From positions 460,566-524,565 of the IMG/VR virus record IMGVR_UViG_3300027749_002876: DNA of 64,000 nt. One strand, 5' to 3'. Below, piece after piece: positions 1-64,000 of the stretch. Under the pieces are notes generated by a model. It had not been told where the DNA came from. It worked only from the letters and a program-made list of their open reading frames with translations, and ran no database searches. How positions within the stretch are numbered: the stretch's first letter is position 1; every line of letters begins with the position of its first letter. A program made the position numbers and the translations under genes.

Positions 1-484
1 CATGTTCATCGTTGCGAATAACACGATAATCATTCATCATGCCATTCAATGTCAATATGGTTAATCTATCGTTTCTATTACAGTCAGTCCATAGTGTAGC
101 ACCAATAAAGGACACTTCATTGATAACCTTGATATCACGTTCTAAAAAGTAAATATTTGGATATCTGTCACATTCAGTGCGTAGATGGTCTAAACTTTGG
201 TTCCATCTGCCGTGATAGAATTCATGGTTACCCGCAACATAAACAACATGAGGAAACTCGTTACTTACTCTATTTAAAAAAGCACGGAACTTTTGTGCGG
301 TTTTTTGTCGTTTACTCAATTCAGCATATGGAGCATACGGATTTGTTACAGTAGGAGGATGACTATGTAAATCTGCCGCCAACATAATATCACCCGATAA
401 TATAAGGACCTCAGCACCTTCTGTATTTTTGAGGTTAATATCTTCAAATTCTAAATGCAGGTCACTACATAATGCTATTTTCAT
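1..484 (-). CDS. Calcineurin-like metallophosphoesterase (3' end runs off window)
   Basis: Not in ORF track; manual translation from ATG at 484 gives MKIALCSDLHLEFEDINLKNTEGAEVLILSGDIMLAADLH...AGNHEFY (DxH, GD, GNH motifs). Confidence 0.85.
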   Translation of the reverse strand, partial: MKIALCSDLHLEFEDINLKNTEGAEVLILSGDIMLAADLHSHPPTVTNPYAPYAELSKRQKTAQKFRAFLNRVSNEFPHVVYVAGNHEFYHGRWNQSLDHLRTECDRYPNIYFLERDIKVINEVSFIGATLWTDCNRNDRLTILTLNGMMNDYRVIRNDEH

Positions 485-489
485 TTTAT

Positions 490-732
490 TTAACTATGTT
501 TCAAAACAAAGAATACCTCATCTGTATTGATTTGTATTCTACTCAAAGAACCTTTTTTATCCAATATATATTCAATATCGTAATTGTATTTGTTCTTTAG
601 TAAATTTTTTACTAGGGGTCTAAACTCTCCCTGAATATACCTAGTATCTTTTGTTGCTTCTCCAATTAAATTACAAACAGCAATTGCAACATTTCCGTGT
701 TTCCAAGGATCAGTCATGTCAATGTCAATCAT
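490..732 (-). CDS. Hypothetical phage protein
   Basis: 80-aa ORF, ATGA overlap with upstream gene. Confidence 0.6.
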   Translation of the reverse strand: MIDIDMTDPWKHGNVAIAVCNLIGEATKDTRYIQGEFRPLVKNLLKNKYNYDIEYILDKKGSLSRIQINTDEVFFVLKHS

Positions 733-1058
733 ACTAACTCCGCAATATGTTTACATGTACCACGATACATGTAGCCGGGGCATGTACATGTTTTGTCTTC
801 GGTATCGATGGAATAGACATTACCTTTACTACCGGACACTTTAACGATTGTACTCTTTTCCTTAACTGCCTTGAAAGGATTGGGTTTTACTGTAGTAAAC
901 TTACGACCACGCTTGTCAATTGTGATCGGGGTTTTGAAATAGACAGGAGTAGTAGAACCAACCTTGATGTATGCAACCATTTTGGTTCCATCAAGTAAGT
1001 ATGTGTGATTAGCAAGGTTGCTATCATTCCAAACAGTTGTTTCTACTACTGCTTCCAT
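729..1058 (-). CDS. SWIM zinc-finger protein
   Basis: C-terminal CTCPGYMYRGTCKH (CxC...CxH). Confidence 0.8.
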   Translation of the reverse strand: MEAVVETTVWNDSNLANHTYLLDGTKMVAYIKVGSTTPVYFKTPITIDKRGRKFTTVKPNPFKAVKEKSTIVKVSGSKGNVYSIDTEDKTCTCPGYMYRGTCKHIAELV

Positions 1059-1059
1059 A

Positions 1060-1530
1060 TTAAGCTACCTCTAATTCTGCTTCTTTGGCAATTGCCTCTG
1101 TCAACAACTTAAAGTCTCCACCATGATCGGATACGAACCAAGTAGCAACACCATCGATGTTTCGCAAAAGATAATCGTATTCTTCTTCTTGACCATCAAC
1201 TAAAAAATGTAGATAATCGTTATAGTATGTTGCATCGGATTGGCCTTCACCACGATCACGACCATAGAATGTACACATGTCACGATACAGGTTAACGTAT
1301 TCATCCTGTGTCATGTTTGCTTCAAACATACTGAAGGGATGTTTTGTACCAATTGTTGGGTGCAAGCTAGACAAGCTACCGAGGTCGATCAAATCACGCA
1401 AGATAAAGGGATTAGAATAATACTCTTGCAACATTTTACCGTTGTGAGACAAGTAACCATCCCAGTGACAATACACTTGACCGATAGTACCATCTGCAAA
1501 TTCGAGAGCGATTGTTGAACGTGTAGCCAT
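1060..1530 (-). CDS. Conserved hypothetical phage early protein
   Basis: MATRSTI...VYCHWDGY motif common in phage proteins; AGGA RBS. Confidence 0.7.
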   Translation of the reverse strand: MATRSTIALEFADGTIGQVYCHWDGYLSHNGKMLQEYYSNPFILRDLIDLGSLSSLHPTIGTKHPFSMFEANMTQDEYVNLYRDMCTFYGRDRGEGQSDATYYNDYLHFLVDGQEEEYDYLLRNIDGVATWFVSDHGGDFKLLTEAIAKEAELEVA

Positions 1531-1545
1531 TTTGTTTATCCTATA

Positions 1546-1791
1546 TTAGAAAAAAATTACTTCTGTGGTAACAACAACTGTTAAGTCTGTTCTGGAAGTT
1601 TGATATGATGACATATGCCCGGGGGTACCGTATACGTTCATGTATGAAGATTGGTGCTTTGCACGATTTTCTGTTGACAGTGATTTGACAATCTCAGGTA
1701 CCTGAGATTTAATGTCAACACCATCAACCCATTTGTAAACTTCCCAACGATTGTCAGTCTTGCTAAGACCATAAGTGAAAAAATTGCTCAT
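1546..1791 (-). CDS. Small early hypothetical protein
   Basis: AGGAG RBS; own sigma70 promoter at 1826-1854. Confidence 0.7.
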   Translation of the reverse strand: MSNFFTYGLSKTDNRWEVYKWVDGVDIKSQVPEIVKSLSTENRAKHQSSYMNVYGTPGHMSSYQTSRTDLTVVVTTEVIFF

Positions 1792-1825
1792 TTATTTCTC
1801 CTGTTGTTTAACTGTTTAAGATTCT

Positions 1826-1854
1826 ATTATATACTCAAATCCATTTATTGTCAA
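1826..1854 (-). promoter_or_regulatory. Sigma70-type early promoter (repeated cassette)
   Basis: TTGACA-ATAAATGGATTTGAGTA(17)-TATAAT. Confidence 0.9.
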
Positions 1855-1857
1855 ATT

Positions 1858-2130
1858 TTACACCAAGTCAACTTGGACTTGTTTACCACGGATTGTATGA
1901 CCTAGGCCTGTAGGAACTTCCTCATTTTTACGTTTTGCTTCATAACGCAAATAAGACAATTTAATTAGTGCATCCCAGCAAGTAGCACGGGCGTTTACCG
2001 TAGCAAACATTTCCGTCATTTGCTGGACCGTCATATACATACCGATATCGTTTTCGGATCCGTCACCCTTGAAAATTACACGGAATTTTTGTGAGTTATT
2101 AAATCCGTCAATGATAGTTTTTGTACGCAT
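1858..2130 (-). CDS. Small early hypothetical protein
   Basis: 90-aa ORF between two promoter cassettes, AAGGA RBS. Confidence 0.7.
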   Translation of the reverse strand: MRTKTIIDGFNNSQKFRVIFKGDGSENDIGMYMTVQQMTEMFATVNARATCWDALIKLSYLRYEAKRKNEEVPTGLGHTIRGKQVQVDLV

Positions 2131-2146
2131 TTTCTAGTCCTTTTCT

Positions 2147-2368
2147 TTATTGTCTAGATTCTATTGTAACAGAAACACCATTTATTGTCAAGTTTTGGTC
2201 AAGTTTAAAGTCCTCAAAATCTATCTCATTTTCCACATCGGAGATAACATTGCTAAGGTTGATGGACATGTCAAAAGCCTCGTCCGCATCACCAAATATT
2301 TCCTCAATGAGATCCTGAGCCTCGTTGAGCAAACTCAACAATTCCTGGAGGTTTTCAAATTTAGTCAT
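2147..2368 (-). CDS. Small acidic early protein
   Basis: 73-aa acidic ORF whose tail reads through the next promoter. Confidence 0.6.
   Translation of the reverse strand: MTKFENLQELLSLLNEAQDLIEEIFGDADEAFDMSINLSNVISDVENEIDFEDFKLDQNLTINGVSVTIESRQ
2163..2191 (-). promoter_or_regulatory. Sigma70-type early promoter (repeated cassette)
   Basis: TTGACA-ATAAATGG...(17)-TACAAT. Confidence 0.85.
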
Positions 2369-2381
2369 TTAGTATTACCTT

Positions 2382-2603
2382 TTAGATATAGAATTCAGTA
2401 TCAAAATTCAAAGCGGTATAGACACATTCACGGACTTCTGTATCCATTGCTTCACCGAACAATTCATAGTCGCTGTCGGCCAAGTCACGCAAATTTTGAT
2501 AGACAACGGGCCAAGTGCTTTTCTGCATTTTGTGGAATTCAATAATATCGGCAATTTGTTTGTTACCGTTTTCGCTAAACATTCCGTATGATACTGTAGT
2601 CAT
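2382..2603 (-). CDS. Small early hypothetical protein
   Basis: 73-aa ORF with AAGGA RBS and own promoter. Confidence 0.7.
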   Translation of the reverse strand: MTTVSYGMFSENGNKQIADIIEFHKMQKSTWPVVYQNLRDLADSDYELFGEAMDTEVRECVYTALNFDTEFYI

Positions 2604-2636
2604 TTCTAAGTCCTTTTCTTTACTGTCTAAGATTCT

Positions 2637-2665
2637 ATTATATACCCAAACCCATTTATTGTCAA
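2637..2665 (-). promoter_or_regulatory. Sigma70-type early promoter (repeated cassette)
   Basis: TTGACA-ATAAATGGGTTTGGGTA(17)-TATAAT. Confidence 0.9.
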
Positions 2666-2669
2666 ATTT

Positions 2670-2930
2670 TTACATTGACCAATAAGTCTCTGTTGCAGGA
2701 TTACAACAGTGTGGGGTGTCGGCATCAATTTCTATTTCCTTACCGGACATGAGATTTTTAACTGTTTTCTTGGGGAAAACGAATCCAGGGTTAAGAACCT
2801 TGAAAGCTTCCAAAGTCTTAGCAGTTTGTGCTAACGGGTTAGTTTCAATGAATTTAATCATTGACAGAAAAGTCATACCCAAAAATTCTGCGTCTTTTTG
2901 AATAACTTTGATTGCTGTAACTTGTTTCAT
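2670..2930 (-). CDS. Small early hypothetical protein
   Basis: Ends KNLMSGKEIEIDADTPHCCNPATETYWSM, a recurrent phage motif. Confidence 0.7.
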   Translation of the reverse strand: MKQVTAIKVIQKDAEFLGMTFLSMIKFIETNPLAQTAKTLEAFKVLNPGFVFPKKTVKNLMSGKEIEIDADTPHCCNPATETYWSM

Positions 2931-2961
2931 TTGTGTCCTTTAGTTGACTGTCTAAGATTCT

Positions 2962-2990
2962 ATTATATACCCAAAACCATTTATTGTCAA
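2962..2990 (-). promoter_or_regulatory. Sigma70-type early promoter (repeated cassette)
   Basis: TTGACA-ATAAATGGTTTTGGGTA(17)-TATAAT. Confidence 0.9.
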
Positions 2991-2994
2991 CCTT

Positions 2995-3285
2995 TTATCG
3001 TTTGTCGCAATACTCAAAAAGTATCCATTTTGCACGATTGAGGGCTTGACGGGCATCTTCGGCTCGCATATAGTCAATTTCACCATATTCGGTGTTAATC
3101 ATCTCTTGGGCATCACTCATCAAACTAGCGGCCATCATTGCAGGACCCGAATGACGAAAAGTAATACTTTGTTCTACAGCCTCACGCATTTGGGCTTCTG
3201 TGCAACCATACATGCGGATCTCACGTTTTTCTTGCATATCACGGTTAACAGCATTGACGATAGAAGAACGAAAATCAACTGTCAT
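2995..3285 (-). CDS. Small early hypothetical protein
   Basis: 96-aa ORF, AAGGAG RBS, own promoter. Confidence 0.7.
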   Translation of the reverse strand: MTVDFRSSIVNAVNRDMQEKREIRMYGCTEAQMREAVEQSITFRHSGPAMMAASLMSDAQEMINTEYGEIDYMRAEDARQALNRAKWILFEYCDKR

Positions 3286-3317
3286 AAAAACTCCTTTAAT
3301 TAACTTACTAAGACTCT

Positions 3318-3346
3318 ATTATATACCCAAAACTATTTATTGTCAA
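3318..3346 (-). promoter_or_regulatory. Sigma70-type early promoter (repeated cassette)
   Basis: TTGACA-ATAAATAGTTTTGGGTA(17)-TATAAT. Confidence 0.9.
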
Positions 3347-3360
3347 ATTTTGGTAACCGT

Positions 3361-3382
3361 AAAAAAGCCCCGTTTCCAGGGC
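3361..3382 (-). terminator. Intrinsic terminator after clpP
   Basis: GCCCUG-GAAA-CGGGGC followed by UUUUUU. Confidence 0.85.
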
Positions 3383-3397
3383 AAAACGTAATATTTT

Positions 3398-3985
3398 TTA
3401 TTCTCGTTTTTCGATAATTTTATCAATCAATCCATAGTCTAATGCTTGTTTGGCTGACATAAAGTTATCACGTTCCATATCAAGTGTAAGTTGTTCAAAC
3501 GTTTTACCTGCACTGTTATGTTTGACATATATTTCAGTAAGGTTCTTTTTCATTGCTAGAATTTCTTCTACTTGAATCAACATATCAGTTGCCTGACCAC
3601 GTGCGCCACCACTAGGTTGATGAATCATATGTCGTGCATTTGGCAACATAAAACGTTTGTCTTTGGCACCTGCTGTTGCCAATAGACTGCCCATACTACA
3701 AGCCTGACCCATAACGATTGTTTGCACATCAGGTTTGATGAATTGCATACAATCATAGATGGCCATACCAGCAGTTACGCTACCACCTGGACTATTGATA
3801 TACATTGAGATATCTTTCTCACCCTCTGATTCTAAAAATAATAGCTGGGCAACGATTAGATTTGCCATTTGGTCGTGTACTTCACCTTCAAGCAAAATAA
3901 CACGGTCACGCAATAGACGGCTGTAGATATCGTAACTACGCTCGCCTTTAGCGGTTTGTTCAATAACGATTGGGACTAGACTCAT
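3398..3985 (-). CDS. clpP: ATP-dependent Clp protease proteolytic subunit
   Basis: [28 protein letters not shown] (catalytic Ser), [13 protein letters not shown]. Confidence 0.97.
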
Positions 3986-4013
3986 AAACTTCCTTTATAA
4001 AAATATTTCTATT

Positions 4014-4042
4014 ATTATAACAAGAGTTTATGCTGTTGTCAA
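4014..4042 (-). promoter_or_regulatory. Sigma70-type promoter for clpP
   Basis: TTGACA-17-TATAAT. Confidence 0.85.
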
Positions 4043-4055
4043 ATGTTTTTGGTAA

Positions 4056-5624
4056 TTAACGTGTCTTACGTTTTTTACGACCTGCACCACCCGTATCAGT
4101 ATCAACGGGTTCAATTGTTCTAGGTTCTTTCCTACGTTTTGGATCAACAATATCAGCCGCCGCAACAGTTACGTCATCGCCGTATTCATCAGATTGAACT
4201 ACATCACCTGTAGCACCATCTGGACCTGGATCTTCATAGTCTTGTGCATTTCTACCCAATTTGAAACTGAACCCTGCACTACTTGGTTGTTTTGCACTAG
4301 ATTTGTTTTCTAATGTAACAACACCTTCTAGCTTAGATGGCCATTGGGTTGCAAAGGTCAATTCACCGTTAGCATGATAATCAGTGTATTGTTGAATGAA
4401 GTTCATTTCCAAAACTTGTAAGATAGTATCAGCAAACTCAGGTATTGCATTATCTTCATTCACCGCACGTGATATTGTTTTCTTAATTAGATATACTAAT
4501 TTACCACCTTCTGTAGCAACCTCACTATTAACAGTTGCAAGTAAAGGTTGATATGATGCTGGTAATCTAGAGCCATTGTTTATACTATCAATACTTTGTT
4601 GTAATACTTTAGGTGATGTGGTTTCAAATGGTAAAAACTTATGCCATACTTTAGGAATGCTATTCGGATTTACTTTGAATAAAAAATCCATAATCTTAAA
4701 TGCTTGAACGATAGTACTTGGCCCGGTTTCGTCTTTTCCTGCCTGACACAACTCAATAAGTTTAACTGCGTTTTTTAGTTTACCATTACGCTTGATATCA
4801 TCACTAACCTTTAAGCCTGATACAGCAGGAGCCGCTCCTCCTCCGGTGCCTTTACTTGAAATGTTTAAGCTATGACTTGTTCCTGGATTAGTAATAGTAG
4901 CATAACTATCAGCAATATTATTGTTAGCCGCACTCGGAAAGTTTAATACTAGTGAACCCATATCACCGCCTAGCCATTCTAGGAATTGACGTTTTCTAGG
5001 GAAGCGAGTACGGTCATATAATAATGCTAGTACACCTAAGTATTCACCGGCATAATCAACAATGGCCTTACGTTCTTTTTCTTTTTCTTTTGTTACGTAG
5101 TTTTCAGGTAGTTGAACATATTCACCTGACACAATATAAGTAGCAAGTTGTTGTACTACTTGTCCGTAATCTGTACTAGCTAATACTTGATTGTTCTCAA
5201 TAGTATCGTATAAGTCTGATGCTGGGATATTTCTATCTGTGATTTTAATCAATGATGGTTTTAATAAAACAGATTCTTTTGTACTACCACCAAATTCTTC
5301 ATTCTTAGCTAACTGTGCCATTGGGATTTCTCTACCATCTTTGGTTATAATAGTAATCTTTTCACCGATAAAATCACCTGAATCTTTAAGTTGAGTTAAC
5401 CGATTTACTTCGCTAGCTTTGATATAAATATCTTCACCGGTATAGTTATCAACAAATGGTTTATTAGTTTTTATTTTATTGATTAACAAATTCCATCTTT
5501 CAGGTTTTTTATTAATCTGTGTTGGAGTTAAACCGTTAGCAAACAAAGTAGAAGGAGCGTTAGGATCCTTCTTTTTAGCTTCATCCATAGCTAAGTTTTC
5601 AAGTAATGTTAATAAATCACGCAT
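4056..5624 (-). CDS. Late protein, putative head-internal; possible PD-(D/E)xK-like nuclease domain
   Basis: 522 aa; ATAAATA 6 nt before ATG; N-terminus MRDLLTLLE; IADSY...ISSKG motif; basic C-terminal tail. Confidence 0.6.
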   Translation of the reverse strand: MRDLLTLLENLAMDEAKKKDPNAPSTLFANGLTPTQINKKPERWNLLINKIKTNKPFVDNYTGEDIYIKASEVNRLTQLKDSGDFIGEKITIITKDGREIPMAQLAKNEEFGGSTKESVLLKPSLIKITDRNIPASDLYDTIENNQVLASTDYGQVVQQLATYIVSGEYVQLPENYVTKEKEKERKAIVDYAGEYLGVLALLYDRTRFPRKRQFLEWLGGDMGSLVLNFPSAANNNIADSYATITNPGTSHSLNISSKGTGGGAAPAVSGLKVSDDIKRNGKLKNAVKLIELCQAGKDETGPSTIVQAFKIMDFLFKVNPNSIPKVWHKFLPFETTSPKVLQQSIDSINNGSRLPASYQPLLATVNSEVATEGGKLVYLIKKTISRAVNEDNAIPEFADTILQVLEMNFIQQYTDYHANGELTFATQWPSKLEGVVTLENKSSAKQPSSAGFSFKLGRNAQDYEDPGPDGATGDVVQSDEYGDDVTVAAADIVDPKRRKEPRTIEPVDTDTGGAGRKKRKTR

Positions 5625-5685
5625 AATGAGTATTTATGCTTTTAAACAGATTTTGATATTTAAACCATTGCCTAATAGGCAAGTG

Positions 5686-6825
5686 TTAACTCAACATGAG
5701 GTTAGCCTCACGGCTAACATAATTGTCATAGTCTTTTGCAAGTAATAACACCGTATCATGTGGTGTGTTAATATTCCTTGCTACACGGGCTCTAACATAC
5801 TTGCTTACATTTTTTGCAAGTAACATCAATGTTTCAGGTGGAGTGCTTCGATTTGATGCTACATTCATTTGAACATCTACGACTGGGTCTTTTGCAAGTA
5901 ACATCAATGTTTTAGGTGGGGTGCTTGGATTTGATGCTACTAACTCTCTAACATCTATATCCTTATCTTTTGCTAGCAACATCAATTGTTCGGATGGAAC
6001 TTCTTCCCGATCGGCAATTAATTTTTTTGTTTTTAATGGCATTTTAGATACATCAATTTTAGAGAAGTCGTAATGTGCTCTAATAGCTGATTGTGTATCC
6101 AAATAACTGCTACTACGTAGACGATAGTTGCCTTCAGGACTATTAGAATTTGCAAACTTACAAAATTTATCAACTACTTCTCTAAAGCCAGCTACATTAG
6201 TTCCGTACGCATTATCTGGAAAAAGTACCATATGATTTTTGTAATAATATGGCTTTATCAATATTCGAGCCAATGGGTTATCAATATTTTTATCATTTTC
6301 TCTAATCAAGTATGCAATGATTGCTCCGTTTTTAATGTCTGCTGGTATATATTTATTATTAACAGTCGGACCGTCATCTAAATCCATACATGAAACCCAA
6401 CCACGGTCTGTACTCATACCTGCAATATCAATCGGATCTCTTGAAAACACCACCTCAAGTGGAGAAGCCTGCCGTGTCGCGGCCCTAATTGGGTCATTTG
6501 CAAATTTATTTAATAACTTTTTATCCTTGATTAATTTTCCAATTTTTATTTTTTTACTTGGATCACTAGATTTTTTTGCCAATCCATGCTTATAGTCATC
6601 AATTTCATACCCAAGATTAGAAATTGCATTTTGTAGTTCTTTTTGAGTGGATGAAATTTCTTTACCTGAATCGGAAGATTGTACTTCTAGAGGTGCATAA
6701 ATCCGAGATTTTCCATTAAACACATTATCGTGTATATTAGCATCGTACTCTGACCCTAAATCTTTGTATAATTTTGCAATTTGTTCAGGTGTTAGTGCTT
6801 CAATTAAAAATTCTGTGGCTCTCAT
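5686..6825 (-). CDS. MRAxEF-leader protein with C-terminal LRV/HEAT-like repeats
   Basis: N-terminus MRATEFLIE; 26-aa repeats LMLLAKD...VASNxxTP; ATAAGTA motif upstream. Confidence 0.7.
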   Translation of the reverse strand: MRATEFLIEALTPEQIAKLYKDLGSEYDANIHDNVFNGKSRIYAPLEVQSSDSGKEISSTQKELQNAISNLGYEIDDYKHGLAKKSSDPSKKIKIGKLIKDKKLLNKFANDPIRAATRQASPLEVVFSRDPIDIAGMSTDRGWVSCMDLDDGPTVNNKYIPADIKNGAIIAYLIRENDKNIDNPLARILIKPYYYKNHMVLFPDNAYGTNVAGFREVVDKFCKFANSNSPEGNYRLRSSSYLDTQSAIRAHYDFSKIDVSKMPLKTKKLIADREEVPSEQLMLLAKDKDIDVRELVASNPSTPPKTLMLLAKDPVVDVQMNVASNRSTPPETLMLLAKNVSKYVRARVARNINTPHDTVLLLAKDYDNYVSREANLMLS

Positions 6826-6833
6826 ATTAGTAC

Positions 6834-7325
6834 TTATGCTTTAAACAAATCCTGGTGCTTAAACCACTTGCGCTTACTGTGAGCACCTTTTAATGAAATT
6901 CTATGTTTCTTTAATTTATCTCGGAATACAAAGAAGCTAGGACCATGACTCATTAGAGGTTGTTTACCTCGTTGAAGTCTTTCCATTCCTTGAATATCCC
7001 ATTGATATTGATGGCACATTTCGTGTGCTAATACTGTGATAAGCCACTGCTTACAGTACCACTTGTCCATCACTCTTATTTTACAGTAGCTCTTAGTCCT
7101 ACTAGGCATTTCTAATGAACCGTAACACATGCCCCAATATTTTCTACAACGTGGCATAACTTCAATCTCAGGCATTATTAGCTTGTTATTAAATATTGTT
7201 TTATTCAGCATCCTATAAAGTGATATAACTTCATCACGGTTGGTTCTATAACAAAGACGTTTTTGATATGTGATTGGTGGCAATTCCTCACGCATAAGGT
7301 CGATAATAGAAGTTTTTTTGAACAT
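6834..7325 (-). CDS. SprT-like zinc metalloprotease
   Basis: VLAHEMCH (HExxH) plus SHGPSF. Confidence 0.8.
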   Translation of the reverse strand: MFKKTSIIDLMREELPPITYQKRLCYRTNRDEVISLYRMLNKTIFNNKLIMPEIEVMPRCRKYWGMCYGSLEMPSRTKSYCKIRVMDKWYCKQWLITVLAHEMCHQYQWDIQGMERLQRGKQPLMSHGPSFFVFRDKLKKHRISLKGAHSKRKWFKHQDLFKA

Positions 7326-7424
7326 AATGTATTTATGATACTATTTAAATACGAATAATACACATATTACGGAAAAAATATATAACTTCTCTATCCGATT
7401 AAATATATGTTTAGGAGAAATCAA

Positions 7425-7745
7425 ATGGAAATTATTATAGGATTGGTCATTTTGGCCGGAGTAGCTTGGTTCTTTTTCATGCGTAATGATAAGAAATCAG
7501 ATGAGGTAGTCACATCTGCTACAGATAACGTCACTGCCCCGTACAAAGTACCAGAACCATCCGCTACTACACCAATACCGTTGGTCGCAGAAGTTATCCC
7601 AGCTGGTACGGAAGCTACAATGGCTGCACCAACTAAAGCTAAAGCACCAGCAAAGCCAAAGGCGCCGGCTAAGCCAAAAGCAACAACTGCTAAAGTTTCG
7701 GCAAAAGCTAAAGCACCTGCAAAGCCAAAAGCACCAAAAGCTTAA
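7425..7745 (+). CDS. Membrane-anchored protein with Lys/Ala/Pro-rich tail
   Basis: AGGAGA RBS before MEIIIGLVILAGVAWFFF TM helix; KAPAKPK repeats. Confidence 0.7.
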   Translation: MEIIIGLVILAGVAWFFFMRNDKKSDEVVTSATDNVTAPYKVPEPSATTPIPLVAEVIPAGTEATMAAPTKAKAPAKPKAPAKPKATTAKVSAKAKAPAKPKAPKA

Positions 7746-8446
7746 TGAATATAGGGTTTGATGTTATTAGCGACCTTAATCTGGCCGCTGAAGATAGCTT
7801 TGATTGGGAAGATAAGGCAACAAGCCTATACCTAATTATAGCAGGAAATATAAGCAATGATTTGCGAGTAATACATCAAACACTGGTTCATCTATCAAAA
7901 TTTTATCAGGGTATCTTTTATATGCCCGGATCGTTAGAACACGATTCAATGCACCTTATAAAAAACAGATACAGAGAAATAGTAGAACTCTGTAGACCAT
8001 TGAAAAAAGTAGCATGTCTATATAGATATGTAGTTATCATCAATGGTGTTGCCGTTCTAGGAGCAAATGGATGGTACGGTAATAAAAATGATTTGACCGA
8101 CTCTTTAGAGAAGCTACATCTACATTCACAGCAAGTAGAAGATGTAACTTATCTGGGTGCTAGTTTAGAAAGACTTCAACTACATCTGGACGTTAAGAAA
8201 ATAATTGTAGTTACACATAGTTCCCCTAGTCCCGAGTTGTTCTTTAAAGAAAATCCACCCGATCTTGATGTTCAAATTCCAATGATGCAAGTATTAGGAA
8301 ATGATTCAGAAAATAAAGTAGTTACTTGGGTTTATGGTAGCTACAACAAAAATGTTGAAACTACTATCAATAACATAAATTATGTAAACAATTCATGTTA
8401 TGATAAAAATCCTTATTGGCCTAAAAGAATTGATGTAGAAGTTTAA
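7745..8446 (+). CDS. Degenerate metallophosphoesterase-fold protein
   Basis: ISDLN / AGNIS / PGSLEH / VVTH correspond to MPP motifs with several metal ligands substituted. Confidence 0.65.
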   Translation: MNIGFDVISDLNLAAEDSFDWEDKATSLYLIIAGNISNDLRVIHQTLVHLSKFYQGIFYMPGSLEHDSMHLIKNRYREIVELCRPLKKVACLYRYVVIINGVAVLGANGWYGNKNDLTDSLEKLHLHSQQVEDVTYLGASLERLQLHLDVKKIIVVTHSSPSPELFFKENPPDLDVQIPMMQVLGNDSENKVVTWVYGSYNKNVETTINNINYVNNSCYDKNPYWPKRIDVEV

Positions 8447-8751
8447 TTAACATCAGCTTCAACTTTAACCTGTAGAGGGAATCCCTGACTACGTGCATCA
8501 AGTGTAACTTCAATCCCGCGCTGTTCTGCAATCTCATATGGTAATACAGCAACTATAGCACTACCCTGTTGATGAATATTTTCAGTTAGTGATGTAGCAG
8601 TATCTTGATTATAATTAAAATACCCGATTAAACTGTTAACCACAAAATTCATACTGGTAACTTCATCGTTCATATAAATGACTCTATAGAGTGGTGGTTC
8701 AGCAAGATTTATGTTTGGGCTGATTTTAATTTTAATATCTGTTTTGGACAT
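8443..8751 (-). CDS. clpS: Clp protease adaptor ClpS
   Basis: PPLYRVIYMNDEVTSMNFVV...IHQQGSAIVAVLPYEIAE...FPLQV. Confidence 0.9.
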   Translation of the reverse strand: MSKTDIKIKISPNINLAEPPLYRVIYMNDEVTSMNFVVNSLIGYFNYNQDTATSLTENIHQQGSAIVAVLPYEIAEQRGIEVTLDARSQGFPLQVKVEADVN

Positions 8752-8815
8752 AGTGTTAAGTTAGTTATATGTGCGAGTGTTACCCCGCACATTTATTTAT
8801 ATAAAATTTATTATA

Positions 8816-9265
8816 TTACTTAGTGTAATTTATTGCAATAGATTTCGGCTTCTTTTCTTCAGGAACTTTACGTTCTAAAAAGATAGAAAGAATTCCATTC
8901 TTTACTTCAGCATGTATAACCTCCACATGTTCAGCTAATGGGAATGTCTGTGTGAAATCTCTACTGCTTAGTCCTCGATGTAAATATTCATAATTAATTA
9001 CTTCTTCACGTACCCTAGATCCAGATACAATTAGTGCATTGTTATCTAATTTAACATCTAATTCATCTTCACCAAACCCGGCTACTGCAATTTCAATGGT
9101 TACAGTTTCCTCACCTGTTTTAATTACATTGTGTGGTGGATAATTAGTATTAGTTTGTCCAGCTGTTAAACGCATTAGTTCGTCTAACATAGAATCAAAT
9201 CCGATTCCAAATTTGTGTATAGATGGAATATCTATAGCACGAAGGGTTAAAGTTTTTGTTGTCAT
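8816..9265 (-). CDS. Small heat-shock protein (Hsp20/IbpA family)
   Basis: IGFD, NYPPHNV, IAVAGF, YLHRGLSSRDF, NGILSI, PEEKKP. Confidence 0.95.
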   Translation of the reverse strand: MTTKTLTLRAIDIPSIHKFGIGFDSMLDELMRLTAGQTNTNYPPHNVIKTGEETVTIEIAVAGFGEDELDVKLDNNALIVSGSRVREEVINYEYLHRGLSSRDFTQTFPLAEHVEVIHAEVKNGILSIFLERKVPEEKKPKSIAINYTK

Positions 9266-9323
9266 GTTTTTCTCCTATTAAGCAAGTTTATGACTATCGG
9301 GCCCGCAGAATGCGGCACCCGAT
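9263..9323 (-). promoter_or_regulatory. ROSE-like RNA thermometer in hsp20 leader
   Basis: Hairpin AUCGGGU-G-CCGCA-UUC-UGCGG-GCCCGAU, then CUUGCU-UAAU-AGGAG pairing with the SD (bulged G). Confidence 0.75.
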
Positions 9324-9335
9324 TTTTTATCTAAT

Positions 9336-11231
9336 TTAATTAGATTCTTTTACTTCCGCATCAACTACATTGTCATTAGCATTCTTTGCTTCTGTAGCTT
9401 CTTTGGCTTTTTGTTCCTCATCATATTTGATTTTTGTGATGGGACTAATTGCTTCGTATAAGTCTTTGATTTTGTTTTCAATTTCTTCTACGTCTGTTCC
9501 AGCTAATGCAACTTCCAATGCATCAATGCTATTAGATGCTTTTTCTTTTTCTTCTGCTGTAACACTATCTCCGTGCTTCTCGTAGTCTTTACGGAAACTG
9601 TTCAATGTTGATTCGCCGTTATTTTTTGCTTGAATAAATTTAACTTGTTTGGCATCAGATTCAGCATTTGCTTCAGCATCATTAACCATTTGTTGAATTT
9701 CTCTTTCAGTTAGTCCTGAATCAGATTTGATAGTAATCTTATTCTCTTTGCCTGTACCTTTATCTTTGGCACTTACATTAAGAATACCATTTGCATCAAT
9801 ATCTAACGTGACTTCAATTTGAGGAACACCACGCATTGATGGAGGAATGCCCTCTAAATTAAATTCACCTAATATCTTATTGTATGTAAACAAATCACGT
9901 TCACCTTGTGCAACCTTAATAGTTACTGCAGGTTGATTGTCTTCCGCTGTACTAAACACTTGACTATGCTTAGTTGGGATAGTTGTATTCTTCTTAATCA
10001 ATTTAGTGAATACACCGCCACTTGTTTCAATACCCAAACTCAGTGGTGTCACATCCAATAACAATACGTCAGTGCGTTCACCGGCTAATACACTACCTTG
10101 AAGTGCCGCACCTGCCGCCACTGCTTCATCAGGATTAACATCTTTGCGTGGTGCCTGACCAAACAACTTCTCAACTGTTTCTTGTACTTTGGGCATACGT
10201 GTCATACCACCAACAAGAATAACCTCATCAATGTCAGCAATTTTAACACCGGCATCTTGTATAGCTTGTTGACATGGTTTGATACTACGTTGAATCAATT
10301 CATCAACTAACAATTCTAATTTAGCACGACTTAATTTAACATTTAAGTGTTTAGGTCCACTAACATCGGCTGTGATATATGGCAAGTTAACATCTGTTTG
10401 AGCACTACTACTTAACTCAATCTTTGCTTTCTCAGCCGCATCTTTCATCCGTTGCAATGCCAATACATCTTTGGTTAAGTCAATACCGTTGTCTTTCTTA
10501 AACTCATCAACTAAGAAGTCCATGATACGTTGGTCAAAGTCTTCGCCACCTAAGAACGTATCACCATTTGTTGATAATACTTCAATTTGTGTTTCACCAT
10601 CAACATCTGCTAATTCAATAATACTTACATCAAATGTACCACCACCTAAGTCATAAACAGCAATCTTACGGTCCGTTTTATCTTTTTTATCTACACCATA
10701 TGCTAGTGCAGCCGCAGTAGGTTCGTTGATAATACGCAATACTTCTAGTCCTGCAATACGTCCTGCGTCTTTAGTTGCTTGACGTTGGCTATCATTGAAG
10801 TAAGCTGGAACTGTAATAACTGCTTGAGTAACTGTTGTACCCAAATAGTCTTCAGCAGTCTTTTTCATCTTACGTAATACTTCAGCACTGATTTGCGGTG
10901 GTGCTAATTTTTGCCCATTAGACTCAACCCATGCATCGCCATTGTCTGCCTTAATGATTTTGTATGGCATCAAGTCAATATCTTTTTGAACCGCTTGTTC
11001 TGTGAACTTACGACCAATCAATCGCTTGGCAGCATAGATTGTATTCTTTGGGTTTGTAACTGATTGACGTTTGGCACTTGCACCTACTAATATCTCATCA
11101 TTGGCATAGGCAACGATTGAGGGTGTAGTTCTTGCACCTTCACTGTTTTCAATTATTTTGGGGATTCCGTTTTCAATAACGGCTACGCAGGAATTTGTGG
11201 TTCCGAGGTCTATTCCAATTACTTTGCTCAT
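9336..11231 (-). CDS. dnaK: Chaperone DnaK (Hsp70)
   Basis: [37 protein letters not shown]; start placed at 11231 after AAGGAG. Confidence 0.98.
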
Positions 11232-11286
11232 TTTTTCTCCTTTATAAAGCAAGATTCTAATTTCAGACCCGATAATCGGCATCTGA
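11229..11286 (-). promoter_or_regulatory. ROSE-like RNA thermometer in dnaK leader
   Basis: Hairpin UCAGAU-G-CCGA-UUA-UCGG-GUCUGA, then UCUUGCU-UUAUAA-AGGAGA; ATAAATA motif at 11292-11298 just upstream. Confidence 0.7.
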
Positions 11287-11329
11287 GTACATATTTATCA
11301 TATTGATAATACGTAAAAAATTCTATTAT

Positions 11330-11545
11330 TTAAAAGTCTTTCTTAGGAAGACTTTGGTCTCTTAAAAATTTCTGCCACCTACGTTTAGCTTGACTTTTTG
11401 CTAGTTTACGTTTGATAGTAGGTTTTACGAATTCTTGACGGTCACGTACCTCTTGTAAGGTGCCGTAGTCTGCGATAACTTTTTTAAATTTCCGCAATGC
11501 TTTGTCTACGTTTCCATCCTGAACTAAAACTTTCCTACCTCTCAT
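11330..11545 (-). CDS. rpsU: Ribosomal protein bS21
   Basis: NVDKALRKFKK...EVRDRQEFVKPTIKRK. Confidence 0.9.
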   Translation of the reverse strand: MRGRKVLVQDGNVDKALRKFKKVIADYGTLQEVRDRQEFVKPTIKRKLAKSQAKRRWQKFLRDQSLPKKDF

Positions 11546-12744
11546 ACTATAACTGTTGGCTCCAAAATTTGTTTTCTATCTATATTTATGTTTAGTACAT
11601 TATTATCACGGTACTTTTTAGTGTAGAACATGTGAGGCATCAATACACGCTCAATTTCAGTATGCAATCCACGTGCCCCTGTCTTAAGTGACAATGTATT
11701 CTCTGCTAATTGGTCTAGTGCATCTACCGTAAAGCTTAAATCAATGTTGTCCAAGCTTAACAAGTACTTGTATTGGTCAATATAGTTATTTTTGATTCCG
11801 GTCAATACTGTGATTAACTCATCTTTTGTCAAATCTTCCACATTGACTGTTGTAGTAAAACGACCAATGAACTCGGGAATCATACCAAATTTAACTAAGT
11901 CATCTGGACTAACATTACTTAAATTACCATCAGTGTTGGCGTTTTTAATTTGAGCGCCAAATCCAATACTTGTACCGTTTTCACGATTGCTAACAATACC
12001 CTTTAATCCAACAAATGCACCGCCAGCAATGAATAAGATATTCTTAGTATTGATTTCAATCATATCTCCACCGGGATGTTTACGTCCACCACCAGCTGGA
12101 ATACGACAAACAGTACCTTCAACCAGTTTAAGTAATGCTTGTTGAACACCTTCACCTGACACATCACGTGTGATATTAGCACTTTCACCTTTACGGGCAA
12201 TCTTGTCAATCTCGTCAATGAATACAATGCCACGCTCGGCTAGTTTAACGTCACCACCTGCGGCATTGAGTAGCATACTAATCATTGATTCAACATCATC
12301 ACCTACATAACCTGCTTCTGTAATACTTGTTGCATCTGCTACGATGAAGGGCACTTTAAGATATTTTGCTACTGTTTTAGCAAGTAAGGTTTTACCTGAA
12401 CCAGTTGGTCCTACTAGTAATACATTACCTTTAGAAATCTCTAAGTCTTTAGGTGGTTTGTTGATACGTTTATAGTGATTAGCAATAGCCACACTTAATA
12501 CTTTTTTAGCATTGTGTTGACCAACTACATGAGTATCAAGGAAATCTTTAATAGACTCTGGATCATATGATACTGCATCTTCTATTACAAATTCGTTCTT
12601 GGATTCATCGTCTACCATTAATGTATTGCATAATTCTACGCAATCACTACAGATAGCTACTTCTTCACTTACAATCAATTTTTTTACATTGTCTTTGTGG
12701 TTATCACAAAAGGAACAACGGTTGAGTTTATTTTCTGTTGACAT
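11542..12744 (-). CDS. clpX: ATP-dependent Clp protease ATP-binding subunit ClpX
   Basis: CSFC...ICSDC zinc finger, [31 protein letters not shown] loop, TGARGL. Confidence 0.97.
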
Positions 12745-12781
12745 ATTAATACTTATCTACAATTTATTGTTTAAATGATTT

Positions 12782-13750
12782 TTATGGACAACTACTGTCA
12801 TCTACTACTGACAACTCAATATTGTGAATATATTTTATTGCCTCTTCCATATTGGTTAGTCTTAATTCTATTAAGTTTTTTTCTGTTTGATTTCCGTATA
12901 CTACTAGTGTAGAACCCAAATCATAAAAAGCTGGCTTCTTACCTACAACAGAATCTGGCACATAACATTGCTTAAACGTTATAGTATTCTTAAAATCTTT
13001 AATAGTTAACAAAATGTTAGGTTTATTTCTTTGCATTTTATCTCTAATAGTCGATGTAATAATCATATCGTTAAACTTATATTGATTTTTACTACCAATA
13101 ACCCAATCTTTAGGATCCTTTGCCATTACAGTAACATTGCTCGGGCTGGGTGTTAACAATCCATTACTGCCATCCTCTAATATCTTCAATGCTTCATTAA
13201 ATGAAACAATGTAGTTATAGTTCCATTTCAATTCTAATGGAATTTCAATGATACCATTGCGATAGCTATCCACTTTAAATTGATGAACCCCTTGAGTAAC
13301 AGTAAATGCTTTTTTGGGATAGTCATTTAATACTTGGTTTAACAATCTATCTGCGTTAGCTTTTACTTGTAGAAATGTTTTATATTGGTTAGAGTGTTTA
13401 TCAGTATCAAAGTTTTTAACTTCTTTACCCACTCCTAATATTCTATCGGATAACTTACTACTGGCTACTTGAACATCAACAATAACTTGAATATGATTTC
13501 CCAATTTAAATGTGTTAATGATTTTGTAATCAGTTACATAACCGGCACTATAAACTAAAATTTCATCTTTAACTAGTTTATAGTTGACAGATTCACGTTC
13601 TGTGGTTACGACTGAGCCAGCAACAATCTCAATCGCTGTTCTAAAAGCATTTAGTTTAGCTTCCTCGAACGTAGATCCTTGACCACTAACCTGCAATGCG
13701 TTAGCAAAAGGTGCTACCAGACATAATAACACTAATAATAGTCTTTTCAT
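12782..13750 (-). CDS. Exported protein (LPP20-like N-terminal domain)
   Basis: Signal peptide MKRLLLVLLCLVAPFANA; GQGSTFEEAKLNAFRTAIE motif. Confidence 0.65.
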   Translation of the reverse strand: MKRLLLVLLCLVAPFANALQVSGQGSTFEEAKLNAFRTAIEIVAGSVVTTERESVNYKLVKDEILVYSAGYVTDYKIINTFKLGNHIQVIVDVQVASSKLSDRILGVGKEVKNFDTDKHSNQYKTFLQVKANADRLLNQVLNDYPKKAFTVTQGVHQFKVDSYRNGIIEIPLELKWNYNYIVSFNEALKILEDGSNGLLTPSPSNVTVMAKDPKDWVIGSKNQYKFNDMIITSTIRDKMQRNKPNILLTIKDFKNTITFKQCYVPDSVVGKKPAFYDLGSTLVVYGNQTEKNLIELRLTNMEEAIKYIHNIELSVVDDSSCP

Positions 13751-14418
13751 TATTGACCAAAGCGTTTACGCATATACATTGCGGCACGTTCAGTATCATG
13801 GTCCCAACGAATAACTGCCTTAACAGTTTGTCTATCTACGATTTCAGCATCTTTAAGTAATGCACCACGTAGTTTACCTTCAGCATTGTTACGAATGCTT
13901 TCACTCAGTGTACGAACAACCTCGTTATTGTTTTCACGTACAGCAAAGTTTGTGTCTTTGCTTGCATCTTGGTCACTCATTTCAACTGCTTCATCGGCAC
14001 TGATACGATTTTTAATACGATCCTGAGCCTTCTCTACATTCTTTGTAACAGTATTAGAAAAGTTGTTTGAACTAACACCCTCATTCATAAAACGAATTAG
14101 TCTTGCCTTCGCATCCATCTCTGCGGCAATAAATGCACGTTCACGTAATGCTTCACTATTGCCAAAACTATTTGCATAGCCGGTAACTTCAATAGATTGG
14201 ATTTCACCCTTGACACACAATGCATCAGTAACACCAAACATACCTGTGCCAAATGCACAAGACCATTCAATCTTGATACCCTGTCGTTTAAAACTAGAGG
14301 TAAGTTTTTGTGTATTAATTGCAGTAATGGGCGCAGATTCTACACTTGCTTTTTTACTGGTTGACGAACATCCAGCTAGCACCAATGCTACTGAAATTGC
14401 TACTAGTTTGAGTTTCAT
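13750..14418 (-). CDS. Lipoprotein (LPP20-like)
   Basis: Start revised to MKLKLVAISVALVLAGC (lipobox LAGC) after GGAG. Confidence 0.75.
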   Translation of the reverse strand: MKLKLVAISVALVLAGCSSTSKKASVESAPITAINTQKLTSSFKRQGIKIEWSCAFGTGMFGVTDALCVKGEIQSIEVTGYANSFGNSEALRERAFIAAEMDAKARLIRFMNEGVSSNNFSNTVTKNVEKAQDRIKNRISADEAVEMSDQDASKDTNFAVRENNNEVVRTLSESIRNNAEGKLRGALLKDAEIVDRQTVKAVIRWDHDTERAAMYMRKRFGQ

Positions 14419-14448
14419 ATATACTCCGATTTTGTTAAAGATGTGTTT

Positions 14449-14477
14449 ATTATACACTACTTTTAACTAAACGTCAA
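14449..14477 (-). promoter_or_regulatory. Sigma70-type promoter for lipoprotein pair
   Basis: TTGACG-17-TATAAT. Confidence 0.75.
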
Positions 14478-16009
14478 CTATTTTGGTTACCCTTTTGAAT
14501 TTTAATGTAATCTTCAATTTGGTAACGCTCATTGTCTGACAACAATTCTGGGTCATACTCGCCCTTTGCAATCATATCAATAAGGTAATCAATGTATTTG
14601 GTATTGTACAAGTATGTATTGCTAGAAGTTTTGGCAATTTCAATCCAATTTTGTCCATCAAATTTGTAAACTTTATTGGGTAATACATCTACACGGGTGA
14701 ACACATCACCTTTATCCGAGGAATCAGGAAACTTTGGTCCAAACCCACTGGTAATCTGTTTACCCGAATCTACTGAGATTTTTAAGAATTCCGGATGCAT
14801 ACTGAATAATGCTTCTTTTTGCATATGTTTACCTTCGTATGCAACATATCCGCCTGGTAATTCTTTAAACGGTAAATCCTGTTTTACCAACATAGTGTGA
14901 TCCTCATCTGCTGTGAGTTCAACATCAGGTTCTTTTGTAGCAACCATTGGCTTAGTATCAAAATGAACGAATGGTTTATTCAAATATGGATGTTGTTTTA
15001 GTATTGATTCTTCTTCAAAAGGACCATCACTAACGTCACATAATTTATTTGGGCAAAATAGACCGATGCCAGTAGCATTTATCAATTCAGTACCACACAT
15101 ATAACAGTTGATTGGTTCATTAACCGATTCTTTAATCTGTACAATTTGGCCATCTGTTAATGGCCCATCATCAGGTTCATATGCTGGTTCTGTGACAGTG
15201 GGAGTTGATACTGGTTCAGTCCCTAGAGGGCTGTCACCCTCCTCATCCCATTCTTTACTTGCATTGGCAGCTAATACTAAAGCAATAGCTAAAGGATCAA
15301 ATACAATAACAAGTAAAATAATAACCCAACGCACTGATGCCTCTAACATATTGGTATCAGCGTTGTCACCATATATCAACGCGGCAATGTATTTTATCGG
15401 ACCGACTTCTGCCTCAACCTTGCGTACCTCGGAAGCAATAGGGGCTCGTTCTTCATTAAGTATTGTAATTTTTTTCTGTTCGGCTTCAATCTCAGCAAGG
15501 AGACGCCCACGTTCCTTTTGTTGACCCCTACGTACAGCCACGGCCTTATCTGCACCCGTTTCTGTTGTACTTCGACCCATAATTTGGTCCACTGCCTCAT
15601 CCATTTGTTTGAGAGCTTTGCGATTAACATCTATATTTTCCTTTGATATTTTAATCTTCTCATCGTATAATGCAATCTTAGATTGTACATCACCTGAGGT
15701 AACACCTTGTTCCATGTGTGCTTTGCTTAAGAAGCCAAAGATACCCATGCTTGTTAATAGTGCAAGTGCAATAACAGCAGGTACAAGATATAGTTTAAGT
15801 AAGAAGCCGGCACGATTCCAATACTTACGTAGCCAAACAGTTGTGGTAATCTTACCTATTTCAAGGATACCGCCCATGATGATAACAGGAACAACCGCAC
15901 CTGCAAAGATGGCGGTTAATCCAATGATACTATACCAGGCTGCGACTGAGCTAAGTGCAAGAGCAACCAATAGTGTAAGATTTGAGAATGATAGAAATTT
16001 TAAGCGCAT
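14474..16009 (-). CDS. Multi-pass membrane protein with coiled coil
   Basis: Three N-terminal TM segments, coiled coil, TM IILLVIVFDPLAIALVLAA, CxxC...CPxxxC motif. Confidence 0.7.
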   Translation of the reverse strand: MRLKFLSFSNLTLLVALALSSVAAWYSIIGLTAIFAGAVVPVIIMGGILEIGKITTTVWLRKYWNRAGFLLKLYLVPAVIALALLTSMGIFGFLSKAHMEQGVTSGDVQSKIALYDEKIKISKENIDVNRKALKQMDEAVDQIMGRSTTETGADKAVAVRRGQQKERGRLLAEIEAEQKKITILNEERAPIASEVRKVEAEVGPIKYIAALIYGDNADTNMLEASVRWVIILLVIVFDPLAIALVLAANASKEWDEEGDSPLGTEPVSTPTVTEPAYEPDDGPLTDGQIVQIKESVNEPINCYMCGTELINATGIGLFCPNKLCDVSDGPFEEESILKQHPYLNKPFVHFDTKPMVATKEPDVELTADEDHTMLVKQDLPFKELPGGYVAYEGKHMQKEALFSMHPEFLKISVDSGKQITSGFGPKFPDSSDKGDVFTRVDVLPNKVYKFDGQNWIEIAKTSSNTYLYNTKYIDYLIDMIAKGEYDPELLSDNERYQIEDYIKIQKGNQNS

Positions 16010-16016
16010 CTAATAT

Positions 16017-16223
16017 TTAGTCTTTAAATAGGTAGCCATAAGTGTTGATAAATTCCTCTACTCCCATTACATATCTGACAGGTATACCAGGTCCTGTTTT
16101 AGTCATATAAGTGACCCAGTATATCCCTTCATCACGTAATTTAATTTGTGTGACAGTGATTGTAGCACCATCTTCAAATACAAAAGATTTACCAACTAGC
16201 TTTTCTAGTTCTGGTGGAATCAT
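16017..16223 (-). CDS. Hypothetical protein
   Basis: 68-aa ORF, ATGA overlap. Confidence 0.6.
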   Translation of the reverse strand: MIPPELEKLVGKSFVFEDGATITVTQIKLRDEGIYWVTYMTKTGPGIPVRYVMGVEEFINTYGYLFKD

Positions 16224-17545
16224 TTTGCATTATGATACACATCAAACTGTGACCACTGACCTCGCCAGTTTTCATGTTCACTATCCATACCTTCATCACC
16301 AAGTTCTTCACCATCATATACTAATCGTGTGACTACGCTTGTGCCTTGAATATCCCAGTTGAATACTTTCAGTTTCTTAGGTTCAAATGCACCTTCAATA
16401 CTTGTTTGAATACAACTGCCCTTACCACCTTGTGTCCACATCAACCAGTAACCTTTACCTAGATGTTCTGGATAGAGTTCTTCTACTTCTTCTGATGCTT
16501 CCCAACGGCTATCTTCTTCTCCGTGTGCGTCACTAAAGAATGATTCAATGTCGCCGTCATAGATTGTCTCGCCTGCACTATTTTCAATGGTCATACGGGT
16601 ATCGTCTTGGTCAAAGCCCCAGAATGAATGTTTACCTTGATACTCATAATAAGGCAAATCAAATCGTGCCGCCTTAGGAGTTTTGTTCTCATCGTAGTCA
16701 TAATTCTCGTTAAGTGCATCACTCAAGTCATCTTCGTGATCCTCATTACTCCAGTAATCATATTGTTGTTTCTTAATCTTATGTACGCCAATCTCACGTG
16801 TACGACCCCAGATACGAATTGTATATGTATCTTCAGGATAAATTTCTTTTAATGAATCATCATCCTCAACTACAATATTTTCAAAGGGCCATTCAGCAGT
16901 TTCTACGAAATTACTATCTGGAGTGGGCCATTGTGTAGTAGGAGTATCCACTATTAATTTTTCAAACTCCAGTTTGAGTTCTTCTAATCCTGCTTCTAAC
17001 TCAGCAGTATCTACATGTTCTTCTTCCTCTTCATCAAGGGCTTCTTTAGCCCAACGTGCTTCACGTTCTGCTTTTTCTTGTTCTTCTTTAACACCGGCTT
17101 CTGTTAATACGAGATTGCTATCACACATTGGACAAATCTTAACAGCCTCATCTAATTGTTTGCCACCTTTATATACCCAAGACATTTCAGCATCATAACT
17201 TTGACCAACCCATTTACAATTACTACATTTGTGCGTGGGTTTTGGTGGCTCGGGTTCAACATGCCAACTAGATTTGTCACCTAATTCATATGTAACTTCG
17301 TAACCACCTTTGCGGTCAGTCCAACAGTCATCATATTGAAATTCCCATTCAATGTCAACATCATTTTCGTTGGCATCGTCAAGCACTTCTTCATAATCAA
17401 TTTCACCTGCCTCGAGGTCTGCGAGTTTTTGTGCAATCTCATCTTCATCTAAGTCAGGATAGATTTCACTTAATAGTGCTTCATCAATTTCAATAGCATA
17501 TTGTCTATCGTGTTGATGCCATTCATGTTTTACGACTGTTACCAT
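16220..17545 (-). CDS. Highly acidic hypothetical protein with zinc ribbon
   Basis: Very D/E-rich; CSNC...CPMC; AGGAGG RBS. Confidence 0.7.
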   Translation of the reverse strand: MVTVVKHEWHQHDRQYAIEIDEALLSEIYPDLDEDEIAQKLADLEAGEIDYEEVLDDANENDVDIEWEFQYDDCWTDRKGGYEVTYELGDKSSWHVEPEPPKPTHKCSNCKWVGQSYDAEMSWVYKGGKQLDEAVKICPMCDSNLVLTEAGVKEEQEKAEREARWAKEALDEEEEEHVDTAELEAGLEELKLEFEKLIVDTPTTQWPTPDSNFVETAEWPFENIVVEDDDSLKEIYPEDTYTIRIWGRTREIGVHKIKKQQYDYWSNEDHEDDLSDALNENYDYDENKTPKAARFDLPYYEYQGKHSFWGFDQDDTRMTIENSAGETIYDGDIESFFSDAHGEEDSRWEASEEVEELYPEHLGKGYWLMWTQGGKGSCIQTSIEGAFEPKKLKVFNWDIQGTSVVTRLVYDGEELGDEGMDSEHENWRGQWSQFDVYHNAK

Positions 17546-17672
17546 TTTGTGCCTCCTTAGCGTTCTGGTAAATTTTCTTTAATATATCTACTATTGGACG
17601 AACTATCCATCCACCCCAAACTATACCACAAATAAAATAAATCCATTCATTGAAAGTCATAATGTCATTGTA

Positions 17673-19007
17673 TCACTTATCGTCACGGAAACGAACAAAT
17701 CTGGGGAAACGCAAACTATATGTACCATCTTGGTTCTGTGTAATTACATCACATAAGACTTCACAAGTGCGACCAATGACCAAATTACGGTTAGTGTAAT
17801 AATCATCTCTATCAACATCACTAAAGCCACTACCCACATTGACTGTAATTTCTTTCCCGTCGTCAACTCCATGACAAACCAGTGCTCCAAGTCTTCCCAA
17901 GTTTCTACCAGTACCTTCTTCAACACCTACGACCTCCAAATCTACAGTTAATGTTGGCTTCCATTTCATCCAATCAGTGCTACGTTTACAGATATATGGA
18001 GCTTCTAATTCTTTAATCATAATGCCTTCAAACCCTGCATTGACATTGTCCTTAGCATAACGCATCAATTGATCCTTACCTGCGGCTGTATCTAAGTCAA
18101 CCATGATGTGTGGTAATAGTTCAACATTGGGCATAGTGTCAACCACGTGCCGAATGTGTTCAAGGATATCGATACGTTTACGCAGTTGACTATTCCAATG
18201 TCCTTCACGGAAATCACTCAATGGAATAATATCAAAGATATTAAACACACTGTCATCAGCCTGCACGTTGTCTTTTCTACGTGCTTGTCGCATCAGTTCT
18301 TGGAATGTATTACCGATCACTTCACCGTCTAATACGAACCCGTTAATCAATGCGTTCTGATGTCCTCTAGCAATTTTAATCCAGTTCTCACGCACCTGTT
18401 CTTCAATGTGACCAAAGTTGTCAAACTGTTTGCCGTTACGACTGAAACAGATAGTAGTCACATCACCAAAGTCACTTGGGATAACCATTAGTAACACACG
18501 AACACCATCAAGCTTTGGCTCAAGACGTTTAACACCTTTCATCTCAGGACGACCCTCGCTATTAGTTGCTAGTTGACAACCAAAGATTGGGATCTCGTAA
18601 TCAGTTTTTTTACAGATTTTATTAACTGTCTTATCGCTGATACCTGCACGTAAGTCTCTACGCAATACAGGTGCTAAGAATGTATTCCATTCACTACTAT
18701 CAAAACGCTCTGCCATTTCCTGAATAGCATCACGTGCGGCATGACCTGTCAATCTACGTTGGCTAAGTTGTAACATCAATTCATTAAACTCTTCCCAGGG
18801 ATTTTCTGCATCACTAATACCTACTGTGTCTGGTACTTGGCGAACACCAAACGTAACGTAAGGATTGTAACACGCTTTTACAAAAGACAAGAAATTGATA
18901 GCGTTTGTACTACCTAGGACACTTGCCTCTAATGCTTGTTTGATAACGTCTTCCTTGTGTAGGCGACTATCTGATTCGTTTAGTTTATTAATCCAACTTG
19001 CACTCAT
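17673..19007 (-). CDS. ATP-dependent DNA ligase
   Basis: EPKLDGVR adenylation motif, LDGE, FEGIMIK, WMKWK, VGSGFSD, SLRFPRF. Confidence 0.95.
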   Translation of the reverse strand: MSASWINKLNESDSRLHKEDVIKQALEASVLGSTNAINFLSFVKACYNPYVTFGVRQVPDTVGISDAENPWEEFNELMLQLSQRRLTGHAARDAIQEMAERFDSSEWNTFLAPVLRRDLRAGISDKTVNKICKKTDYEIPIFGCQLATNSEGRPEMKGVKRLEPKLDGVRVLLMVIPSDFGDVTTICFSRNGKQFDNFGHIEEQVRENWIKIARGHQNALINGFVLDGEVIGNTFQELMRQARRKDNVQADDSVFNIFDIIPLSDFREGHWNSQLRKRIDILEHIRHVVDTMPNVELLPHIMVDLDTAAGKDQLMRYAKDNVNAGFEGIMIKELEAPYICKRSTDWMKWKPTLTVDLEVVGVEEGTGRNLGRLGALVCHGVDDGKEITVNVGSGFSDVDRDDYYTNRNLVIGRTCEVLCDVITQNQDGTYSLRFPRFVRFRDDK

Positions 19008-19153
19008 TTTTCACTCCATTCACAGGTACAGTATTGAAACTCATGTCGGGTTTCATCTATAGGTAGATAATCAAACTCAGGGCAATAGTGTGCCTTCTCA
19101 CCAGTCAATATCTTACCGTGTATTTGTAAGCAATCTTTTTCAAACTCGGTCAT
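19004..19153 (-). CDS. Small Cys/His-containing protein
   Basis: Manual: MTEFEKDCLQIHGK...HYCPEFDY...YCTCEWSEK; ATGA overlaps on both sides. Confidence 0.5.
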   Translation of the reverse strand: MTEFEKDCLQIHGKILTGEKAHYCPEFDYLPIDETRHEFQYCTCEWSEK

Positions 19154-19437
19154 TCTGTAACTCCAAAATGTTGTTTAATCAAATTCGAAGCAAGGAATGG
19201 TTCCGCAGTATCAGCAATCTCGGCGCATTTAAGAACAATCAACTCAGCGAACTTTTCATATACTGTGTCGTCGGGCATTGTTACATATTTTACGCCCGCC
19301 TGTTCAAGTAGTTCTCTAATTCGTTCGTTCTTTTTAAGTTTTAGTTTAGGAGCATACGGACCTCTACTACAAACGTGTGCAACATCAAAGTCTGGGTAAG
19401 TGCCTGCACAATGCTGGCAAACAAATCGCTTATTCAT
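19150..19437 (-). CDS. Small protein of the EKFAELIV paralogue family with N-terminal CxxC
   Basis: NERIRELLEQAG...EKFAELIVLKC. Confidence 0.65.
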   Translation of the reverse strand: MNKRFVCQHCAGTYPDFDVAHVCSRGPYAPKLKLKKNERIRELLEQAGVKYVTMPDDTVYEKFAELIVLKCAEIADTAEPFLASNLIKQHFGVTE

Positions 19438-19440
19438 ATA

Positions 19441-19926
19441 TTATCCTGAGAATGGCCACGCTGTCGTTGCGACAAAAGGTGGACGGGGTTTAAGTTCTAT
19501 TGTTTCAATAGTCTCATTATACACGTCCTCGTCAATTTTGTCAACAGTAAACGGACCCAAAATAGTAATAGTATCCTCTTCAACTTCCCAATTATGTTCA
19601 CCATCATAGAGCCAACCTGCACCACCGTCTGCCCAAAGTTGTTCAATTTCTTCTTTTTCTTCTTCGGTGAAACTGTCATCAAACTCAAAATCTACTGCAC
19701 AAAGGTCCTCAAGTTCACAGCCCCAACCAATAGTAGGATCGACACAATGGTATCTGTCATCACTAAAGGGTAGTTCATCTTCATCTTCTACAAATCCTTG
19801 ACCCCAACGATATAGTTCAGTAACACTCCAACCACGGATATTACCTTGTTCATCTTTGCTGTAAACATCATAGTATGCCTCAACGGATTTTTTATCTTGT
19901 GGTTTAATTCTGTATAGTATATTCAT
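19441..19926 (-). CDS. Acidic hypothetical protein
   Basis: Start revised to MNILYRIK after AAGGAG. Confidence 0.65.
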   Translation of the reverse strand: MNILYRIKPQDKKSVEAYYDVYSKDEQGNIRGWSVTELYRWGQGFVEDEDELPFSDDRYHCVDPTIGWGCELEDLCAVDFEFDDSFTEEEKEEIEQLWADGGAGWLYDGEHNWEVEEDTITILGPFTVDKIDEDVYNETIETIELKPRPPFVATTAWPFSG

Positions 19927-20344
19927 TATATTCTCCTTGTAAAAGCATATCAATATGCGCTGTTAAATTATCTACATCCAAACCATGTGCCAGATAACCT
20001 TCATATAAACAGTTATCATAACCCACACTTGGTGCAATTTCTGGACCTTTACTATTCATAATATAAGCCATAGCAACTGAACCATCAAGTAATACTACAT
20101 CAATCTTATTATAATAATAAGGATAACCTTCTAATCTATCTAATGATTTTTCACACTCAGGTGTAATCTCCCACAATACACCTTCCATTGCACTACCGGG
20201 AACAAGGTCAATATCGGCGTGGTGTCTAAACTTTAACTCAAAGTTAGGCAATACACAACGACCGAGACTAACCGCTTTTGGACAACGATTATTCATCTCG
20301 GCAATATTTGTATTCATACCATATGCAAAATAATATCTGTTCAT
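19904..20344 (-). CDS. Gamma-glutamylcyclotransferase-like protein
   Basis: YYFAYGMN, GVLWEI, LDRLEGYP. Confidence 0.85.
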   Translation of the reverse strand: MNRYYFAYGMNTNIAEMNNRCPKAVSLGRCVLPNFELKFRHHADIDLVPGSAMEGVLWEITPECEKSLDRLEGYPYYYNKIDVVLLDGSVAMAYIMNSKGPEIAPSVGYDNCLYEGYLAHGLDVDNLTAHIDMLLQGEYNEYTIQN

Positions 20345-20772
20345 TACCAGCTACTGTTATAAAATACTTTCAATCCTAAGAACACTTCTGCCTTAGCGTT
20401 ATTTACAAACTCAAGGTCTTGTTCATAGTAATGACTGTCAGCGGGATTACCAAAGAAGAAACCTTGTGTATCTGGAAGTTGACTATGCCGAATCGCTCGT
20501 TCAAGTTCATCCAAATCATCCCAAGTTAGTTCAAGTTCAATGCCATTGAATGTAGCATCACTATTACCTGTACCGGGCATACCCTTGCTTCGCCAAAGAC
20601 GTTCCATCCAACCATGCAAGTTAGGATGTTTACGCCAATAAGCAATTTCGTATGGCTTAGTAACAGTTGTACTTACAAATTCATTAACTGTTTTATCAAA
20701 CTCGGCAGTTTCATAATAATCATTGTATTGCCCTTTCTTGTTGGCAACATATGCATACATATCTAGTCCCAT
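20344..20772 (-). CDS. Conserved hypothetical phage protein
   Basis: MGLDMY...YWRKHPNLHGWM...GFFFG...YNSSW; start after GGAGGAG. Confidence 0.75.
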   Translation of the reverse strand: MGLDMYAYVANKKGQYNDYYETAEFDKTVNEFVSTTVTKPYEIAYWRKHPNLHGWMERLWRSKGMPGTGNSDATFNGIELELTWDDLDELERAIRHSQLPDTQGFFFGNPADSHYYEQDLEFVNNAKAEVFLGLKVFYNSSW

Positions 20773-20801
20773 AATCTCCTCCACCTTTTTACGTTTATAT
20801 T

Positions 20802-20930
20802 TCACTTTGTTTGTTCAATAGTCACTTCTTTAACCTTGTCTATGCTTTTATCAGCCATCTTAGCAATACCACTAAAGCCAACTGTTGAGACAACGATACC
20901 AAGAACAAAGCCTACTAATAAATTTATCAT
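20802..20930 (-). CDS. Small membrane protein
   Basis: MINLLVGFVLGIVVSTVGFSGIA TM helix; start revised after GGAG. Confidence 0.6.
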   Translation of the reverse strand: MINLLVGFVLGIVVSTVGFSGIAKMADKSIDKVKEVTIEQTK

Positions 20931-20932
20931 TT

Positions 20933-21166
20933 TCAAATCTCCGGAAATTCTAATTTTTGCCAATCTTCGGCATACTCTGTTTTTAACACAGTTGCCGCAT
21001 CTGTATAGCCATGATTGACTAATGTTTGAATACACTTTTCTACAATCAAACTAGCAAAAGCATCAGGATCAAAATCATATGTATATGTAGAACGATTACC
21101 TTCACCGTCTACTTCAACATAACCTTTGGCTTCTTTAAAAAGTTTTTCGATATCTTTATTCATCAT
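20933..21166 (-). CDS. Small protein, EKFAELIV paralogue family
   Basis: NKDIEKLFKEA...DAFASLIVEKC. Confidence 0.65.
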   Translation of the reverse strand: MMNKDIEKLFKEAKGYVEVDGEGNRSTYTYDFDPDAFASLIVEKCIQTLVNHGYTDAATVLKTEYAEDWQKLEFPEI

Positions 21167-21362
21167 TCAACTCCACCATTCCAAAATGTATAAGTAAATC
21201 TCTACCCAATAACGGACCATGTTCCCATGCACTACATGCATAACGATTACATTCCTGAACAATCAACTCGGCAAACTTTTCCATATTATTCGGCAATCCA
21301 ATTTCCAAAAAGTCTTTTGAGTAACCAGCCTGTTCAGCAAATTCTTTAAATAGAATGTTCAT
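21156..21362 (-). CDS. Small protein, EKFAELIV paralogue family
   Basis: FKEFAEQAG...EKFAELIVQEC...HFG. Confidence 0.65.
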   Translation of the reverse strand: MNILFKEFAEQAGYSKDFLEIGLPNNMEKFAELIVQECNRYACSAWEHGPLLGRDLLIHFGMVELNDE

Positions 21363-22099
21363 ACAATAACCTTCACACGATTAAGTTGGGTACTATTGTC
21401 TCTATAACCTTTAACAGTACCATAAATGTCATACATCTTTCCTACGTCTAATTCACTCTTGTAAGCAAAGAATACAACTTGGTCATCACTAGTGATACCA
21501 GTAATAAAATTTACATTGTAAGTTTGCGAATATGCCGATCTTAATACTTCAACACTCGTTGATATTTTATTACCAACTTGACCAATAAAACCACCAGTAG
21601 AAAAGTTAATACGCTGGTCTACTGTTTGACGTTTTACACCACGCTCATAGCAACTTGGCAAACTTGCAATTACTGCCAAATCATAAGTACCAGTGATAAC
21701 CTCACGATTGGCAATCAACATAGCATTGTTATCAAACTCACTTAGTTGTTTACCTTGTAGTATTTTGAAAGTAAATGCCTGATAGAAAGCACGAACCTTT
21801 TTACCCTGTTCACGGTCTTCGTCAGTAATCAATGTAGTATCAACCAACAAACTTTCAACAATCTGACGATTGGATAGTTTGTTTTGGCTCTTGTCGTCCT
21901 CGGTCAATACACTCAGTTTAACATACGCACCATTTGTACGTTGTGCCTGACAGGCCGCGGCCCATACATCATCGGCATTAAGATTCAACACAACTTTTTT
22001 AGTGTTAGACCTTGCACGATATGGAGTAGTGTCATCAGCATGACCCATGCGTTGGATCTGACGACTAGTCATATTTGATACGTTAGCAAATCCGTACAT
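21359..22099 (-). CDS. Hypothetical protein with probable C-terminal OB-fold
   Basis: C-terminal IYGTVKGY...TQLNRVK pattern; AAGGAG RBS. Confidence 0.6.
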   Translation of the reverse strand: MYGFANVSNMTSRQIQRMGHADDTTPYRARSNTKKVVLNLNADDVWAAACQAQRTNGAYVKLSVLTEDDKSQNKLSNRQIVESLLVDTTLITDEDREQGKKVRAFYQAFTFKILQGKQLSEFDNNAMLIANREVITGTYDLAVIASLPSCYERGVKRQTVDQRINFSTGGFIGQVGNKISTSVEVLRSAYSQTYNVNFITGITSDDQVVFFAYKSELDVGKMYDIYGTVKGYRDNSTQLNRVKVIV

Positions 22100-22109
22100 A
22101 ATTGTCTCC

Positions 22110-22367
22110 TTAAACGAATTCGTAAAACTTAACAGATGGGTCTAACTTTTGCAATTCTTTAGCCGCCATTGTCAATTCCTTGTAGCGTTTCTGAACCAGA
22201 CTACGGGGCAGTTCACCATCACAAGTCAAATTCTCGGGACTCAAATCACTATCGATTGAATCGGCAATCTTTTGACGGTCAGTAGCATTGTCTAATGTAA
22301 GTTCTTTGGCACCAAAGATTGTAGCGTAAGCGTTCTTGCGAACCAGATATGTTTTTAATGCTGACAT
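22110..22367 (-). CDS. Small early hypothetical protein
   Basis: LSPENLTCDGE motif recurrent in phage early proteins. Confidence 0.7.
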   Translation of the reverse strand: MSALKTYLVRKNAYATIFGAKELTLDNATDRQKIADSIDSDLSPENLTCDGELPRSLVQKRYKELTMAAKELQKLDPSVKFYEFV

Positions 22368-22401
22368 TTTTAACTCCTGTTGTTTAACTGTTTAAGATTC
22401 T

Positions 22402-22430
22402 ATTATATACCCAAAACCATTTATTGTCAA
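22402..22430 (-). promoter_or_regulatory. Sigma70-type early promoter (repeated cassette)
   Basis: TTGACA-ATAAATGGTTTTGGGTA-TATAAT, identical to 2962-2990. Confidence 0.9.
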
Positions 22431-22434
22431 CCTT

Positions 22435-22659
22435 TTAGCCACGAATTTCAAATGCAAATTCAGTGCCGGATCTAGTGACATAAATCTTACGGCCATAGAC
22501 CGTGATATAACCCCACTCACCGTCTTGGTAAATGTCGTGCGGGTCCTTTTCAATAGTGACATTACGGACTATTTCACAGAAACCATTGCGCCATGTAGGC
22601 AGTTTCTGCTTAAAATACTTATCGTTGTCACGTTGAACAATGAAGATTTTTGATTTCAT
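22435..22659 (-). CDS. Small early protein, probably leaderless
   Basis: Start revised to MKSKIFIVQRD, 6 nt after TATAAT. Confidence 0.65.
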   Translation of the reverse strand: MKSKIFIVQRDNDKYFKQKLPTWRNGFCEIVRNVTIEKDPHDIYQDGEWGYITVYGRKIYVTRSGTEFAFEIRG

Positions 22660-22665
22660 AAATGT

Positions 22666-22694
22666 ATTATACACCCAAATCCATTTATTGTCAA
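22666..22694 (-). promoter_or_regulatory. Sigma70-type early promoter (repeated cassette)
   Basis: TTGACA-ATAAATGGATTTGGGTG-TATAAT. Confidence 0.9.
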
Positions 22695-22957
22695 ATTTTG
22701 TATGAGCAATAACCACGGATTTTGCTTTGCTTATTGGTAAAACTCTCATTGAATTTTACTTCATAACCCTTGGATTTAAGAGCCGTCATCAGTGTTGACA
22801 GGTCACAGTCTTCCTCAAGGAAAGCATTAGTACCATTTTGGTAACTGTAAGGGGTGATTTTATCAGCGATACCAAGACTGACCAACTTAGCTTTGGGGAA
22901 GCGAGCCCAGGCGTGTCCGGGGTCACCAAATACTTTGATAGAGATTTTCTTTGTCAT
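22691..22957 (-). CDS. Small early hypothetical protein
   Basis: DPGHAW...FLEEDCD motif recurrent in phages. Confidence 0.7.
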   Translation of the reverse strand: MTKKISIKVFGDPGHAWARFPKAKLVSLGIADKITPYSYQNGTNAFLEEDCDLSTLMTALKSKGYEVKFNESFTNKQSKIRGYCSYKI

Positions 22958-22990
22958 TTCATAGTCCTTTATTTAACTGTCTAAGACTCT

Positions 22991-23019
22991 ATTATAGCAC
23001 AGTGTCCATTTAATGTCAA
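22991..23019 (-). promoter_or_regulatory. Sigma70-type early promoter
   Basis: TTGACA-TTAAATGG...(17)-TATAAT. Confidence 0.85.
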
Positions 23020-23028
23020 ATTTTAGGT

Positions 23029-23058
23029 AAAAAAAGCCCCAAAAACAGGGGCATTTTT
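23029..23058 (-). terminator. Intrinsic terminator (possibly bidirectional)
   Basis: GCCCC-UGUUUUU-GGGGC-UUUUUUU on minus; T-run also on plus. Confidence 0.8.
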
Positions 23059-23072
23059 ATGAACTAAAAGTA

Positions 23073-23342
23073 TTACTTTTTAGTAGTACCTTGGTTTACA
23101 AAACCGTACATCTTTTCAGCAGTTTCAAGGATCTTGTCTAGACCAGGAAACTCTGGCATGTTTACTTTGTTAACAATTTGTCCGGTCTTCTCATCACGTT
23201 CGGCACTGACTTCCCAGCCCATGTATTTGGCATGATACTCTTGACCTACTAAGTCTTTAGCCATTGATAAAATATCGGTACGAATTTCGTAGCCATTTTT
23301 ATTGAATTTAACTTCTGGTAGTTTTGGTGTAAAGTCTGTCAT
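23073..23342 (-). CDS. Conserved hypothetical phage protein
   Basis: KNGYEIRTDILSMAK...ILETAEKMYGFV; promoter TTGACA-17-TACAAT at 23369-23397. Confidence 0.7.
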   Translation of the reverse strand: MTDFTPKLPEVKFNKNGYEIRTDILSMAKDLVGQEYHAKYMGWEVSAERDEKTGQIVNKVNMPEFPGLDKILETAEKMYGFVNQGTTKK

Positions 23343-23638
23343 TTTATTTCCTTAAAAAGTGTGTGTTAATTGTAGTTTGTTTTGACTGGAATGTCAACGG
23401 GTTTTGGTAATGTACCATGATTAACCCACTCCCAGTCTTCGTCAGTCATAGGTTGCCATTGATTCATATCCAACCTTTAAATTCATTGTCAATGATTGGA
23501 TGTACTTCCCAACCTTCATTAGCCCATTTGAATAGCATGATTAGGTCGTTGATACATCTCATTTTACTTTGCCCGCTTTGTATACTTTAAAGTCTCGGAC
23601 TGTTTGTACTATTGATAATAGTAGTTGTTTGATTTTGT

Positions 23639-23833
23639 TCATAGATACCTCTGTTGTGATTTTCTTTCAAATTCATTAGTCAACCGTTCAATATCACCAA
23701 TATCCTTGGGATTTTTACTATTGATATATTGCTCCAATTGACTACCATATGATTGGTTAGATAGCAATCCCAATAAAGGAATTGCTATGCCAATCACAGT
23801 CATTGTAATGATTGTGAGTAATACTGATATCAT
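23639..23833 (-). CDS. Small membrane protein
   Basis: Start revised to MISVLLTII (TM); YGSQLEQYINSKNP. Confidence 0.6.
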   Translation of the reverse strand: MISVLLTIITMTVIGIAIPLLGLLSNQSYGSQLEQYINSKNPKDIGDIERLTNEFERKSQQRYL

Positions 23834-23834
23834 A

Positions 23835-24104
23835 TTACTTAGATTTTTTTGTATTGAAAGCAGGAACCATTGCTTTGAATTGGTCACTCATTTCTGTGTA
23901 GAAATCTTTGCTTGTGAAAATCATACCCAAAGCCATCATAGATTGCATTCCTGCATCTGCGGCTTGTTTTGTATATTTTGATTGTGCATCAACAAATGTA
24001 ATCATTGCTGATTTGATGCCGTCGTGTTGAACTGTTTGTTCTACGAATTTCTTTTTAAAGTCTGAAACGCCGTCAATAAAGGCGTAAGTTGCTGTGTTAA
24101 ACAT
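23835..24104 (-). CDS. Phasin-like amphipathic helical protein
   Basis: FIDGVSDFKKKFVEQTV...FVDAQSKYTKQA pattern; AGGAG RBS. Confidence 0.5.
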   Translation of the reverse strand: MFNTATYAFIDGVSDFKKKFVEQTVQHDGIKSAMITFVDAQSKYTKQAADAGMQSMMALGMIFTSKDFYTEMSDQFKAMVPAFNTKKSK

Positions 24105-24175
24105 TTTATATCTCCTATGTGTGTGTTTAAAATTGAGTTTTTATGAAGAACTCGTAACTTCATATATATTTATGC

Positions 24176-24481
24176 CTAGTCATATATTTCTCTATATTTC
24201 GACATAGCCATTTCTCTAGCCAGAAACAATCTTAATTGTACATAATCACTTAATTCCTCATCGTCATGTAAAGACGTTTCAATCTTTAATATGATACGAC
24301 GGGAATTAACTAATATGTCCTCATCATCAATTAGAACCTGATTTGGATCAAGTCCCCAAGTCCTAATTGCTATGAGTCTATATGGATTACTTCTTAGGAG
24401 CTTCGGCTTTTTTATCTTCGGCTTTTGCTGGGGCTGGACTAGCAGGCTTTGCGTCACTTTTAGTGTCTGCCTTGGGAGCAT
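24176..24481 (-). CDS. Hypothetical protein (true start uncertain)
   Basis: C-terminal ~60 aa looks coding; N-terminal part overlaps 24387-24656 in another frame. Confidence 0.35.
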   Translation of the reverse strand: MLPRQTLKVTQSLLVQPQQKPKIKKPKLLRSNPYRLIAIRTWGLDPNQVLIDDEDILVNSRRIILKIETSLHDDEELSDYVQLRLFLAREMAMSKYREIYD

Positions 24482-24656
24482 CCTTTTTCTTAGCTAATTT
24501 CATTTCAGCTTTTGGAGCTTCTGTTTTAGCAGGTGCAGCCGGTGCTACTGCTGCCGGAGTAGTAGTTGCTGGGGCTGTAGTTGCTTTTGCTGGCTCAGCG
24601 GCAAAAGCTGTTGCTACTGATAATGTTGTGATTAGGGCGATTGCTAATGTTTTCAT
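24387..24656 (-). CDS. Exported Ala/Pro/Lys-rich small protein
   Basis: Signal peptide MKTLAIALITTLSVATAFA, then low-complexity region. Confidence 0.75.
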   Translation of the reverse strand: MKTLAIALITTLSVATAFAAEPAKATTAPATTTPAAVAPAAPAKTEAPKAEMKLAKKKDAPKADTKSDAKPASPAPAKAEDKKAEAPKK

Positions 24657-24747
24657 TTTAAGTTTCCTTTAAGTTAATGAAGTAGATTTATGTGTCTACA
24701 TATATATAACGCAGTAGCTATTGATTCCGTTGACATAAATACATATT

Positions 24748-25239
24748 ATGTTATATATATCTTATCAAGGAATCTACGATGGCCAAGACTATGAAAGTGC
24801 CAATACTCCCAAACAAATAAACAAAGCATTGGGTAAAGGCTATAGTTGTTTAATAGACGTTTGGAGAGTAGACAACAAATTGTATGTAGGAAATGGTCAA
24901 CCGTTAATTGAAGTAACCGAGAAATATATACAGGGTAATAGATTTTGGATTAATGCTGTAAACACTGATATGCAAGATTGGATAGCTACACAATCAAGTA
25001 CATTGTATCCAAACTACTTTAATTTTGCGGCAAGTACCCCGCCCCCACCATATGCTACTGCTAGTAATGGGAAACTGATTACTCCCGGAACTGTACCTAT
25101 CAATAGTAATAGTGTTATGTTTTTACCAGAGATAAACGACCGTAGCTTATATACTATGGTTAAGGTAAAAAGCTACGGAATATGTAGCGGATTTTTAACC
25201 CTTATTAAACGTATGCGTAATGAAGGTGTTTGGTATTAA
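24748..25239 (+). CDS. Degenerate GDPD/PLC-like phosphodiesterase-fold protein
   Basis: YISYQG...ANTPKQINKALGKGYSCLIDVW resembles the HRG...EN...EIDV pattern with catalytic residues lost. Confidence 0.5.
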   Translation: MLYISYQGIYDGQDYESANTPKQINKALGKGYSCLIDVWRVDNKLYVGNGQPLIEVTEKYIQGNRFWINAVNTDMQDWIATQSSTLYPNYFNFAASTPPPPYATASNGKLITPGTVPINSNSVMFLPEINDRSLYTMVKVKSYGICSGFLTLIKRMRNEGVWY

Positions 25240-25400
25240 CCACCACGCCCAGTACGTCTAACTACGCTAGCACCACCAAATCCTTTGCTAGGTTTGGGTG
25301 ATTTTTGTTCTGTTTTCTTTCCATTAATCATTGGTGCATTTTTCTTTTTAGCTTCATTGGCTAAATTAATGAATGGATTTGGGTTTTTCTTTTCTGTCAT
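25236..25400 (-). CDS. Small basic protein
   Basis: Manual: MTEKKNPNPFINLA...RRTGRGG (54 aa), ATGA overlap. Confidence 0.55.
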   Translation of the reverse strand: MTEKKNPNPFINLANEAKKKNAPMINGKKTEQKSPKPSKGFGGASVVRRTGRGG

Positions 25401-25801
25401 TTTCTTACCTTTATTGAATCTAAGTAACTTACTATATCACCATATAGTTCAATCATCATAGCAATTTTGCTATCATATAATCTTATGTATGGTTTCTTTT
25501 TCTTACCTTCAATCTTATTTACACCCAAGTAGAAGGGGCATTTGATTTTTTTATTAATCTCCATAACATAAGCATGTTCACTAGTTCCCTCTCTAAGTTT
25601 AAAATCAGATTGATAATATTCAATCTCTGCCATTCTAAAAATGAAATCTCCATATTCTGTTAGTCGTAATCCATCTTGTCTACCACTGATCCATATACGC
25701 ATCATTAAATTATCCGCAGTGGAATCAATGCTTTTATTAGCAGGTAGTTCGGCCAATACGGCTTCGGTTATAATTTGTTTGATTGACTTACGATTAGTCA
25801 T
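25397..25801 (-). CDS. Hypothetical phage protein
   Basis: 134-aa ORF in a tightly packed operon. Confidence 0.65.
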   Translation of the reverse strand: MTNRKSIKQIITEAVLAELPANKSIDSTADNLMMRIWISGRQDGLRLTEYGDFIFRMAEIEYYQSDFKLREGTSEHAYVMEINKKIKCPFYLGVNKIEGKKKKPYIRLYDSKIAMMIELYGDIVSYLDSIKVRK

Positions 25802-26087
25802 CTGGATAAACTTTTTGGCCGTTGTTCATAAAAACGACACTAAATTTATCAGTTTTGAATTGTGCGTTTAATTTACGACACAGGTTCCTAGCGTGACCAG
25901 GATTGCTGAAGCTAGTTTTTTTATATTTTGGAGTTGCATCCGGATCTTGATAATGTTGGCTTTTTAAATTGATAGGTTGGTTATCATAGAAGACAGCCCA
26001 AATTCCTGCAGCCTCAACAATTTGATCGCACTTGTATGTATTCTTATCTACGATTTCTAACAAAATCTTTGGTTGTGTCCTAGACAT
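25794..26087 (-). CDS. Conserved hypothetical phage protein
   Basis: IWAVFY...PKYKKTSFSNPGHA. Confidence 0.7.
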   Translation of the reverse strand: MSRTQPKILLEIVDKNTYKCDQIVEAAGIWAVFYDNQPINLKSQHYQDPDATPKYKKTSFSNPGHARNLCRKLNAQFKTDKFSVVFMNNGQKVYPDD

Positions 26088-26281
26088 TAAAATCTACCGC
26101 CGTTAATTTCTAGTTGAATAACATTATCATCGGTTGCTTTTTTGGTATTAAGTAACTCATAATTTTCTGCTATTAACTTAGCTATCTCATCACGCAATGT
26201 TCTAGCCTCATCTATGGGCAAAACTAAATTAGTCCCCTTAGTGGCTGAAACCTTGTCAATGAAACGCTTTATAATAATCAT
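26087..26281 (-). CDS. Hypothetical protein
   Basis: 64-aa ORF, coupled start/stop. Confidence 0.6.
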   Translation of the reverse strand: MIIIKRFIDKVSATKGTNLVLPIDEARTLRDEIAKLIAENYELLNTKKATDDNVIQLEINGGRF

Positions 26282-26745
26282 ACATTATTTATCAAGGCCT
26301 CAGCTTCTTCTTCAGTTTTAAACGGACCTTGATACTGATAACGCTGGATAAAGATGTATTTAGGGCAAAAAATTGATTTTTCTTCACTACCTTGCTTAAA
26401 TGTGTACCATCCTGCGGCATGATAGCACTTACTTTTGGGAGTTTTAGTAAACAAATGTAATTTGCGTTTGATATCTAATACTGAATTATATACCTTATTT
26501 GTTGTGGGATATTCATTGAATGGTACTTCTTTCTTATCACTACTAAATTTACTGAAGGTTAGAAATTCAATATTTGCTATTTTTTTAATAGTTTTTGTAT
26601 TTTTGTAATGTGTTTTATTTCCGTTAAGTTTTACCTCAAATCCAGATCCATCAGCAAGTACATTGCCGACTTTCTCTGTACCATCAGTAACAATCCAGAA
26701 TTGATTTTTAACTACAGGTTTTGCAATTAATGTTTTATTAGTCAT
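26278..26745 (-). CDS. Conserved hypothetical phage protein
   Basis: LFTKTPKSKCYHAAGWY...FCPK...GPFKT. Confidence 0.7.
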   Translation of the reverse strand: MTNKTLIAKPVVKNQFWIVTDGTEKVGNVLADGSGFEVKLNGNKTHYKNTKTIKKIANIEFLTFSKFSSDKKEVPFNEYPTTNKVYNSVLDIKRKLHLFTKTPKSKCYHAAGWYTFKQGSEEKSIFCPKYIFIQRYQYQGPFKTEEEAEALINNV

Positions 26746-27020
26746 TTTTTTCTTTTCTTTGTTTCAGGTTCATCGTCAAAATTTGTTAATCGTGTGACAC
26801 CCTTATGCGTACATATTAACACATTTGTATATCTATTGTCAACCTTTAAAGGTAAATCTAAATGAATATGTAATTCAGGACCTCGAACTTCACTAATTAC
26901 AGTATCATTGCCCACACTACCTATCCAACGTATTTTACCATACATCCCGGTCACTCTAGCCATAAATTCATATTTAGGCTTATATCTATGTTGTTCGAAA
27001 TATTCAGCTAGACTTGCCAT
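26742..27020 (-). CDS. Hypothetical protein
   Basis: 92-aa ORF in operon. Confidence 0.6.
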   Translation of the reverse strand: MASLAEYFEQHRYKPKYEFMARVTGMYGKIRWIGSVGNDTVISEVRGPELHIHLDLPLKVDNRYTNVLICTHKGVTRLTNFDDEPETKKRKK

Positions 27021-27204
27021 TTTTTAATTCCATAACAGGTGCAATATTATTATCAAAAATCTGAGCCATTGTCTTATACAATCCTTTACGCTCGTCCGGC
27101 GTCATTCCTGCTACCCAGGGAGGACCATTTGGATCTTTATCTAATCCATAATCATGTCGATATGTATAACACATATCAGTAATGACTTCTTCCCGTGATT
27201 TCAT
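27004..27204 (-). CDS. Hypothetical protein
   Basis: MCYTYRHDYGL motif. Confidence 0.6.
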   Translation of the reverse strand: MKSREEVITDMCYTYRHDYGLDKDPNGPPWVAGMTPDERKGLYKTMAQIFDNNIAPVMELKNGKSS

Positions 27205-27401
27205 TATAGTTGAAACTTTTTCAAGTACTCTTTAGCCAAATTATAATCTTCTACAACTGGCTCATCTAACATTTTTCTGTATTCAATAATGATTTCCATA
27301 GCATAGGCCTGATCCTCATCTTCTAATGAGTACCACCACTCTTGTAATTCTTCCGGTGTTTTGTTTAAAATATATTGTAAGTTGTTGTAATCTCTACTCA
27401 T
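27204..27401 (-). CDS. Hypothetical protein
   Basis: AGGAG RBS, 65 aa. Confidence 0.6.
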   Translation of the reverse strand: MSRDYNNLQYILNKTPEELQEWWYSLEDEDQAYAMEIIIEYRKMLDEPVVEDYNLAKEYLKKFQL

Positions 27402-27410
27402 ATTATTCTC

Positions 27411-27605
27411 CTAGTTTTCCCAAGTTTCAAATCCAAAATGTTTTTTAATCAAATCATTAGCCTTGTACGGTTCTGCATTATCAGCAATATCAGCACATTC
27501 CTTGACAATTAACTCGGCTAACTTTCCTACATTGTCAACATTCATCCATTTGCCACTAACGTCGGTTCCCACTTGTGTAATCAATTCTTTAATTCGTTCA
27601 CTCAT
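27411..27605 (-). CDS. Small protein, EKFAELIV paralogue family
   Basis: SERIKELITQVG...GKLAELIVKECADIA...HFG. Confidence 0.65.
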   Translation of the reverse strand: MSERIKELITQVGTDVSGKWMNVDNVGKLAELIVKECADIADNAEPYKANDLIKKHFGFETWEN

Positions 27606-28603
27606 ACTAAACTTCCCTTATATGGACTGTTCAACCATTTCGAATATATTTCCGCTTGTGCGCTAATTTTTTGTAAATCATACTTGCCACAGAATTTTAG
27701 AAAGTGTAGACCCACTTGAGGAATAGTCTCAACTCGGACACTTTCACGAATACGTTGATCCACAGCATCTTTAATTTCTTGGGGCTGTGCAGTCAAGTCA
27801 ATGAGGGTTTTGTTGCGCTCAAATGCATCTTTAACTCGCACCTCAACATTATTGTGATCGACAAAACGTTGCAACATAAAATTATTATAATTAAAGCCCA
27901 TTTTATTTCGATCCTCAAATGCTTCACGAATACCAACTTTATTCTTAGTGCCTTTTTCTCTGGCCCCGGGGTACGCCGCAAATACGTTGTCGCTTGAATC
28001 ACCTCTGACCAATTTTTTAAATAATCCGTACTCGGGATCTTCTAAGAGTTTTGGTTCTTTAGTTTTCTTATCAATGACTGGTTTACCATTTTCTTTGAGA
28101 TATCCATTAGTAGTTACAAGTTCATTGCCTACGCCATTATATCTAGAAACTTTGTCTGTAATGAGTTGGTCGTAATCCGTGTCTGTGGAAATTATGTAGT
28201 GCCGATCTGATGGATGCAATGCGATGAAGCGGGCAATCATGTCATCTGCCTCAGCACGTTCGTGTCGCAGGACACTTACGTTGGTCTTGGATTGAATGTA
28301 TTCTGTAAATTTTGAATACGTGTCCCAAAACATTTTTGATTCTTCAGCCTCTTCCTCAGTAATAGACATAGCATCTACTACACGATTTTTTTTATATGGA
28401 GCATATAAATCTTTGCGAAAGCTACGGCCTTCGAGACAGAAAACGCAGTGGTCAATTCCAAAACGTTTTACTGCTTGATTCACACTTGCTAGTGTAAGGT
28501 GCAAGGCCATGCCTATCTTCTCTTCCAAGGTACTAGAACGTGATGCCACGTGTCTAGCACGGAAGAAAGTATTTGCAGTATCGATGAGAGCGTATTTTGT
28601 CAT
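27602..28603 (-). CDS. rnh: RNase H / 5'-3' flap exonuclease (T4 rnh-like)
   Basis: LIDTAN, FRKDLYAPYKKNR, EADD, ISTDTDYDQL, GDSSDNV. Confidence 0.9.
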   Translation of the reverse strand: MTKYALIDTANTFFRARHVASRSSTLEEKIGMALHLTLASVNQAVKRFGIDHCVFCLEGRSFRKDLYAPYKKNRVVDAMSITEEEAEESKMFWDTYSKFTEYIQSKTNVSVLRHERAEADDMIARFIALHPSDRHYIISTDTDYDQLITDKVSRYNGVGNELVTTNGYLKENGKPVIDKKTKEPKLLEDPEYGLFKKLVRGDSSDNVFAAYPGAREKGTKNKVGIREAFEDRNKMGFNYNNFMLQRFVDHNNVEVRVKDAFERNKTLIDLTAQPQEIKDAVDQRIRESVRVETIPQVGLHFLKFCGKYDLQKISAQAEIYSKWLNSPYKGSLV

Positions 28604-28609
28604 GTGTCT

Positions 28610-28638
28610 ATTATATACTACTATTTAGATGTTGTCAA
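28610..28638 (-). promoter_or_regulatory. Sigma70-type promoter, leaderless rnh transcript
   Basis: TTGACA-17-TATAAT-AGACAC-ATG. Confidence 0.8.
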
Positions 28639-28641
28639 GAT

Positions 28642-29073
28642 TTAAAACCCTTCAAGATACTTTTCTGGGTGCTTTAATGCGGTCTTCATAAAATCTTTAA
28701 GATTTGGTGTCTCTCTGGTTAATGGTAAATGTTTCTTTTTAACAATGAAGATACCAGGAATACGTGCGATTTTAGAACGATAATATTCTTCTAAAATATC
28801 CACTGTAATTCCAGTGTCCTTTATGCTAATGTATTCTGTGCGGTTGTAACCATTGAATTTAGAAAAGTGTTTTTTGAAGTAAGCTTTTCCATCTTCTTCT
28901 AGAGTACGAATCTTACCCTCAAGCCCGGGCCGTGCGATACATGCAAAGTGAATGATAACTTGATTACCTCCTTTTGAATATCCACCGATACGAGAACCAA
29001 AATCCTCTGTAATCCCGGGCTTTGAGTACAATTCTTTACCCTGCACTTCAGCAATGTAAAGTCCCTGTGTCAT
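28642..29073 (-). CDS. GIY-YIG/T5orf172-like protein
   Basis: GLYI...KPGITEDFGSRI...LE...TEY. Confidence 0.5.
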   Translation of the reverse strand: MTQGLYIAEVQGKELYSKPGITEDFGSRIGGYSKGGNQVIIHFACIARPGLEGKIRTLEEDGKAYFKKHFSKFNGYNRTEYISIKDTGITVDILEEYYRSKIARIPGIFIVKKKHLPLTRETPNLKDFMKTALKHPEKYLEGF

Positions 29074-30374
29074 TATCCCACCAAATCTTGTGTTTCTTGG
29101 GGTAATGCATCAAACAATGTATAATCATTATCATCGTAGTCTTCCAAGAATGTCCTAGATATATTCTTAAATGTACCACCGTGTTTGTAATATATTTGCA
29201 ATAACAGTGCTAAAGATGCATCAGCAGGTGTACTTGGTATCTTCTCATCTGGATTAGATTCCTTGTGCCAAGTTCTGAACGTGCCTTCAGCAAGTCGACG
29301 GAACTCTGCCGGAGAACCTGAAATGTTACGAATGATATTACCTAATGACATTACAAATTCTTTAATATCTTTTGATTTCAAAGACTTGTTACCTTTGATT
29401 TTATTACGCAAGTTAATCATAGGAATAACTTCAATAGAGTCAACACTCCGATAGTCCCAATTCCACTGATGAATTTGACACCACCAGTGTACTTCTTCGT
29501 CTGTCAAGTCTTTTAACAAGTCAACACGAACAAACGCACCCGGCAAATCTTTATTGTCATCATCTTCTTCATGTACCGGGACAATGCCATATGATTCCAT
29601 GATAATCTGTTTAGCAAATGCTTCTTCGTATAATTCCTTAGTAACAGTATTTGGATTGTCTTGTCGCTTACACAAAACATAGTTCTTCCATTTATCAAAG
29701 TAAACCAGTCTACGCTTGTCCTCGCCGTTAATACCCAAGAAGTGTTCACGTGCAAAAGTAAAATTGTGAAACTCAATCACTTGACATTTGATTTCAACAT
29801 CAAGCCAATTGTCAGCAGAAATACCATCATCAGCAAAGTGACCCCATTTAGACAATACACCATATGATACTGCGGTATGTTGACCGTCAATGATGTAGTA
29901 ATGATATTTGTTTTTAACTTTGATTTTAAGAATGTTAACGTATTGCACTTTCTTGGGATCAAAGTTCTCTACGATTTTCTTAATGTGACCATGAATTAAT
30001 GGACGTTGAACAGCAAGTGCGCTCAACAACTCACGCAATGGTATTGCTTCATAGTACGGTAAATTCTTGTAAGAAACTACCTTCTTACTTGTATTACGTT
30101 TTGCAATACCTGAAAGTTTATCATTCATAAATCCTTCAACCAATGCTTCAACAGTTTTAGCATCATGTTCATTGGGCTTCTTATCTAAAACGTTTACAGC
30201 ACGTTCAGATGGGCTAATTGTATGGATATCTGCATCATCAAATGCAAACAAATCAATCGGTGTAGTGAGAATAGCCTTCATAAGTGCCTTTTTTACTTTC
30301 TTTGCGCTAGGTTTTCTTACTGGATCTTCTTTCGAAAGTTTTGCAGATTGTGTTTTTTTAGCTATAGTTACCAT
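29073..30374 (-). CDS. ParB/Srx-like (DGQH) domain protein
   Basis: VQRPL...HIKKIVENFD...YIIDGQHT...FLGIN. Confidence 0.65.
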   Translation of the reverse strand: MVTIAKKTQSAKLSKEDPVRKPSAKKVKKALMKAILTTPIDLFAFDDADIHTISPSERAVNVLDKKPNEHDAKTVEALVEGFMNDKLSGIAKRNTSKKVVSYKNLPYYEAIPLRELLSALAVQRPLIHGHIKKIVENFDPKKVQYVNILKIKVKNKYHYYIIDGQHTAVSYGVLSKWGHFADDGISADNWLDVEIKCQVIEFHNFTFAREHFLGINGEDKRRLVYFDKWKNYVLCKRQDNPNTVTKELYEEAFAKQIIMESYGIVPVHEEDDDNKDLPGAFVRVDLLKDLTDEEVHWWCQIHQWNWDYRSVDSIEVIPMINLRNKIKGNKSLKSKDIKEFVMSLGNIIRNISGSPAEFRRLAEGTFRTWHKESNPDEKIPSTPADASLALLLQIYYKHGGTFKNISRTFLEDYDDNDYTLFDALPQETQDLVG

Positions 30375-30408
30375 GAAAAATTCCTATGAGTCAAGTTGAT
30401 AAGTCTCT

Positions 30409-30437
30409 ATTATAGACCCAAACGGATTAATTGTCAA
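30409..30437 (-). promoter_or_regulatory. Sigma70-type early promoter
   Basis: TTGACA-17-TATAAT-AGAGACTT, related to the repeated cassette. Confidence 0.85.
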
Positions 30438-31495
30438 GTTTTATCTAATTTGTATCCGGTTACAATAAGCCCATATTGTGAAAATTCACGGTAAAATGCA
30501 TCGATATCATTACCATAATATAGGAAACATTGTCCTCGGGTATTTACACTACTTTTTTTACCATCTACTGCAATAAAACTAATTCTATGGTCAGTGAAGC
30601 AAAGAGCATTAGCTGTATCTGCTAGTTTTTTAAACCAACCTGTGTCGGTTGAATTGTTACACAAAATGATAGCTTGTTCAAAATTAGATTTTTCTAGCTC
30701 GGTCAAAAACTTATTTACTGCTACTTTCATAAGAGGACCATATGGTGGATTTAACCATACTGATTTGGCATTCCAATCCTTTGAACACCCATCATCTTTT
30801 TCTGTGAATATTCTTGAGGCTTTTACAGTTTCGTTTGCTTTGACACTACTAAACGGGTCCAAATCAATAGTTCCACCAAATACGTTACGTGCAGAATTTG
30901 TGTATTTTTCAGGTGTGTACCAGCTATCGCTGTCTCTATCTTTAGTATATGCTACGGGTGAAGAACCTACATATGCAATATTAACTTTTTTAGTGACCTT
31001 TTTCATTTGATTATTTATCACTTGGTCAATTTTAGTACAAGTACCTTCATAATCAAGCGCAACAAATTTGTTGTTTTTTATGCGAGAGGCTTCTAAATTT
31101 ATTGCTTCTATAATAAGTTTCCCTCGCTTTTCTTTCCAATGCTTACCCATAGTTGCACACAAGTATTCTTGAAATATGCTTTTATTAGCATGAAATAATA
31201 CACCAAGCATTTTTTCATCAACACTACCCGGTACCTCTTGTGTTTTCACTTCAATCCCTAATAAGGGAACAGTACCTTTAAACAAACCAAAATCGATTCT
31301 TCCAGGAGCACCAAACCAATTAGTATATGGATATTGTTTAACTGCAACGATTTTATCTTTTGGAATTATAGAATTTTGAAATGCACTATATGATTCATAA
31401 ATTGTAATTCCGCTTTTTATTAAATGAGCGGCAACTAATGAATCCCCTGCTTTACCTGAATCCTGTGCCAATGTGCCCTGACTGTGTTTAATCAT
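30434..31495 (-). CDS. PD-(D/E)xK nuclease fused to phage-type N6-adenine DNA methyltransferase
   Basis: N-terminal RIDF...IEVKTQEVPGSVDEK; C-terminal WYTP, DLDPFS, WLNPPYG. Confidence 0.75.
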   Translation of the reverse strand: MIKHSQGTLAQDSGKAGDSLVAAHLIKSGITIYESYSAFQNSIIPKDKIVAVKQYPYTNWFGAPGRIDFGLFKGTVPLLGIEVKTQEVPGSVDEKMLGVLFHANKSIFQEYLCATMGKHWKEKRGKLIIEAINLEASRIKNNKFVALDYEGTCTKIDQVINNQMKKVTKKVNIAYVGSSPVAYTKDRDSDSWYTPEKYTNSARNVFGGTIDLDPFSSVKANETVKASRIFTEKDDGCSKDWNAKSVWLNPPYGPLMKVAVNKFLTELEKSNFEQAIILCNNSTDTGWFKKLADTANALCFTDHRISFIAVDGKKSSVNTRGQCFLYYGNDIDAFYREFSQYGLIVTGYKLDKT

Positions 31496-31525
31496 TACTT
31501 GTGTCCTATAATATTTTTGAATAAA

Positions 31526-31945
31526 TTAACTAACCTCAGTACGGCCTTCGCCTAAGTTTTTAGTGCGTACCATTCGTAAGTCACGGTTCGTTGGATCGGC
31601 CTGTTGTTGTTCATAGACCTCGAGTGCAATATTTCTACAAATTGTTTGAAACCAACGATCTACTAACACGTTATCTGTATCAGTATCTTTTTGTTTATAA
31701 CCTGCACGAATTAAATTTACAATAAACTTCTCATTCCAGTCAAGTTCAAATGCACCATTGTTAACATCATTGGGGTCAAGCTCCAAACTTAGAATGTTAA
31801 TATACGGCTCACCTGCTGCCGTTGCTTTTTCTTTAGCAGTAAGTTCAGGTACTACTGGTGCAATTTTCTTTTCCTTAACTTTTTTAGGTTCGGGTTCAGA
31901 TTTAACTTCTGGCTTTTTAAATAAATTCTTTATTTTTTCAAACAT
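31526..31945 (-). CDS. Conserved hypothetical phage protein
   Basis: KEKATAAGEPY...FELDWN...VDRWF. Confidence 0.7.
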   Translation of the reverse strand: MFEKIKNLFKKPEVKSEPEPKKVKEKKIAPVVPELTAKEKATAAGEPYINILSLELDPNDVNNGAFELDWNEKFIVNLIRAGYKQKDTDTDNVLVDRWFQTICRNIALEVYEQQQADPTNRDLRMVRTKNLGEGRTEVS

Positions 31946-32955
31946 TTGTATCTCTCTAGTAATTTAAAGCTGGCTAAGTTTTTAGCTTTGCTTTCGCACA
32001 TCATATCAAAATTATCAATGAATGTCAATGCCCAATCGTTCACCGCTTCGTTCCAATAGTAATCACTATGTGCCCTAAGCTTCTGTTTACTGTATCCCGC
32101 TTCAATCAACGCACCATGAGAGGGTAATTGTGATCCGGAATGTCCGACAAGTACATCTTCACGGCTGACGGAGTAATGTAGAGTAGGCCTAACACCACGC
32201 CAGCTATCAATAACCATTTTAACACGGTCGTCAGTAGGTTGAATATATTCACCTTCCCTAATCCAATTATGGTGAATGTCCATGACCGTAGGTACGAGGT
32301 CAGATAATGATAAGCAGTCTGTAAGTCCATGTGTGTATTCCTCATTTTCTAGTGTTAGTGTGTTTCTTGCTTCGGGGCTGAGTCTTCCGTAGACTTCTCT
32401 GATTCCTTGGGGACCTCTTCGTCCTGAGATGTGGACGTTGGTTTTAAAGTCCTGAAACTGTTTGCCGAAACCCATCCATCGAACCATGTCTGCATGATAC
32501 TCAAACTCCTCTATACTCTTATTTACTACCTCATCACGGTCACTTGCTAAAACTACAAACTGATCCGGATGAAATGATAACCGAACATCATTAGCTCTAG
32601 CTGTTTCACCGATAGGTGCAAACCATCGTTGTAAACTATTTTGTACATCGGTTGATTGCCAAAATTCTTTGTAGCCATCCATAGTATAAAAACTAAGCAT
32701 ATCACTAGTAAGACGAACCATACGCAATTCGGGTTCTAATGTGGCAACACGCTTAACAAGTGCGTGAGTATTCATAATATTGCGTTTAGCAACATCCATA
32801 ATCTTTTCTTCTACTACATTACGGTTATTACGCTTTGCCCACGCTTGTGTAGTACCACCTGTGTTAAGACCCTCGGCTGAAACAAGCTCACCTTTGTGAT
32901 TGATTTCCGCCCATTTACAAGCAAAGCCGATGCGTTTGATAGATTGATTTGTCAA
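31930..32955 (-). CDS. uvsE: UV-damage endonuclease UvsE
   Basis: RIGFAC, RLSFHPDQF, NVHISG, TLENEE, DIHH, HYS, RAHSD, MCESKAK. Confidence 0.9.
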   Translation of the reverse strand: MTNQSIKRIGFACKWAEINHKGELVSAEGLNTGGTTQAWAKRNNRNVVEEKIMDVAKRNIMNTHALVKRVATLEPELRMVRLTSDMLSFYTMDGYKEFWQSTDVQNSLQRWFAPIGETARANDVRLSFHPDQFVVLASDRDEVVNKSIEEFEYHADMVRWMGFGKQFQDFKTNVHISGRRGPQGIREVYGRLSPEARNTLTLENEEYTHGLTDCLSLSDLVPTVMDIHHNWIREGEYIQPTDDRVKMVIDSWRGVRPTLHYSVSREDVLVGHSGSQLPSHGALIEAGYSKQKLRAHSDYYWNEAVNDWALTFIDNFDMMCESKAKNLASFKLLERYKCLKK

Positions 32956-32988
32956 AGTAATAGTCCAAAGTGATAAATAATAAGATAC

Positions 32989-33017
32989 AGTGTAACATAT
33001 TTACGCAATAAAGTCAA
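32989..33017 (-). promoter_or_regulatory. Sigma70-type promoter for uvsE
   Basis: TTGACT-17-TACACT. Confidence 0.6.
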
Positions 33018-33035
33018 CTATTTACGGATACCACT

Positions 33036-33911
33036 ATGAGAATTAACGAATTTATAACAGAGTCTAGTAAGATTTGCCCACAATGTGGAATGAGAGGTTG
33101 CACGTGCAAACCTGGAAAATGTAATTGCAAACCAAAGCCTGGTTATCCAAAACAGGTTGATGAAGCCGCTAATCCAGCACAACAAGCCGCTATAGCTATT
33201 GCTATGAAAAAAGCTGGTAAAAAGCCAAAAAATATGCATGAAGAAGATGAGGGTATGTTTGGTAGATCCAAAAACGATAAACGATATTTAGATAAATTTG
33301 ATCCAACTGAAGTTATGAATATCAGTGATGATCCTAGTAAGGCACATAAAACAACGGGCAAGGGTTCATTAAGAACATCTAAGAAAGATTTAGAATTTGC
33401 ATTTGGACCACCCGGAGAAGATGATACATGGGTTTTAGAATTTAAGAATGGTTTAATTGCCACTATATACCCACAATCTAACAGTGGTGGCATGGATTGG
33501 ATCATAGGTGGTAATCATACAAACACTGAAGATTTTGTACATATGGCTTATTCAGCCGCACTTGATGAAAAACTTGAAGAGGATTGGAACAAGGTCAACC
33601 AGAAAGACAAAACATCTGGTATGAGCCGTAAGGCAGTAAAAGCATATCGTAGAGAAAATCCAGGTAGCAAATTACAAACAGCAGTTACTACTAAACCTAG
33701 TAAATTAAAGCCTGGATCAAAAGCTGCCAAACGCCGTAAGAGTTTTTGTGCTAGAATGAGTGGTAACAAAGGTCCTATGAAAAAGCCTAATGGTAAACCT
33801 ACTCCCAAAGCATTAGCACTACGTAGATGGAATTGTGAGAGTGTAGAGCAAATGGAAGAATTGGTAATGTTAGCAGAACAATTTATCCGCAATCACAAGA
33901 CTAAACTTTAA
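33036..33911 (+). CDS. MRxxEF-leader modular late protein (putative head-internal polyprotein)
   Basis: MRINEFITE; Cys-rich module; AANPAQQAAIAIAMKK module; basic RRKSFCARM...ALRRWNC module; ATAAATA at 32973-32979. Confidence 0.65.
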   Translation: MRINEFITESSKICPQCGMRGCTCKPGKCNCKPKPGYPKQVDEAANPAQQAAIAIAMKKAGKKPKNMHEEDEGMFGRSKNDKRYLDKFDPTEVMNISDDPSKAHKTTGKGSLRTSKKDLEFAFGPPGEDDTWVLEFKNGLIATIYPQSNSGGMDWIIGGNHTNTEDFVHMAYSAALDEKLEEDWNKVNQKDKTSGMSRKAVKAYRRENPGSKLQTAVTTKPSKLKPGSKAAKRRKSFCARMSGNKGPMKKPNGKPTPKALALRRWNCESVEQMEELVMLAEQFIRNHKTKL

Positions 33912-34728
33912 GTAGTTCTTCTAAAGTATATAAGTTCTTCATATAGGGTGATACATTTTCTAGTACACTACTAGCAATGTCGCCCTTCCTTCTTGGGCCG
34001 TATTTCACGTTGAAGCTAACATCATTGACTTTTTGAAACTCATCAACAATCTCACTAACAGTATATCCTACTCCGTGACCTAAACATTCTACACTATTGC
34101 TAGGTTTCTCAATAGCTTGTTTTAATGAATCACATATCTCATTTACGTGTACATAGTCACGTACACAAGTACCATCAGGTGATACATCATAATCATTACC
34201 AAAAATTGTAAACTCTTTTGATTGCATGGCCATTATTAAATTATACATTAATCCATCGGGGTTAGTGGGAGCAAAGCCTTCGCTTCCAATAACATTATAA
34301 AATCTAAAGATTGTATATGGGGTTGCTCGATGGGTTGTACAATATTCTCTTACCACATCTTCTGCCGCACGTTTGCTGATACCATAAGCACTACAACAAT
34401 CTTGTGCGGCACCGGTGCTTGCAAAGATAAAGTTCTTTGTCTTAATCTTATTCAATACATTCATTGTACCATTCAAGTTAGTTATATAATATTGAATAGG
34501 TTTCTGCTCACTTTCACCCACATTAACTAACGCGGCCAAATGAATAACACAATCAAACTCATCTTCTAAACTAAAAGGTCGATTGATATCACAATGATAG
34601 AATGTATGCGGCGACTCTTGTGGTTCTACTTTATCTAAACCATACACTTGATATTCACCCTTCAATATCTTAGTAAGATGTGAACCAATGTAACCGCTAT
34701 TACCTGTTATTAAAACTTTTTTTACCAC
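33901..34728 (-). CDS. NAD-dependent epimerase/dehydratase (GalE-like)
   Basis: ITGNSGYIG, HLAA, YGISK, RFYNV, GTCVRDYVHV. Confidence 0.9.
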   Translation of the reverse strand: MVKKVLITGNSGYIGSHLTKILKGEYQVYGLDKVEPQESPHTFYHCDINRPFSLEDEFDCVIHLAALVNVGESEQKPIQYYITNLNGTMNVLNKIKTKNFIFASTGAAQDCCSAYGISKRAAEDVVREYCTTHRATPYTIFRFYNVIGSEGFAPTNPDGLMYNLIMAMQSKEFTIFGNDYDVSPDGTCVRDYVHVNEICDSLKQAIEKPSNSVECLGHGVGYTVSEIVDEFQKVNDVSFNVKYGPRRKGDIASSVLENVSPYMKNLYTLEELLKV

Positions 34729-36053
34729 TGAAATAATTCCTCACTAGTTTCTAATGCTGGTTCAAAGATCGGATCTTTGGTTAAATATGTGTCATTGTCT
34801 GTATAGATAACTCTAAATTTATGTTTGTTAGTCAACACACTGCGAACATCATCAATACAAATTACATTACGTCCTAAATTCTTAATGAAGTCAGTATGTG
34901 TAATAGTTGTTTCATTGCAAATTTTGGCTGTATTAGTGTTAGATTTTTTACTATCAAACTCATTAAAACAATTATTCCACTTATGAAACACAGTAGCTTC
35001 TTGTTCTTGTGCATGTTGTAATGATCCTAAGTTATACCATCTTTCTGCTTTTTCAAAAATATCATATAACTCTTTTGCTTTACTTGCCATGTCTTTCTTT
35101 GTGCATTTGTAAAAGAAATTATCATTGAAGTTTTTAGTCCAGCGTTGATTTTCTAATACCAGTGTGGGCAATTGAATATGTTGTTCATAGAAAGCCATAC
35201 CATAACTCTCAACAACACTAGGATTAAACGCAATACGACTAGACTTAATAAAATCTACTTTCTCTTGTCCAACAATACTAGCACGAACATCATACATGAC
35301 TCCTAGTTTAGACAATCTATCTTCAAACTTCTTTACACCATTAGGACTAGTCATAACCTTAACCGGTAGTTTAGTCTGCTCAATCAATTCAATAAACAAC
35401 TCAGGATTCTTACCTTCTTCCCATCGACCAACAAACAGTATCCCCTCACGTTCACCTGTGTACACAGTTAATAAGTCTGGTTCAGTAATAGGTATAGGAA
35501 GATGATAGGATGATTCATTTAAATGTAGTTGATTGAATTTACTTTGAGTTCCTATATCAATGTTTGTTGTGCTTAATTGTTGGCGCATCATCACATTGGT
35601 GTTGTGTAAGAATGGATTCTTAGTGTCTTTGAATATCTGGCTTTCTAAGTGAGTGTAGGCAATGATTTGAATACAATCCTCAAGACCCATAGTACTAGCT
35701 ACTTGCACAGTTTCATATGTATTACATACAAACGCATCGTATAAGTTATTCTCTAACGCTTTGATAATACTATTACGGAAATTAGCCATGCGTTCATAAC
35801 AGAATGTATCACCATACATAAAGATGTTGCTATGCTCAGTATAACGTAATGAATCAGCAGGCGATATGATATTAGCCGGAATAGATTTGATAAACTCATT
35901 ATCTTGCGGTTCTTTGTCAGTAATGATATCAACTTTAACATTATGACTATCCATTAACTCACAAAAACTTTTTGTAAATTGTCCTATGCCACCATGTGGT
36001 ATTAATGTTTGATAGCTTACTAAAAAGCCAATTCGTTTATCGTATGTTCTCAT
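34722..36053 (-). CDS. GT-B (GT4-like) glycosyltransferase
   Basis: HGGIG, LFVGRWEEGKN, PSVVESYGMAFYE. Confidence 0.85.
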   Translation of the reverse strand: MRTYDKRIGFLVSYQTLIPHGGIGQFTKSFCELMDSHNVKVDIITDKEPQDNEFIKSIPANIISPADSLRYTEHSNIFMYGDTFCYERMANFRNSIIKALENNLYDAFVCNTYETVQVASTMGLEDCIQIIAYTHLESQIFKDTKNPFLHNTNVMMRQQLSTTNIDIGTQSKFNQLHLNESSYHLPIPITEPDLLTVYTGEREGILFVGRWEEGKNPELFIELIEQTKLPVKVMTSPNGVKKFEDRLSKLGVMYDVRASIVGQEKVDFIKSSRIAFNPSVVESYGMAFYEQHIQLPTLVLENQRWTKNFNDNFFYKCTKKDMASKAKELYDIFEKAERWYNLGSLQHAQEQEATVFHKWNNCFNEFDSKKSNTNTAKICNETTITHTDFIKNLGRNVICIDDVRSVLTNKHKFRVIYTDNDTYLTKDPIFEPALETSEELFQW

Positions 36054-36227
36054 TTATCTTCTATAGTAGGTACATCTTGCCATTCAGTATATTCACGCTT
36101 TTTAGTAAAACTACCTTGAATAGTAGTTGTACTATAATCAGTTACTTCAATTTGTGTTCTATATTGTAACACTTTTTCAGGTCCGTCCCAACCGCTTCGG
36201 ACAAGATATCTTAATTCATACATATAT

Positions 36228-36464
36228 TTACCTTTTTAACAACCACATAATATGGGCATTTTTATCGTGCCAACTGTGTTCTAAACTAATTTCACTTGGT
36301 CCAGCATAGATACTGGTTAGTCTATAAGCCCACTTTAACCAAATACATTTACCTGACAAATCACAAGTTTCAGGCAACCATGCAAACTTTAAATCTGCAC
36401 CCAAGTATTTGTTACGATAGGAGTCATTGATACCCATACTATCTAGTGGCATAACTATCTCCAT
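36228..36464 (-). CDS. Hypothetical protein
   Basis: FAWLPETCDLSGKCIWL motif. Confidence 0.55.
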   Translation of the reverse strand: MEIVMPLDSMGINDSYRNKYLGADLKFAWLPETCDLSGKCIWLKWAYRLTSIYAGPSEISLEHSWHDKNAHIMWLLKR

Positions 36465-36706
36465 CGTAACATAAAATGAATATAATCTTTCTCATCTGTG
36501 AATTTGAACGTAGTTTCAAATCCATCATCTTGTGTATCTTTATATTCATACGTCCACCTAGATTTTGTTCTACCAGGACCAAAAGTATCAACACACCAAT
36601 CTAATGGATTATTTTTATCTCTTATAGAACCGTCTGGTCCCATATAGTGTTTCCAATAATCCCAAGATAATAAAGCAATGTGTTGATATTTTTTCATGTG
36701 CCCCAC
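36455..36706 (-). CDS. Hypothetical protein
   Basis: WCVDTFG...FKFTDEKDYIHFMLRW. Confidence 0.55.
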   Translation of the reverse strand: MGHMKKYQHIALLSWDYWKHYMGPDGSIRDKNNPLDWCVDTFGPGRTKSRWTYEYKDTQDDGFETTFKFTDEKDYIHFMLRWR

Positions 36707-37542
36707 TCGTTTTTGAAAAGAGGTACTTGAAGTCTATCACTGTACCGATAACCACGATTCATTGCTTCAATAGCAACATTCTTAGCATTTAAGTTATACA
36801 ATGATTCTACACCACCGCAAGGCATGAAGTATACAGGGCCTCTGAATCCACCATTACGAAATTCTAGTACAGCTTTGTCTGCTTCAATTGCATCTTCACT
36901 AGTAGCAATAACAAACTTAAGATACACAAAGCCAATACTTTCATATTGACGAATGATGTTAGGACAAATTGCTTCACTCCACTTCTCGCCACTGATACTT
37001 AGTTTAGGACTAACACTAAATGTTAATGCATTCTTTTCTCTGTTAATCTTCCATTGTTGTAGATAGATTGATAGGTCTTGACTTAGTTCTTGTGTACCAT
37101 TAGTTTCAAAAGTAATCTCTTTGAGACCTCTCATTTTTTCGTTTGAAAGTAATTCTGGATATGCTCTTTGCCATCCAAGAAGAGGTTCACCACCAGTGAT
37201 AACAAGGTGCTCATCCATCCAGCGACCGTGAGGAAGGATAGTAAGAATAGAGTCAACAATAGAAACGGTACTGAGCATAGGACTAAGATGCTTAAATCTA
37301 GAGTCCCACGAGGCGTAGGAATCGCAACCTGTACTGACAAGCGGTAAGGATTTATAATCTGTATAATCTTGTGCTTTAATCGCAATAACATCTCTTTCAC
37401 TACTCAATTCTCCTTTATTCATGCCGAAGCCACCACACGTAAAATTGCATCCATATGTTCTAAGGAAAATACTTGGTACTCCGATATATCGGCCTTCTCC
37501 TTGTATACTATAAAAAAGTTCACTTACTTTTATGCTTGTCAT
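36694..37542 (-). CDS. queE: 7-carboxy-7-deazaguanine synthase (radical SAM)
   Basis: ELFYSIQGEG, FLRTYGCNFTC...GCDS, ITGGEP, FETNGT, SPKL. Confidence 0.92.
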   Translation of the reverse strand: MTSIKVSELFYSIQGEGRYIGVPSIFLRTYGCNFTCGGFGMNKGELSSERDVIAIKAQDYTDYKSLPLVSTGCDSYASWDSRFKHLSPMLSTVSIVDSILTILPHGRWMDEHLVITGGEPLLGWQRAYPELLSNEKMRGLKEITFETNGTQELSQDLSIYLQQWKINREKNALTFSVSPKLSISGEKWSEAICPNIIRQYESIGFVYLKFVIATSEDAIEADKAVLEFRNGGFRGPVYFMPCGGVESLYNLNAKNVAIEAMNRGYRYSDRLQVPLFKNEWGT

Positions 37543-38083
37543 TAATATGTTCTTTCAAATCATTCATTGATATATAGAGTTTTTCACAAATGAAGCCCTC
37601 TTTCTTTCGTTTACTATCGGATAAGCACCATCCCCTAATAGTTGTCTCATGTACATCGTAATATTTAGCCGCATGCCCCATTGAAGGGAATATACCATCA
37701 GGCGTAGTCACCATCATTTTCCAATTAGGTCTATCATTGTGAATTATACGTTCAATTGAATCTAAAACTGCAGGTACCTTATAGTCTCTTTTTAAGTATT
37801 CTACTGCATTTAACAGATTTTGTAAATCATCTTGGAACTTCCCGAGAGCCATATTACAGTTGGTGCAAAGTAAACCTCTTACTTTTTTTGTAACATGACA
37901 ATGATCCACTGCTAAATCCCTATTACATATATCAAGTTTATTACAAATCGCACAGCCATGATTTTGTTCTACCAACATTGCTTCGTACTGGTCGGCATTA
38001 ATTCCAAAATCTTTCATCAAATCTGACCTTTTTCGGCGTTTGTTAGTTCGTTCTTTACTATTGAGTGTTTTTTGCTTAATCAT
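37520..38083 (-). CDS. Endonuclease VII-like HNH homing endonuclease
   Basis: CAIC...LAVDHCH...VRGLLCTNCNMALG; C-terminal NUMOD/HTH-like segment; TATAAATA and AAGGAG upstream. Confidence 0.85.
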   Translation of the reverse strand: MIKQKTLNSKERTNKRRKRSDLMKDFGINADQYEAMLVEQNHGCAICNKLDICNRDLAVDHCHVTKKVRGLLCTNCNMALGKFQDDLQNLLNAVEYLKRDYKVPAVLDSIERIIHNDRPNWKMMVTTPDGIFPSMGHAAKYYDVHETTIRGWCLSDSKRKKEGFICEKLYISMNDLKEHINDKHKSK

Positions 38084-38130
38084 TATTATCTCCTTATATG
38101 TATTTATACAAGGTGACGGTAGAGTAAGAT

Positions 38131-38184
38131 TTAACCCTCTCCTTGGATGCTATAAAATAATTCTGATACTTTTAAATGATTCAT
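38131..38184 (-). pseudogene. Orphaned duplicate of the queE 5' end (17 codons)
   Basis: MNHLKVSELFYSIQGEG-stop; matches QueE start MTSIKVSELFYSIQGEG. Confidence 0.85.
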
Positions 38185-38399
38185 TTGATTTTTAAATTGT
38201 AATTTTTTAAAATAACTTCAGCGTATGTACCGCCACCTTGTTTATAAACACCATTAACTTGCTTTGCACAATCCCTGATTAATAGTTCAGCAAACTTTTC
38301 AATACTTTCTTCATCATCAGTTTGACCTGCGACAGATGCTCGTTTGAGCGCCCAGTCAAAACCTGCTTCTTTTGCCAGGTCTTCTATTTTTTTATTCAT
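38181..38399 (-). CDS. Small protein, EKFAELIV paralogue family
   Basis: NKKIEDLAKEAG...EKFAELLIRDC. Confidence 0.65.
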   Translation of the reverse strand: MNKKIEDLAKEAGFDWALKRASVAGQTDDEESIEKFAELLIRDCAKQVNGVYKQGGGTYAEVILKNYNLKIK

Positions 38400-38402
38400 A
38401 TA

Positions 38403-38594
38403 TTACCAATGATGTAAAGTGTTTGCTATGATGAAACAACATGTTATCACATGTAGCACCACCCAGAAAGTTTTTAGGAACAATGCGATTTTTGCTTCAC
38501 CTAATGTAAGAATAGGTACATCAGGCCTGTCATCATCGGTATTACCCATTAGATGACCGGTTGCTCTTGCCCATATTTTTTCTAAGCTATTCAT
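38403..38594 (-). CDS. Small membrane protein
   Basis: KIWARATG...C-terminal TM ending HHW. Confidence 0.6.
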   Translation of the reverse strand: MNSLEKIWARATGHLMGNTDDDRPDVPILTLGEAKIALFLKTFWVVLHVITCCFIIANTLHHW

Positions 38595-39010
38595 TAAGCT
38601 ACCTCGTCTTTATTGTTGTTAGGATATTTTGCACTAGTATATCTAATAACTAATACGCTTATTGCGATAACAAATGTAGAGCCGGCTACAGCTAACATTT
38701 CAATAACATTGATTGGCTGATGACTCATTATATCTACCATATGCCGTGTCAGTGCTGTTATTGCAATGTATAGCAGGAACCTGACAGGCATATGATTGGT
38801 CTTGAAATAAATGCCCACCATTGCACCTATTTCCAAATAGATAAACATTAATAACAAGTCACCGACTGTTGCGTGATGTTTTTGAAACATTTCAGCGAAG
38901 GTCCAACCGGCAGCCCATACTGTTGCGGCACCGATACCAAACAATGCAAGCCTATGAAATATGTCTACTAAGGTATGTCCTACCTTATCTACCATTTCTG
39001 TTTTCAACAT
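38594..39010 (-). CDS. psiE: Phosphate-starvation-inducible PsiE-like membrane protein
   Basis: DLLLMFIYLEIGAMVGIYFKTNHMPVRFLLYIAITALTR. Confidence 0.85.
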   Translation of the reverse strand: MLKTEMVDKVGHTLVDIFHRLALFGIGAATVWAAGWTFAEMFQKHHATVGDLLLMFIYLEIGAMVGIYFKTNHMPVRFLLYIAITALTRHMVDIMSHQPINVIEMLAVAGSTFVIAISVLVIRYTSAKYPNNNKDEVA

Positions 39011-39492
39011 TATTCAAACTCTCTATCTTCACGATGACCGCCACGTCCTGCCATGTTGCTATCAGTCTCACGTACCTCTACTCTACAGCACCATACACGT
39101 TTAGCTTCTTCGCTACCACAGTTGGGTAAGAAGATTGTGTTGATGTATTCATATAAAAAGTCAGCAATACCTTCACAACCAGTGCGTTCTACTTCTGTGA
39201 TCTTTGCTAGTTTCAATCTACCTAGTTCTAATAGATGTTCACGCATTGGGTCATCTTGTGCGACTAATAATGTATGGTCAAACCATTCTTCTAGTTTATC
39301 TTTGAGTGGGCGTAGTCCACCAAAATCAGTTACCCAGTTACGGGCATCCAATGTATCAGCTTCAAACTCAAAGTGAAAACTCATAGCATAGCCATGAATT
39401 AAATTACAATGACTGTCAGCACGCCATTGACGATATGCGACAGGACCTATTTGTCTGTATGTCTTTGTTGAAAAGAATTTTTTGTTTGCCAT
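39010..39492 (-). CDS. queD: 6-carboxytetrahydropterin synthase (QueD/PTPS family)
   Basis: SHCNLIHGY, DFGGL, FDHT, GCE, VEVRET. Confidence 0.88.
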   Translation of the reverse strand: MANKKFFSTKTYRQIGPVAYRQWRADSHCNLIHGYAMSFHFEFEADTLDARNWVTDFGGLRPLKDKLEEWFDHTLLVAQDDPMREHLLELGRLKLAKITEVERTGCEGIADFLYEYINTIFLPNCGSEEAKRVWCCRVEVRETDSNMAGRGGHREDREFE

Positions 39493-39573
39493 GTTTTCTC
39501 CTATGTTGTATTATAGCATAGGCGGCAGAGTTTGTAAAGCGGGAGTGACGCCAAGACCGCTACTTTTATTTAA
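39490..39573 (-). promoter_or_regulatory. Structured queD leader: preQ1-I-like pseudoknot, SD-sequestering hairpin and internal sigma70 promoter
   Basis: AGCGG-UCUUGGCGUCACUC-CCGCU-UUACAAA-CUCUGCCGCC; CCUAUG/CAUAGG over SD; TTTACA-17-TATAAT at 39510-39538. Confidence 0.55.
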
Positions 39574-40272
39574 CAAAAAACCCATAACCTCTTCTTTATT
39601 AAGAATTAAATTAAATGGATCAGTTTTAATAGATTTTTCTCCTAAATATTTGAATTTTGTATTGTAGATTTTTTCCATGTCTGAATAGATAGATTCATAT
39701 TTTACTTTTTTATATTCAATATTGTGTAATATTATAGACAAATTCTTTTCCCATAATAGGTGACTATTATAAATTTCAGTTAATCCATTATTCAGACGAT
39801 TAATATCAATTGTTGCAGGTTCATTGATTTCACTATTGATTCCAAATACGTTTTTTAGGTTGTTAGCATATGAGCGGGCAATCATAAAACTTAACAATTG
39901 TTCTTTAATATCTCTTGTCAATGTGATAAATTCAAAACCTATATTTTTTAACTCTATTATTATTTTAGATAATGTTTCCTTATCATAATGATCCATCAAA
40001 AAAATTCTTACAGTTAATGATTGGTTTATATTTGTATTTTTTAATAAATTAAGTCGTTCTTCAAATCCTTCAAATATTTTAAAGTTTGAAGGAATGCTAG
40101 CAAAATTCTTTAATCTTATATTATTGTCATCATCAGTCACATATTCACTGCGATTCCAATTTTCAAAATACTCGCCCAATTGAAAGCTTGATTTTATTTC
40201 TCCGGATAATTTTTCACACAATTGACTACCTGTTCTGGGTAAACAAATAATACATGTTCTGTTGCCGTTCAT
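39511..40272 (-). CDS. Sulfotransferase-like (Stf0/P-loop) protein
   Basis: LPRTGSQ (PAPS-binding-like), LGEYF, LTRDIKEQLLS, VKYE. Confidence 0.6.
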   Translation of the reverse strand: MNGNRTCIICLPRTGSQLCEKLSGEIKSSFQLGEYFENWNRSEYVTDDDNNIRLKNFASIPSNFKIFEGFEERLNLLKNTNINQSLTVRIFLMDHYDKETLSKIIIELKNIGFEFITLTRDIKEQLLSFMIARSYANNLKNVFGINSEINEPATIDINRLNNGLTEIYNSHLLWEKNLSIILHNIEYKKVKYESIYSDMEKIYNTKFKYLGEKSIKTDPFNLILNKEEVMGFLLNKSSGLGVTPALQTLPPML

Positions 40273-41063
40273 TTTAATCCTAAATTTTTCCTAATTTTAG
40301 TTGCACTGATATTATGTGTAGCATCATCAAATATTTCTTGCTCAATCTTATAACCAACATCACGACCGTATGTAATATTCACAATGTTTGGTACAATTTG
40401 AATTTCGTATTGACCTTGATATAACATATCTAAGTCACGTTTAATAAAACTTTTAACTTGTTCGATGGCAAATGGATTACTTCCTTGCCAACCTTGACAG
40501 TCACGTATTTGTATAACTACTTGCCCAGTCTTAGCAATAGCCCGTTCAAACAACTTACGATGTCCTTCATGCCATGGTTGCCAACGACCTAGCATCTGTA
40601 CTGTTTCTTTCTGCCAATCAAACACTGGTCTGCGTCTATTATCTAATATGTGTGCGGCAATAAACTCACCCCACTTTTCACCTTTTTGTTCAGTAATTCT
40701 AAAGTCATATACTTCTGGTGGGATAAATGCTTTGTTAGTATCGTCAAATCTACCTTTATCAATAGTATCAACCCATACAGTCCAATCTGCTTTAAAGTTA
40801 TTACGCATTTCAACTAATGGTGCAACAAAGTCACATATAACATAATCACATTCAATCATATTATCTGCTAGTTCACGCATACGTAAACTTTGACGAACAC
40901 GACCTTCTGTGCTAAAGTCCCAATCGTTATACTTTTTTCGTACATCGTCAGCATTTAGCCAACCTACTTTTTTCTTATCCGCTTGTAGGTGCTCTACAAT
41001 ATGTTGTGCTATATAAGTTTTACCTGCGCCAGGCAGGCCCATTACTAATATTCTTTTAGGCAT
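40269..41063 (-). CDS. Adenylylsulfate-kinase-like domain fused to HxGH nucleotidyltransferase domain
   Basis: GLPGAGKT, LNADDVR, FSTEGR; GRWQPWHEGH, ISATKIR. Confidence 0.8.
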   Translation of the reverse strand: MPKRILVMGLPGAGKTYIAQHIVEHLQADKKKVGWLNADDVRKKYNDWDFSTEGRVRQSLRMRELADNMIECDYVICDFVAPLVEMRNNFKADWTVWVDTIDKGRFDDTNKAFIPPEVYDFRITEQKGEKWGEFIAAHILDNRRRPVFDWQKETVQMLGRWQPWHEGHRKLFERAIAKTGQVVIQIRDCQGWQGSNPFAIEQVKSFIKRDLDMLYQGQYEIQIVPNIVNITYGRDVGYKIEQEIFDDATHNISATKIRKNLGLK

Positions 41064-41523
41064 TTTTGTTTTTCTCCGCTTCTGCTACACGTTTGCGTAG
41101 ACTTGAACTGCTAAAACTATGGTCACGTTTGTTAAATATAACCTGTACACCACGGCCTGCACCCTCATTACGTCCGGTAAAATTCTTATCCTCATACTCT
41201 GTACCCAAAATACGAACATCTAACGGTAGAATCAATAACAAGTCAATTAAGTCTTGTTCAGTTTGATATACCACTACTTCATCAACATAGCGACAAGCCG
41301 CAAGTTGAATCTGTCGTTCTACAATACTTTGAATAGGTTTATTCTTAGTATCAGGTCTATCAATGGTTGGATCGGTTTGTAGCCCACAAATCAAGTAATC
41401 ACAATGATTTTTTGCTTCACTTAACATAGCAACGTGACCTGCATGAAGCATATCAAATGTGCTAAAAGTAATACCAATCTTTTTACCCTGTGCTTTTAAT
41501 TCTTTAATATGATTGAAAATCAT
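41056..41523 (-). CDS. Glycerol-3-phosphate cytidylyltransferase-like (TagD family)
   Basis: TFDMLHAGH, YVDEV, SSSSLR; start revised to MIFNH. Confidence 0.85.
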   Translation of the reverse strand: MIFNHIKELKAQGKKIGITFSTFDMLHAGHVAMLSEAKNHCDYLICGLQTDPTIDRPDTKNKPIQSIVERQIQLAACRYVDEVVVYQTEQDLIDLLLILPLDVRILGTEYEDKNFTGRNEGAGRGVQVIFNKRDHSFSSSSLRKRVAEAEKNKNA

Positions 41524-41765
41524 TTTGAAAGTGTTCTCCACATTTTAGTTTGTTCATGTTCTTTTAAGAATTCATCCTCACCCGTAAATGTAGGTGCATC
41601 ATTCATAATCTCATCCAATAACCATTTCAATTTATGTAAATCTTTTTTGATTTCAAATGTAGTAAATCCATCGTTATACGGACTGTGAAGTTCTACACCT
41701 GCAATGTAGATTTGATGATGTACACTATTATAATCCATTGGTTTTTTAAATCCCATTATTTGCAA
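41520..41765 (-). CDS. Hypothetical protein
   Basis: [13 protein letters not shown] motif. Confidence 0.6.
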
Positions 41766-42436
41766 CCTTTATTTGCAATCTGCAAAAACTCTTGTCTTGC
41801 GGCTGGATCTGTTTTGAATCCACCACCTAGACGGCAGGTAGTTGTACTTGAACCAGTATCTTCTACACCTCGGGCCGCAACACAATAATGCCTGGCATCA
41901 ATCATTACAGCTACATCTTCTGTTTCTAGTATATAACATAGTGAATGAAAAATTTGTTCAGTTAATCGTTCTTGTATTTGCGGGCGCTTACTGAAATATT
42001 CTACTATACGGTTGATTTTACTAAGGCCTAGTACCTTATCCTTTGGTACATAAGCAACGGTAGCCAAACCCGCAATAGTAATAAAATGATGTTCACATGA
42101 ACTTTGTACATTGACATTGCGTTCAACAACCATTTCATTATATTTCATTTTATTTTCTACAGTAGTACATTTTGGAAATGCTTCATAATCTAGTCCGTAG
42201 AAAATTTCATTTACATACATCTTAGCAACACGCTTGGGTGTCTCAATTAGACTATCATCAGATAAATCTAAACCAAGATATTGCATAATAATAGTGAAGT
42301 GTTCTTCAATACGATCAATCTTATCTTTTCTGTCTAAGTTGTTTGGCAATGTAGGAGTCTCAACTCCCATTTTGACTAAGTGCTGATGCACTTGTTGACC
42401 CAACTCTGGATCTGTTTTTGTTTTATTATAACTCAT
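41756..42436 (-). CDS. folE: GTP cyclohydrolase I
   Basis: [39 protein letters not shown]; start revised to MSYNK. Confidence 0.95.
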
Positions 42437-42502
42437 AGATAACCTTCCTTTGTGATGGTTTTGTTTTGATATTGTGTTACCATTGTGTAACACAAGTATT
42501 TA

Positions 42503-42715
42503 TCACTTTGTTTTAGCAACTGATTTTTTTGATTTAGCCTTAACTGCAGGCTTCATATTAGCTAATTCTACACTAGCACAAGCTTCACGCACCTCATTAA
42601 CTAATGCGTCCCAATCCCATTTTAATTCAGTACGACCATCAGGAAAAGTAGTCACAGTTAAGTGACTACCTTTAACTACTGTTGGTTCTGCAAGTTGAAT
42701 TTTCTTGCGAGCCAT
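42503..42715 (-). CDS. Hypothetical protein
   Basis: 70-aa ORF in operon. Confidence 0.6.
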   Translation of the reverse strand: MARKKIQLAEPTVVKGSHLTVTTFPDGRTELKWDWDALVNEVREACASVELANMKPAVKAKSKKSVAKTK

Positions 42716-42717
42716 GG

Positions 42718-42912
42718 TTAAGCCTTAGCTTTTGCTTCTGCTCTTGCGGCTTTTTCTGCTGTAATTTCATTACGGCGAGCCTTAACTGCTTTAGCTAGTT
42801 CTGCTAATGCTTTACGTGCCCTAGTACCGGCGGCTGCATTACCCTTGTTAAATTTATCGTTCTCAGCATTGTATGCTTCTAAACTATTTTCAATATCATT
42901 TTGTGCGCTCAT
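42718..42912 (-). CDS. Histone H1-like (Hc1-type) DNA-binding protein
   Basis: KFNKGNAAAGTRARKALAELAK...RRNEI; start MSAQND after AAGGAG. Confidence 0.8.
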   Translation of the reverse strand: MSAQNDIENSLEAYNAENDKFNKGNAAAGTRARKALAELAKAVKARRNEITAEKAARAEAKAKA

Positions 42913-42922
42913 AATTTTCTCC

Positions 42923-44122
42923 TTAATATTTTGCTTCACGGGTGTGTTTGCGATAATCACTATCCATACGCAACCATTGTTGTCCGTTACCTTCTAGGAT
43001 ATCACAAATTCTATCGATTGTACTGTCAGTCCAATCACTAATCTTTCCTTGATTTACATGCGGTTGATGTAACATATTATATAACTTAATTGTTGCATCT
43101 TCAACACTCCAGGGCGTATACAGTCTTGTATAGTCATTCGCAAATGTTTCTGGGAAACTGCGATATGCCGGATACAATACATTGCAACCCAAACTATCTG
43201 CTTCACTGACTGTGTTACTCACCCAGTCTTGTAATGCACAATTAAACAATACTCTTGTATCATTTAATAACTCATAGTATGCGTTCTTATCTAGGTCTTG
43301 ATATACTTTTAATAGTCCACGATTTTGCATATCTTGTGTACGTTTCATGTAACTATCGTTATTGCTTTTTAGTTTACTACCGCTGAACACACAGAATTCT
43401 ACACCACGATATACACCATGACGATCCTTCTCACCGTACCGGTTATAGAATTCTTCAATCACATCCATGTAGAAGTCAGGTTGCTTTTCTTGATCCCATC
43501 TAGCACTAAATGCAATACGCATTGTACGTTCATTGAATGGCTTGATGACATTATTTACACGGCTACGAACTTCTTCTTTGCCAAATGCTAAGCCTGAGAT
43601 ATTGTAGATCGGTGCCTTCCAACCCGCAATCTTCATATGCATTACCATTTCTTCATTACTAGCAAGTACACCATCAACGAATGAATCAACCATCTTTTCA
43701 TAGTGACCCATGAACTCACTCATGCCCCATACATGTACGAAATCATCCGGATCGATTGACTGAGCAAGACAACGGACAAATATACGAGGACGGAGATTAA
43801 TAGGAACTTGCTTAAGTATATAAGGAAGACTTTCAATGCCCGGCTGAAACATATCTTCAAAGTATACAATATCTTCATAACTACACTCACCTTTTTTCAT
43901 CATCTTTACTAGATTCATTAATTGACTCATACCAAAGTATGTACGTCCATGAGCATCTAATACTTGTCCGGTAACAATAGCTTGGTCATCACTTAATGTT
44001 TCGCCGGGAACGATAACATAGTTAATGCCTCTACGTTTGAATACACGTTCATTCCAGTCTTGTAACTGTAGTGTGTATCTTGCTTTGTAAGGCTCTAGGC
44101 CCATATAAAATAACTTATGCAT
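42923..44122 (-). CDS. GT-B glycosyltransferase (phage type)
   Basis: FSARWDQEKQP, CALQDWVSNTVSEA, PAYRSFPE. Confidence 0.75.
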   Translation of the reverse strand: MHKLFYMGLEPYKARYTLQLQDWNERVFKRRGINYVIVPGETLSDDQAIVTGQVLDAHGRTYFGMSQLMNLVKMMKKGECSYEDIVYFEDMFQPGIESLPYILKQVPINLRPRIFVRCLAQSIDPDDFVHVWGMSEFMGHYEKMVDSFVDGVLASNEEMVMHMKIAGWKAPIYNISGLAFGKEEVRSRVNNVIKPFNERTMRIAFSARWDQEKQPDFYMDVIEEFYNRYGEKDRHGVYRGVEFCVFSGSKLKSNNDSYMKRTQDMQNRGLLKVYQDLDKNAYYELLNDTRVLFNCALQDWVSNTVSEADSLGCNVLYPAYRSFPETFANDYTRLYTPWSVEDATIKLYNMLHQPHVNQGKISDWTDSTIDRICDILEGNGQQWLRMDSDYRKHTREAKY

Positions 44123-44873
44123 TTTCTCTTTCTATATCTAGTTCATCACATTCTTCACCATACTGTATTTCTACAATACGACATGGTGTATCATATGGAT
44201 TACTTAGTTGATGCCAATCACCTTGTGAAATTTTTACTTGACCAAACGTTGACAATTCAATTGGAAGTAAACTGTAACCACTTGACAATTTTGTATATAG
44301 TATACACTTACCTTCTGTAACATGCCAAAATTCACTTCGTTTAAAATGCCGTTGCATACTTAAACTTTGACCCGGCTCTACTGTTAGTTCTTTTACTTTA
44401 CATCCACTTACATCATGTAGTATACGATAGTATCCCCACTGACGCAATGTTTTAGGTTGTTTCCATTCACGTAGTATCCAACTACTACTGTTCTTTTTGT
44501 CATCCCCACCCACACCAAATACAAATTCTACATCATCAAATATCATTTCGGGAATGTTATCTTTAGTTCTATCTCCCCCATTAGCAAATATAATATTTGT
44601 TTTTGGGTACATTTCTTTGACTTTGCGAATGGCATCAATGGCGGTATCATCACTATCATCAAACTCTATTACTTTATGCACTTGATGTAAATTTTCAATG
44701 ATTATTTTACGTTCTTGAATAGGCATAAAAGGTTGACCTTTTTTACGGGTCAACCATGCGTCACTATTAACTCCTACTATCAGTAAGAAACCTAAATGCT
44801 TAGCGGAATTGAAATATTCAATATGGCCACTATGCAAGGGGTCAAAGCCCCCAGTGACTAACACTATCTTCAT
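44115..44873 (-). CDS. Cytidylyltransferase fused to mannose-6-phosphate-isomerase-type cupin
   Basis: TGGFDPLHSGH, FANGGDR, NSSS; RQWGYY, LSMQRH, WHQLSNP, EIQYG. Confidence 0.88.
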   Translation of the reverse strand: MKIVLVTGGFDPLHSGHIEYFNSAKHLGFLLIVGVNSDAWLTRKKGQPFMPIQERKIIIENLHQVHKVIEFDDSDDTAIDAIRKVKEMYPKTNIIFANGGDRTKDNIPEMIFDDVEFVFGVGGDDKKNSSSWILREWKQPKTLRQWGYYRILHDVSGCKVKELTVEPGQSLSMQRHFKRSEFWHVTEGKCILYTKLSSGYSLLPIELSTFGQVKISQGDWHQLSNPYDTPCRIVEIQYGEECDELDIERENA

Positions 44874-45076
44874 GGACGCATATCCTCTTGCCATTGATCC
44901 TTAGCCCATTTGCCGGCAATTTGTTTTTGATGTTGACGGTATGCGAAACTCCGCATGTCATACAATGATGTTTCATCAAACTTGTACCCAAAGTCCTGAC
45001 AGAATTCAAGGTACTTTTCAAGATCCTCAAAAATCTGATTGATACGTGGGTTAGGTTGATATTGTTGTTTTGCCAT
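44870..45076 (-). CDS. Hypothetical protein
   Basis: IFEDLEKYLEFCQDFGYKFDE. Confidence 0.65.
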   Translation of the reverse strand: MAKQQYQPNPRINQIFEDLEKYLEFCQDFGYKFDETSLYDMRSFAYRQHQKQIAGKWAKDQWQEDMRP

Positions 45077-45087
45077 TTTTAATTCCT

Positions 45088-45543
45088 TTAAATAGCGAGT
45101 TGTTGATAAGGTTTGTTTGTGTTATAGACAATAGTAGCCCCGTTCTCATTATCTTCTGATACTTGAATAGCAATATTACGATCTGGATATCGAGTTGCAA
45201 TGACTTCATAGAGGTCATCACTAATCATTTCACAACTTTTGTAATCCAACGCAAGAATGCCTTGAGAATATTGATTCTCTAACCATCTTTTAAACTGAAT
45301 AAACTCAATATCACGGTCGTTGTGAAATACTTCAATAGACACTTCAAAGTGAAAGATGTGTCTATGTGGAGTAGCTAAAAAGCTAACATCATACTCATCA
45401 CCTGTTGCCAAGTTAGGGTCTGTTGCCGCCGCTGGGTATTTATGAATACCTTCTTTTTGAAAACGCACAAAAATTGTACGTAATGCATGTTGTTTGATAC
45501 GTACACGTTTCTCGGTCAATGCCTGTATATGTTGTTCTTGCAT
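45088..45543 (-). CDS. Second T-fold (QueD-paralogous) protein
   Basis: EGIH...PHRHIFHF...DRDIEFIQFKR...SCEMIS...VSEDNENG, His/SCE/E pattern like PTPS. Confidence 0.65.
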   Translation of the reverse strand: MQEQHIQALTEKRVRIKQHALRTIFVRFQKEGIHKYPAAATDPNLATGDEYDVSFLATPHRHIFHFEVSIEVFHNDRDIEFIQFKRWLENQYSQGILALDYKSCEMISDDLYEVIATRYPDRNIAIQVSEDNENGATIVYNTNKPYQQLAI

Positions 45544-45544
45544 A

Positions 45545-47098
45545 TTATTCTCCTAGTACTTTTGAAATTTCATCATCACTATCTTCAATAGCTTCTTCAA
45601 CTTCCGGTTCACTATCAGTTACGTCAAACAATTGGTCAAACATTGTCATAGCATTCATTGCTTTCTTGCCACTTAAACCCTGACTACCTGACTTCATCTG
45701 CATCCAGAAGCTACTATGTGATTCTATCATATCTAGGCTCTTTTGTCTATCTTTTTGTGCAAATATCTTATCAACAATTTCACCAAAATGCTCATCATCA
45801 AACTTGCTCATAACCATTTTAGGCATGATGCCCTTATCATACTGGCGATTAGCTTCTTGTACAGCAGTCATATGCATATAAACATTATGACTCTGTAGTA
45901 ATGTATAACTCAATGTATCCCAACTTGTTTTAGTTTCTTTACCATGTTGACCAATAAAGCCTTGACCACGATAACAAAGGTCCTTCATCAACATAAGGTC
46001 CGTTACTGGACTATCTGTAAACTTGTCATGGATATTATCTTGTAGTACAGCATCACTATACTTACGATTATCATTAGCATAACTTTTCTTCTCGGCAGTC
46101 TTTTCCATACTGTATGCCCACTTCTTATCGTGTTCAATACTATTGTTAAAGTATGCTAGACCTTTAGCCGCACTAAAGAATGGACTTGCACAGTCAAATG
46201 TAATCTGTAGTTTAGGGTTGTGATACTTACGAATAGCTTTTTGAATGTCACTGAACAATACAGCATATTCCATAATGCTTACACCCAAGCAATGAATCAA
46301 ATCATGTTTACCCTCTACCAGTAAACCATCATGTATGATATCAACTAATCTACGCAACATCAAATGAACATCAATCTTGTTCTGTCCACCGAATGCCCAA
46401 CCATTAAAGTGATTATCTGGATAGACATTTGGATCACAATACTTCTTCATTTCTTCATACCAATCGTCTGATTGTTTATGATTGCGACCCTGCAATACAT
46501 TTAAGAACTTACATTTACCATTACGGTTCTTAATGAAGTATTCGTTATTGATGTGAGTAGCAGTAATAGCTTCTTCAATCGTACTGATACCATGTGCTGA
46601 CTTACCAGTCTTTGGGTCTTTGATATTGAATGTAGTAAGACTTTGTGATGGGATATCTAAACACATACCATAGTCCATGTATGTGTCCATCCAGTTCAAT
46701 ACAGCTTTACGTTTAATCATAGCACGTGGGCAGTTAGGATCTTTCCAGTCTGCTGGCCACTGACATTTAAGAATCTGAAAACCACCACTATCACCTAACA
46801 TGAACGTACCCTCTTCACGTTCTCTAATAATACTTTCACTAGGATCGTCTTTAGTAGTATCTAAGTTAGCATGACCAGCACTGTATAAGCCCCACTTATA
46901 ATAGTATAGGCCTTCTTTACTGTTTAAGAAGTTAAGTTTTTCAACATCACCATTAAAGCCGGCCGGGATACGTGCTTTAGGGAAGTAATCTTCACCTTTG
47001 CGTTGTTTACCTAAGCCAGCAATATAGAAACTACTGACTGCAGGTAAGAACAATGCCCAATCGGGCTTGTGCTGTGCTGATAGATTAACTTGTTCCAT
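45545..47098 (-). CDS. dpdA: TGT-fold transglycosylase, DpdA-like (DNA 7-deazaguanine insertion)
   Basis: GDSGGFQ, MCLDIP, VLQG, GWAFGG, IHCLG, TFDCASP, HN; sits with folE/queD/queE beside the replication genes. Confidence 0.75.
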   Translation of the reverse strand: MEQVNLSAQHKPDWALFLPAVSSFYIAGLGKQRKGEDYFPKARIPAGFNGDVEKLNFLNSKEGLYYYKWGLYSAGHANLDTTKDDPSESIIREREEGTFMLGDSGGFQILKCQWPADWKDPNCPRAMIKRKAVLNWMDTYMDYGMCLDIPSQSLTTFNIKDPKTGKSAHGISTIEEAITATHINNEYFIKNRNGKCKFLNVLQGRNHKQSDDWYEEMKKYCDPNVYPDNHFNGWAFGGQNKIDVHLMLRRLVDIIHDGLLVEGKHDLIHCLGVSIMEYAVLFSDIQKAIRKYHNPKLQITFDCASPFFSAAKGLAYFNNSIEHDKKWAYSMEKTAEKKSYANDNRKYSDAVLQDNIHDKFTDSPVTDLMLMKDLCYRGQGFIGQHGKETKTSWDTLSYTLLQSHNVYMHMTAVQEANRQYDKGIMPKMVMSKFDDEHFGEIVDKIFAQKDRQKSLDMIESHSSFWMQMKSGSQGLSGKKAMNAMTMFDQLFDVTDSEPEVEEAIEDSDDEISKVLGE

Positions 47099-47101
47099 TA
47101 A

Positions 47102-47833
47102 TTACTTTGCGTTAGCTGGCAATAGATATGTGTAAGTAGCAAGACCACTGTCAACTATAATCTCAGTCGCACCTGCATCAGCAATACGAACTTTCTTATC
47201 ACCTGGCAAATCCATGATAGCTAAGAATACTTTAACAGGCCAGTTCCATACTTTAGTCAATGAACCAGTTACACTGTGTTGAAATACAAAGTTACCACTG
47301 TGAGTTGATGGGTCACCAAAGTTAATCTTCAAGTCACCATTAACTGTAGTGAATGTAAAATGTTCTTCTTCACTATTAGCACTTGCTTGTTTCTTTAGTC
47401 GTTGAATGCCTGCGATAGTTGGCTCAAACTCAACATTCCAAGTAGTACCTTTAAAAGTAACAGTTTTAACTTTTTCTTCTACGATTGATTTAGTCATCAA
47501 ACGATAGTCGTTAACAAATGTACCGTCTTTTGTTTCAAAGTGAATAGTACTAGGTACATCAACACCATCACGTGTAGTACGTAACACAGAGATTTTAGCG
47601 TGTTCATCATAGTCATCGAAACCAAGAACAGTTTTTAGTTTAGTTAAGTTAGGCATACCAAATACACCAATGAAGTCACTGATTGGACCATTCAATACTC
47701 CTGATACAATAACAGTTTTCTTTTCTGATATTGCATTAATATGTGTTTCAGTATCTGTACCGGATACTTTAATTAAGTCTACGTCCCCTAGACCGTTTGT
47801 GTGTGTAATTAAATCTTGTAAATAATCTTTCAT
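47102..47833 (-). CDS. DNA polymerase sliding clamp (gp45-like)
   Basis: 243-aa beta-rich protein with FGMPNL motif, immediately downstream of the polymerase. Confidence 0.6.
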   Translation of the reverse strand: MKDYLQDLITHTNGLGDVDLIKVSGTDTETHINAISEKKTVIVSGVLNGPISDFIGVFGMPNLTKLKTVLGFDDYDEHAKISVLRTTRDGVDVPSTIHFETKDGTFVNDYRLMTKSIVEEKVKTVTFKGTTWNVEFEPTIAGIQRLKKQASANSEEEHFTFTTVNGDLKINFGDPSTHSGNFVFQHSVTGSLTKVWNWPVKVFLAIMDLPGDKKVRIADAGATEIIVDSGLATYTYLLPANAK

Positions 47834-47874
47834 GTTTTTCCTTTGTATACCTATTTAGGCAGTTTATGTTATCT

Positions 47875-47903
47875 ATTATAGTGGATTTTATTGCGTAAAG
47901 CAA
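47875..47903 (-). promoter_or_regulatory. Sigma70-type promoter for clamp gene
   Basis: TTGCTT-17-TATAAT. Confidence 0.65.
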
Positions 47904-47910
47904 TAGCAGT

Positions 47911-50628
47911 TTACCCGAAGCTGAACAAATCATCAAATGTACTATTAGTATCTGTACTACTACGAATATCCCAACCAAGTACGCCCAGTAAGTTATCAAT
48001 CTTCTCATCAACCAATGTTTGTTCCATTGCTTGGTCATCAAAAGGTAACTCGGTGAACCATTTTGGTAATCGTAATTCGTCAACCGGATATGCAACTGAA
48101 GTGAAGCCTAATGGATTGGGTTTAAGTTTACATACTACTACCTTCATACCATCAATAATCTTTTGACTATAGTTATCGCTATTCACTCTACGCAAGTAGT
48201 TGTAATTCAATGCCGCTCTTACGTGTCCGGGCATATTAGCACGACCTGTACTGCTCTTGGCTTCTAAGTCACCGTACATTGTAAGTTTATTAACACCTTT
48301 GGGTGAGCCTTTAGTCCAACTGTCTTGTGCAGTTAATACACGTTTAAAGTCTTTGATAGCTTCAATGACCTCGTCACGACCTTTACCTTGTTGCAGAACC
48401 ATTTGCAATACATTCATTAAGAATTCTTGTATGTATTTAGGAGTATCAGCACGTTTCAAGTCAAGACCCATAGCTTTGATATCACCAAGCTTACCATCTT
48501 TGTCTTTACGCTTACCTTCTTTGTCAAAGATGTTAATAGCATAACGCTTCTTAACCATAAAGATAGCACGATCACCAATCAGTTCACGACCAGCTTTGAT
48601 AATTTCACCATTCTTTCTTGGAGCGTGAAACGCCTTCTCCATAAATGATGGGAAACTTTCATTAGCTTGGTCTGCGATACTATCGTATAGTCCGATACAG
48701 AGTTCTTTGTCCCATACCAATTCACCTTTATCAATCTGTGGCTTGAGTGTGGGATAAGCTGTGAAGTAACAACTATCAGTATCACCATATACAATTGCAT
48801 TTCCTTCGTGTGAATACGTACCTTCAACTGATTCATTGATAGTACTCATCATATGCCGAACAATCTGACGACCACTTAGTGTAACACTTTGACCTATGCG
48901 CTTATCATAGAATCTGCAATGTTCATTTAACAATGCACCATATGCCGAGTTCAATAAAATCTTACGAACAAGTTGTCGCTTGTCCCAATATTCTCTATCC
49001 TCAGTCGTAGTTGACTCTTTGAGTTTCTTCTGCATTTCTTTACGGTCTGAGTACCAGCGTGTTAGTAGACCAGGAACAATACCTTCTTTTTCATAAGTAA
49101 AGATTGTACCATTAGCACTTAACATCCAAGGCTTGTGACTGTCGAATATCATCTTCCAGACTTCTGCCGCACTCATTTCTTCAGTACGACCATCTTCAAA
49201 GTCAACTATAAGCATAGTACCACGTTCTTGATTCATAACCGCAGTATATTCTAATGCACCAAACAAATTCTCCCATAGTATAGCACCAGTCACATCATCG
49301 TCACCTTCTTTATAGCGTTTCTTCTCACTGGCTAGTCGAAGGCCTTTGTCTTTCATGTACTGGTCTGTGATTGTCTGTCTGATTTGAGCAACGATGGTTT
49401 CACCACCCATGTTGAGGCTACGAATAACCGAGGGATAGAGCGAGTTAATGTCGACGGCTCCGACATATTCATGCATGCCTCTTTTCGGCGTAGCAACAAA
49501 GGCACCTGCTGCCTGCTGGATTTCTTCTTCATTTTCAACCTTTCGTTTTTTATCTGGAACAACTAAGCCACGTTCGTGTGCTTCATTAAAAATTGCCATC
49601 TCAATCATTGCCACTGAACCCATAACTGTTGGAAGCAGTACTGTGTTCTCATGTGCAAGTTGATTAGCTAATTCTAAAAACTTTAGTTTGTTGTGAATCT
49701 TCACCAACAACATTGTATCTTGTCTGTTGTATTCAATGAACTTTTTAAAGTCTTTGTTATACAGTTGGTCAAGCGTGCCTTCATATTGTGTTTTGTTTTC
49801 ACCTACTTCCATCTCACCGATACTATCAAGTTTATAACTATGGCGTGATTCATAGTTATACTTTTTGTACAACTGTAGATAGTCCAAGTGAATACGACCT
49901 ACTAAGTCATAAGTTGTTTCACTCTTACCGAATCGTTCATACTCTCTAGCTTTAGGAAGTTGACCCATCAAGCAAAACTTGCGTGTGTCATCTTTACTCA
50001 TCACCCTAGTAACACGATTGACCATATAGGGAATATCATAGCCCTCTGAGTTCCAACCAGTCAATACATCAGCATCTTCAATAAGTTGAAAAAAAACATC
50101 AAACATTTCCTTTTCTGTTTTGAAAAGCATTGTGTTTTCAAATCCACCAGCGATTTCTAATGCGGTTTCACTAGACATATGTTTGGGAGCAATTACTAAC
50201 GTAATACATTGGTCTAGCCAATCTAAGTAACAACTGATAGCAGTTACAGGATTGAATGGATCACTAGTAGGACTGAAACCTTTATCTGGATCAAAGTCTA
50301 CCTCAATGTCAAAGAAACAAGTATGAAGTTTAGGAGCGTCAACTTTTAAATAGTTTTCACTTAGACAACGGAAGACAACATTGATATCACTTTCAAATAA
50401 TTTCTTACCTGAATGAATGCGTCTTTCTTTTTCAAACTCTTGTCGTTTGCGTGTACTGAAACGACTGACTGGGTCACCATAGATACTACGATGCTTACCT
50501 TTATTATTAGGATAATATAATACATAGTTAGTAGGATACTCTTTATACTCTCGTTTACCTTGAGGTGACCGTTCTACTACATAGATGCGATCCTCATCTT
50601 TACTGTGAATGGCATCCACATAACTCAA
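47911..50628 (-). CDS. Family B DNA polymerase (gp43-like)
   Basis: Exonuclease FDIE, GWNSEGYD, YNRQD; polymerase DINSLYPS, KILLNSAYG, YGDTDS, KKRY. Confidence 0.96.
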   Translation of the reverse strand: MSYVDAIHSKDEDRIYVVERSPQGKREYKEYPTNYVLYYPNNKGKHRSIYGDPVSRFSTRKRQEFEKERRIHSGKKLFESDINVVFRCLSENYLKVDAPKLHTCFFDIEVDFDPDKGFSPTSDPFNPVTAISCYLDWLDQCITLVIAPKHMSSETALEIAGGFENTMLFKTEKEMFDVFFQLIEDADVLTGWNSEGYDIPYMVNRVTRVMSKDDTRKFCLMGQLPKAREYERFGKSETTYDLVGRIHLDYLQLYKKYNYESRHSYKLDSIGEMEVGENKTQYEGTLDQLYNKDFKKFIEYNRQDTMLLVKIHNKLKFLELANQLAHENTVLLPTVMGSVAMIEMAIFNEAHERGLVVPDKKRKVENEEEIQQAAGAFVATPKRGMHEYVGAVDINSLYPSVIRSLNMGGETIVAQIRQTITDQYMKDKGLRLASEKKRYKEGDDDVTGAILWENLFGALEYTAVMNQERGTMLIVDFEDGRTEEMSAAEVWKMIFDSHKPWMLSANGTIFTYEKEGIVPGLLTRWYSDRKEMQKKLKESTTTEDREYWDKRQLVRKILLNSAYGALLNEHCRFYDKRIGQSVTLSGRQIVRHMMSTINESVEGTYSHEGNAIVYGDTDSCYFTAYPTLKPQIDKGELVWDKELCIGLYDSIADQANESFPSFMEKAFHAPRKNGEIIKAGRELIGDRAIFMVKKRYAINIFDKEGKRKDKDGKLGDIKAMGLDLKRADTPKYIQEFLMNVLQMVLQQGKGRDEVIEAIKDFKRVLTAQDSWTKGSPKGVNKLTMYGDLEAKSSTGRANMPGHVRAALNYNYLRRVNSDNYSQKIIDGMKVVVCKLKPNPLGFTSVAYPVDELRLPKWFTELPFDDQAMEQTLVDEKIDNLLGVLGWDIRSSTDTNSTFDDLFSFG

Positions 50629-50891
50629 AGTGTTTTCCCTACAGTTTCTAGGATCGTATTGAGTTCATCATGGTCTTTGTTAGTCTGACCGAGACTTGCT
50701 TTGTGAGCAATTTTAATTGCTTTTTTTAATGTACTAGCTTTGATTTCAAGTTCCTCGGCAACCGCTTTTACTGTATCCGAAAGTCCACCATTCAATGTAT
50801 CAATCTCATGTAGGACTGTCATACCTTCATTAATTAATTGTGTAAGTTTAATCTTAGCTTCACCATTAAACGTTCTATTATAATCTGACAT
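50625..50891 (-). CDS. Small dsDNA-binding protein (T4 DsbA/GapR-like)
   Basis: 88-aa helical protein, VKAVAEELEIKASTLKKAIKIAH; promoter TTGACT-17-TATACT at 50915-50943. Confidence 0.55.
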   Translation of the reverse strand: MSDYNRTFNGEAKIKLTQLINEGMTVLHEIDTLNGGLSDTVKAVAEELEIKASTLKKAIKIAHKASLGQTNKDHDELNTILETVGKTL

Positions 50892-50939
50892 AGTTTCTCC
50901 TTAAATAATTAGTTAGTATACTTGAGTTGCGTAGAGAAG

Positions 50940-51536
50940 TCAAGTATTTTGTTTACCTTGTACAATCTTCTTGACCAAAGTATGTAGTCCTGGATTGACA
51001 TGTAATGCATGTGGCATCAATTCATTACGAACATAGTTACGCATATAGCGTGAGTTTTTGTTTGATTCATCTTCAAGCCAGGGTACGTTATGACTCTCAC
51101 ACCAATAGATAAACTCCTGTTTGCGTGTAGTTAAGAATGGTCTGATTACATTGTTGCGTGTTAATGGAATAACTTTGGGTGTACCATGTAAGCTTGACCA
51201 AATATATGTTTCAACACAATCATCTAAGTGATGACAAGTGATGACTGGCCCAAGACCACTTAAAAAATCATAACGTTCTCTACGCCAGTATTCTTCTTGA
51301 CTTTCTTTACTACCCTTTTGACTTCGTGGTGATCCATATAGCATTGGGATATTATTATCACTGCAATATCTGGAAACAAATTGTGAGGCTTTTTCACCGT
51401 TTTGTGTTCTGTGATTAAAATGGGCAATCGTTACTTCGTGCTTGCGACTTAAAAAGTCAACTACTGCCATGCTATCTACACCACCGCTACAAGCGACTGT
51501 GATACTTTTGGGTAATGGAACTGTTAGCTTAATCAT
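50940..51536 (-). CDS. tilS: tRNA(Ile)-lysidine synthase-like (PP-loop domain only)
   Basis: ACSGGVDS, HFNH, RRERY, HHLDDCVET, IRPFL, EDESN...RNYVR. Confidence 0.85.
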   Translation of the reverse strand: MIKLTVPLPKSITVACSGGVDSMAVVDFLSRKHEVTIAHFNHRTQNGEKASQFVSRYCSDNNIPMLYGSPRSQKGSKESQEEYWRRERYDFLSGLGPVITCHHLDDCVETYIWSSLHGTPKVIPLTRNNVIRPFLTTRKQEFIYWCESHNVPWLEDESNKNSRYMRNYVRNELMPHALHVNPGLHTLVKKIVQGKQNT

Positions 51537-51542
51537 CTATAC

Positions 51543-51571
51543 ATTATAGCATATAATGATTTGTTTAGCAA
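51543..51571 (-). promoter_or_regulatory. Sigma70-type promoter, leaderless tilS transcript
   Basis: TTGCTA-17-TATAAT-GTATAG-ATG. Confidence 0.7.
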
Positions 51572-51588
51572 CGATTATGGATAGTTGG

Positions 51589-52542
51589 TTAACCGTAGGC
51601 TGCGGCTGCTAATTGGGTTCTAGCAGTACCTACACCAGTAGTGTCACTAGCAACTACACCTGTATTACTTACTAGATTGGTTGTTGATACTGCAACAGTT
51701 GTAGTACCATAACCAAATATAGCGTTATCAGTACCATAACCAGCGGCAGCTAGGTTATACCTAGCTGTACCTACACCAGTGGTGTCAGTGGCCACTACGC
51801 CTGTATTACTTACTAGATTAGTTATGGCTGTTCTACCAGCACCTCCGCTGGTAGTACCAAATCCAAATATAGCTTTATCTGTGCCGTATCCGGCAGCCGC
51901 CAAGGCATTTCTAGCAGTACCTACACCTGTGGTGTCTGTGGCTACAACACCGGCGTTACTTACTAGGTTAGTCACGGCTGTGGATGCACTATTGTCAAGT
52001 CCGTAACCAAATACAGCTTTGTCAGTGCTGTACCTTGCGGCTGCCAGGTTAACTCTGGCAGTACCTACACCTGTGGTATCTGTGGCCACTACTCCTGTAT
52101 TACTTACTAGATTAGTCATTGATACTCTGGCAAAAGAAGAATTATCTCCATACCCAAATATAGCTTTATCTGTACCATAACCAGCAGCCGCCAACGAATA
52201 TCTAGCAGTACCAACACCTGTGGTGTCAGTGGCTACAACACCAGCGTTACTTACTAGATTAGTCATGGATACAACGGTGCTGCCATCAGTAGTCCCGTAA
52301 CCAAATATAGCTTTATCTGTGCCATAGCCTGCGGCTGCTGGTCCGAATCTAGCAGTACCTACTCCTGCAGTATCAGTTGCTACTACACCTGTGTTTGATA
52401 CTAAATTGGTCATTGACACACCGGCAAAAGTAGGATTACCTACATATCCATAACCAAATATAGCTTTATTACCACTCGGTCCGGGAGAAACAGTACATCC
52501 AGCACCAGTAAATGTTATACCACCTGTTATTGTAATTGACAT
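51589..52542 (-). CDS. Six-repeat beta-propeller-like virion/adhesin protein (paralogue 1)
   Basis: 6 x ~48-aa KAIFGYG-var-TNLVSNTGVVATDTTGVGTAR-xx-LAAAGYGTD. Confidence 0.75.
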   Translation of the reverse strand: MSITITGGITFTGAGCTVSPGPSGNKAIFGYGYVGNPTFAGVSMTNLVSNTGVVATDTAGVGTARFGPAAAGYGTDKAIFGYGTTDGSTVVSMTNLVSNAGVVATDTTGVGTARYSLAAAGYGTDKAIFGYGDNSSFARVSMTNLVSNTGVVATDTTGVGTARVNLAAARYSTDKAVFGYGLDNSASTAVTNLVSNAGVVATDTTGVGTARNALAAAGYGTDKAIFGFGTTSGGAGRTAITNLVSNTGVVATDTTGVGTARYNLAAAGYGTDNAIFGYGTTTVAVSTTNLVSNTGVVASDTTGVGTARTQLAAAAYG

Positions 52543-52551
52543 GTTATTCCT

Positions 52552-53121
52552 TTATTGAAAGATATGATGATTCTGTTCCCCGTATATCTTAATATATTTA
52601 CCAGCAAGCATATCTGCCATTGCTTCTATTGGACTACCTGGATAACTATCACCCGGATCAATCATATCTAATTCACCTTGACGGACATGTACCAATTCGT
52701 GGAATACTGTGCGTAGTATATCTACTAGGTTACGATTTTTAGCATATACCCAAATACTATCATCACCCATTTTATGTCCTCCAGTATGATGATTATTTTG
52801 TGCTTCATCAGTATCCATACTGAGTTCAATACGTGGTTTGTTTTTTAGATGTAATCGTTTACATGCCCAATCACAGAACTTATCAACTTCTTGTTGTAGT
52901 TCACTACTATCACCCTCGTCTAGTTTATTCTTAATCCAACTATCCGGACTACGATGGAATTTCTTTACGAACAAGTCATGTAGTGCTTTACCAGTGATAC
53001 TATGTTTGCTAGCAATTCTTCGCATCAATTTATCAATGGTATTATAATCGTGCTTTTCCAAACTAGGCAATTTTCTTGCTAGTTCTTTTGCGGCTGATTC
53101 GTATAGTTCTATTGATTTCAT
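52552..53121 (-). CDS. Late protein with HExxH metallopeptidase motif
   Basis: Start revised to MKSIELYES, 5 nt after ATAAATA; LRTVFHELVH...PIEAMA. Confidence 0.7.
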   Translation of the reverse strand: MKSIELYESAAKELARKLPSLEKHDYNTIDKLMRRIASKHSITGKALHDLFVKKFHRSPDSWIKNKLDEGDSSELQQEVDKFCDWACKRLHLKNKPRIELSMDTDEAQNNHHTGGHKMGDDSIWVYAKNRNLVDILRTVFHELVHVRQGELDMIDPGDSYPGSPIEAMADMLAGKYIKIYGEQNHHIFQ

Positions 53122-53133
53122 ATTAGTATTTAT

Positions 53134-53224
53134 GCTCACTTTTGATTTCACAGTAGCGAATTGTTACATCAGGCCAGCAGCCGGCCCACACTTTATAACG
53201 CAAAGGTCCTAAGGTAGTGTGTTC
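53134..53224 (-). ncRNA. Candidate structured RNA of unknown class
   Basis: GC-richer intergenic: CACACU/AGUGUG, GGCCGG/CUGGCC, UGAU..ACA/UGU..AUCA stems; loop UUCGC can pair with 3' GUGAG. Confidence 0.45.
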
Positions 53225-54037
53225 TTAATCATTCGTTTTACATTTAGCACGTTTACTATTAGTTAATAGACCGTAATCTACTGGCCATTCTTTACCAGGC
53301 TGTAATTCTTTAGCATTAGCAGGGAAATGATACTTTACACCTGCATATTCTTGTATCTGTGCTAATGGTGCACGAAATTGTGTTAAATCATTACCCAAGT
53401 TAACATATGGTTTCTTATGTGGGAATTGCCATCCAGCAACTTCTTTTGTAGTATTATTAATTACAATCTTGTAGTACCCATGAGGCACAACTACTCCGTT
53501 ACCAATCTTCTCATTGCTAGGTCCATAGTATGCACCTACATAGATAGTAAACGGTTGCTTTAATTGTACTGCCCAGCCACGAATACTTGTTTCTAATAGT
53601 TTCCATATACCACGATTTAAACTACCATGTTGCGGATACATATTAGTCATTAAGAAACTTTCGTATTCTACAATTTGACTATAACTTAAATCACCATCTG
53701 GTGCGGCATGACCTTTGTCATAACCTGTAGCTACATAATCATCAGGCTTTGCACCATCTTTAATACTAGCATCAGCAACAAAAGCGTTTGTACGTGGGAA
53801 ACATCCTAATGCGTTTTCTGGTTTTAATGTATATGCTACATAGACTGGAATCTTAGCAGGAGCATCATATGCTACAAGATATGCTTCACGGCATATAGGT
53901 TGTGATGGTCTTTGTGTTTGTGCGAATCCATATGGACTATGTACTTGACATTGTTGTGGTGGTAATGGTATACGTTGATCCCAAGCAAAGGCATTTATTG
54001 ATAGCATTACTGCTAGTATTGTTAATAGTTTTTTCAT
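53225..54037 (-). CDS. Secreted DNA/RNA non-specific endonuclease (NucA/EndoG family)
   Basis: Signal peptide; YDKGHAAP, ESFLMTNMYPQ, LNRGIW..LE, VPHGYYK. Confidence 0.9.
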   Translation of the reverse strand: MKKLLTILAVMLSINAFAWDQRIPLPPQQCQVHSPYGFAQTQRPSQPICREAYLVAYDAPAKIPVYVAYTLKPENALGCFPRTNAFVADASIKDGAKPDDYVATGYDKGHAAPDGDLSYSQIVEYESFLMTNMYPQHGSLNRGIWKLLETSIRGWAVQLKQPFTIYVGAYYGPSNEKIGNGVVVPHGYYKIVINNTTKEVAGWQFPHKKPYVNLGNDLTQFRAPLAQIQEYAGVKYHFPANAKELQPGKEWPVDYGLLTNSKRAKCKTND

Positions 54038-55230
54038 AATAATATATTTTTGTAATCAACGAAATTTGCATGTCTATCTTCTAGACCTTTGCCGGCAGGG
54101 TTAATTTTTTGTGTTACTGCTTTTGTATCGTTGAAGTTATTTATACTAGGTTTGACACGTGTTTGCCAATACCATACAGCAATTTTGGCTGCAACGTCTG
54201 GTCGTTCTGCTAATTCAGGTTGTTGTAGTAGAGGAATATTTAATGCTGTTTGTGCCATGCGATAATTATCACGACCAGTCAATTGAATGAATCCACGACC
54301 ATGGTATTTTTCACCATCTCCGGGTTGTTTGTTACCTAGTATTTTAGCAGTACGTGGTGCAAACTTAGGATCATATTTTTTAGCAAAATAGTTTGGACCC
54401 ATGCTTTTTTCTTTTAACCTACTGAAGTTCCAAGATTCATGTTTAGTTTGACCCATAAGTTGTGCCAATTCAGTGCCAACAATGCCGGCTTGTCTAGCAG
54501 TTTTTTGCATCATTGTTTCTTCTTGTGGATTATTACTTAGTGTGGTTATATTGTTTGCTACAGCTTTAGGTTCAGGTTGTGCCGGTTCATCTTGTTTATT
54601 TTGTGAATTATAATTACCTATCATACTACCCACTGTAGCGGCACCTAAACTACCTAGTGCAAATCCCCTGCGAGATATATCGTCAGCTATTATGTTACGA
54701 TTCTTTACTTTGCTAATCTCAATACTGATTGGTGTATTGGTAGTCATTGCCCTAAAGATTTTTTCAGTTTCACCCTGACCTGGTTTAAGTTTTGCTGATA
54801 TTATGTTGAATCGTAACCTATTCTTTTTAACACCAATGAACTCTCCTATTAATACTTCATAGTTAGGATAGTTAGGTGACAAATCCACTTTGGGATTTTC
54901 TTGTTCTTCTAAATAAAATACATCTTCATCCGGTGATGTTTGTAATGTTGGATGTGCTGTTAATACAATATATGCATTTTCACCATGATTATCTTTTTGC
55001 TTAGACATTGCTACTCCTAAATCAGGAGTTCTAACTACAAAAGTAATATATGGCATTTTTATTAGTTCATGTCCACGTTTAGTTTCTAATTTATGTAATA
55101 CTCGAAGGACTTTTTCTATAGGAATATTACGTTTTGAACCGTCACTTCTATCATTAATGAAGTGTTTGCTCACAACTAAATATCCGTCTGCAAAGGGTAT
55201 TTCTTTATTAATAAATTCTGTTGCTCTCAT
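54034..55230 (-). CDS. MRAxEF-leader modular protein with C-terminal GH19 chitinase/lysozyme
   Basis: MRATEFINKE; AQLMGQTKHES, YHGRGFIQLTGRDNY, AVWYW, TQKIN...GLEDR. Confidence 0.85.
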   Translation of the reverse strand: MRATEFINKEIPFADGYLVVSKHFINDRSDGSKRNIPIEKVLRVLHKLETKRGHELIKMPYITFVVRTPDLGVAMSKQKDNHGENAYIVLTAHPTLQTSPDEDVFYLEEQENPKVDLSPNYPNYEVLIGEFIGVKKNRLRFNIISAKLKPGQGETEKIFRAMTTNTPISIEISKVKNRNIIADDISRRGFALGSLGAATVGSMIGNYNSQNKQDEPAQPEPKAVANNITTLSNNPQEETMMQKTARQAGIVGTELAQLMGQTKHESWNFSRLKEKSMGPNYFAKKYDPKFAPRTAKILGNKQPGDGEKYHGRGFIQLTGRDNYRMAQTALNIPLLQQPELAERPDVAAKIAVWYWQTRVKPSINNFNDTKAVTQKINPAGKGLEDRHANFVDYKNILL

Positions 55231-55231
55231 A

Positions 55232-57595
55232 TTAGCTCATTATAGGTAATACTTCAATGTCCGTACCTTGATCGTACCCATTGTCTCTTAGCCATTGAAT
55301 AGCTACACGATTAGCATCACGTTGAACATTGCCTATGCCACTAAAACGATGTACTTCACGTCCGTCTGCCATTACTTTCCAAGCACCGGTGAATGAACCA
55401 GGTATTTGTCTTTGTTGTTGAATAGCATTAGTGCTATCTGGGGCGGGTGCAGGTTGATCCATACGTGATAGACCATACCCTCGTCTATCAATACCCTGAT
55501 CCAATAACCAAGCTTGAGCTTTTTCTCTCGCATCTTCAACTGATGTAGCTTGGAATGTATAAACTATACTTTGGTCTGCTGTTCTGTATAGTTTGTAATC
55601 TTGTGTTTCGCCACTTGGTTCATTAGTAGCACGAATTGGTTGTGCTAGTATAGGTTCACTATCACCAACACGTCTTATACCAAATATGTCTCTAGCTTGT
55701 CTTGCTGGAAATCTGTGTGGACCGTGTTCAAGATAATCATTTAGTCGAATCAATGCTTCTCTATCATTAGTAATGCCTTCAGCATCCTCTACCTTTCTAT
55801 TAGTATCCAAATTAAATATTTCATATTTTGGTTTATCATCTTTAGGTTCTTCAAACTTACGAACTGGATAAACAGCGGCAGCAGTTAATGCACCTAAACG
55901 AATGTTCCATTCATCTGATGCTTTTTGTAGTGCTTCTTCTTTACTTGTAGCAACAACTTCAATACTTGCACCACTACGGCCACGACCTTCTTTATCAACA
56001 CGATACCAATACTTTTTGCCAACTTCATTGTCAGCCTTTACTTTACGTTCTATCTGTGCTTGTTTAACAAAGCTACGTAATGCAGCCTTTGGTAACTCAC
56101 CTGCGGCATACTTAGCAAAGTATTGAATCGTATCTGTATTATCTTTACTTGGCTCTAATAACTTATAAAGTTTTTTTAGATATTCTTTTCTATACTTCTG
56201 TGGGTCAACTGCGGCATCCAGTGCTACAACAAATCGTAACAGTGTGTTCTCAATCTTAGGTATATCAGTATCCAACCAATCACCTCCCGGGCTACGAAAC
56301 TCAATGTAACCATCTTTAGTATTGATACTTGTATATTTGGCTGTTGAACCACTATGAACTAGTTTGCTAGCAATATCACTTAGTCCACTTTTCATTCCAT
56401 CTAACAACTTTTTAGCGTTTGCTGGATTTTCTCTAATGTTATCTTTAACTTGTTTCAACGCACTCTTGCAAAAAGTGTTACCTTCACGGTCGAACTCTTT
56501 CAATATATATTCGTCACCTAATAGTAATGCTAGTTTAACATAGTCAAGCTTTTCTCTACTGAAGTCAGGAACACTTACGTTGATATGTAAGCCGGTACTA
56601 TCATTCGTATAGCAACCTGTTTTCTTAGCCCAAGCAACAACTTTGTTGAAGTCAGTTATCATTTCATCTATTGGCATTGGTGGACTTACAAACTCTAATC
56701 CAGCAGAACTGTAATCATCTGGCTCTAAGCTACCATCAGGTTCAACTACATAGTGACCTGCTTCTCTACGAGCACCGTGATAACGTTCGCTTGTATTGAC
56801 TGGCTTACCAATCATTCTACTGAACTCATCACCAACATCATCAACGCTTAAGTCACCACCATTGTCGGGATAAAACCAATGTGGCCAAGTAATATCATAG
56901 TTACTTTCAACGTCTTGCATTGTATAAAGACCTTCACTTTCTAACCAATCATTTTCGTCTGGCCAATCAGTTTCATCCATCCACTTTTCACGTGCATTGT
57001 CATACAATCTAGATTGTTCATCCCATTCTTCTTCAACAAACTGGTCGAACTTTTCACTTGCTAAATCGTGTGCTTCTTTCCAGTGTTTCCAAGCTTCATT
57101 GCCTTCTGTTTCACTGCGTTTAGATATCTTACCTGCTTTGTTCGCCGCTTCCTTTTGTTCATCTGTTAAGCCTAATTGGTCATACGCTTCATCAAGTGCG
57201 GCATCTTCATCAAACTCACCTTCACTTTCAATGTATTCACGTAGATAATCTTTACCTTCACTATCCCATTGTTCGCTACGTCTTTCATCTGCCCATTCGT
57301 GATAACCTTCAGTTAGCTCATCAACTAAACTATCTACTTCTCTAAGACCATTGTAGTTACGGTCATAGAAAAAGTTGCGTATGTTTTGAATACTACCAGC
57401 ACTTTCATCACTATCATAGTCAGCTTCTGGATCTCCGTCACCTTCTTCTCGTTTAACGTTTGGAACAATCATCTCAAATTCCATACCAGCCTGAGCACCA
57501 GTCTTAGCAGCCTCTTGCTTTAACCGTGTAGGATTCATTGCTACTTCGTCAAGTATCTCTGTATCTTCTAATATTATAAAGTCTGTTGCTCTCAT
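55232..57595 (-). CDS. MRAxEF-leader putative amidoligase (COOH-NH2 ligase) protein
   Basis: MRATDFIILE; GMEFE, EPDGSL, GLEFVSP, TNDSTGLHIN, KYTSIN, IEFRSPGG. Confidence 0.8.
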   Translation of the reverse strand: MRATDFIILEDTEILDEVAMNPTRLKQEAAKTGAQAGMEFEMIVPNVKREEGDGDPEADYDSDESAGSIQNIRNFFYDRNYNGLREVDSLVDELTEGYHEWADERRSEQWDSEGKDYLREYIESEGEFDEDAALDEAYDQLGLTDEQKEAANKAGKISKRSETEGNEAWKHWKEAHDLASEKFDQFVEEEWDEQSRLYDNAREKWMDETDWPDENDWLESEGLYTMQDVESNYDITWPHWFYPDNGGDLSVDDVGDEFSRMIGKPVNTSERYHGARREAGHYVVEPDGSLEPDDYSSAGLEFVSPPMPIDEMITDFNKVVAWAKKTGCYTNDSTGLHINVSVPDFSREKLDYVKLALLLGDEYILKEFDREGNTFCKSALKQVKDNIRENPANAKKLLDGMKSGLSDIASKLVHSGSTAKYTSINTKDGYIEFRSPGGDWLDTDIPKIENTLLRFVVALDAAVDPQKYRKEYLKKLYKLLEPSKDNTDTIQYFAKYAAGELPKAALRSFVKQAQIERKVKADNEVGKKYWYRVDKEGRGRSGASIEVVATSKEEALQKASDEWNIRLGALTAAAVYPVRKFEEPKDDKPKYEIFNLDTNRKVEDAEGITNDREALIRLNDYLEHGPHRFPARQARDIFGIRRVGDSEPILAQPIRATNEPSGETQDYKLYRTADQSIVYTFQATSVEDAREKAQAWLLDQGIDRRGYGLSRMDQPAPAPDSTNAIQQQRQIPGSFTGAWKVMADGREVHRFSGIGNVQRDANRVAIQWLRDNGYDQGTDIEVLPIMS

Positions 57596-57615
57596 TTTTA
57601 TTTCATCTTTTTTGT

Positions 57616-58566
57616 TTAACCGTAGGCTGCGGCTGCTAAACTATCCCTAGCAGTACCTACACCTGTAGTATCAGTAGCAACAACGCCTGTGTTTGATACT
57701 AAATTGGTTATTGCAGTTACTGAGCCACTATTACCATATCCAAATATAGCTTTATCAGCTCCATACCCGGCTGCTGAAAGAGCATACCTAGTAGTACCTA
57801 CACCTGTAGTATTTGTAGCAACAACACCGGTGTTACTTACTAAGTTGGTTGTTGCGGAAGGACCTACACTTGTGACATTTCCATACCCAAATATTGCTTT
57901 ATCAGTACCATACCCTGCGGCTGCTAGATAATATCTAGCAAGACCAACTCCTGTTGTATCTGTAGCAACTACTCCTGCATTACTTACTAAATTAGTCATT
58001 GACACTCCGCTACCGACAAGACCATATCCAAATATAGCTTTGTCAGTACCATAACCTGCAGCCGCAAGGGCAAACCTAGCAGTACCAACACCAGTGGTAT
58101 CTATGGCAACTACACCAGTGTTTGATACTAGATTGGTCATTGACAATCCGGTAAAACTTATGTTAGCACCATATCCAAATATAGCTTTATCGGTGCCATA
58201 TCCAGCGGCTGCAAGATAACCTCGCACTGTACCTACACCCGTTGTATCGGTAGCTATTACGCCTGTGTTTGATACTAAGTTAGTTAGTGAATATGCAACG
58301 GTATAACTAGCATTAAACCCATATCCAAATATAGCTTTGTCAGTACCATAACCTGCTGCCGCAAGGCCTTCTCTAGCAGTACCCACACCTGTAACATCAT
58401 TACCAACTACACCCGTGTTAGATACTAGATTAGTTATTGCTGTAACTGTACCGGTAGTTCCATATCCAAAGATAGCCTTTTGAGTGCCACCACCTCCACC
58501 CCCGCCACCAGGTGTAAACGTCCATCCGCCACTAAATGTTAATCCACCTGTTATTGTTACTGTCAT
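57616..58566 (-). CDS. Six-repeat beta-propeller-like virion/adhesin protein (paralogue 2)
   Basis: Same 6-repeat framework as 51589-52542; poly-Gly linker. Confidence 0.75.
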   Translation of the reverse strand: MTVTITGGLTFSGGWTFTPGGGGGGGGTQKAIFGYGTTGTVTAITNLVSNTGVVGNDVTGVGTAREGLAAAGYGTDKAIFGYGFNASYTVAYSLTNLVSNTGVIATDTTGVGTVRGYLAAAGYGTDKAIFGYGANISFTGLSMTNLVSNTGVVAIDTTGVGTARFALAAAGYGTDKAIFGYGLVGSGVSMTNLVSNAGVVATDTTGVGLARYYLAAAGYGTDKAIFGYGNVTSVGPSATTNLVSNTGVVATNTTGVGTTRYALSAAGYGADKAIFGYGNSGSVTAITNLVSNTGVVATDTTGVGTARDSLAAAAYG

Positions 58567-58567
58567 A

Positions 58568-59443
58568 TTATGTTGCCTTTTTCAACTTATTCCATTTATC
58601 ATATATATAGTTTTTCAACTCTATTGTATTTTTAATTTCATTGTCGTTCATGTATTTAATCAACTTCACAGCACTAGCTCTATCTCCTGCATCTGGCTTA
58701 CGTGCGTTACTTAAATCAACACCTATGTTATGATCGCCTGTAGTATCGTGATACCATAACAGGTTCTTTAGTTGTCTCTTTGCTCTATCGCTTAGATATT
58801 CCTCTTTGTCTTTTTCAATCAACTCAATCCAAGGCTTAACAAAGTCAGTTGGCTTACGAGTAGCACCTCTAGTTGGTTGACCCTTCAATACATCTTTGGC
58901 TTGACTTGGCTGAACACTCTTACGTGTATCTAATAATCTCCAAGCACTCTCATTTGTATAAAGATATGCTGGTATATCTTTTTGTTTAGCTGTTATCATT
59001 ATTTGCCGTGTTTGTGGGCTACGATATTCATTTTGTTCTTTTAATAAGATATGTATCTCTGTAACAGGTGTCATTGGTATACTTGGCTCTTTGCTGAACA
59101 CTCTATCTTCTGATTCACGTGTTCTAGTACCATCACTTTTTAACCAAGCACTATTCCAATAGTCTATTGGCTTAACAATGTATCTACTGTTGAACCAATC
59201 ACCGTTCATTTTAAACATTACACCACCCGTACCAACATATCTATGATAGTCACCAGTCGGTGTTCTTGTTAAACTTAAGAAGTATGGATAACCTTTTGGT
59301 GCATAATCTTCTTCGCTACTATTACCTGTTACACTTGCTAGTTCAAAGTTACCTGATTGTAGAATCTTTAATGCGGCATTGGTACTAGTGTAATGAAATA
59401 CTACGCTGGTTGCACGTTCTATTAAAAACTCGTTTGCTCTCAT
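58568..59443 (-). CDS. MRAxEF-leader protein, possible ADP-ribosyltransferase fold
   Basis: MRANEFLIE; VFHYT, FLSLTR, RESEDR. Confidence 0.5.
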   Translation of the reverse strand: MRANEFLIERATSVVFHYTSTNAALKILQSGNFELASVTGNSSEEDYAPKGYPYFLSLTRTPTGDYHRYVGTGGVMFKMNGDWFNSRYIVKPIDYWNSAWLKSDGTRTRESEDRVFSKEPSIPMTPVTEIHILLKEQNEYRSPQTRQIMITAKQKDIPAYLYTNESAWRLLDTRKSVQPSQAKDVLKGQPTRGATRKPTDFVKPWIELIEKDKEEYLSDRAKRQLKNLLWYHDTTGDHNIGVDLSNARKPDAGDRASAVKLIKYMNDNEIKNTIELKNYIYDKWNKLKKAT

Positions 59444-59450
59444 TATGTTA

Positions 59451-61457
59451 TTAATATGTTGGTAATGCCGCTGTGGGTGGCGTGAATGTGGTGGTGTATC
59501 TGGCCAAGCCTTTTGTGATGCGGAGATCGTCTATATAACCATTTAAATCATATACGTTATCTATAGTTTTACCTACTCTCAATGGACCTGTTGGCATCAT
59601 ACTGGTTGAGTTTGCACCGCTATAGCCCTGTACTCCATCATTGAATATTCGTAATGTTCCACTTGCTCTACAAATTGCAATATGAGTCCACGTGGCCGAA
59701 GCAACAGCAATTGAGCTGGCAATATCGCTTGCAATTAAAATATAAGGTTGATTGCTGGAATTTAACAGCACTGCCCAAGGCGATGCAGTTCCTGAACTTC
59801 TTGTGTCAAGTATTGTTTGATATGCTGATCCACCGGCTCTATAAAGCCAAAATTCTATTGTAAAATCTCCAGTACCAAATTGATTGGCCACAGAGAAAGG
59901 TGCAGTTAGATAATCACCTGTACCATCGAACGCCATACTTGATCCGCCAAATTTTGATTGTGCAGTAGAGATTTTGGCATCACCCACTGTTTCCAAGTTG
60001 TTCATCATTGCATTGTCAATGATACCAGCGTTGGTGTAGTTGAGTAGTAGGCTTGTGTTTGTGATTGCTGTTAGTGGTGATGTGGGTACGGTTACAGTGG
60101 TAACACCCGAACCTTTAACTATGCGAAGGTCTTCTATGTATGCTTTTGCATAAACAGGAGCACCGTCATTTGATGCACCAATCAACAAGGTGCCACTTGT
60201 ATCGATATTTGCAGTAACAGAAGTTGGTGTCATTGCTGATACACCATTGATAAATTGATACAATGTTCCGCTAACTCGGCTAGTAACTACATGAGTCCAG
60301 GTATTCAATGGAAAAGTTGAAGTGGTAATATAATTTGTGCCGGTATAAAAATTAAGTTTTCCGGCAGTATCCGTGTACCAAACCCAGGGAGCAACAGATC
60401 CAGTAGTAGTTCGTTTATCAAGTATTCCACTATTACCAGAAAAACTAGTTATATAAATCCACGCTTCTATTGTAAAATCACCAGTACCTAAATTTAGGGC
60501 AGCATTATTGGCCACACTCAAATAATCCCCTGAGCCGTCAAAGTATCCTGACCCACCGATTGTGCTGGCACTGTATGCGGCTGTGGGTTCGAATGGTGAG
60601 AATCGTTGTACAGTTGGTGAACCTGTTAGTGTAATGGCAAAAGTGTTTGCGGAGTTGTCAATGAATCTATTGCTTTGACAGGTTAATAATCTTGTACCCG
60701 ATATAGCAGTCAATGGAGTTGTGCTTGGAGTAAATGCTGATGAATAAACAACTGTATTTGTCAACCGGTAATTAGAAATGTAGCCAGAAAAATATGTTGG
60801 TTGATTGCCTTCAACACCAATATTGTCATTTTGGTTAAGACCAGCGGCTGCTACACCAGTATAAGTTGCAGAAGTTGTACTTAATACCCCGTTGACATAA
60901 ATTTTAATTGTAGTGCCATTAATTGTAGCCGCAATATGAGTCCATGTATTAAGTGGAACATCACTTGTAGACGCAGAATCTACATTTTTATATCCCCCGT
61001 CATACCAGTAAAATCTAACAGCTCCATTACGAATACCAAAATTAAAGTATGTTGCACCTTTAGCCTGAACGGGAGAAAACATCCAAGCAGATGCACCTGT
61101 GTTATATGCTGTTGGATACACCCATGCTTCAAATGTGGCAGTTATACCAGTAGCTGAACCTGTACAAAGAAAGTTTGATGCAGTTGTTCCTGCGGTTAAA
61201 TAACTGCTACCTGTAAAGAAATTACTCCAATTACTTCCATAAGGACTAAACGTGCCTTGTGTTGTATTACCGTTGCGAGTTATTGCAAAGTTGTTTGTAC
61301 TACCATCTAAAAATGTATTGTTCTGTGCAAGATTTGTACCATTCCCTGGTAACAACAATGAGTTGTACATAAAGTATGGGTCGTTTGCGGCAGCTCCCGA
61401 AGGTGCAAACGTCAATCCACCACTAAATGTTATACCTCCGGTTACTGTTACTGTCAT
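59451..61457 (-). CDS. Virion fibre/adhesin with three LamG (ConA-like) domains
   Basis: Three FTIE/TFEAW...WTH.A...Y(F)xNG...GYI.(D/N).R.T units; SGYFDGSGDYL. Confidence 0.85.
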   Translation of the reverse strand: MTVTVTGGITFSGGLTFAPSGAAANDPYFMYNSLLLPGNGTNLAQNNTFLDGSTNNFAITRNGNTTQGTFSPYGSNWSNFFTGSSYLTAGTTASNFLCTGSATGITATFEAWVYPTAYNTGASAWMFSPVQAKGATYFNFGIRNGAVRFYWYDGGYKNVDSASTSDVPLNTWTHIAATINGTTIKIYVNGVLSTTSATYTGVAAAGLNQNDNIGVEGNQPTYFSGYISNYRLTNTVVYSSAFTPSTTPLTAISGTRLLTCQSNRFIDNSANTFAITLTGSPTVQRFSPFEPTAAYSASTIGGSGYFDGSGDYLSVANNAALNLGTGDFTIEAWIYITSFSGNSGILDKRTTTGSVAPWVWYTDTAGKLNFYTGTNYITTSTFPLNTWTHVVTSRVSGTLYQFINGVSAMTPTSVTANIDTSGTLLIGASNDGAPVYAKAYIEDLRIVKGSGVTTVTVPTSPLTAITNTSLLLNYTNAGIIDNAMMNNLETVGDAKISTAQSKFGGSSMAFDGTGDYLTAPFSVANQFGTGDFTIEFWLYRAGGSAYQTILDTRSSGTASPWAVLLNSSNQPYILIASDIASSIAVASATWTHIAICRASGTLRIFNDGVQGYSGANSTSMMPTGPLRVGKTIDNVYDLNGYIDDLRITKGLARYTTTFTPPTAALPTY

Positions 61458-61466
61458 AATATTCCT

Positions 61467-61904
61467 TTATTCACGGTTCTTTAATATACTACGCAACATC
61501 CAACTATGTTTTTCGTGTGCGTCTAGTCGTTCAGCAATGAAGTTTGCGATACCTTGTTTGTTCTCATCTTCAGCAGAAACAAAACAACCATTTAGTAAAT
61601 CAATCATCTTTTCATTATCAGATAATAACTCAGCAAACATTAAGTGTGGACGAGGAACTTTAAGTTGGTCCTCAATGATAGTTAGTTCTGCATAACGTGA
61701 CAAACTACCCGGTGCATAGCTATCTAGTGTGCGAATATACTCTCCAATCGGGTCAATGGAATTATACACCTCAGCATAAAAATCACCTAAAAACTTGTGG
61801 TATTGCGGGAAGTTATCACCCTCTATATTAAAATGAAAACCATGTATTTTTACATAAAATGCAAAAGTACTACCTAACAATACCTTAAGATTATCTACTA
61901 ACAT
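61467..61904 (-). CDS. dps: Dps/ferritin-like DNA protection protein
   Basis: HGFHFNIEGDNFPQYH, IDPIGEYIR, HEKHSWMLRS. Confidence 0.88.
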   Translation of the reverse strand: MLVDNLKVLLGSTFAFYVKIHGFHFNIEGDNFPQYHKFLGDFYAEVYNSIDPIGEYIRTLDSYAPGSLSRYAELTIIEDQLKVPRPHLMFAELLSDNEKMIDLLNGCFVSAEDENKQGIANFIAERLDAHEKHSWMLRSILKNRE

Positions 61905-61942
61905 TTGAAATTCCTTATATAACTATATTTATCTATTTTAGC

Positions 61943-62011
61943 ATAAATAAAAGTGAGGATCGCGGTACTGGAAATACCCACCCTCTCTAATGCTAAAAAG
62001 GAGCAATCAGC
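61943..62011 (+). promoter_or_regulatory. Late-promoter motif and structured leader of HNH gene
   Basis: ATAAATA, then GAGG..GGUA-CUGGAAA-UACC..CCUC hairpin and UGCU-AAAAAGG-AGCA over the SD. Confidence 0.5.
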
Positions 62012-62608
62012 TTGACTATTTATTCAACTTCGGACCATCGTAAGATTTACGAAACACACATTGGTCCAATTCCAAAAGACATAGAAGGTCGTAGTTATGA
62101 AATTCATCATATTGACGGAAATCACAATAACAATGAATTGTCAAATTTATTGTGTGTTTCTATTAGAGAACACTATGAAATACATAAATCTCAGGGAGAC
62201 CTTAAGGCTTGTTTAATTATGTCTCAAAGAATGGGTGTTTCCCCTGAAGAAAAATCACACCTAGCAAAATTATCAAATACAGGAAAAAATAATCCAATGT
62301 ATGGTACTATTTGGATTAACGACGGAATTATTAATAAGAAAATTCGCGGAGATATACCCGAAGGCTGGGCACGAGGCAGATTAATATCACACGAACACGC
62401 TTCAAAATTTACAAAACGATCCAAAGTTGGTACTAATAACACTAGATTTAATAAGACAATTTATTGTTTTGAGAATATTAAAACACTAGAACAAATTCAT
62501 AGTACATCATATGAGTTTGCTATTAAGTATGGAGTTAGCACTGTTGGAATAAGAGGTCTCATTCAAAAAAACAAGACCTCTTATAAGGGTTGGCGAATGG
62601 TTTTTTGA
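62012..62608 (+). CDS. Free-standing HNH homing endonuclease
   Basis: YEIHHIDGNHNNN...NL...EH...H; NUMOD-like GKNNPMYG, WINDG, KGW; opposite strand to neighbours. Confidence 0.88.
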   Translation: MTIYSTSDHRKIYETHIGPIPKDIEGRSYEIHHIDGNHNNNELSNLLCVSIREHYEIHKSQGDLKACLIMSQRMGVSPEEKSHLAKLSNTGKNNPMYGTIWINDGIINKKIRGDIPEGWARGRLISHEHASKFTKRSKVGTNNTRFNKTIYCFENIKTLEQIHSTSYEFAIKYGVSTVGIRGLIQKNKTSYKGWRMVF

Positions 62609-64000
62609 TTATTCATTTCTAGGCAATACGAATACTCTACCGCCTGCTAAAATAGCCATATAGTTTCCTATGCCACGCTCACCCATTACAGCTTGGGGGA
62701 TAACAATTTGTTGCCCGCCGCGTGGTCTGATGCCACCAGGTTCTAACATAATCATTTTATATTCTTGTCCATCAACTGTAACAGTACCTGCTTGTCTATC
62801 AGCACGTTCTGCACGAACTAATCCTTGACCGGGTATAGTTGCAGTAGATGGTGTTGCCGCCGGAGCTGGATCAGTTGCTTGTTGTGTAGCAGTGGGTTTC
62901 ATTCCACCTACTTGATTACCGTCAGCATCATATGTTACACGACCGTGTGCGGCACCTGTACCTAATGCCATTGCACCAGTCAATGCGGCGGCACCTAATT
63001 TTTGTTTCCAACCTTCGTCTACATTTTCATTAGACTTTTTCTTTGTATCAACATTGATAGCTTTACCACTACGATCTGGATTAGGATCTTCTCTACGCTT
63101 ACGTTGAGCGGCACTTGCACGACCCTTCTTACCTAAACTATGCGCTTTACTTTGAGGCAAGCATTTTGGTTTACCTTCTCCTGGTTCTCTAGCACACGGA
63201 CCTTTAATCTTTCCTTTAGTATCCATGCGAACCCATTTTTCTTTGTTGAACCAATCGTGCAAACTTTCATCTGCTTGTTCAATACCTTCTAGTATAGAAC
63301 TTTCATTCTTCTTTCCACCGTTGCCCCAGTTACTTGCACCTTTTTTACGACATTTAACTAATGCCCCAGACGCATAAGCACTTGGCCATACTTTATAACG
63401 ACTCTTTACTTTATAGTAGCAAGCATCTTTCTTTTCGTTCATTAGTTCTTCGCTAACCATTTCACCACCACAGTGTGGGCAACTATGTTGTGCTTCCGCC
63501 ACACCTTGCTGACCCGGCACTGTATCAACAATGTTTATCATTTTATCAGGAACTATTTGTACAGGAACATTGCCGTTGTATCCGGCGGCTTGGTATGCGA
63601 TAAATCTATGATTCCCATCTATTACAAAAAGTTTACCTTTGTTATTCCAAACAACTAACGGACCTAATTTCCCATTTTGTTTTAGTTGTGGTAAAAGATT
63701 GTTATTGACCCATTGAGCAACCTTTGGATCCTTCATTGACTTACCATTTTCCCACATTTGTAATTTATTAAAAGGTGCTTCAGTTACTGGCAAACTTTTC
63801 TTTATCCTGTCATCAACAGTAGCACCTTTATAAGCAGGATTTGTGTAGATAGTTACTAGTTGCTGTTCCAAGGCTTCCGCCACACCTTGCTGTCCTAGTA
63901 ATGATTGCACCCAAGGAATGAACGTGTTAATGATCCAGTCATTGTGCTGTTTGCTTTTGTCCAGTGTGCTGGAATCTGCCACACGACCGTTTATGGTCAC
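62609..64000 (-). CDS. Modular polyprotein-like late protein (5' end beyond window) with ParB-like domain
   Basis: QQGVAE x2; VIDGNHR ParB motif; CPHC; DACYYKVKSRYKVWPSAYASG and WFNKEKWV...KCLP modules; internal signal-peptide-like segment. Confidence 0.75.
   Translation of the reverse strand: MTINGRVADSSTLDKSKQHNDWIINTFIPWVQSLLGQQGVAEALEQQLVTIYTNPAYKGATVDDRIKKSLPVTEAPFNKLQMWENGKSMKDPKVAQWVNNNLLPQLKQNGKLGPLVVWNNKGKLFVIDGNHRFIAYQAAGYNGNVPVQIVPDKMINIVDTVPGQQGVAEAQHSCPHCGGEMVSEELMNEKKDACYYKVKSRYKVWPSAYASGALVKCRKKGASNWGNGGKKNESSILEGIEQADESLHDWFNKEKWVRMDTKGKIKGPCAREPGEGKPKCLPQSKAHSLGKKGRASAAQRKRREDPNPDRSGKAINVDTKKKSNENVDEGWKQKLGAAALTGAMALGTGAAHGRVTYDADGNQVGGMKPTATQQATDPAPAATPSTATIPGQGLVRAERADRQAGTVTVDGQEYKMIMLEPGGIRPRGGQQIVIPQAVMGERGIGNYMAILAGGRVFVLPRNE
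63492..63892. repeat. Exact 20-bp direct repeat flanking ParB-like domain
   Basis: gcttccgccacaccttgctg at 63492-63511 and 63873-63892 (encodes QQGVAE on minus). Confidence 0.9.

Follow-up and report, generated by a model that had tools for sequence, protein, structure and literature searches.

The closest known system to the element described here is the preQ1-I riboswitch (Rfam RF00522), which lies upstream of genes of the 7-deazaguanine pathway. Class I preQ1 aptamers are H-type pseudoknots of about 35-50 nt, with a 5-bp P1 closed by a conserved G-C pair that forms the floor of the pocket (G5-C18), a conserved U directly after the P1 5' strand (U6) that reads the ligand's N9, and an A-rich L3 that lies in the P1 minor groove, whose last adenine (A30) reads the ligand and is followed directly by the P2 3' strand. 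P2 is short (3-4 steps) and contains Shine-Dalgarno (SD) bases or the terminator switch, and the ligand turns expression OFF. A specificity cytosine sits immediately 5' of the P1 3' strand, preceded by U in type I (two-ligand) aptamers or by A in types II and III (PMC11625349). Other RNAs offer partial parallels. In translational ON riboswitches, such as the add adenine riboswitch of Vibrio vulnificus, a switching strand pairs either within the ligand-stabilized aptamer or with the SD/AUG region, and folding of the aptamer frees the ribosome site. The THF-II (folE motif) and THF-I riboswitches are OFF switches in bacteria that act in cis on the same upstream pathway (GTP cyclohydrolase I and pterins), and their ligands carry a guanine-like 2-amino-4-oxo face. 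In phage T4, the 5' pseudoknot of the gene 32 mRNA is an autogenous translational operator that nucleates cooperative protein binding on an unstructured A/U-rich region.

Here we examined a candidate element in a 64,000-nt stretch of viral DNA (the window; positions 460,566 to 524,565 of IMG/VR record IMGVR_UViG_3300027749_002876), where a preliminary description made from the sequence alone had proposed a preQ1-I-like pseudoknot in front of a phage queD gene. Every sequence element listed in that description is present on the minus strand, and the observation is confirmed. A 5-bp stem encloses a loop, UCUUGGCGUCACUC, that starts with UC and ends with C; an A-rich tail follows, and the sequence after it can pair with the loop and also begins a hairpin that covers the SD. 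One correction is needed, as P2 is longer than the four pairs first noted and continues beyond a U/C mismatch into two inner pairs.

Features of the queD leader and its surroundings (positions in the window)
Feature	Position	Strand	Sequence or remark
TAAATA box	39567-39572 (T-TAAATA, 39573-39567)	-	5 nt 5' of P1; candidate phage promoter element that would put the transcript start at the foot of the aptamer
H-type pseudoknot	39561-39521	-	P1, L1, P2, L2 and L3
P1 5' strand	39557-39561	-	AGCGG; pairs with 39542-39538
L1	39553-39556	-	UCUU
P2 5' strand	39546-39552	-	GGCG-U-CA (GGCG, 39552-39549)
L2	39543-39545	-	CUC; invariant C39543 immediately 5' of the P1 3' strand
P1 3' strand	39538-39542	-	CCGCU
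L3	39528-39537	-	UUACAAACUC; 10 nt, A-rich, would cross the P1 minor groove
P2 3' strand	39521-39527	-	UG-C-CGCC; shared between P2 and the SD/AUG-sequestering helix
P2 inner pairs	C39547-G39526, A39546-U39527	-	beyond the U39548/C39525 mismatch
SD-sequestering hairpin	39500-39522	-	CCUAUG (39522-39517) / CAUAGG (39505-39500), 11-nt loop
Shine-Dalgarno	39498-39502	-	AGGAG
Start-codon segment	39487-39491	-	UGGCA (last two bases of the start codon plus GCA); predicted to pair with UGCCG 39527-39523 in the OFF fold
Embedded sigma-70-like promoter	39510-39538	-	-35 TTTACA 39538-39533, 17-nt spacer, TG 39518-39517, -10 TATAAT 39515-39510
QueD-like gene	39010-39492	-	160 aa; ATG at 39492
QueE-like gene	36694-37542		phrog_2076
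FolE	41756-42493

The downstream gene encodes a QueD-like T-fold enzyme of the PTPS family with a CxxxHGY signature. It scores 58 bits with Pfam PF01242 (cut-off 22), but only 35.5 bits with the NCBIfam QueD equivalog (cut-off 89). It is followed without gaps by a PsiE-like gene and, further on, by the QueE-like gene. Searches of the record for DpdA/TGT, QueC, an Rpb2-like RNA polymerase and sigma-70 region 2 returned nothing above cut-off.

Taken alone, the sequence proves nothing, as the nested minimum free energy (MFE) of the leader is no better than that of shuffles (z = -0.15). Comparison, however, settles the question. A degenerate pattern of the core matches once in the window against 0.00 expected, and more than 300 instances were found in viral and metagenome contigs, from hundreds of uncultured freshwater phages. 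In 125 distinct cores aligned by MAFFT without reference to structure, 94.0% of cells are paired, against a shuffled mean of 78.3% (0 of 500 shuffles reach the observed value) and 30-50% in slid controls, and 197 cells have changes on both sides, against 65 in shuffles. Many of these sequences are closely related, so cell counts overstate the number of independent events. In P1, 99.2% of cells are paired; pair 2 is GC:101, CG:17, UA:4 and pair 3 is CG:113, AU:6, UA:6, whereas the two closing G-C pairs are invariant (the floor pair is GC in 125 of 125, and is also invariant in leaders selected through QueD alone). Each outer pair of P2 shows 4-6 standard pair types (for example AU:34, UA:28, GC:20, CG:18), although P2 has 10% unpaired cells, with recurrent A/C mismatches and register shifts. 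The innermost pair of P2 is A-U in essentially all TCTGC hits and G-C in 59 of 60 hits of a TCCGC scan, and has the top mutual information.

The unpaired positions are also constrained. The first three bases of L1 are Y-C-U in all relatives, followed by a variable spacer of 0-9 nt; the first is U in 100 and C in 68 of 168 distinct sequences, and while the C and U were fixed by the search pattern, they are also invariant in the 40 leaders collected through QueD alone. L2 is 2-3 nt long and ends in the invariant C, which sits where the ligand-specifying cytosine of preQ1-I sits; a scan of IMG/VR that demanded a non-C here found only one non-homologous sequence, present in two contigs. The base before it is U in 84% and C in 16%. 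The U/C mismatch inside P2 is likewise invariant. L3 has the consensus NNA-N-A-W-A-Y-U-C, and its positions 4 and 6 covary with P1 pair 3: with C-G the loop reads A[C/U]AAA (118 of 122), and with A-U or U-A it reads AAAUA (16 of 17). This is the signature expected of L3-P1 base triples, but shared ancestry is not excluded.

The element is tied to queD. All 80 loci selected through QueD carry the motif (77 complete and adjacent, one cut by the contig end, and two with the motif one gene upstream). Of the 196 instances after the pattern scan, 186 lie directly upstream of PTPS-family genes with 31-100% identity to that of the window, and a further one precedes a divergent PTPS-family protein; 102 of 108 assessable metagenome hits do the same, for about 95% overall. 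The genes upstream of the motif differ between loci. Coding constraint as the cause of conservation was rejected, since the upstream ORF overlaps the aptamer only in this window, and in relatives other genes end before it.

The element is also essentially phage-only. In bacterial and archaeal genomes (596 Gbp) the pattern gave 12 hits, of which ten fail P1/P2 pairing, have no queD and are chance, and two are real and sit on contigs of Bacteroidota MAGs that we take to be phage contigs. BLAST of the 1.5-kb region and of the leader against 50,697 cultured-phage records returned only a QueD coding match in Sinorhizobium phage Phosso, plus chance matches; a hit in Listeria phage LM 4-11-1 has no hairpin and no queD. 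The closest cultured QueD-like genes (Acidovorax ACP17, Xanthomonas X1 and BUDD) have no intergenic room upstream and gave no hit with our own model, R1. That the closest cultured phages with this QueD type lack the element counts against a riboswitch reading.

No Rfam family matches. There was no PreQ1 hit at E <= 10 on the 501-nt or the 81-nt stretch around the element, none at gathering threshold in the window or in 13 diverse loci, and none on a leader designated L077; weak hits to snoRNA and miRNA models and to TEG147 are chance. A search with RF00522 over the whole 524-kb record lists ten hits of 10.6-14.9 bits, none at the element, which scores under about 10 bits against a gathering score of 39. 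The element shares with preQ1-I the H-type knot, the 5-bp P1 with its G-C floor, the cytosine before the P1 3' strand preceded mostly by U as in type I, the A-rich L3, a conserved C in the 3' tail, the que-gene context and a predicted action through SD accessibility. It differs in that L1 starts with Y-C-U instead of U(U), the U6 equivalent is C in 40% of sequences, L3 is 10 nt and ends in invariant Y-U-C followed by the U-G of inner P2 rather than in A, P2 is 6 bp around a mismatch instead of 3-4 bp, the SD lies about 20-30 nt downstream (19 nt 3' of P2 in the window) instead of inside P2, and the predicted polarity is ON. The three-element logic resembles that of the add riboswitch, but there is no sequence relation and the add aptamer is a three-way junction of the purine class and not a pseudoknot. 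The THF riboswitches have different folds. Like the T4 gene 32 element, this is an H-type pseudoknot at the (predicted) 5' end of a phage mRNA that would govern translation of the downstream gene, but here a defined alternative helix and a riboswitch-like invariant core are present, and no protein partner is known.

The P2 3' strand has the potential to control the ribosome site (RBS), as it also forms the 5' strand of the SD-sequestering helix. This hairpin is in the MFE fold of the window and is 99.7% paired in 125 leaders of one lineage (type a), but is nearly invariant there, with only one compensatory pair; its loop varies from 4 to 12 nt. Other lineages use different SD-pairing platforms, so that the aptamer is conserved while the expression platforms differ, which is the usual anatomy of a riboswitch. 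In the window, the opening energy of the RBS is 7.4 kcal/mol in a free fold and 3.9 kcal/mol with the pseudoknot formed. In 140 unique leaders it is 7.75 kcal/mol free, 4.77 with P1 and P2 formed and 8.33 with P1 only, and is lowered by more than 1 kcal/mol in 125 of 140; the probability that the SD is unpaired rises from 0.31 to 0.69. Folding of the knot is thus predicted to open the ribosome site, although this polarity, like the burial of the start codon, rests on nearest-neighbor energies that cannot score the pseudoknot itself, and ON control of a biosynthetic gene is unusual.

Promoter-like boxes recur in relatives. Among 195 unique relatives, 168 have a box 5' of P1: TAAATA or TAAGTA ends 5-11 nt 5' of P1 in most of the 137 that carry it, and 31 others have a TATAAT-like box at that place. 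TAAATA also lies upstream of 17 of 66 ORFs in the window, against about 3.5% expected. The embedded sigma-70-like promoter matches the consensus at 11 of 12 positions plus the TG extension, and 144 of 195 relatives keep a 5/6 or better TAnnnT box at 16-18 nt, with variants keeping T1, A2 and T6. A start about 7 nt downstream would give a short leader without the aptamer and without the 5' arm of the hairpin. Yet 41 of 195 have no such box and keep the aptamer. Both the embedded boxes and the upstream TAAATA box are conserved but dispensable for the aptamer. Assembled metatranscriptome contigs from 4 runs contain relatives' aptamers, but these contigs run on upstream of the aptamer, may include DNA and give no transcript ends.

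Based upon these data, we slightly favor the view that the element is the aptamer and expression platform of a previously undescribed, phage-specific cis-regulatory RNA of the riboswitch type. In this view, when the pseudoknot forms, most likely stabilized by a small ligand, the helix that buries the SD, and in this window the start codon, cannot form, the ribosome site opens and QueD is translated, probably followed by the genes coupled behind it. The likely ligand has a guanine-like face read by the invariant C, candidates being a pterin, 7-deazapurine or purine of the FolE-QueD-QueE pathway. The proposed pocket comprises the G-C floor, C39543 and an A-U ceiling. The fold (by covariation), its linkage to queD, its essential restriction to phages and the overlap of P2 with the SD-sequestering helix are established by our analysis, whereas ligand binding, ligand identity, ON polarity in vivo and the transcript starts (a TAAATA-driven, aptamer-bearing mRNA, expected to start near 39563, and an internal sigma-70-like promoter that would bypass control, with an expected start near 39504-39502) are inferred. 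The interpretation in the preliminary description, a phage riboswitch variant possibly sensing CDG/preQ0 or guanine and coupling precursor supply to DNA modification, is therefore partly supported: the conserved queD-leader pseudoknot, its resemblance to class I preQ1 aptamers, the competing SD helix and the presence of both promoter-like boxes hold, and the outcome that was to have refuted it, an absence of covariation with conservation limited to the -35/-10 boxes, was not observed. Membership in preQ1-I as modeled by Rfam is not supported, and the proposed ligands and use of the boxes as promoters remain inference only.

Other explanations could account for parts of these data. The pseudoknot could be an operator for a phage or host protein that sets queD translation, QueD itself being the only gene that always accompanies it. 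The fold and its linkage to one gene family fit autogenous control, as in the T4 gene 32 mRNA or ribosomal-protein leaders, as well as they fit a riboswitch, and nothing here discriminates the kind of ligand. We nevertheless consider this unlikely, because the aptamer core stays nearly constant while the adjacent QueD-like protein diverges to 31% identity, and because a compact knot of about 45 nt with many invariant unpaired bases and a cytosine at the preQ1-I specificity position is typical of small-molecule pockets. Somewhat less likely still is a ligand-independent leader in which the pseudoknot always forms and serves as a 5' stabilizer, translation enhancer or thermosensor, with the alternative SD helix only a folding intermediate. 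P2 is GC-rich and could be stable on its own, the element sits at the predicted 5' end of the mRNA, and no ligand is known. However, the nearest-neighbor duplex energy of the OFF helix in the window (-10.3 kcal/mol) exceeds that of P2 (-6.1), so P2 needs extra stabilization, and invariance of the L1, L2 and L3 bases and of the P2 mismatch is not needed for a mere stabilizer.

An ordinary, divergent preQ1-I riboswitch that binds preQ1 or preQ0 and represses queD by feedback would explain the shared architecture and gene context, but is doubtful given the lack of an RF00522 hit, the differences at U6, L3 and P2, and the predicted ON polarity, as no known preQ1 switch is ON. Least likely is a purely DNA-level signal, in which a promoter is preceded by a weak terminator or operator palindrome and the RNA structure is incidental. 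The embedded promoter is well matched and varies in the TAnnnT pattern typical of -10 boxes, but P2 covaries between the hairpin loop and the promoter spacer with all four Watson-Crick pair types and G-U pairs, which no DNA-binding or promoter model predicts. This reading is already contradicted by the covariation, by the variants that keep the aptamer without a -10 box, and, as regards a terminator, by the absence of a U-run after the hairpin.

A more far-reaching possibility, which we hold only tentatively, is that this is a new riboswitch class found only in phages, a preQ1-I-like pseudoknot rebuilt with a long P2 and a new pocket into a translational ON switch. It would sense a guanine-faced intermediate of the FolE-QueD-QueE route (H2NTP or another pterin, CDG, preQ0, 7-deazaguanine or guanine), and the phage would thereby gate synthesis of its DNA-hypermodification precursor, while a host-type promoter embedded inside the aptamer would give an unregulated early transcript. 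Such an overlap of an aptamer with a promoter would be an unusual piece of regulatory architecture.

Riboswitch classes confined to viruses are very rare, and none is known to control the 7-deazaguanine pathway, which phages use to hypermodify their DNA against restriction and CRISPR; the papers on phage 7-deazaguanine DNA modification returned by a full-text literature search do not use the word riboswitch. If a ligand is confirmed, this RNA would provide a compact natural ON switch for synthetic biology, about 75 nt long including its platform, and a new small aptamer fold related to preQ1-I, with a different pocket and the opposite polarity, that is useful for understanding how tiny pseudoknots change specificity. 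It would also give a direct handle on which intermediate limits phage DNA modification.

The genes in this part of the window run on the minus strand, and the leader in question lies directly in front of a gene for a 160-aa protein of the PTPS/QueD family (Pfam PF01242, 58 bits). The preliminary description had listed a late-type box, a 5-bp stem whose loop can pair with a downstream tail, a competing hairpin over the Shine-Dalgarno sequence (SD) and an internal promoter. When the minus strand was read, each of these elements was found to be present, and their positions are collected in the table below together with those of neighboring genes. On its own, however, this sequence is not special: the minimum free energy of its nested fold equals that of shuffled sequences (z = -0.15).

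Coordinates in the window of the queD leader elements and of neighboring genes
Feature	Coordinates	Strand	Sequence or remark
TAAATA box	39572-39567	-	TAAATA
P1, 5' strand	39561-39557	-	AGCGG
Loop of P1		-	UCUUGGCGUCACUC
P2, 5' strand	39552-39549, 39547-39546	-	inner pairs C39547-G39526 and A39546-U39527, beyond a U39548/C39525 mismatch
P1, 3' strand	39542-39538	-	CCGCU
Tail		-	UUACAAACUC
P2, 3' strand	39527-39521	-	UGCCGCC; paired at 39527-39526 and 39524-39521
SD hairpin, 5' arm	39522-39517	-	CCUAUG
SD hairpin, 3' arm	39505-39500	-	CAUAGG; the hairpin covers the SD
SD	39502-39498	-	AGGAG
Start codon	39492	-	ATG
-35 box	39538-39533	-	TTTACA; 17-nt spacer to the -10 box
-10 box	39515-39510	-	TGcTATAAT; with the -35 box sigma-70-like, the pair matching at 11 of 12 positions
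Start-stop mini-ORF	39511-39519	-	AUG-CUA-UAA
Unknown ORF, 253 aa	39511-40272	-	upstream ORF; reads through the aptamer
QueD-like gene, 160 aa	39492-39010	-	PTPS/QueD family
PsiE-family membrane protein	38594-39010	-	starts at the queD stop codon, with overlapping ATG and stop
Endonuclease VII-family gene	37520-38083	-	between queD and queE, overlapping the queE start
QueE-like gene	36694-37542		radical-SAM protein
FolE	41756-42493

To ask whether the fold is conserved, we first searched IMG/VR with the QueD protein, a selection that is blind to the RNA. This returned 80 loci, and all 80 carry the same motif upstream of queD, although the gene upstream of the motif differs from locus to locus. 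In 77 of these the motif is complete and adjacent to queD, in one it is cut by a contig end, and in two a cupin gene lies in between. We then wrote a degenerate pattern of the core that leaves P1 pairs 1-3 and the outer P2 pairs free. This pattern matches once in the window, against 0.00 expected, and gave at least 120 matches in IMG/VR and again at least 120 in JGI/ENA metagenomes. On a plain MAFFT alignment of 125 distinct cores, scored for P1 and for P2 including its inner pairs, 94.0% of cells are paired, whereas the shuffled mean is 78.3% (0 of 500 shuffles reach the observed value) and controls in which the partner was slid by 1-3 columns give 30-50%. Changes on both sides occur in 197 cells, against 65 in shuffles. 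The outermost-but-one to innermost outer P2 pairs each show four to six pair types (for example AU 34, UA 28, GC 20, CG 18), P1 pair 2 switches among G-C, C-G and U-A, and P1 pair 3 among C-G, A-U and U-A.

P2 extends beyond the helix that had been recognized at first, because two further pairs follow the U/C mismatch. We tested the last of these, A39546-U39527, directly. When the 3' partner is fixed as C (...TCCGC), 59 of 60 IMG/VR hits have G at the 5' partner and one has A; when it is U, essentially all have A. In addition, positions 4 and 6 of L3 change together with P1 pair 3. With C-G at this pair the loop reads A[C/U]AAA, and with A-U or U-A it reads AAAUA in 16 of 17. This is what an A-rich loop lying in the P1 minor groove would show, although shared ancestry is not excluded.

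The motif is closely linked to one gene family. Of the 196 instances available after the first pattern scan, 186 lie directly upstream of a PTPS-family gene, whose protein identity to that of the window ranges from 100% down to about 31%. All 186 of these QueD-like proteins carry CxxxHGY in place of the zinc-binding CxxxHGH of canonical QueD. This is the QueD type of cultured 7-deazaguanine phages such as Pseudomonas phage Iggy (48% identity). The window protein scores far below the NCBI QueD equivalog cut-off (35.5 against 89 bits) and has no PDB relative by sequence. One further instance precedes a divergent PTPS-family protein, and the remaining exceptions are a cupin followed by queD, a methyltransferase-like gene, and unknown or endonuclease-like ORFs. 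In two contigs (L196, at 7779-8624, and L188), the aptamer and its SD hairpin are followed not by queD but by a TTG-started 282-aa ORF with no family match, possibly a mobile endonuclease inserted behind the leader. In metagenomes, 102 of the 108 hits with enough flanking sequence are followed by queD. In contrast, in 596 Gbp of bacterial and archaeal genomes (185,579 species genomes) the pattern occurs only 12 times, and ten of these fail the pairings and lack queD. The two genuine copies are on contigs binned into Bacteroidota MAGs, a 183-kb contig of a Haliscomenobacter MAG (L211) and an 8-kb contig of a Chitinophagales MAG (L218), which may be mis-binned phage contigs or a hint to the host. 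Thus, the element is in practice phage-only.

A covariance model built from the alignment of 125 cores finds two copies in the 524-kb record: the element described here (62 bits) and another at 29503-29551 (68.5 bits). The second copy is again directly before a queD copy, but there the upstream neighbor, abutting the aptamer, is the cytidylyltransferase gene (L221:1007-1498, the locus of the second copy). In the window (39511-41063, minus strand), two extra genes sit between them: a 264-aa APS-kinase/NMN-adenylyltransferase-like fusion and the 253-aa unknown ORF. The kinase-like gene has a copy at 108503-109294 of the record (82% identity). The 253-aa ORF has no Pfam, PHROG or NCBIfam match, and it reads through the whole aptamer and stops inside the TATAAT box. 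In the nearest relatives (loci L001 and L005) the homologous ORF stops at a TGA before the aptamer, so the last ~20 codons here are probably an accidental extension. The second copy lies in a diverged, inverted duplicate of the window region and may belong to a related strain joined in by the assembler. The window as a whole (1-64000), the last 64 kb of the 524,565-bp record, is a diverged (75-91% identity), inverted copy of the first ~76 kb of the same record (13610-75635), while its last 4 kb (59912-64000) is 99.6% identical, in direct orientation, to 172924-177012. Related contigs are about 350 kb. This looks like a chimeric or concatenated assembly of two related phages rather than one genome.

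We next asked whether the element belongs to a described RNA family. No Rfam 15 family matches the window, the leader or 13 diverse relatives, either at gathering score or at E <= 10, and RF00522 (preQ1-I, gathering score 39 bits) does not reach about 10 bits at the element. We compared the element with the defining features of class I preQ1 aptamers as summarized in PMC11625349. It shares with them the H-type knot, a 5-bp P1 with an invariant closing G-C, an invariant C immediately 5' of the P1 3' strand and preceded by U as in type I (no real non-C variant exists in IMG/VR), an A-rich L3, a conserved C in the 3' tail, and the que-gene context. It differs in that the base after P1 (the U6 equivalent) is U or C, L3 has 10 nt and ends in YUC rather than A, P2 is 6 bp with an internal mismatch rather than 3-4 steps, and the SD is outside the aptamer. 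Thus, we regard it as preQ1-I-like in architecture but not as a member of that family. In the literature searched in full text on phage 7-deazaguanine modification, no phage paper mentioned a riboswitch, and searches on preQ1 riboswitches, queD and riboswitch candidates found no description of this motif.

Promoter-like boxes lie both upstream of the aptamer and within it. Among 195 unique relatives, TAAATA or TAAGTA lies just upstream of P1 in 137, ending 5-11 nt from it in most, and in 31 more a TATAAT-like box takes that place. In the window, TAAATA is enriched within 70 nt upstream of long ORFs, where it occurs at 17 of 66 in sense orientation, against about 3.5% expected and against 5 in antisense orientation. 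This is consistent with a phage promoter element, which would start the mRNA at the foot of the aptamer; no sigma-70 region 2 or Rpb2-like polymerase gene was detected in the record. The embedded -35/-10 pair is kept in 144 of the 195 relatives, with variation only at the tolerant -10 positions, but 41 of 195 lack it and still keep the aptamer. The conservation of the aptamer therefore cannot be explained by the promoter. A start about 7 nt after the -10 box would give a short leader with a free SD, in line with the initial proposal of a transcript that bypasses the structure, which is plausible but unproven. Metatranscriptome contigs from four runs include relatives' aptamers and run on upstream of them, but give no transcript ends. 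The TGnTATAAT box also coincides with the start-stop mini-ORF, which lies in the conserved loop of the SD hairpin and has no SD of its own.

The P2 3' strand overlaps the 5' strand of the helix that buries the SD, and in this window it is also predicted to pair with UGGCA of the start region. Other lineages keep the aptamer but use different SD-pairing platforms, which likewise overlap the P2 3' strand. To examine what this overlap could mean for translation, we folded 139-140 distinct leaders. The predicted probability that the SD is unpaired rises from 0.31 to 0.69 when the P2 strands are taken up by the knot, and stays at 0.31 in a control that blocks only the 5' strand. Similarly, the predicted energy to open the ribosome binding site (-14 to +5) falls from 7.75 to 4.77 kcal/mol, whereas it is 8.33 with P1 alone enforced; it is lowered by more than 1 kcal/mol in 125 of 140 leaders, and in the window it goes from 7.4 to 3.9. 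The duplex energy of the OFF helix (-10.3 kcal/mol) exceeds that of P2 (-6.1), and P2 would therefore need extra stabilization.

Other explanations were weighed. A protein-binding operator, for example one under autogenous control by QueD, fits both the fold and the linkage and cannot be excluded, although the RNA stays constant while QueD diverges to 31% identity, which argues mildly against it. A ligand-independent stabilizing leader does not explain the invariant unpaired bases or the weaker P2, and a canonical OFF member of preQ1-I fails several of the features that define that class. A purely DNA-level reading, as a promoter or terminator, is contradicted by the covariation in P2.

Taken together, the structure first noticed in the leader is confirmed, and comparison strengthens the case for it. 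Its initial interpretation is supported in part: it is right in kind, as a phage riboswitch-like variant of the preQ1-I layout. While the fold and its linkage to queD rest on the comparative data, the family assignment, the polarity, and the binding and identity of a ligand stay at the level of inference. The record encodes FolE, this QueD-like enzyme and the QueE-like protein, but no QueC or TGT/DpdA was detected by Pfam, and a divergent DpdA may have been missed; Cellulophaga phage phiST, which carries 7-deazaguanine DNA, has the same gene set (10.1101/2023.04.13.536721). The best reading is a translational ON switch of the QueD-like gene, in which a ligand would stabilize the pseudoknot. 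The invariant C at the preQ1-I specificity position points to a ligand with a guanine-like face, and FolE lies upstream of the switch and would be outside its control. In this view, the candidates for the signal that the phage would sense are therefore one of substrate type (H2NTP or a pterin), or a purine or 7-deazapurine.

What the first reader, a model, noticed from the sequence alone, without database searches (positions are those of the whole stretch)
53134..53224. Unexplained ~90-nt structured intergenic RNA
Seen: unlike other AT-rich spacers, this one is GC-richer and on the minus strand folds into three consecutive stems (CACACU/AGUGUG, GGCCGG-CUG-CUGGCC, UGAU-GUA-ACA/UGU-GAA-AUCA). 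A pseudoknot is possible between loop UUCGC and 3' GUGAG. It has no U-tract, fills the gap from the nuclease stop codon to the next late promoter, and lies upstream of that promoter, so it is not the next gene's leader. Inference: small ncRNA, ribozyme or processing element of a class I cannot name.
Basis: partly seen in the sequence, partly recalled or inferred. Interest (0 to 1): 0.6.

Follow-up and report, generated by a model that had tools for sequence, protein, structure and literature searches.

The report
Phage pseudoknot RNA antisense to 23S rRNA
The 90-base spacer is one copy of a widespread, previously uncatalogued structured RNA of freshwater giant phages whose two most conserved loops are complementary to neighbouring parts of one of the most conserved stretches of bacterial 23S ribosomal RNA, which suggests a phage RNA that binds the host ribosome's large-subunit RNA.

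Summary
More than 280 IMG/VR phage contigs carry the element. On 97 distinct copies, all 20 modelled base pairs show compensatory changes (92.5% paired). The architecture is hairpin P1, short hairpin P2, long hairpin P3 and a 3' tail. No Rfam family matches. Complete related genomes of 340-367 kb hold one copy each. The element lies 0-8 nt after the stop codon of an unrelated upstream gene, on the same strand, just before the next promoter. The P1 loop (CCUUAGGACC) is the exact complement of E. coli 23S rRNA 1920-1931 (helix 69 3' strand and helix 70). The P3 loop (AUUCGCUAC) complements the adjoining 1929-1937. Other P3-loop classes complement 1937-1944 and 1966-1979. My best reading is a 3'-UTR-borne phage RNA that base-pairs with host 23S rRNA at the subunit-interface region. 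The structure and the complementarity are shown. Binding, expression and effect are inferred, because no RNA data exist. I rate it categorically new and of high interest.

The parts
53225..53227 (-). TAA stop codon of the upstream gene (Endonuclease_NS, 53225-54037); the element starts on the next base
   Evidence: In about 50 of 56 contexts a same-strand ORF stops 6-16 nt before UUAGG.
53216..53221 (-). P1 5' strand (CACACU)
   Evidence: It pairs with 53187-53192. All 5 modelled P1 pairs show double changes.
53205..53217 (-). S1: CUACCUUAGGACC in the P1 loop (core CCUUAGGACC). It is the exact complement of E. coli 23S rRNA 1921-1933.
53193..53204 (-). Variable interior of P1. In most relatives this position holds an optional covarying hairpin, P1a.
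53187..53192 (-). P1 3' strand (AGUGUG)
53172..53186 (-). P2: a 4-bp stem (GGCC/GGCC, 53183-53186 with 53172-53175) closing the 7-nt loop GGCUGCU
   Evidence: All 4 stem pairs covary and 99.5% of cells are paired.
53176..53181 (-). Pseudoknot 5' strand (GCUGCU, in the P2 loop)
   Evidence: It pairs with the tail AGU(G)AGC. Loop and tail covary across 11 loop classes.
53143..53171 (-). P3: lower stem UGAU/AUCA, internal loop GUA/GAA, upper stem ACA/UGU, apical loop
   Evidence: All 6 modelled pairs covary. Relatives have 10-11 bp, some without the internal loop.
53153..53161 (-). S3: apical loop AUUCGCUAC. UUCGCUAC(U) is the complement of 23S rRNA 1929/30-1937.
53134..53140 (-). Pseudoknot 3' strand (AGUGAGC) after the AA linker (53141-53142)
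53127..53134 (-). CATAAATA, a T4-late-promoter-like box for the next gene (ATG at 53119-53121). It is not part of the RNA element.
   Evidence: Exact TATAAATA is enriched upstream of ORFs in this genome: 15 of 40 motifs.

Best explanation
The spacer encodes one member of a large, uncatalogued family of structured RNAs, about 75-105 nt long, from T4-like freshwater jumbo phages. It is transcribed as the 3' end of whatever gene lies upstream. It folds into three adjoining hairpins (P1, P2, P3), locked by an H-type pseudoknot between the P2 loop and the 3' tail. Two nearly invariant single-stranded loops are presented, and each contains a YUNR (U-turn) motif. The P1 loop, (A)CCUUAGGACC(G), is antisense to 23S rRNA 1920-1931, which is the 3' strand of helix 69 plus the 5' strand of helix 70. 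The P3 loop is antisense to an adjoining segment: 1929-1937 in most members, and 1937-1944 or 1966-1979 in others. I infer that the RNA acts by base-pairing with host 23S rRNA in domain IV, on nascent or free 50S, where helix 69 forms intersubunit bridge B2a. This would alter 50S assembly or subunit joining as part of host takeover, or mask that site. The following are shown: the family, the fold, the pseudoknot, the strand, the copy number, the position and the complementarity. The following are inferred: that the RNA accumulates, that it binds 23S rRNA, and what that binding does.
For: Structure: 20 of 20 pairs have compensatory changes and 92.5% of cells are paired.
Pseudoknot: a loop's own tail gives -5.94 kcal/mol against -3.86 +/- 0.27 for permuted partners, with 0 of 5000 permutations as low. 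Watson-Crick runs of 6-8 occur only with the cognate tail.
Strand: the upstream ORF is co-oriented in 179 of 189 contexts. There are 61 G.U against 41 A.C cells, and 15 against 0 at the P2 closing pair.
Copy number: there is one copy in each of four complete 340-367 kb genomes. The homologous loci in the second genome copy of this record are empty.
23S link: the E. coli rrlH sequence was read directly. The best site for S1 anywhere in 23S plus 16S is 1920-1931, at -22.1 against -15.5 kcal/mol for the next site. In a sample where S1 was not forced, 147 of 159 P1 domains have at least 11 contiguous pairs to 23S 1916-1933, and some have 15-17; shuffles mostly give 7-9. In a sample where S3 was not forced, 108 of 127 P3 apices have at least 8 Watson-Crick pairs to 23S 1900-1990, against 2 of 127 shuffles. 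These fall into four site classes, all next to the S1 site.
Variants: within the loop cores, CCUUAGGGCC, CCUUGGGACC, AUUCGCUGC and ..CGCUAU keep pairing through G.U.
Conservation of the target: this 23S stretch is the I-CeuI site and fewer than 2% of known 23S genes deviate from it (PMC2790883).
Against: There is no expression or binding evidence. All 24 sequencing runs that hold the locus are DNA metagenomes.
Some P3-loop classes (GGAGUCGUGCCC, CCGGGAAUCC) have no convincing 23S site.
The canonical S3 match is 8-10 nt, a length that chance alone gives somewhere in rRNA. Its weight comes from lying next to the S1 site.
The S1 and S3 sites overlap by 2-4 nt, so both cannot pair fully at the same time.
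In some subtypes S1 is paired in cis with CCUAAGG, or the P3 loop ACGCCA is paired in cis with UGGCGU. Part of the loop conservation could therefore serve internal or dimer contacts.
In mature 50S the helix 69 strand is base-paired.
A phage needs working ribosomes, so the benefit is unclear.
Confidence: 0.5

Rival explanations
1. It is a structured 3'-end module: an unusual pseudoknot-type terminator or mRNA-stabilising cap that ends the upstream transcription unit and insulates the next promoter. On this reading the rRNA complementarity is incidental.
For: The element always lies directly after a stop codon and before a promoter, either T4-late type or TTGACA-N17-TATAAT. It is sometimes found between convergent genes. 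A U-rich run follows the pseudoknot in about half of the contexts.
Against: There is one copy per 340-367 kb genome, not one per operon. A terminator does not need 10-12 nt invariant loops. The window copy has no U-tract. The match of the loops to adjoining 23S sites is far above shuffles.
Confidence: 0.17
2. It is a self-cleaving ribozyme or a defined RNase processing site that separates the upstream message from downstream RNA. The invariant loops would form the catalytic or recognition core.
For: It is small and pseudoknotted, with strongly conserved unpaired bases. It is intergenic and phage-borne, as many small ribozymes are.
Against: No known ribozyme model matches, even at E = 10. The conserved bases sit in distal hairpin loops, 5 and 11 bp from the junction, not around a junction. 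The P3 loop exists in several unrelated sequence classes, which a catalytic core would not tolerate.
Confidence: 0.08
3. It is a ligand- or protein-binding aptamer (riboswitch-like) that controls read-through into the downstream gene.
For: It has a three-helix junction plus a pseudoknot with invariant unpaired bases. It lies 14-90 nt upstream of the next start codon.
Against: The downstream genes fall into at least 12 unrelated families with their own promoters between the element and the start codon. There is no common pathway.
Confidence: 0.08
4. The opposite strand is the active RNA. It would be a miniature mimic of 23S helix 69 and helix 70 (GGUCCUAAGGUAG and GUAGCGAAU in loops), acting as a decoy for a factor or toxin that recognises this rRNA site.
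For: The plus strand carries 23S-identical words in hairpin loops. Thermodynamics do not separate the strands. From my own knowledge, not checked here: MazF-type toxins cleave helix/loop 70.
Against: The element is co-oriented with the upstream gene in 179 of 189 contexts and there is no room for a promoter of its own. G.U exceeds A.C, 15 to 0 at the P2 closing pair. The loop lacks one A of the helix 70 loop and lacks the UUCCU site.
Confidence: 0.07
5. It acts at the DNA level, as a recombination or homing-related site that copies the rDNA hot spot used by I-CeuI and the L1917/L1931 introns.
For: The position differs between close relatives and empty sites exist. The matched 23S stretch is a known target of mobile elements (PMC1995217, PMC2790883).
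Against: The two 23S-like words are permuted and separated by about 45 nt. Helices and pseudoknot covary as a folded single strand. No recombinase or homing endonuclease is linked.
Confidence: 0.05

Closest known systems
Bacterial and plasmid antisense RNAs with YUNR recognition loops (CopA, RNA I, Sok type)
   Same: It is a small structured RNA that presents complementary bases in hairpin loops containing a U-turn motif (UUCG in S3; CUUA or UUAG in S1). Two separate contact sites suggest stepwise kissing followed by extension.
   Different: The presumed target is ribosomal RNA, not an mRNA or a primer. The element is not encoded opposite its target. It carries a pseudoknot and lies in a 3' UTR.
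Three-stemmed H-type pseudoknots (for example the coronavirus frameshift pseudoknot topology)
   Same: The strand topology is the same: stem (P2), loop-to-downstream pairing, and a hairpin (P3) inserted in the connecting loop.
   Different: There is no slippery site. The element lies after the stop codon and behind an extra hairpin (P1). No recoded frame is conserved.
Ribosome-binding 3' UTR elements of plant viruses (TCV T-shaped structure; BTE with 18S complementarity). This comparison rests on my own knowledge.
   Same: Hairpins plus pseudoknot(s) lie directly after an ORF, with a proposed contact to ribosomal subunits or rRNA.
   Different: Those are eukaryotic RNA viruses and translation enhancers acting in cis. 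Here there is one copy per DNA phage genome, after unrelated genes, with much longer rRNA complementarity.
Guide loops of mobile ribozymes and recombinase RNAs (group II intron EBS1/EBS2; IS110 bridge RNA loops)
   Same: Two loops in separate arms read adjoining parts of one target. The target region (23S about 1917-1951) is a classic hot spot of rDNA-invading elements (PMC1995217).
   Different: There is no ribozyme core (Rfam is negative) and no linked reverse transcriptase or recombinase. The guide stretches are longer, at 8-16 nt.
Intrinsic (Rho-independent) terminators
   Same: It sits at the end of a transcription unit, and a G+C-rich helix is followed by U-rich sequence in about half of the members.
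   Different: The helix next to the U-run is a pseudoknot strand. The window copy has no U-tract. There is a single copy per genome.

Membership tests
Any Rfam 15 family (including hammerhead, twister, pistol, hatchet, HDV-like, riboswitches, ToxI, Y RNA) | Covariance-model match at or near the gathering score | tested here: not met
   In the window 52000-54500 at E<=10, the only overlapping hit is a chance snoU30 match at 17.6 bits against a gathering score of 45. Eight diverse members gave no hit at E<=1.
tRNA / tmRNA | Cloverleaf or tRNA-like domain detectable by ARAGORN | tested here: not met
   0 genes found in the whole window.
H-type pseudoknot | Bases of a hairpin loop pair with a downstream single strand, supported by covariation | tested here: met
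   11 loop classes have matching tails. Permutation test: 0 of 5000.
Intrinsic terminator | G+C-rich stem-loop immediately followed by a U-tract | tested here: inconclusive
   No terminator-like site was found on this strand in the window, and the window copy is followed by AUAAAUAC. At family level, 41 of 90 contexts have at least 5 U in 9 nt after the pseudoknot.
Trans-acting antisense RNA | Extended complementarity to a target RNA, above chance | tested here: met
   S1 has 11-17 contiguous pairs to 23S 1916-1933 in 147 of 159 members. P3 apices have at least 8 Watson-Crick pairs to 23S 1900-1990 in 108 of 127 members, against 2 of 127 shuffles.
Trans-acting antisense RNA | The RNA accumulates and binds the target in cells | not testable with these tools
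   No RNA run holds the locus.
Group I / group II intron guide segment | Guide sequences embedded in a ribozyme core (P3-P9, or domains I-VI) | tested here: not met
   No intron model matched. The element is 75-105 nt and lies between complete ORFs.
IS110-type bridge RNA | Encoded next to a DEDD/IS110 recombinase gene at an element end | tested here: not met
   The flanking genes belong to 14 upstream and 12 downstream unrelated families, none a recombinase.

The most novel reading that the evidence does not exclude
Freshwater jumbo phages carry a single-copy, pseudoknot-stabilised guide RNA with a fixed loop and an exchangeable loop. It base-pairs with the helix 69-71 region of host 23S rRNA and so reprograms, blocks or shields the large ribosomal subunit. 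This would be the first natural virus-encoded RNA aimed at ribosomal RNA, and its second guide loop has been retargeted several times within the same rRNA domain.
Probability: 0.4. Interest if true: 0.95.

Novelty: categorically new. Interest (0 to 1): 0.86.

Why it matters
If the inference holds, phages interfere with the ribosome through RNA-RNA pairing at the subunit interface (helix 69, bridge B2a), not only through proteins. That would open a new layer of host takeover or counter-defence. Because the target sequence is nearly universal in bacteria, the idea can be tested directly in laboratory strains, and the element offers a natural scaffold for presenting antisense loops to rRNA. Even if the rRNA link is wrong, this is a large, strongly covarying RNA family absent from Rfam, with an unusual fold and strict single-copy behaviour in genomes of 340-367 kb.

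Tried and rejected
Single-sequence folding gave no signal on either strand.
Rfam gave nothing and ARAGORN gave nothing.
BLAST against GenBank phages found no match, in near or distant mode.
I rejected this for three reasons. Both sides are invariant in that sample. The 2-3 nt linker cannot span a 10-11 bp P3. The tail covaries with the P2 loop instead.
The apparent hammerhead-like words CUGAUG...GAAA in the window copy are not conserved in relatives.
Duplex folding with wide windows was too noisy to test the pseudoknot, and a first tail cut was too short. The test was redone.
Comparing fold energies of the two strands was inconclusive.
A search of the phage's own genome for targets complementary to S1 or S3 found none.
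A first scan of one genome for each of 185,579 bacterial and archaeal species found nothing. A looser scan found two true copies, both in one Haliscomenobacter MAG, plus real 23S rDNA.
Full-text search for the conserved words found only primers, and topic searches found no description of this RNA.
Pfam and PHROG annotation of the flanking genes showed no shared function.
Read laying was not used, because only DNA contig runs hold the locus.

Full report
**Where the finding sits.**
The window is the last 64 kb of a 524,565-bp IMG/VR virus record with 36.7% GC. Genes near the finding are all on the minus strand. They include an Endonuclease_NS nuclease (53225-54037), a 189-aa protein starting at 53121, a family-B DNA polymerase and a DNA ligase. 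The spacer runs from the nuclease TAA (53225-53227) to a CATAAATA box (53127-53134). Exact TATAAATA is strongly enriched just upstream of ORFs in this genome, with 15 of the 40 motifs in that position, so a T4-type late promoter is a fair reading. Local GC is 0.43 against 0.33-0.38 nearby.

**Is it more than chance?**
Judged on this sequence alone, no. The minus-strand fold (-21.7 kcal/mol) has z = -0.35 against dinucleotide shuffles, and the plus strand has z = +0.43. Rfam gives nothing, ARAGORN gives nothing, and GenBank phages give no match.

Comparative data change the picture. A second copy lies at G000:108400-108531, again directly after a stop codon and before TATAAATA, but between unrelated genes. 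About 290 loci were collected in total. Runs that hold the window are all lake or freshwater DNA metagenomes.

**Structure.**
A covariance model built from 19 equal-length copies aligned the others. On 97 distinct sequences, all 20 modelled pairs show changes on both sides. 92.5% of cells are paired, against 66% in shuffles. The covariation score is 0.555, against at most 0.08 when partners are slid by 1-3 columns.

The fold has these parts:
- P1 is 5-6 bp and encloses a conserved loop plus an optional variable hairpin, P1a.
- P2 follows with no linker. It is only a 4-bp stem with a loop of about 7 nt.
- P3 follows, 10-11 bp long, often with an internal loop, and capped by a conserved 9-nt loop.
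- Two A residues and a 3' tail complete the element.

When P2 was left free in the search, its loop and the tail changed together:
- GCUGCU:AGU(G)AGC
- GCCACU:AGUGGC
- GCUACU:AGUAGC
- GAACCC:GGGUUC
- UCUCCCUG:CAGGGAGA
- GCCCCAU:AUGGGGC
- CCGUUGA:UCAACGG
- GAAGCCGG:CCGGUUUC

These pairings are seen. Cognate loop-tail duplexes average -5.94 kcal/mol, against -3.86 +/- 0.27 for permuted partners, and 0 of 5000 permutations were as low. The tail therefore forms an H-type pseudoknot with the P2 loop, with P3 inserted in the crossing strand.

**Strand and position.**
A same-strand ORF ends 6-16 nt before UUAGG in about 50 of 56 contexts. The upstream gene is co-oriented with the element in 179 of 189 distinct contexts. 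G.U cells outnumber A.C cells 61 to 41 overall and 15 to 0 at the P2 closing pair. Fold energies do not separate the strands. Taken together, I take the gene-sense (window minus) strand as the RNA.

Downstream there is nearly always a promoter-like site, either TATAAATA-type or a near-consensus TTGACA-N17-TATAAT, and then the next gene. The bases after the pseudoknot are U-rich in about half of the contexts, but not in the window copy.

**Copy number and mobility.**
Four complete relatives of 340-367 kb hold exactly one copy each. This record holds two, but it looks like a co-assembly of about one and a half related genomes. Long blocks are collinear in inverted order at 62-98% protein identity, for example 15-47 kb with 513-485 kb. 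In the second version of each locus the element is missing. The nuclease homologue at 15155 is followed by a late promoter and a small ORF. The kinase-like gene's homologue in the window (40269-41063) abuts the next gene. Flanking genes fall into 14 upstream and 12 downstream families with no common function. The element therefore behaves as an independent single-copy module, not as general punctuation.

**The rRNA link.**
The two blocks that stay nearly invariant are the P1 loop (A)CCUUAGGACC(G) and the P3 loop AUUCGCUAC. The closing pair of the P3 loop covaries as A-U, G-C or C-G. I recalled that their complements adjoin each other in 23S rRNA and checked this on E. coli rrlH. There, 23S 1906-1945 reads GGCCGUAACUAUAACGGUCCUAAGGUAGCGAAAUUCCUUG.

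The main results are:
- S1 is the exact complement of 1920-1931. In the window copy, CUACCUUAGGACC complements 1921-1933.
- S3 (UUCGCUAC, plus C or U) complements 1929/30-1937.
- S1's best site anywhere in E. coli 23S plus 16S is this one, at -22.1 against -15.5 kcal/mol for the runner-up.
- In a sample where S1 was not part of the search pattern, 147 of 159 distinct P1 domains have at least 11 contiguous pairs to 23S 1916-1933, and 17 have 15-17. Shuffles mostly give 7-9.
- In a sample where S3 was not forced, 108 of 127 P3 apices have at least 8 Watson-Crick pairs to the 91-nt window 1900-1990, against 2 of 127 shuffles.

The P3 apices fall into four site classes: 1927-1937 (the majority), 1937-1944 (AAGGAAUU), 1964-1969 (weak) and 1966-1979 (ACGCCAUUC or UUACGCCA).

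Several loop variants keep pairing through G.U. As an internal control, the relaxed genome scan picked up real 23S rDNA in antisense from two MAGs, which confirms that the S1 word is the 23S antisense in unrelated bacteria. This 23S stretch is the I-CeuI site, deviates in fewer than 2% of known 23S genes (PMC2790883), and holds the L1917/L1931/L1951 intron sites (PMC1995217). From my own knowledge, the R2 site in 28S is the homologous position.

**Caveats.**
- An 8-mer match somewhere in rRNA is expected by chance for any 40-nt segment. The weight of the S3 matches lies in their position next to the S1 site and in their recurrence across classes.
- Two P3-loop classes have no clear site.
- The S1 and S3 sites overlap by 2-4 nt.
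- Some subtypes pair S1 (with CCUAAGG) or the P3 loop (ACGCCA with UGGCGU) in cis. This could be self-masking, or it could mean the loops also make internal contacts.
- There are no RNA data.

**Interpretation.**
The best-supported reading is a phage small RNA carried on the 3' end of an arbitrary transcript and stabilised by the pseudoknot. It presents two U-turn loops antisense to the helix 69-71 region of 23S rRNA, which lies at the subunit interface. I put 0.5 on action through pairing with 23S rRNA. The direction of the effect is open: it could block assembly or subunit joining, mask the site, or tether the RNA.

The rivals are:
- a pseudoknot-type terminator or stabiliser (0.17);
- a ribozyme or processing site (0.08);
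- an aptamer (0.08);
- an opposite-strand 23S mimic (0.07);
- a DNA-level site (0.05).

No known family fits (see the membership table), and literature searches found no description. I rate it categorically new and of high interest.

Noticed in passing
G000 whole record (window = G000:460566-524565): The 524-kb 'genome' contains long inverted collinear blocks at 62-98% protein identity (for example 15-47 kb with 513-485 kb, and 102-148 kb with 432-404 kb). It is probably a chimeric or co-assembled record of about 1.5 related phage genomes of roughly 350 kb, not one 524-kb genome.
   Followed up: partly
window 51589-52542 (-) and at least 15 other places in G000 (for example 218159, 219164, 269735, 276400, 357815, 451969, 518181): The 317-aa ORF two genes downstream of the element belongs to a large paralogous family of about 320-aa proteins at 62-70% identity. 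It has no Pfam match.
   Followed up: no
L297 and L298 (NZ_JBBAKG010000058.1 and NZ_JBBAKG010000001.1): The only true copies of the element found in the scans of one genome for each of 185,579 bacterial and archaeal species lie on two contigs of one Haliscomenobacter sp. MAG. They are probably phage contigs binned with it, or a hint about the host. A sigma-70-type TTGACA...TATACT promoter follows one copy, which fits Bacteroidota poorly.
   Followed up: partly
L294 (Minisyncoccia MAG) and L295 (Pseudohongiella MAG): The relaxed pattern hit real 23S rRNA genes in antisense. Their sequence breaks off near positions 1931 and 1917, the known intron hot spots, so these rRNA genes probably carry insertions there.
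   Followed up: no
window 53119-53134, and many related loci: Late-promoter-like boxes sit only 5-15 nt before the ATG with no Shine-Dalgarno sequence (for example CATAAATACTAATATG). Transcripts from them would be leaderless or nearly so.
   Followed up: no
L229, L181, L206, L281, L292; L261, L262, L268, L269, L272, L275, L278, L288: These subtypes of the element have a larger P1 domain that holds a cis copy of the presumed target word. CCUAAGG pairs with S1, or (AA)UGGCGU pairs with the P3 loop ACGCCA. This may be self-masking of the guide loops.
   Followed up: partly
window 54034-55230 (-): This 398-aa protein has a Glyco_hydro_19 (chitinase class I-like) domain. It lies directly upstream of the nuclease and overlaps it by 4 nt. 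It may be a lysin.
   Followed up: no

What the first reader, a model, noticed from the sequence alone, without database searches (positions are those of the whole stretch)
54631..54690. Internal twin-arginine signal hidden in front of the GH19 lysozyme domain
Seen: residues 181-200 read IADDI-SRRGF-ALGSLGAATV, an S-R-R-x-F Tat-like motif plus hydrophobic stretch, in mid-protein just after an acidic site and before a linker and the GH19 domain. Known: Tat exports folded proteins and needs a near-N-terminal signal. Inference: proteolytic maturation exposes the signal, so a pre-folded, co-injected muralytic enzyme can be routed to the periplasm by the host Tat system.
Basis: partly seen in the sequence, partly recalled or inferred. 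Interest (0 to 1): 0.68.

Follow-up and report, generated by a model that had tools for sequence, protein, structure and literature searches.

The report
Internal Tat-type signal in phage lysozyme
A giant phage's cell-wall-cutting enzyme carries, in mid-protein, a conserved bacterial "twin-arginine" export signal that sits at the very start of the protein in related phages, which suggests these phages use the host's Tat export system, something not previously described.

Summary
Residues 181-200 of the 398-aa ORF at window 54034-55230 (-) read as stated. They lie between a folded beta module and a disordered linker followed by a GH19 muramidase.

The motif is not chance:
- RR and F(+2) are invariant in 107 of 107 distinct homologue contexts.
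- Most homologues, though not this copy, pass the curated Tat-signal HMMs.
- In minimal relatives (209-225 aa) the same signal is N-terminal, directly after a 9-residue leader, M-R-A-T-E-F-x-x-E.
- The same leader plus Tat signal heads an unrelated M48 peptidase. This genome's copy of that peptidase also has it internally.

The leader resembles the T4 capsid-targeting propeptide. The phage (524 kb, T4-type head genes) encodes a T4-type prohead protease. Every module border in the family reads (L/I/V)-x-E, the T4 protease motif.

- It is untested.
- This copy has Asp, not Glu, at the junction, and no AxA site.
- Tat does accept internal signals (FecR).
- Sister clades replace SRRGF by GWKDW.

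Most likely this is a working Tat-type signal-anchor that places the GH19 domain in the periplasm.

The parts
54034..55230 (-). Whole gene: 398-aa multi-module protein (leader, domain A, beta module, Tat-type signal, linker, GH19).
   Evidence: ORF list. More than 1000 metagenomic homologues. It starts one base after the stop of the upstream gene and overlaps the downstream gene by 4 nt.
55201..55230 (-). N-terminal leader, residues 1-10 (M-R-A-T-E-F-I-N-K-E): candidate capsid-targeting propeptide.
   Evidence: Nine ORFs of the genome start with this motif and there are no internal matches in 243,776 aa. It resembles T4 IPII/IPIII M-K-T-Y-Q-E-F-I-A-E. Related phages carry arrays of genes with this start.
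54907..55200 (-). Domain A, residues 11-108: a variable inserted module, absent from about 290-aa homologues.
   Evidence: Alignment A1. The Atlas structure search finds the same shape at the start of other phage proteins. AF2 confidence is low because few sequences carry it.
54904..54915 (-). Module border L-E-E108 | Q109: candidate prohead-protease site.
   Evidence: The same border, (I/L/V)-x-E | Q-E-N-P-K-V-D-L, follows the leader directly in short homologues and follows other inserts in long ones.
54691..54906 (-). Beta module, residues 109-180: small Sm/SH3-like barrel of unknown function.
   Evidence: pLDDT 75-89 in the full model and 81.6 when folded alone. The best structural matches have Z <= 4.6 and are uninformative.
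54661..54690 (-). Junction and twin-arginine motif, residues 181-190 (I-A-D-D-I-S-R-R-G-F).
   Evidence: D184, R187, R188 and F190 are invariant in A1. RR and F are kept in 107/107 contexts. The junction has Asp where 96/107 contexts have Glu.
54616..54666 (-). h-region, residues 189-205: 17 uncharged residues, 65% Gly/Ala/Ser/Thr, mean Kyte-Doolittle 1.3.
   Evidence: It is much less hydrophobic than the Sec-type signal of the neighbouring nuclease (2.23). There is no AxA site after it, whereas 58/107 homologue contexts have one.
54529..54615 (-). Disordered Asn/Gln/Pro-rich linker, residues 206-234.
   Evidence: pLDDT <50 up to residue 226. It is hypervariable in alignment A1.
54037..54528 (-). 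GH19 muramidase/chitinase-fold domain, residues 235-398.
   Evidence: PF00182 and PHROG 181 endolysin. Foldseek top hits are phage GH19 endolysins 7r6s, 9ms7 and 4ok7. H264-E265-S266, E274 and G311-R-G-F-I-Q-L-T are invariant.
55232..57595 (-). Upstream gene: 787-aa amidoligase-domain protein with the same leader (M-R-A-T-D-F-I-I-L-E).
53225..54037 (-). Downstream gene: DNA/RNA non-specific endonuclease with a classical Sec-type signal and no leader motif. It serves as a contrast to the Tat-type signal.

Best explanation
The segment is a real Tat-type (twin-arginine) membrane-targeting signal. It belongs to a mobile leader cassette: a 9-residue M-R-x-x-E-F-x-x-E start, then D-(L/I)-S-R-R-G-F-L-(G/K)-G, then a Gly/Ala-rich h-region. 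A lineage of T4-core jumbo phages puts this cassette in front of enzymes that act outside the cytoplasm: a GH19 muramidase, an M48 peptidase and others.

In minimal relatives the cassette is the N-terminus. In the window's gene, about 175 residues (domain A and a beta module) have been inserted between the leader and the signal, so the signal is internal.

Most likely the host Tat machinery recognises it and threads the folded GH19 domain into the periplasm, while the upstream part stays on the cytoplasmic side. In this copy the signal probably stays uncut at both ends, for two reasons: Asp instead of Glu at the junction, and no AxA site. It would then work as an internal signal-anchor, as in FecR, tethering the muramidase to the outer face of the inner membrane. 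This might follow removal of domain A at L-E-E108|Q109.

Shown: the motif, its conservation, its N-terminal counterparts, the fold layout, and the protease gene.
Inferred: Tat dependence, topology, cleavage, and when in the infection cycle it acts.
For: - RR, F(+2) and S/T(-1) are effectively invariant across 107 distinct contexts, while the linker drifts.
- 15/25 and 16/25 homologues match TIGR01409 and PF10518 at E<=1.
- Minimal forms carry the same signal at residues 11-30, and 8 of 10 pass the TIGR01409 cut-off.
- The same leader plus signal heads an unrelated M48 peptidase family.
- This genome's M48 copy has the signal internally at residue ~390 and passes TIGR01409 (17.2 bits against a 16.7 cut-off for the whole protein). 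As an excised fragment it also passes PF10518 (24.1 against 22.7).
- Four more internal RR signals occur in other long ORFs of related loci.
- The h-region is weakly hydrophobic (1.3 against 2.23 for the Sec signal next door), which is typical of Tat signals.
- AF2 shows a folded module, then a disordered signal and linker, then folded GH19. This is the layout of class V Tat substrates (FecR).
- On the GH19 tree, an internal-RR protein (L041, RR at 395) nests with support 99/88 inside an N-terminal-RR clade. N-terminal fusion is therefore tolerated repeatedly.
Against: - The window's own segment fails both Tat HMMs. It has A instead of L at +3 and no K/G-G after it.
- Sister clades use G-W-K-D-W instead of S-R-R-G-F, and the two types swap on the tree. 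A Tat-independent route can therefore serve the same cargo.
- The host is unknown; the only hint is a Crocinitomicaceae MAG contig. The phage encodes no TatA or TatC.
- No export, topology or proteomic data exist, and no TatP/SignalP run was possible.
- The known internal Tat signal (FecR) is one regulator family, not an enzyme cargo.
Confidence: 0.45

Rival explanations
1. The protein is packed into the capsid through its N-terminal leader. The prohead protease cuts it immediately before D-I-S-R-R, so the packed product starts with the Tat signal. It is ejected with the DNA into the next host's cytoplasm and then exported by that host's Tat system to act on the cell wall from the periplasm.
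For: - The leader resembles the T4 capsid-targeting sequence and is strictly N-terminal in nine ORFs.
- Genes with this start form variable arrays in related phages, like the T4 internal-protein locus.
- A Peptidase_S77 prohead protease is present, and the capsid protein keeps L-A-E|S opposite T4 gp23 L-T-E|A.
- All module borders read (L/I/V)-x-E: after the leader, before the beta module, before D-(L/I)-S-R-R, and before G-W-K-D-W. This matches the T4 gp21 motif L/I-x-E.
- Free shuffling of unrelated modules on one polypeptide is easiest to explain as a polyprotein.
- Proteins fused to the T4 capsid-targeting sequence are delivered in working form into recipient cells.
- Only leader-bearing cargo has Tat-type signals, whereas the leaderless nuclease next door has a Sec signal.
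Against: - This copy has I-A-D at the junction, and Asp at P1 blocks T4 processing. The leader itself ends I-N-K-E rather than I-x-E.
- There is no virion proteome. The nearest cultured jumbo phages (PA5oct, Phosso, Vibrio 2.275.O; capsid protein 64-67% identical) lack the leader.
- In minimal forms the signal is already exposed on the primary product, so export could happen in the producing cell without any protease.
- The benefit of an early periplasmic muramidase is unclear.
Confidence: 0.25
2. A Tat-independent membrane segment: a weakly hydrophobic Gly/Ala-rich signal-anchor, possibly releasable like a SAR domain. It would be inserted by Sec/YidC or spontaneously. The two arginines would merely satisfy the positive-inside rule.
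For: - The h-region is 65% Gly/Ala/Ser/Thr, like SAR domains, with a weak glycine-zipper hit.
- The window copy fails the Tat HMMs.
- The W-K class keeps the helix but has a single Lys and no RR, and it swaps with the RR class on the tree.
Against: - A generic anchor would tolerate K/R exchange and would not hold S/T-R-R-x-F-L in 107/107 contexts.
- Nor would it reproduce the full S-R-R-G-F-L-K-G consensus on a second cargo.
- Curated Tat models are passed by most relatives.
- SAR release would require moving a 180-residue, highly charged N-terminal part across the membrane.
Confidence: 0.2
3. Not a membrane signal at all: a flexible Gly/Ala-rich linker whose conserved R-R-G-F contacts something else, such as the scaffold core, DNA or the GH19 domain, while the enzyme acts as an ordinary soluble or virion-bound lysin.
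For: The region is disordered in the model. Internal proteins of T4 are basic and contact DNA (established knowledge).
Against: - The segment matches Tat-signal models, sits N-terminally in minimal forms, and often ends in A-x-A.
- The genome already has a signal-less GH19 between tail-fibre-like genes.
Confidence: 0.05

Closest known systems
Bacterial Tat signal peptides (TIGR01409 / PF10518), including those of the exported cell-wall amidases AmiA and AmiC of E. coli (the latter from my own knowledge)
   Same: S-R-R-x-F core and a weakly hydrophobic Gly/Ala-rich h-region in front of a cofactor-less cell-wall hydrolase. Relatives pass the curated models and often end in A-x-A.
   Different: The signal is phage-encoded. 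It starts at residue 186 of the primary product, not near the N-terminus. This copy is HMM-negative and has no A-x-A. It is always preceded by an acidic (L/I/V)-x-E/D junction.
Class V Tat substrates: FecR-type internal, uncleaved Tat signal behind a globular cytoplasmic domain (PMC13673990; PMC12036975; Passmore et al. 2020)
   Same: A folded N-terminal module, then an internal twin-arginine helix, then a folded C-terminal domain to be placed in the periplasm. If domain A is removed at residue 108, RR would lie at positions 79-80 of the product, as in FecR.
   Different: No sequence relationship to FecR was seen. The cargo is an enzyme, not a sigma regulator. Many relatives do have a signal-peptidase site.
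T4 internal proteins (IPI, IPII, IPIII, Alt) with a capsid-targeting sequence cut by gp21 at L/I-x-E (PMC9026906)
   Same: A ~10-residue N-terminal motif ending in Glu that is shared by otherwise unrelated proteins, variable gene arrays, and a T4-type prohead protease and capsid protein in the genome.
   Different: The motif is one residue shorter and was not detected by any model. There is no packaging evidence. T4 internal proteins have no export signal and act in the cytoplasm.
SAR (signal-anchor-release) endolysins such as P1 Lyz and phage 21 R (from my own knowledge)
   Same: A muralytic enzyme behind a Gly/Ala-rich, weakly hydrophobic helix that could tether it to the membrane.
   Different: SAR domains are N-terminal, Sec-dependent and preceded by a few basic residues. 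Here there is a twin-arginine consensus and up to about 400 preceding residues.
Polyvalent proteins of phages and conjugative elements (Iyer et al. 2017, cited in PMC7824862)
   Same: Several unrelated effector modules on one polypeptide, in a phage, shuffled between relatives, and thought to be delivered with the DNA and processed.
   Different: The polyvalent proteins as I recall them (from my own knowledge; that paper was not read here) are much larger and built around other hallmark domains. No Tat-type signals or (L/I/V)-x-E borders have been reported for them, as far as the library search shows.

Membership tests
Tat signal peptide (TIGR01409 / PF10518) | Consensus S/T-R-R-x-F-L-K | tested here: inconclusive
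   The window has S-R-R-G-F-A-L, keeping S, R, R and F but not L-K. Relatives have S-R-R-G-F-L-G, and the M48 cargo has S-R-R-G-F-L-K.
Tat signal peptide (TIGR01409 / PF10518) | Score above the curated cut-off of the family models | tested here: not met
   There is no hit for the window protein or its excised fragment. The cut-off is met by 8/10 minimal homologues and by the genome's M48 protein. 15-16 of 25 aligned homologues matched at E<=1.
Tat signal peptide (TIGR01409 / PF10518) | Uncharged, moderately hydrophobic h-region of about 12-20 residues after RR | tested here: met
   17 uncharged residues with mean Kyte-Doolittle 1.3.
Tat signal peptide (TIGR01409 / PF10518) | Location at the N-terminus of the precursor | tested here: not met
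   RR is at residues 187-188 of 398. It is met in minimal relatives, where RR is at 12-13.
Tat signal peptide (TIGR01409 / PF10518) | A-x-A signal-peptidase site in the c-region | tested here: not met
   There is none in the window copy. It is present in 58/107 homologue contexts.
Tat signal peptide (TIGR01409 / PF10518) | Export depends on TatABC and on the arginine pair | not testable with these tools
   This needs tat+ versus tatC-deleted strains and RR-to-KK variants.
Class V (FecR-like) Tat substrate | Internal uncleaved RR helix between a folded cytoplasmic domain and a folded exported domain | tested here: met
   AF2 shows a beta module at 112-180 (pLDDT 75-89), a disordered stretch at 182-226, and GH19 at 227-398. 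There is no A-x-A site. This is an architectural match only.
Class V (FecR-like) Tat substrate | Homology to FecR or anti-sigma regulators | tested here: not met
   Pfam and NCBIfam scans give only GH19. It may work like FecR but is not a member.
T4-type capsid-targeted internal protein | About 10-residue N-terminal propeptide ending in (L/I)-x-E | tested here: inconclusive
   The window reads M-R-A-T-E-F-I-N-K-E (Glu at 10, but I-N-K-E). Relatives and four other leader-bearing ORFs of this genome, one of them the upstream neighbour, end I/L/V-x-E at 7-9. T4 reads M-K-T-Y-Q-E-F-I-A-E.
T4-type capsid-targeted internal protein | T4-type prohead protease and scaffold-based head assembly in the same genome | tested here: met
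   Peptidase_S77 at G000:353734-354165. Gp23-family capsid protein with an aligned L-x-E site.
T4-type capsid-targeted internal protein | Presence in the virion and removal of the propeptide | not testable with these tools
   The phage is uncultured. Cultured relatives lack the leader.
SAR endolysin | N-terminal, weakly hydrophobic Gly/Ala-rich helix with a short tail | tested here: not met
   The composition fits (65% G/A/S/T). However, the helix is preceded by 188 residues here and, even in minimal forms, by 12 residues of which 6 are charged.
Glycoside hydrolase family 19 | GH19 profile match, fold and catalytic glutamates | tested here: met
   PF00182 E 2.3e-10. Foldseek matches phage GH19 endolysins at E 2.5e-07 to 6.7e-06. 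E265 and E274 are invariant.

The most novel reading that the evidence does not exclude
These jumbo phages pack polyproteins into the capsid through a short N-terminal leader. The prohead protease cuts them at (L/I/V)-x-E borders. This releases, among other pieces, a muramidase or a peptidase that now begins with a Tat (or W-K type) membrane signal. After ejection into the next host, the host's own Tat system sends these pieces to the periplasm. That would be a virion-delivered route for periplasmic effectors, and a reason why a post-translational, folded-protein pathway is used instead of Sec.
Probability: 0.25. Interest if true: 0.85.

Novelty: new variant of a known kind. Interest (0 to 1): 0.66.

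Why it matters
- Full-text searches of the held library found no paper describing a phage lysin or virion protein that uses the Tat pathway. Phage endolysin export is currently explained by holins, Sec signals or SAR domains.
- A conserved Tat-type cassette on two unrelated envelope-acting enzymes, in a widespread group of uncultured jumbo phages, would add a fourth route.
- Internal Tat signals are so far known from FecR and from Sec/Tat dual-inserted membrane proteins. Here they recur in at least four cargo families, which gives a natural set of test cases for how Tat handles N-terminal extensions.
- The strict (L/I/V)-x-E borders tie capsid targeting, prohead proteolysis and host export into one scheme that can be tested with ordinary laboratory strains.
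- Practically, N-terminus-only signal predictors will miss these signals, so such proteins are mis-annotated as cytoplasmic.

Tried and rejected
- Internal translation start giving an N-terminal signal: the only nearby Met (M162) is not conserved (R, L or K in homologues) and has no well-spaced Shine-Dalgarno sequence. Rejected as a family-wide mechanism.
- Phage-encoded Tat: no TatC or TatA in the genome.
- Wider similarity between the two adjacent M-R-A-T genes: none beyond the first 7 residues.
- T4 late promoter T-A-T-A-A-A-T-A: 4 sites against 8.8 expected, so it does not help with timing.
- Cultured relatives with virion proteomes: PA5oct, Phosso and Vibrio 2.275.O share the capsid protein (64-67% identity) but have no M-R-x-x-E-F leader. 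Only Phosso has one ordinary N-terminal Tat-signal ORF.
- Phage-record search for the N-terminal half: no hit before residue 196.
- Function of domain A and the beta module: the Atlas and PDB shape searches gave only phage hypotheticals and weak Sm/SH3-like matches (Z <= 4.6).
- Host identification: only a phage-like contig binned in a Crocinitomicaceae MAG, which is too weak to use.
- Not used: the reads tools, complex prediction and the search of protein representatives.
- No other genetic code was needed.
- The length window of the search for homologous proteins was handled by querying the M48 domain separately and by scanning contigs, which has no length limit.
Full report
**1. The observation**

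The finding lies in the ORF at window 54034-55230 on the minus strand, which encodes 398 aa. Residue 181 starts at 54690 and residue 200 ends at 54631.

Pfam places GH19 at 253-363 (E 2.3e-10), and PHROGs calls residues 243-398 an endolysin. An AlphaFold2 model built on 25 homologues gives four zones:
- residues 1-111: low confidence, because few sequences carry this part;
- residues 112-180: a well-predicted beta module (pLDDT 75-89);
- residues 182-226: disordered (pLDDT <50);
- residues 227-398: a GH19 fold.

The best Foldseek matches of the GH19 part are phage GH19 endolysins (7r6s, 9ms7, SPN1S 4ok7). H264-E265-S266, E274 and the G-R-G-F-I-Q-L-T block are invariant, so the enzyme looks active. 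The description [quoted passage not shown] is therefore accurate.

**2. Is it more than chance?**

- In all ORFs >=100 aa of the genome, [ST]RRxF followed by 13 apolar residues occurs once, against 0.005 expected from shuffles.
- The looser [ST]RRxF[LAIVMG] occurs only twice in the six-frame translation of 524 kb. The second case is again an internal, textbook Tat signal.
- The database search gave 1122 homologues and the viral-contig scan gave 79 loci. Among 107 distinct sequence contexts of the RR type, RR is kept in 107, F at +2 in 107, S/T at -1 in 104 and G at +1 in 102. The linker behind it varies freely.
- 15 of 25 aligned homologues match TIGR01409 and 16 of 25 match PF10518 at E<=1.
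- The window's own copy (F-A-L-G-S instead of F-L-G-G) matches neither model. It is a divergent member.

**3. Context**

The window is the last 64 kb of a 524,565-bp IMG/VR virus record with 36.7% G+C. The record has T4-type head genes:
- a Peptidase_S77 prohead protease;
- a coiled-coil, scaffold-like ORF;
- a Gp23-family capsid protein.

The capsid protein is 64-67% identical to those of the cultured jumbo phages PA5oct, Vibrio 2.275.O and Sinorhizobium Phosso. It aligns L-A-E43|S with the known gp21 site L-T-E65|A of T4 gp23. The protease therefore probably keeps the T4 specificity, L/I-x-E (PMC9026906).

The phage encodes no TatA or TatC. A second, signal-less GH19 of 206 aa lies between two tail-fibre-like genes.

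**4. The key comparative result**

In related loci the same GH19 enzyme exists as a minimal protein of 209-225 aa. Its N-terminus is M-R-A-T-E-F-x-x-E, followed at once by D-(L/I)-S-R-R-G-F-L-G-G, a Gly/Ala-rich stretch, and often A-x-A (L029, L033, L035/36, L058, L061, L065, L073, L078). Eight of ten such minimal forms pass the curated TIGR01409 cut-off, including two from the M48 peptidase family of section 6. In those phages the signal is therefore an ordinary N-terminal Tat signal.

Long forms carry the same junction internally, with RR at 86, 106, 156, 172, 187, 212, 271 or 395. The window's protein is one of these. Between the leader and the signal it has domain A (residues 11-108) and the beta module (109-180).

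A maximum-likelihood tree of the GH19 domains shows that N-terminal and internal positions interleave, with at least four changes forced by well-supported branches. For example, L041 (RR at 395) nests at 99/88 inside a clade with N-terminal signals.

**5. A sister leader type**

Twenty-two distinct contexts replace S-R-R-G-F by G-W-K-D-W (one Lys) in front of the same kind of Gly/Ala-rich helix. These also interleave with the RR type on the tree. The general requirement is therefore a membrane-targeting helix. Twin arginines are one of two interchangeable solutions.

**6. The cassette is mobile**

The genome's second hit (G000 6765-8804, 680 aa) has four parts: a nucleotidyltransferase-like domain, DUF6934, the junction P-V-D-E|D-I-S-R-R-G-F-L-K-G with its h-region, and an M48 H-E-x-x-H peptidase. 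It passes TIGR01409, and as a fragment it passes PF10518.

Its homologues include minimal forms that begin M-R-A-T-E-F-I-V-E-D-I-S-R-R-G-F-L-K-G. This is the same composite leader on an unrelated cargo.

Four further long ORFs in related loci have internal RR signals at 243, 275, 327 and 365.

**7. The N-terminal leader**

Nine ORFs of the genome begin M-[RK]-x-x-[DE]-[FILV]-..-E, and the pattern never occurs internally in 243,776 residues. In related phages the GH19 gene sits in an array of genes that nearly all start this way, just upstream of the DNA polymerase and with variable content.

T4 IPII and IPIII begin M-K-T-Y-Q-E-F-I-A-E. This decapeptide is the capsid-targeting sequence that gp21 removes after I-A-E. 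The resemblance, the array structure and the T4-type head module make a capsid-targeting propeptide the best reading. It remains an inference.

**8. Module borders**

Every border in the family reads (L/I/V)-x-E:
- after the leader (F-I-T-E, F-V-T-E, I-I-A-E and others);
- before the beta module (Y-L-E-E|Q-E-N-P-K in the window, F-I-T-E|Q, I-V-E|Q, L-V-E|E);
- before D-(L/I)-S-R-R (Glu at P1 in 96/107, V/I/L at P3 in 106/107);
- before G-W-K-D-W (L-E-E, V-D-E, I-D-E).

The borders fall in low-confidence, presumably exposed, stretches of the model. This is what a polyprotein cut by a T4-type prohead protease would look like.

The window's clade is the exception at the signal border. It reads I-A-D (11/107 contexts), and in T4 Asp at P1 blocks cleavage. 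It also lacks A-x-A. If domain A is removed at E108, the product would be beta module, internal signal and GH19, with RR 79-80 residues from its start.

**9. What is known**

The recent Tat review lists five substrate classes. Class V has an internal, uncleaved Tat signal behind a globular cytoplasmic domain, and FecR is the example. FecR's RR is at 79-80 and its insertion is tatABC-dependent. The premise that Tat needs a near-N-terminal signal is therefore too strict, and proteolytic exposure is not required in principle.

Full-text searches found no paper that links Tat to export of a phage endolysin, or to ejection proteins or jumbo phages. The nearest is a speculation about Mu gp25.

**10. 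Conclusion**

The segment is a genuine Tat-type signal that has become internal through N-terminal module insertion. Most likely it places the GH19 domain in the periplasm. In this copy it probably acts as an uncleaved internal signal-anchor.

It explains the leader, the borders and the module shuffling. It also explains why the leaderless nuclease next door has a Sec signal. Each of its steps is still untested, and this copy fits it least well.

A Tat-independent anchor remains possible because of the W-K sister type.

**11. Limits**

- No TatP or SignalP was available; the curated HMMs served as proxies.
- Many of the 107 contexts are close relatives, so the counts are not independent events. 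About twenty distinct junction types support the pattern.
- The host is unknown.
- The reads tools, complex prediction and the representative-library search were not used.

Noticed in passing
G000 6765-8804 (+), outside the window (locus L004:6765-8804): A second protein with an internal textbook Tat signal (D-I-S-R-R-G-F-L-K-G at about residue 390). It follows a nucleotidyltransferase-like domain and DUF6934, and precedes an M48 H-E-x-x-H peptidase. Minimal homologues start with the same M-R-A-T-E-F leader plus Tat signal.
   Followed up: yes
window 5686-6825 (-), 33036-33911 (+), 55232-57595 (-), 58568-59443 (-); G000 16227-16802, 36970-37866, 258302-258676, 258673-259068: A family of nine ORFs that share only the N-terminal motif M-[RK]-x-x-[DE]-[FILV]-..-E. 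Their cargoes are LRV repeats, DUF6321, an amidoligase, GH19 and unknowns. Related phages carry variable arrays of such genes upstream of the DNA polymerase, reminiscent of the T4 internal-protein locus.
   Followed up: partly
L004 (G000) residues 618-680 of the M48 protein, nt about 8616-8804: A 63-residue C-terminal module is shared at about 80% identity by more than 100 otherwise different metagenomic proteins (nucleotidyltransferase, DUF6934, deaminase, GNAT-annotated). It may be a second targeting or docking module.
   Followed up: partly
window 53225-54037 (-): A DNA/RNA non-specific endonuclease with a classical Sec-type signal (M-K-K-L-L-T-I-L-A-V-M-L-S-I-N-A-F-A). It overlaps the GH19 stop by 4 nt and is conserved next to the GH19 gene in related loci. 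It is probably a periplasmic nuclease.
   Followed up: partly
window 51589-52542 (-), 57616-58566 (-); also G000 about 357815 onward: Paralogous Gly-rich proteins built of about 45-residue repeats (K-A-I-F-G-Y-G ... T-N-L-V-S-N-T-G-V-V-A-T-D-T-T-G-V-G-T-A-R). They have no family match and are interspersed with the leader-bearing genes.
   Followed up: no
L043-L050, L062-L064, L074-L087, L091: A sister leader type in which (L/I/V)-x-E | G-W-K-D-W replaces the twin-arginine motif in front of the same Gly/Ala-rich helix. It occurs both N-terminally and deep inside long ORFs, and it swaps with the RR type on the GH19 tree.
   Followed up: partly
L029 (RR at 243), L033 (RR at 365), L034 (RR at 275), L050 (RR at 327): Further long ORFs of related phages with internal RR signals. 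In three of them the signal is followed by a poly-Gly tract and an unknown domain.
   Followed up: no
G000 202213-202833 (-) (locus L005:4213-4833): A second GH19 of 206 aa without any signal, lying between two large tail-fibre-like genes. It is a candidate ordinary endolysin or tail lysin.
   Followed up: partly
L102:4269-4736 (-) (Sinorhizobium phage Phosso, PV764938.1): A cultured 469-kb phage of the same capsid lineage encodes a 155-aa hypothetical protein with an ordinary N-terminal Tat signal (TIGR01409, 19.3 bits).
   Followed up: partly
window 52552-53151 (-) and G000 16227-16802 (+): Paralogues that share a K-L-P-S-L-E-K-H-D-Y-x-T-(I/L)-D-K-L block (weak DUF5329 hit). The same block recurs next to the GH19 gene in many related loci, sometimes at the start of 838-aa proteins.
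   Followed up: no
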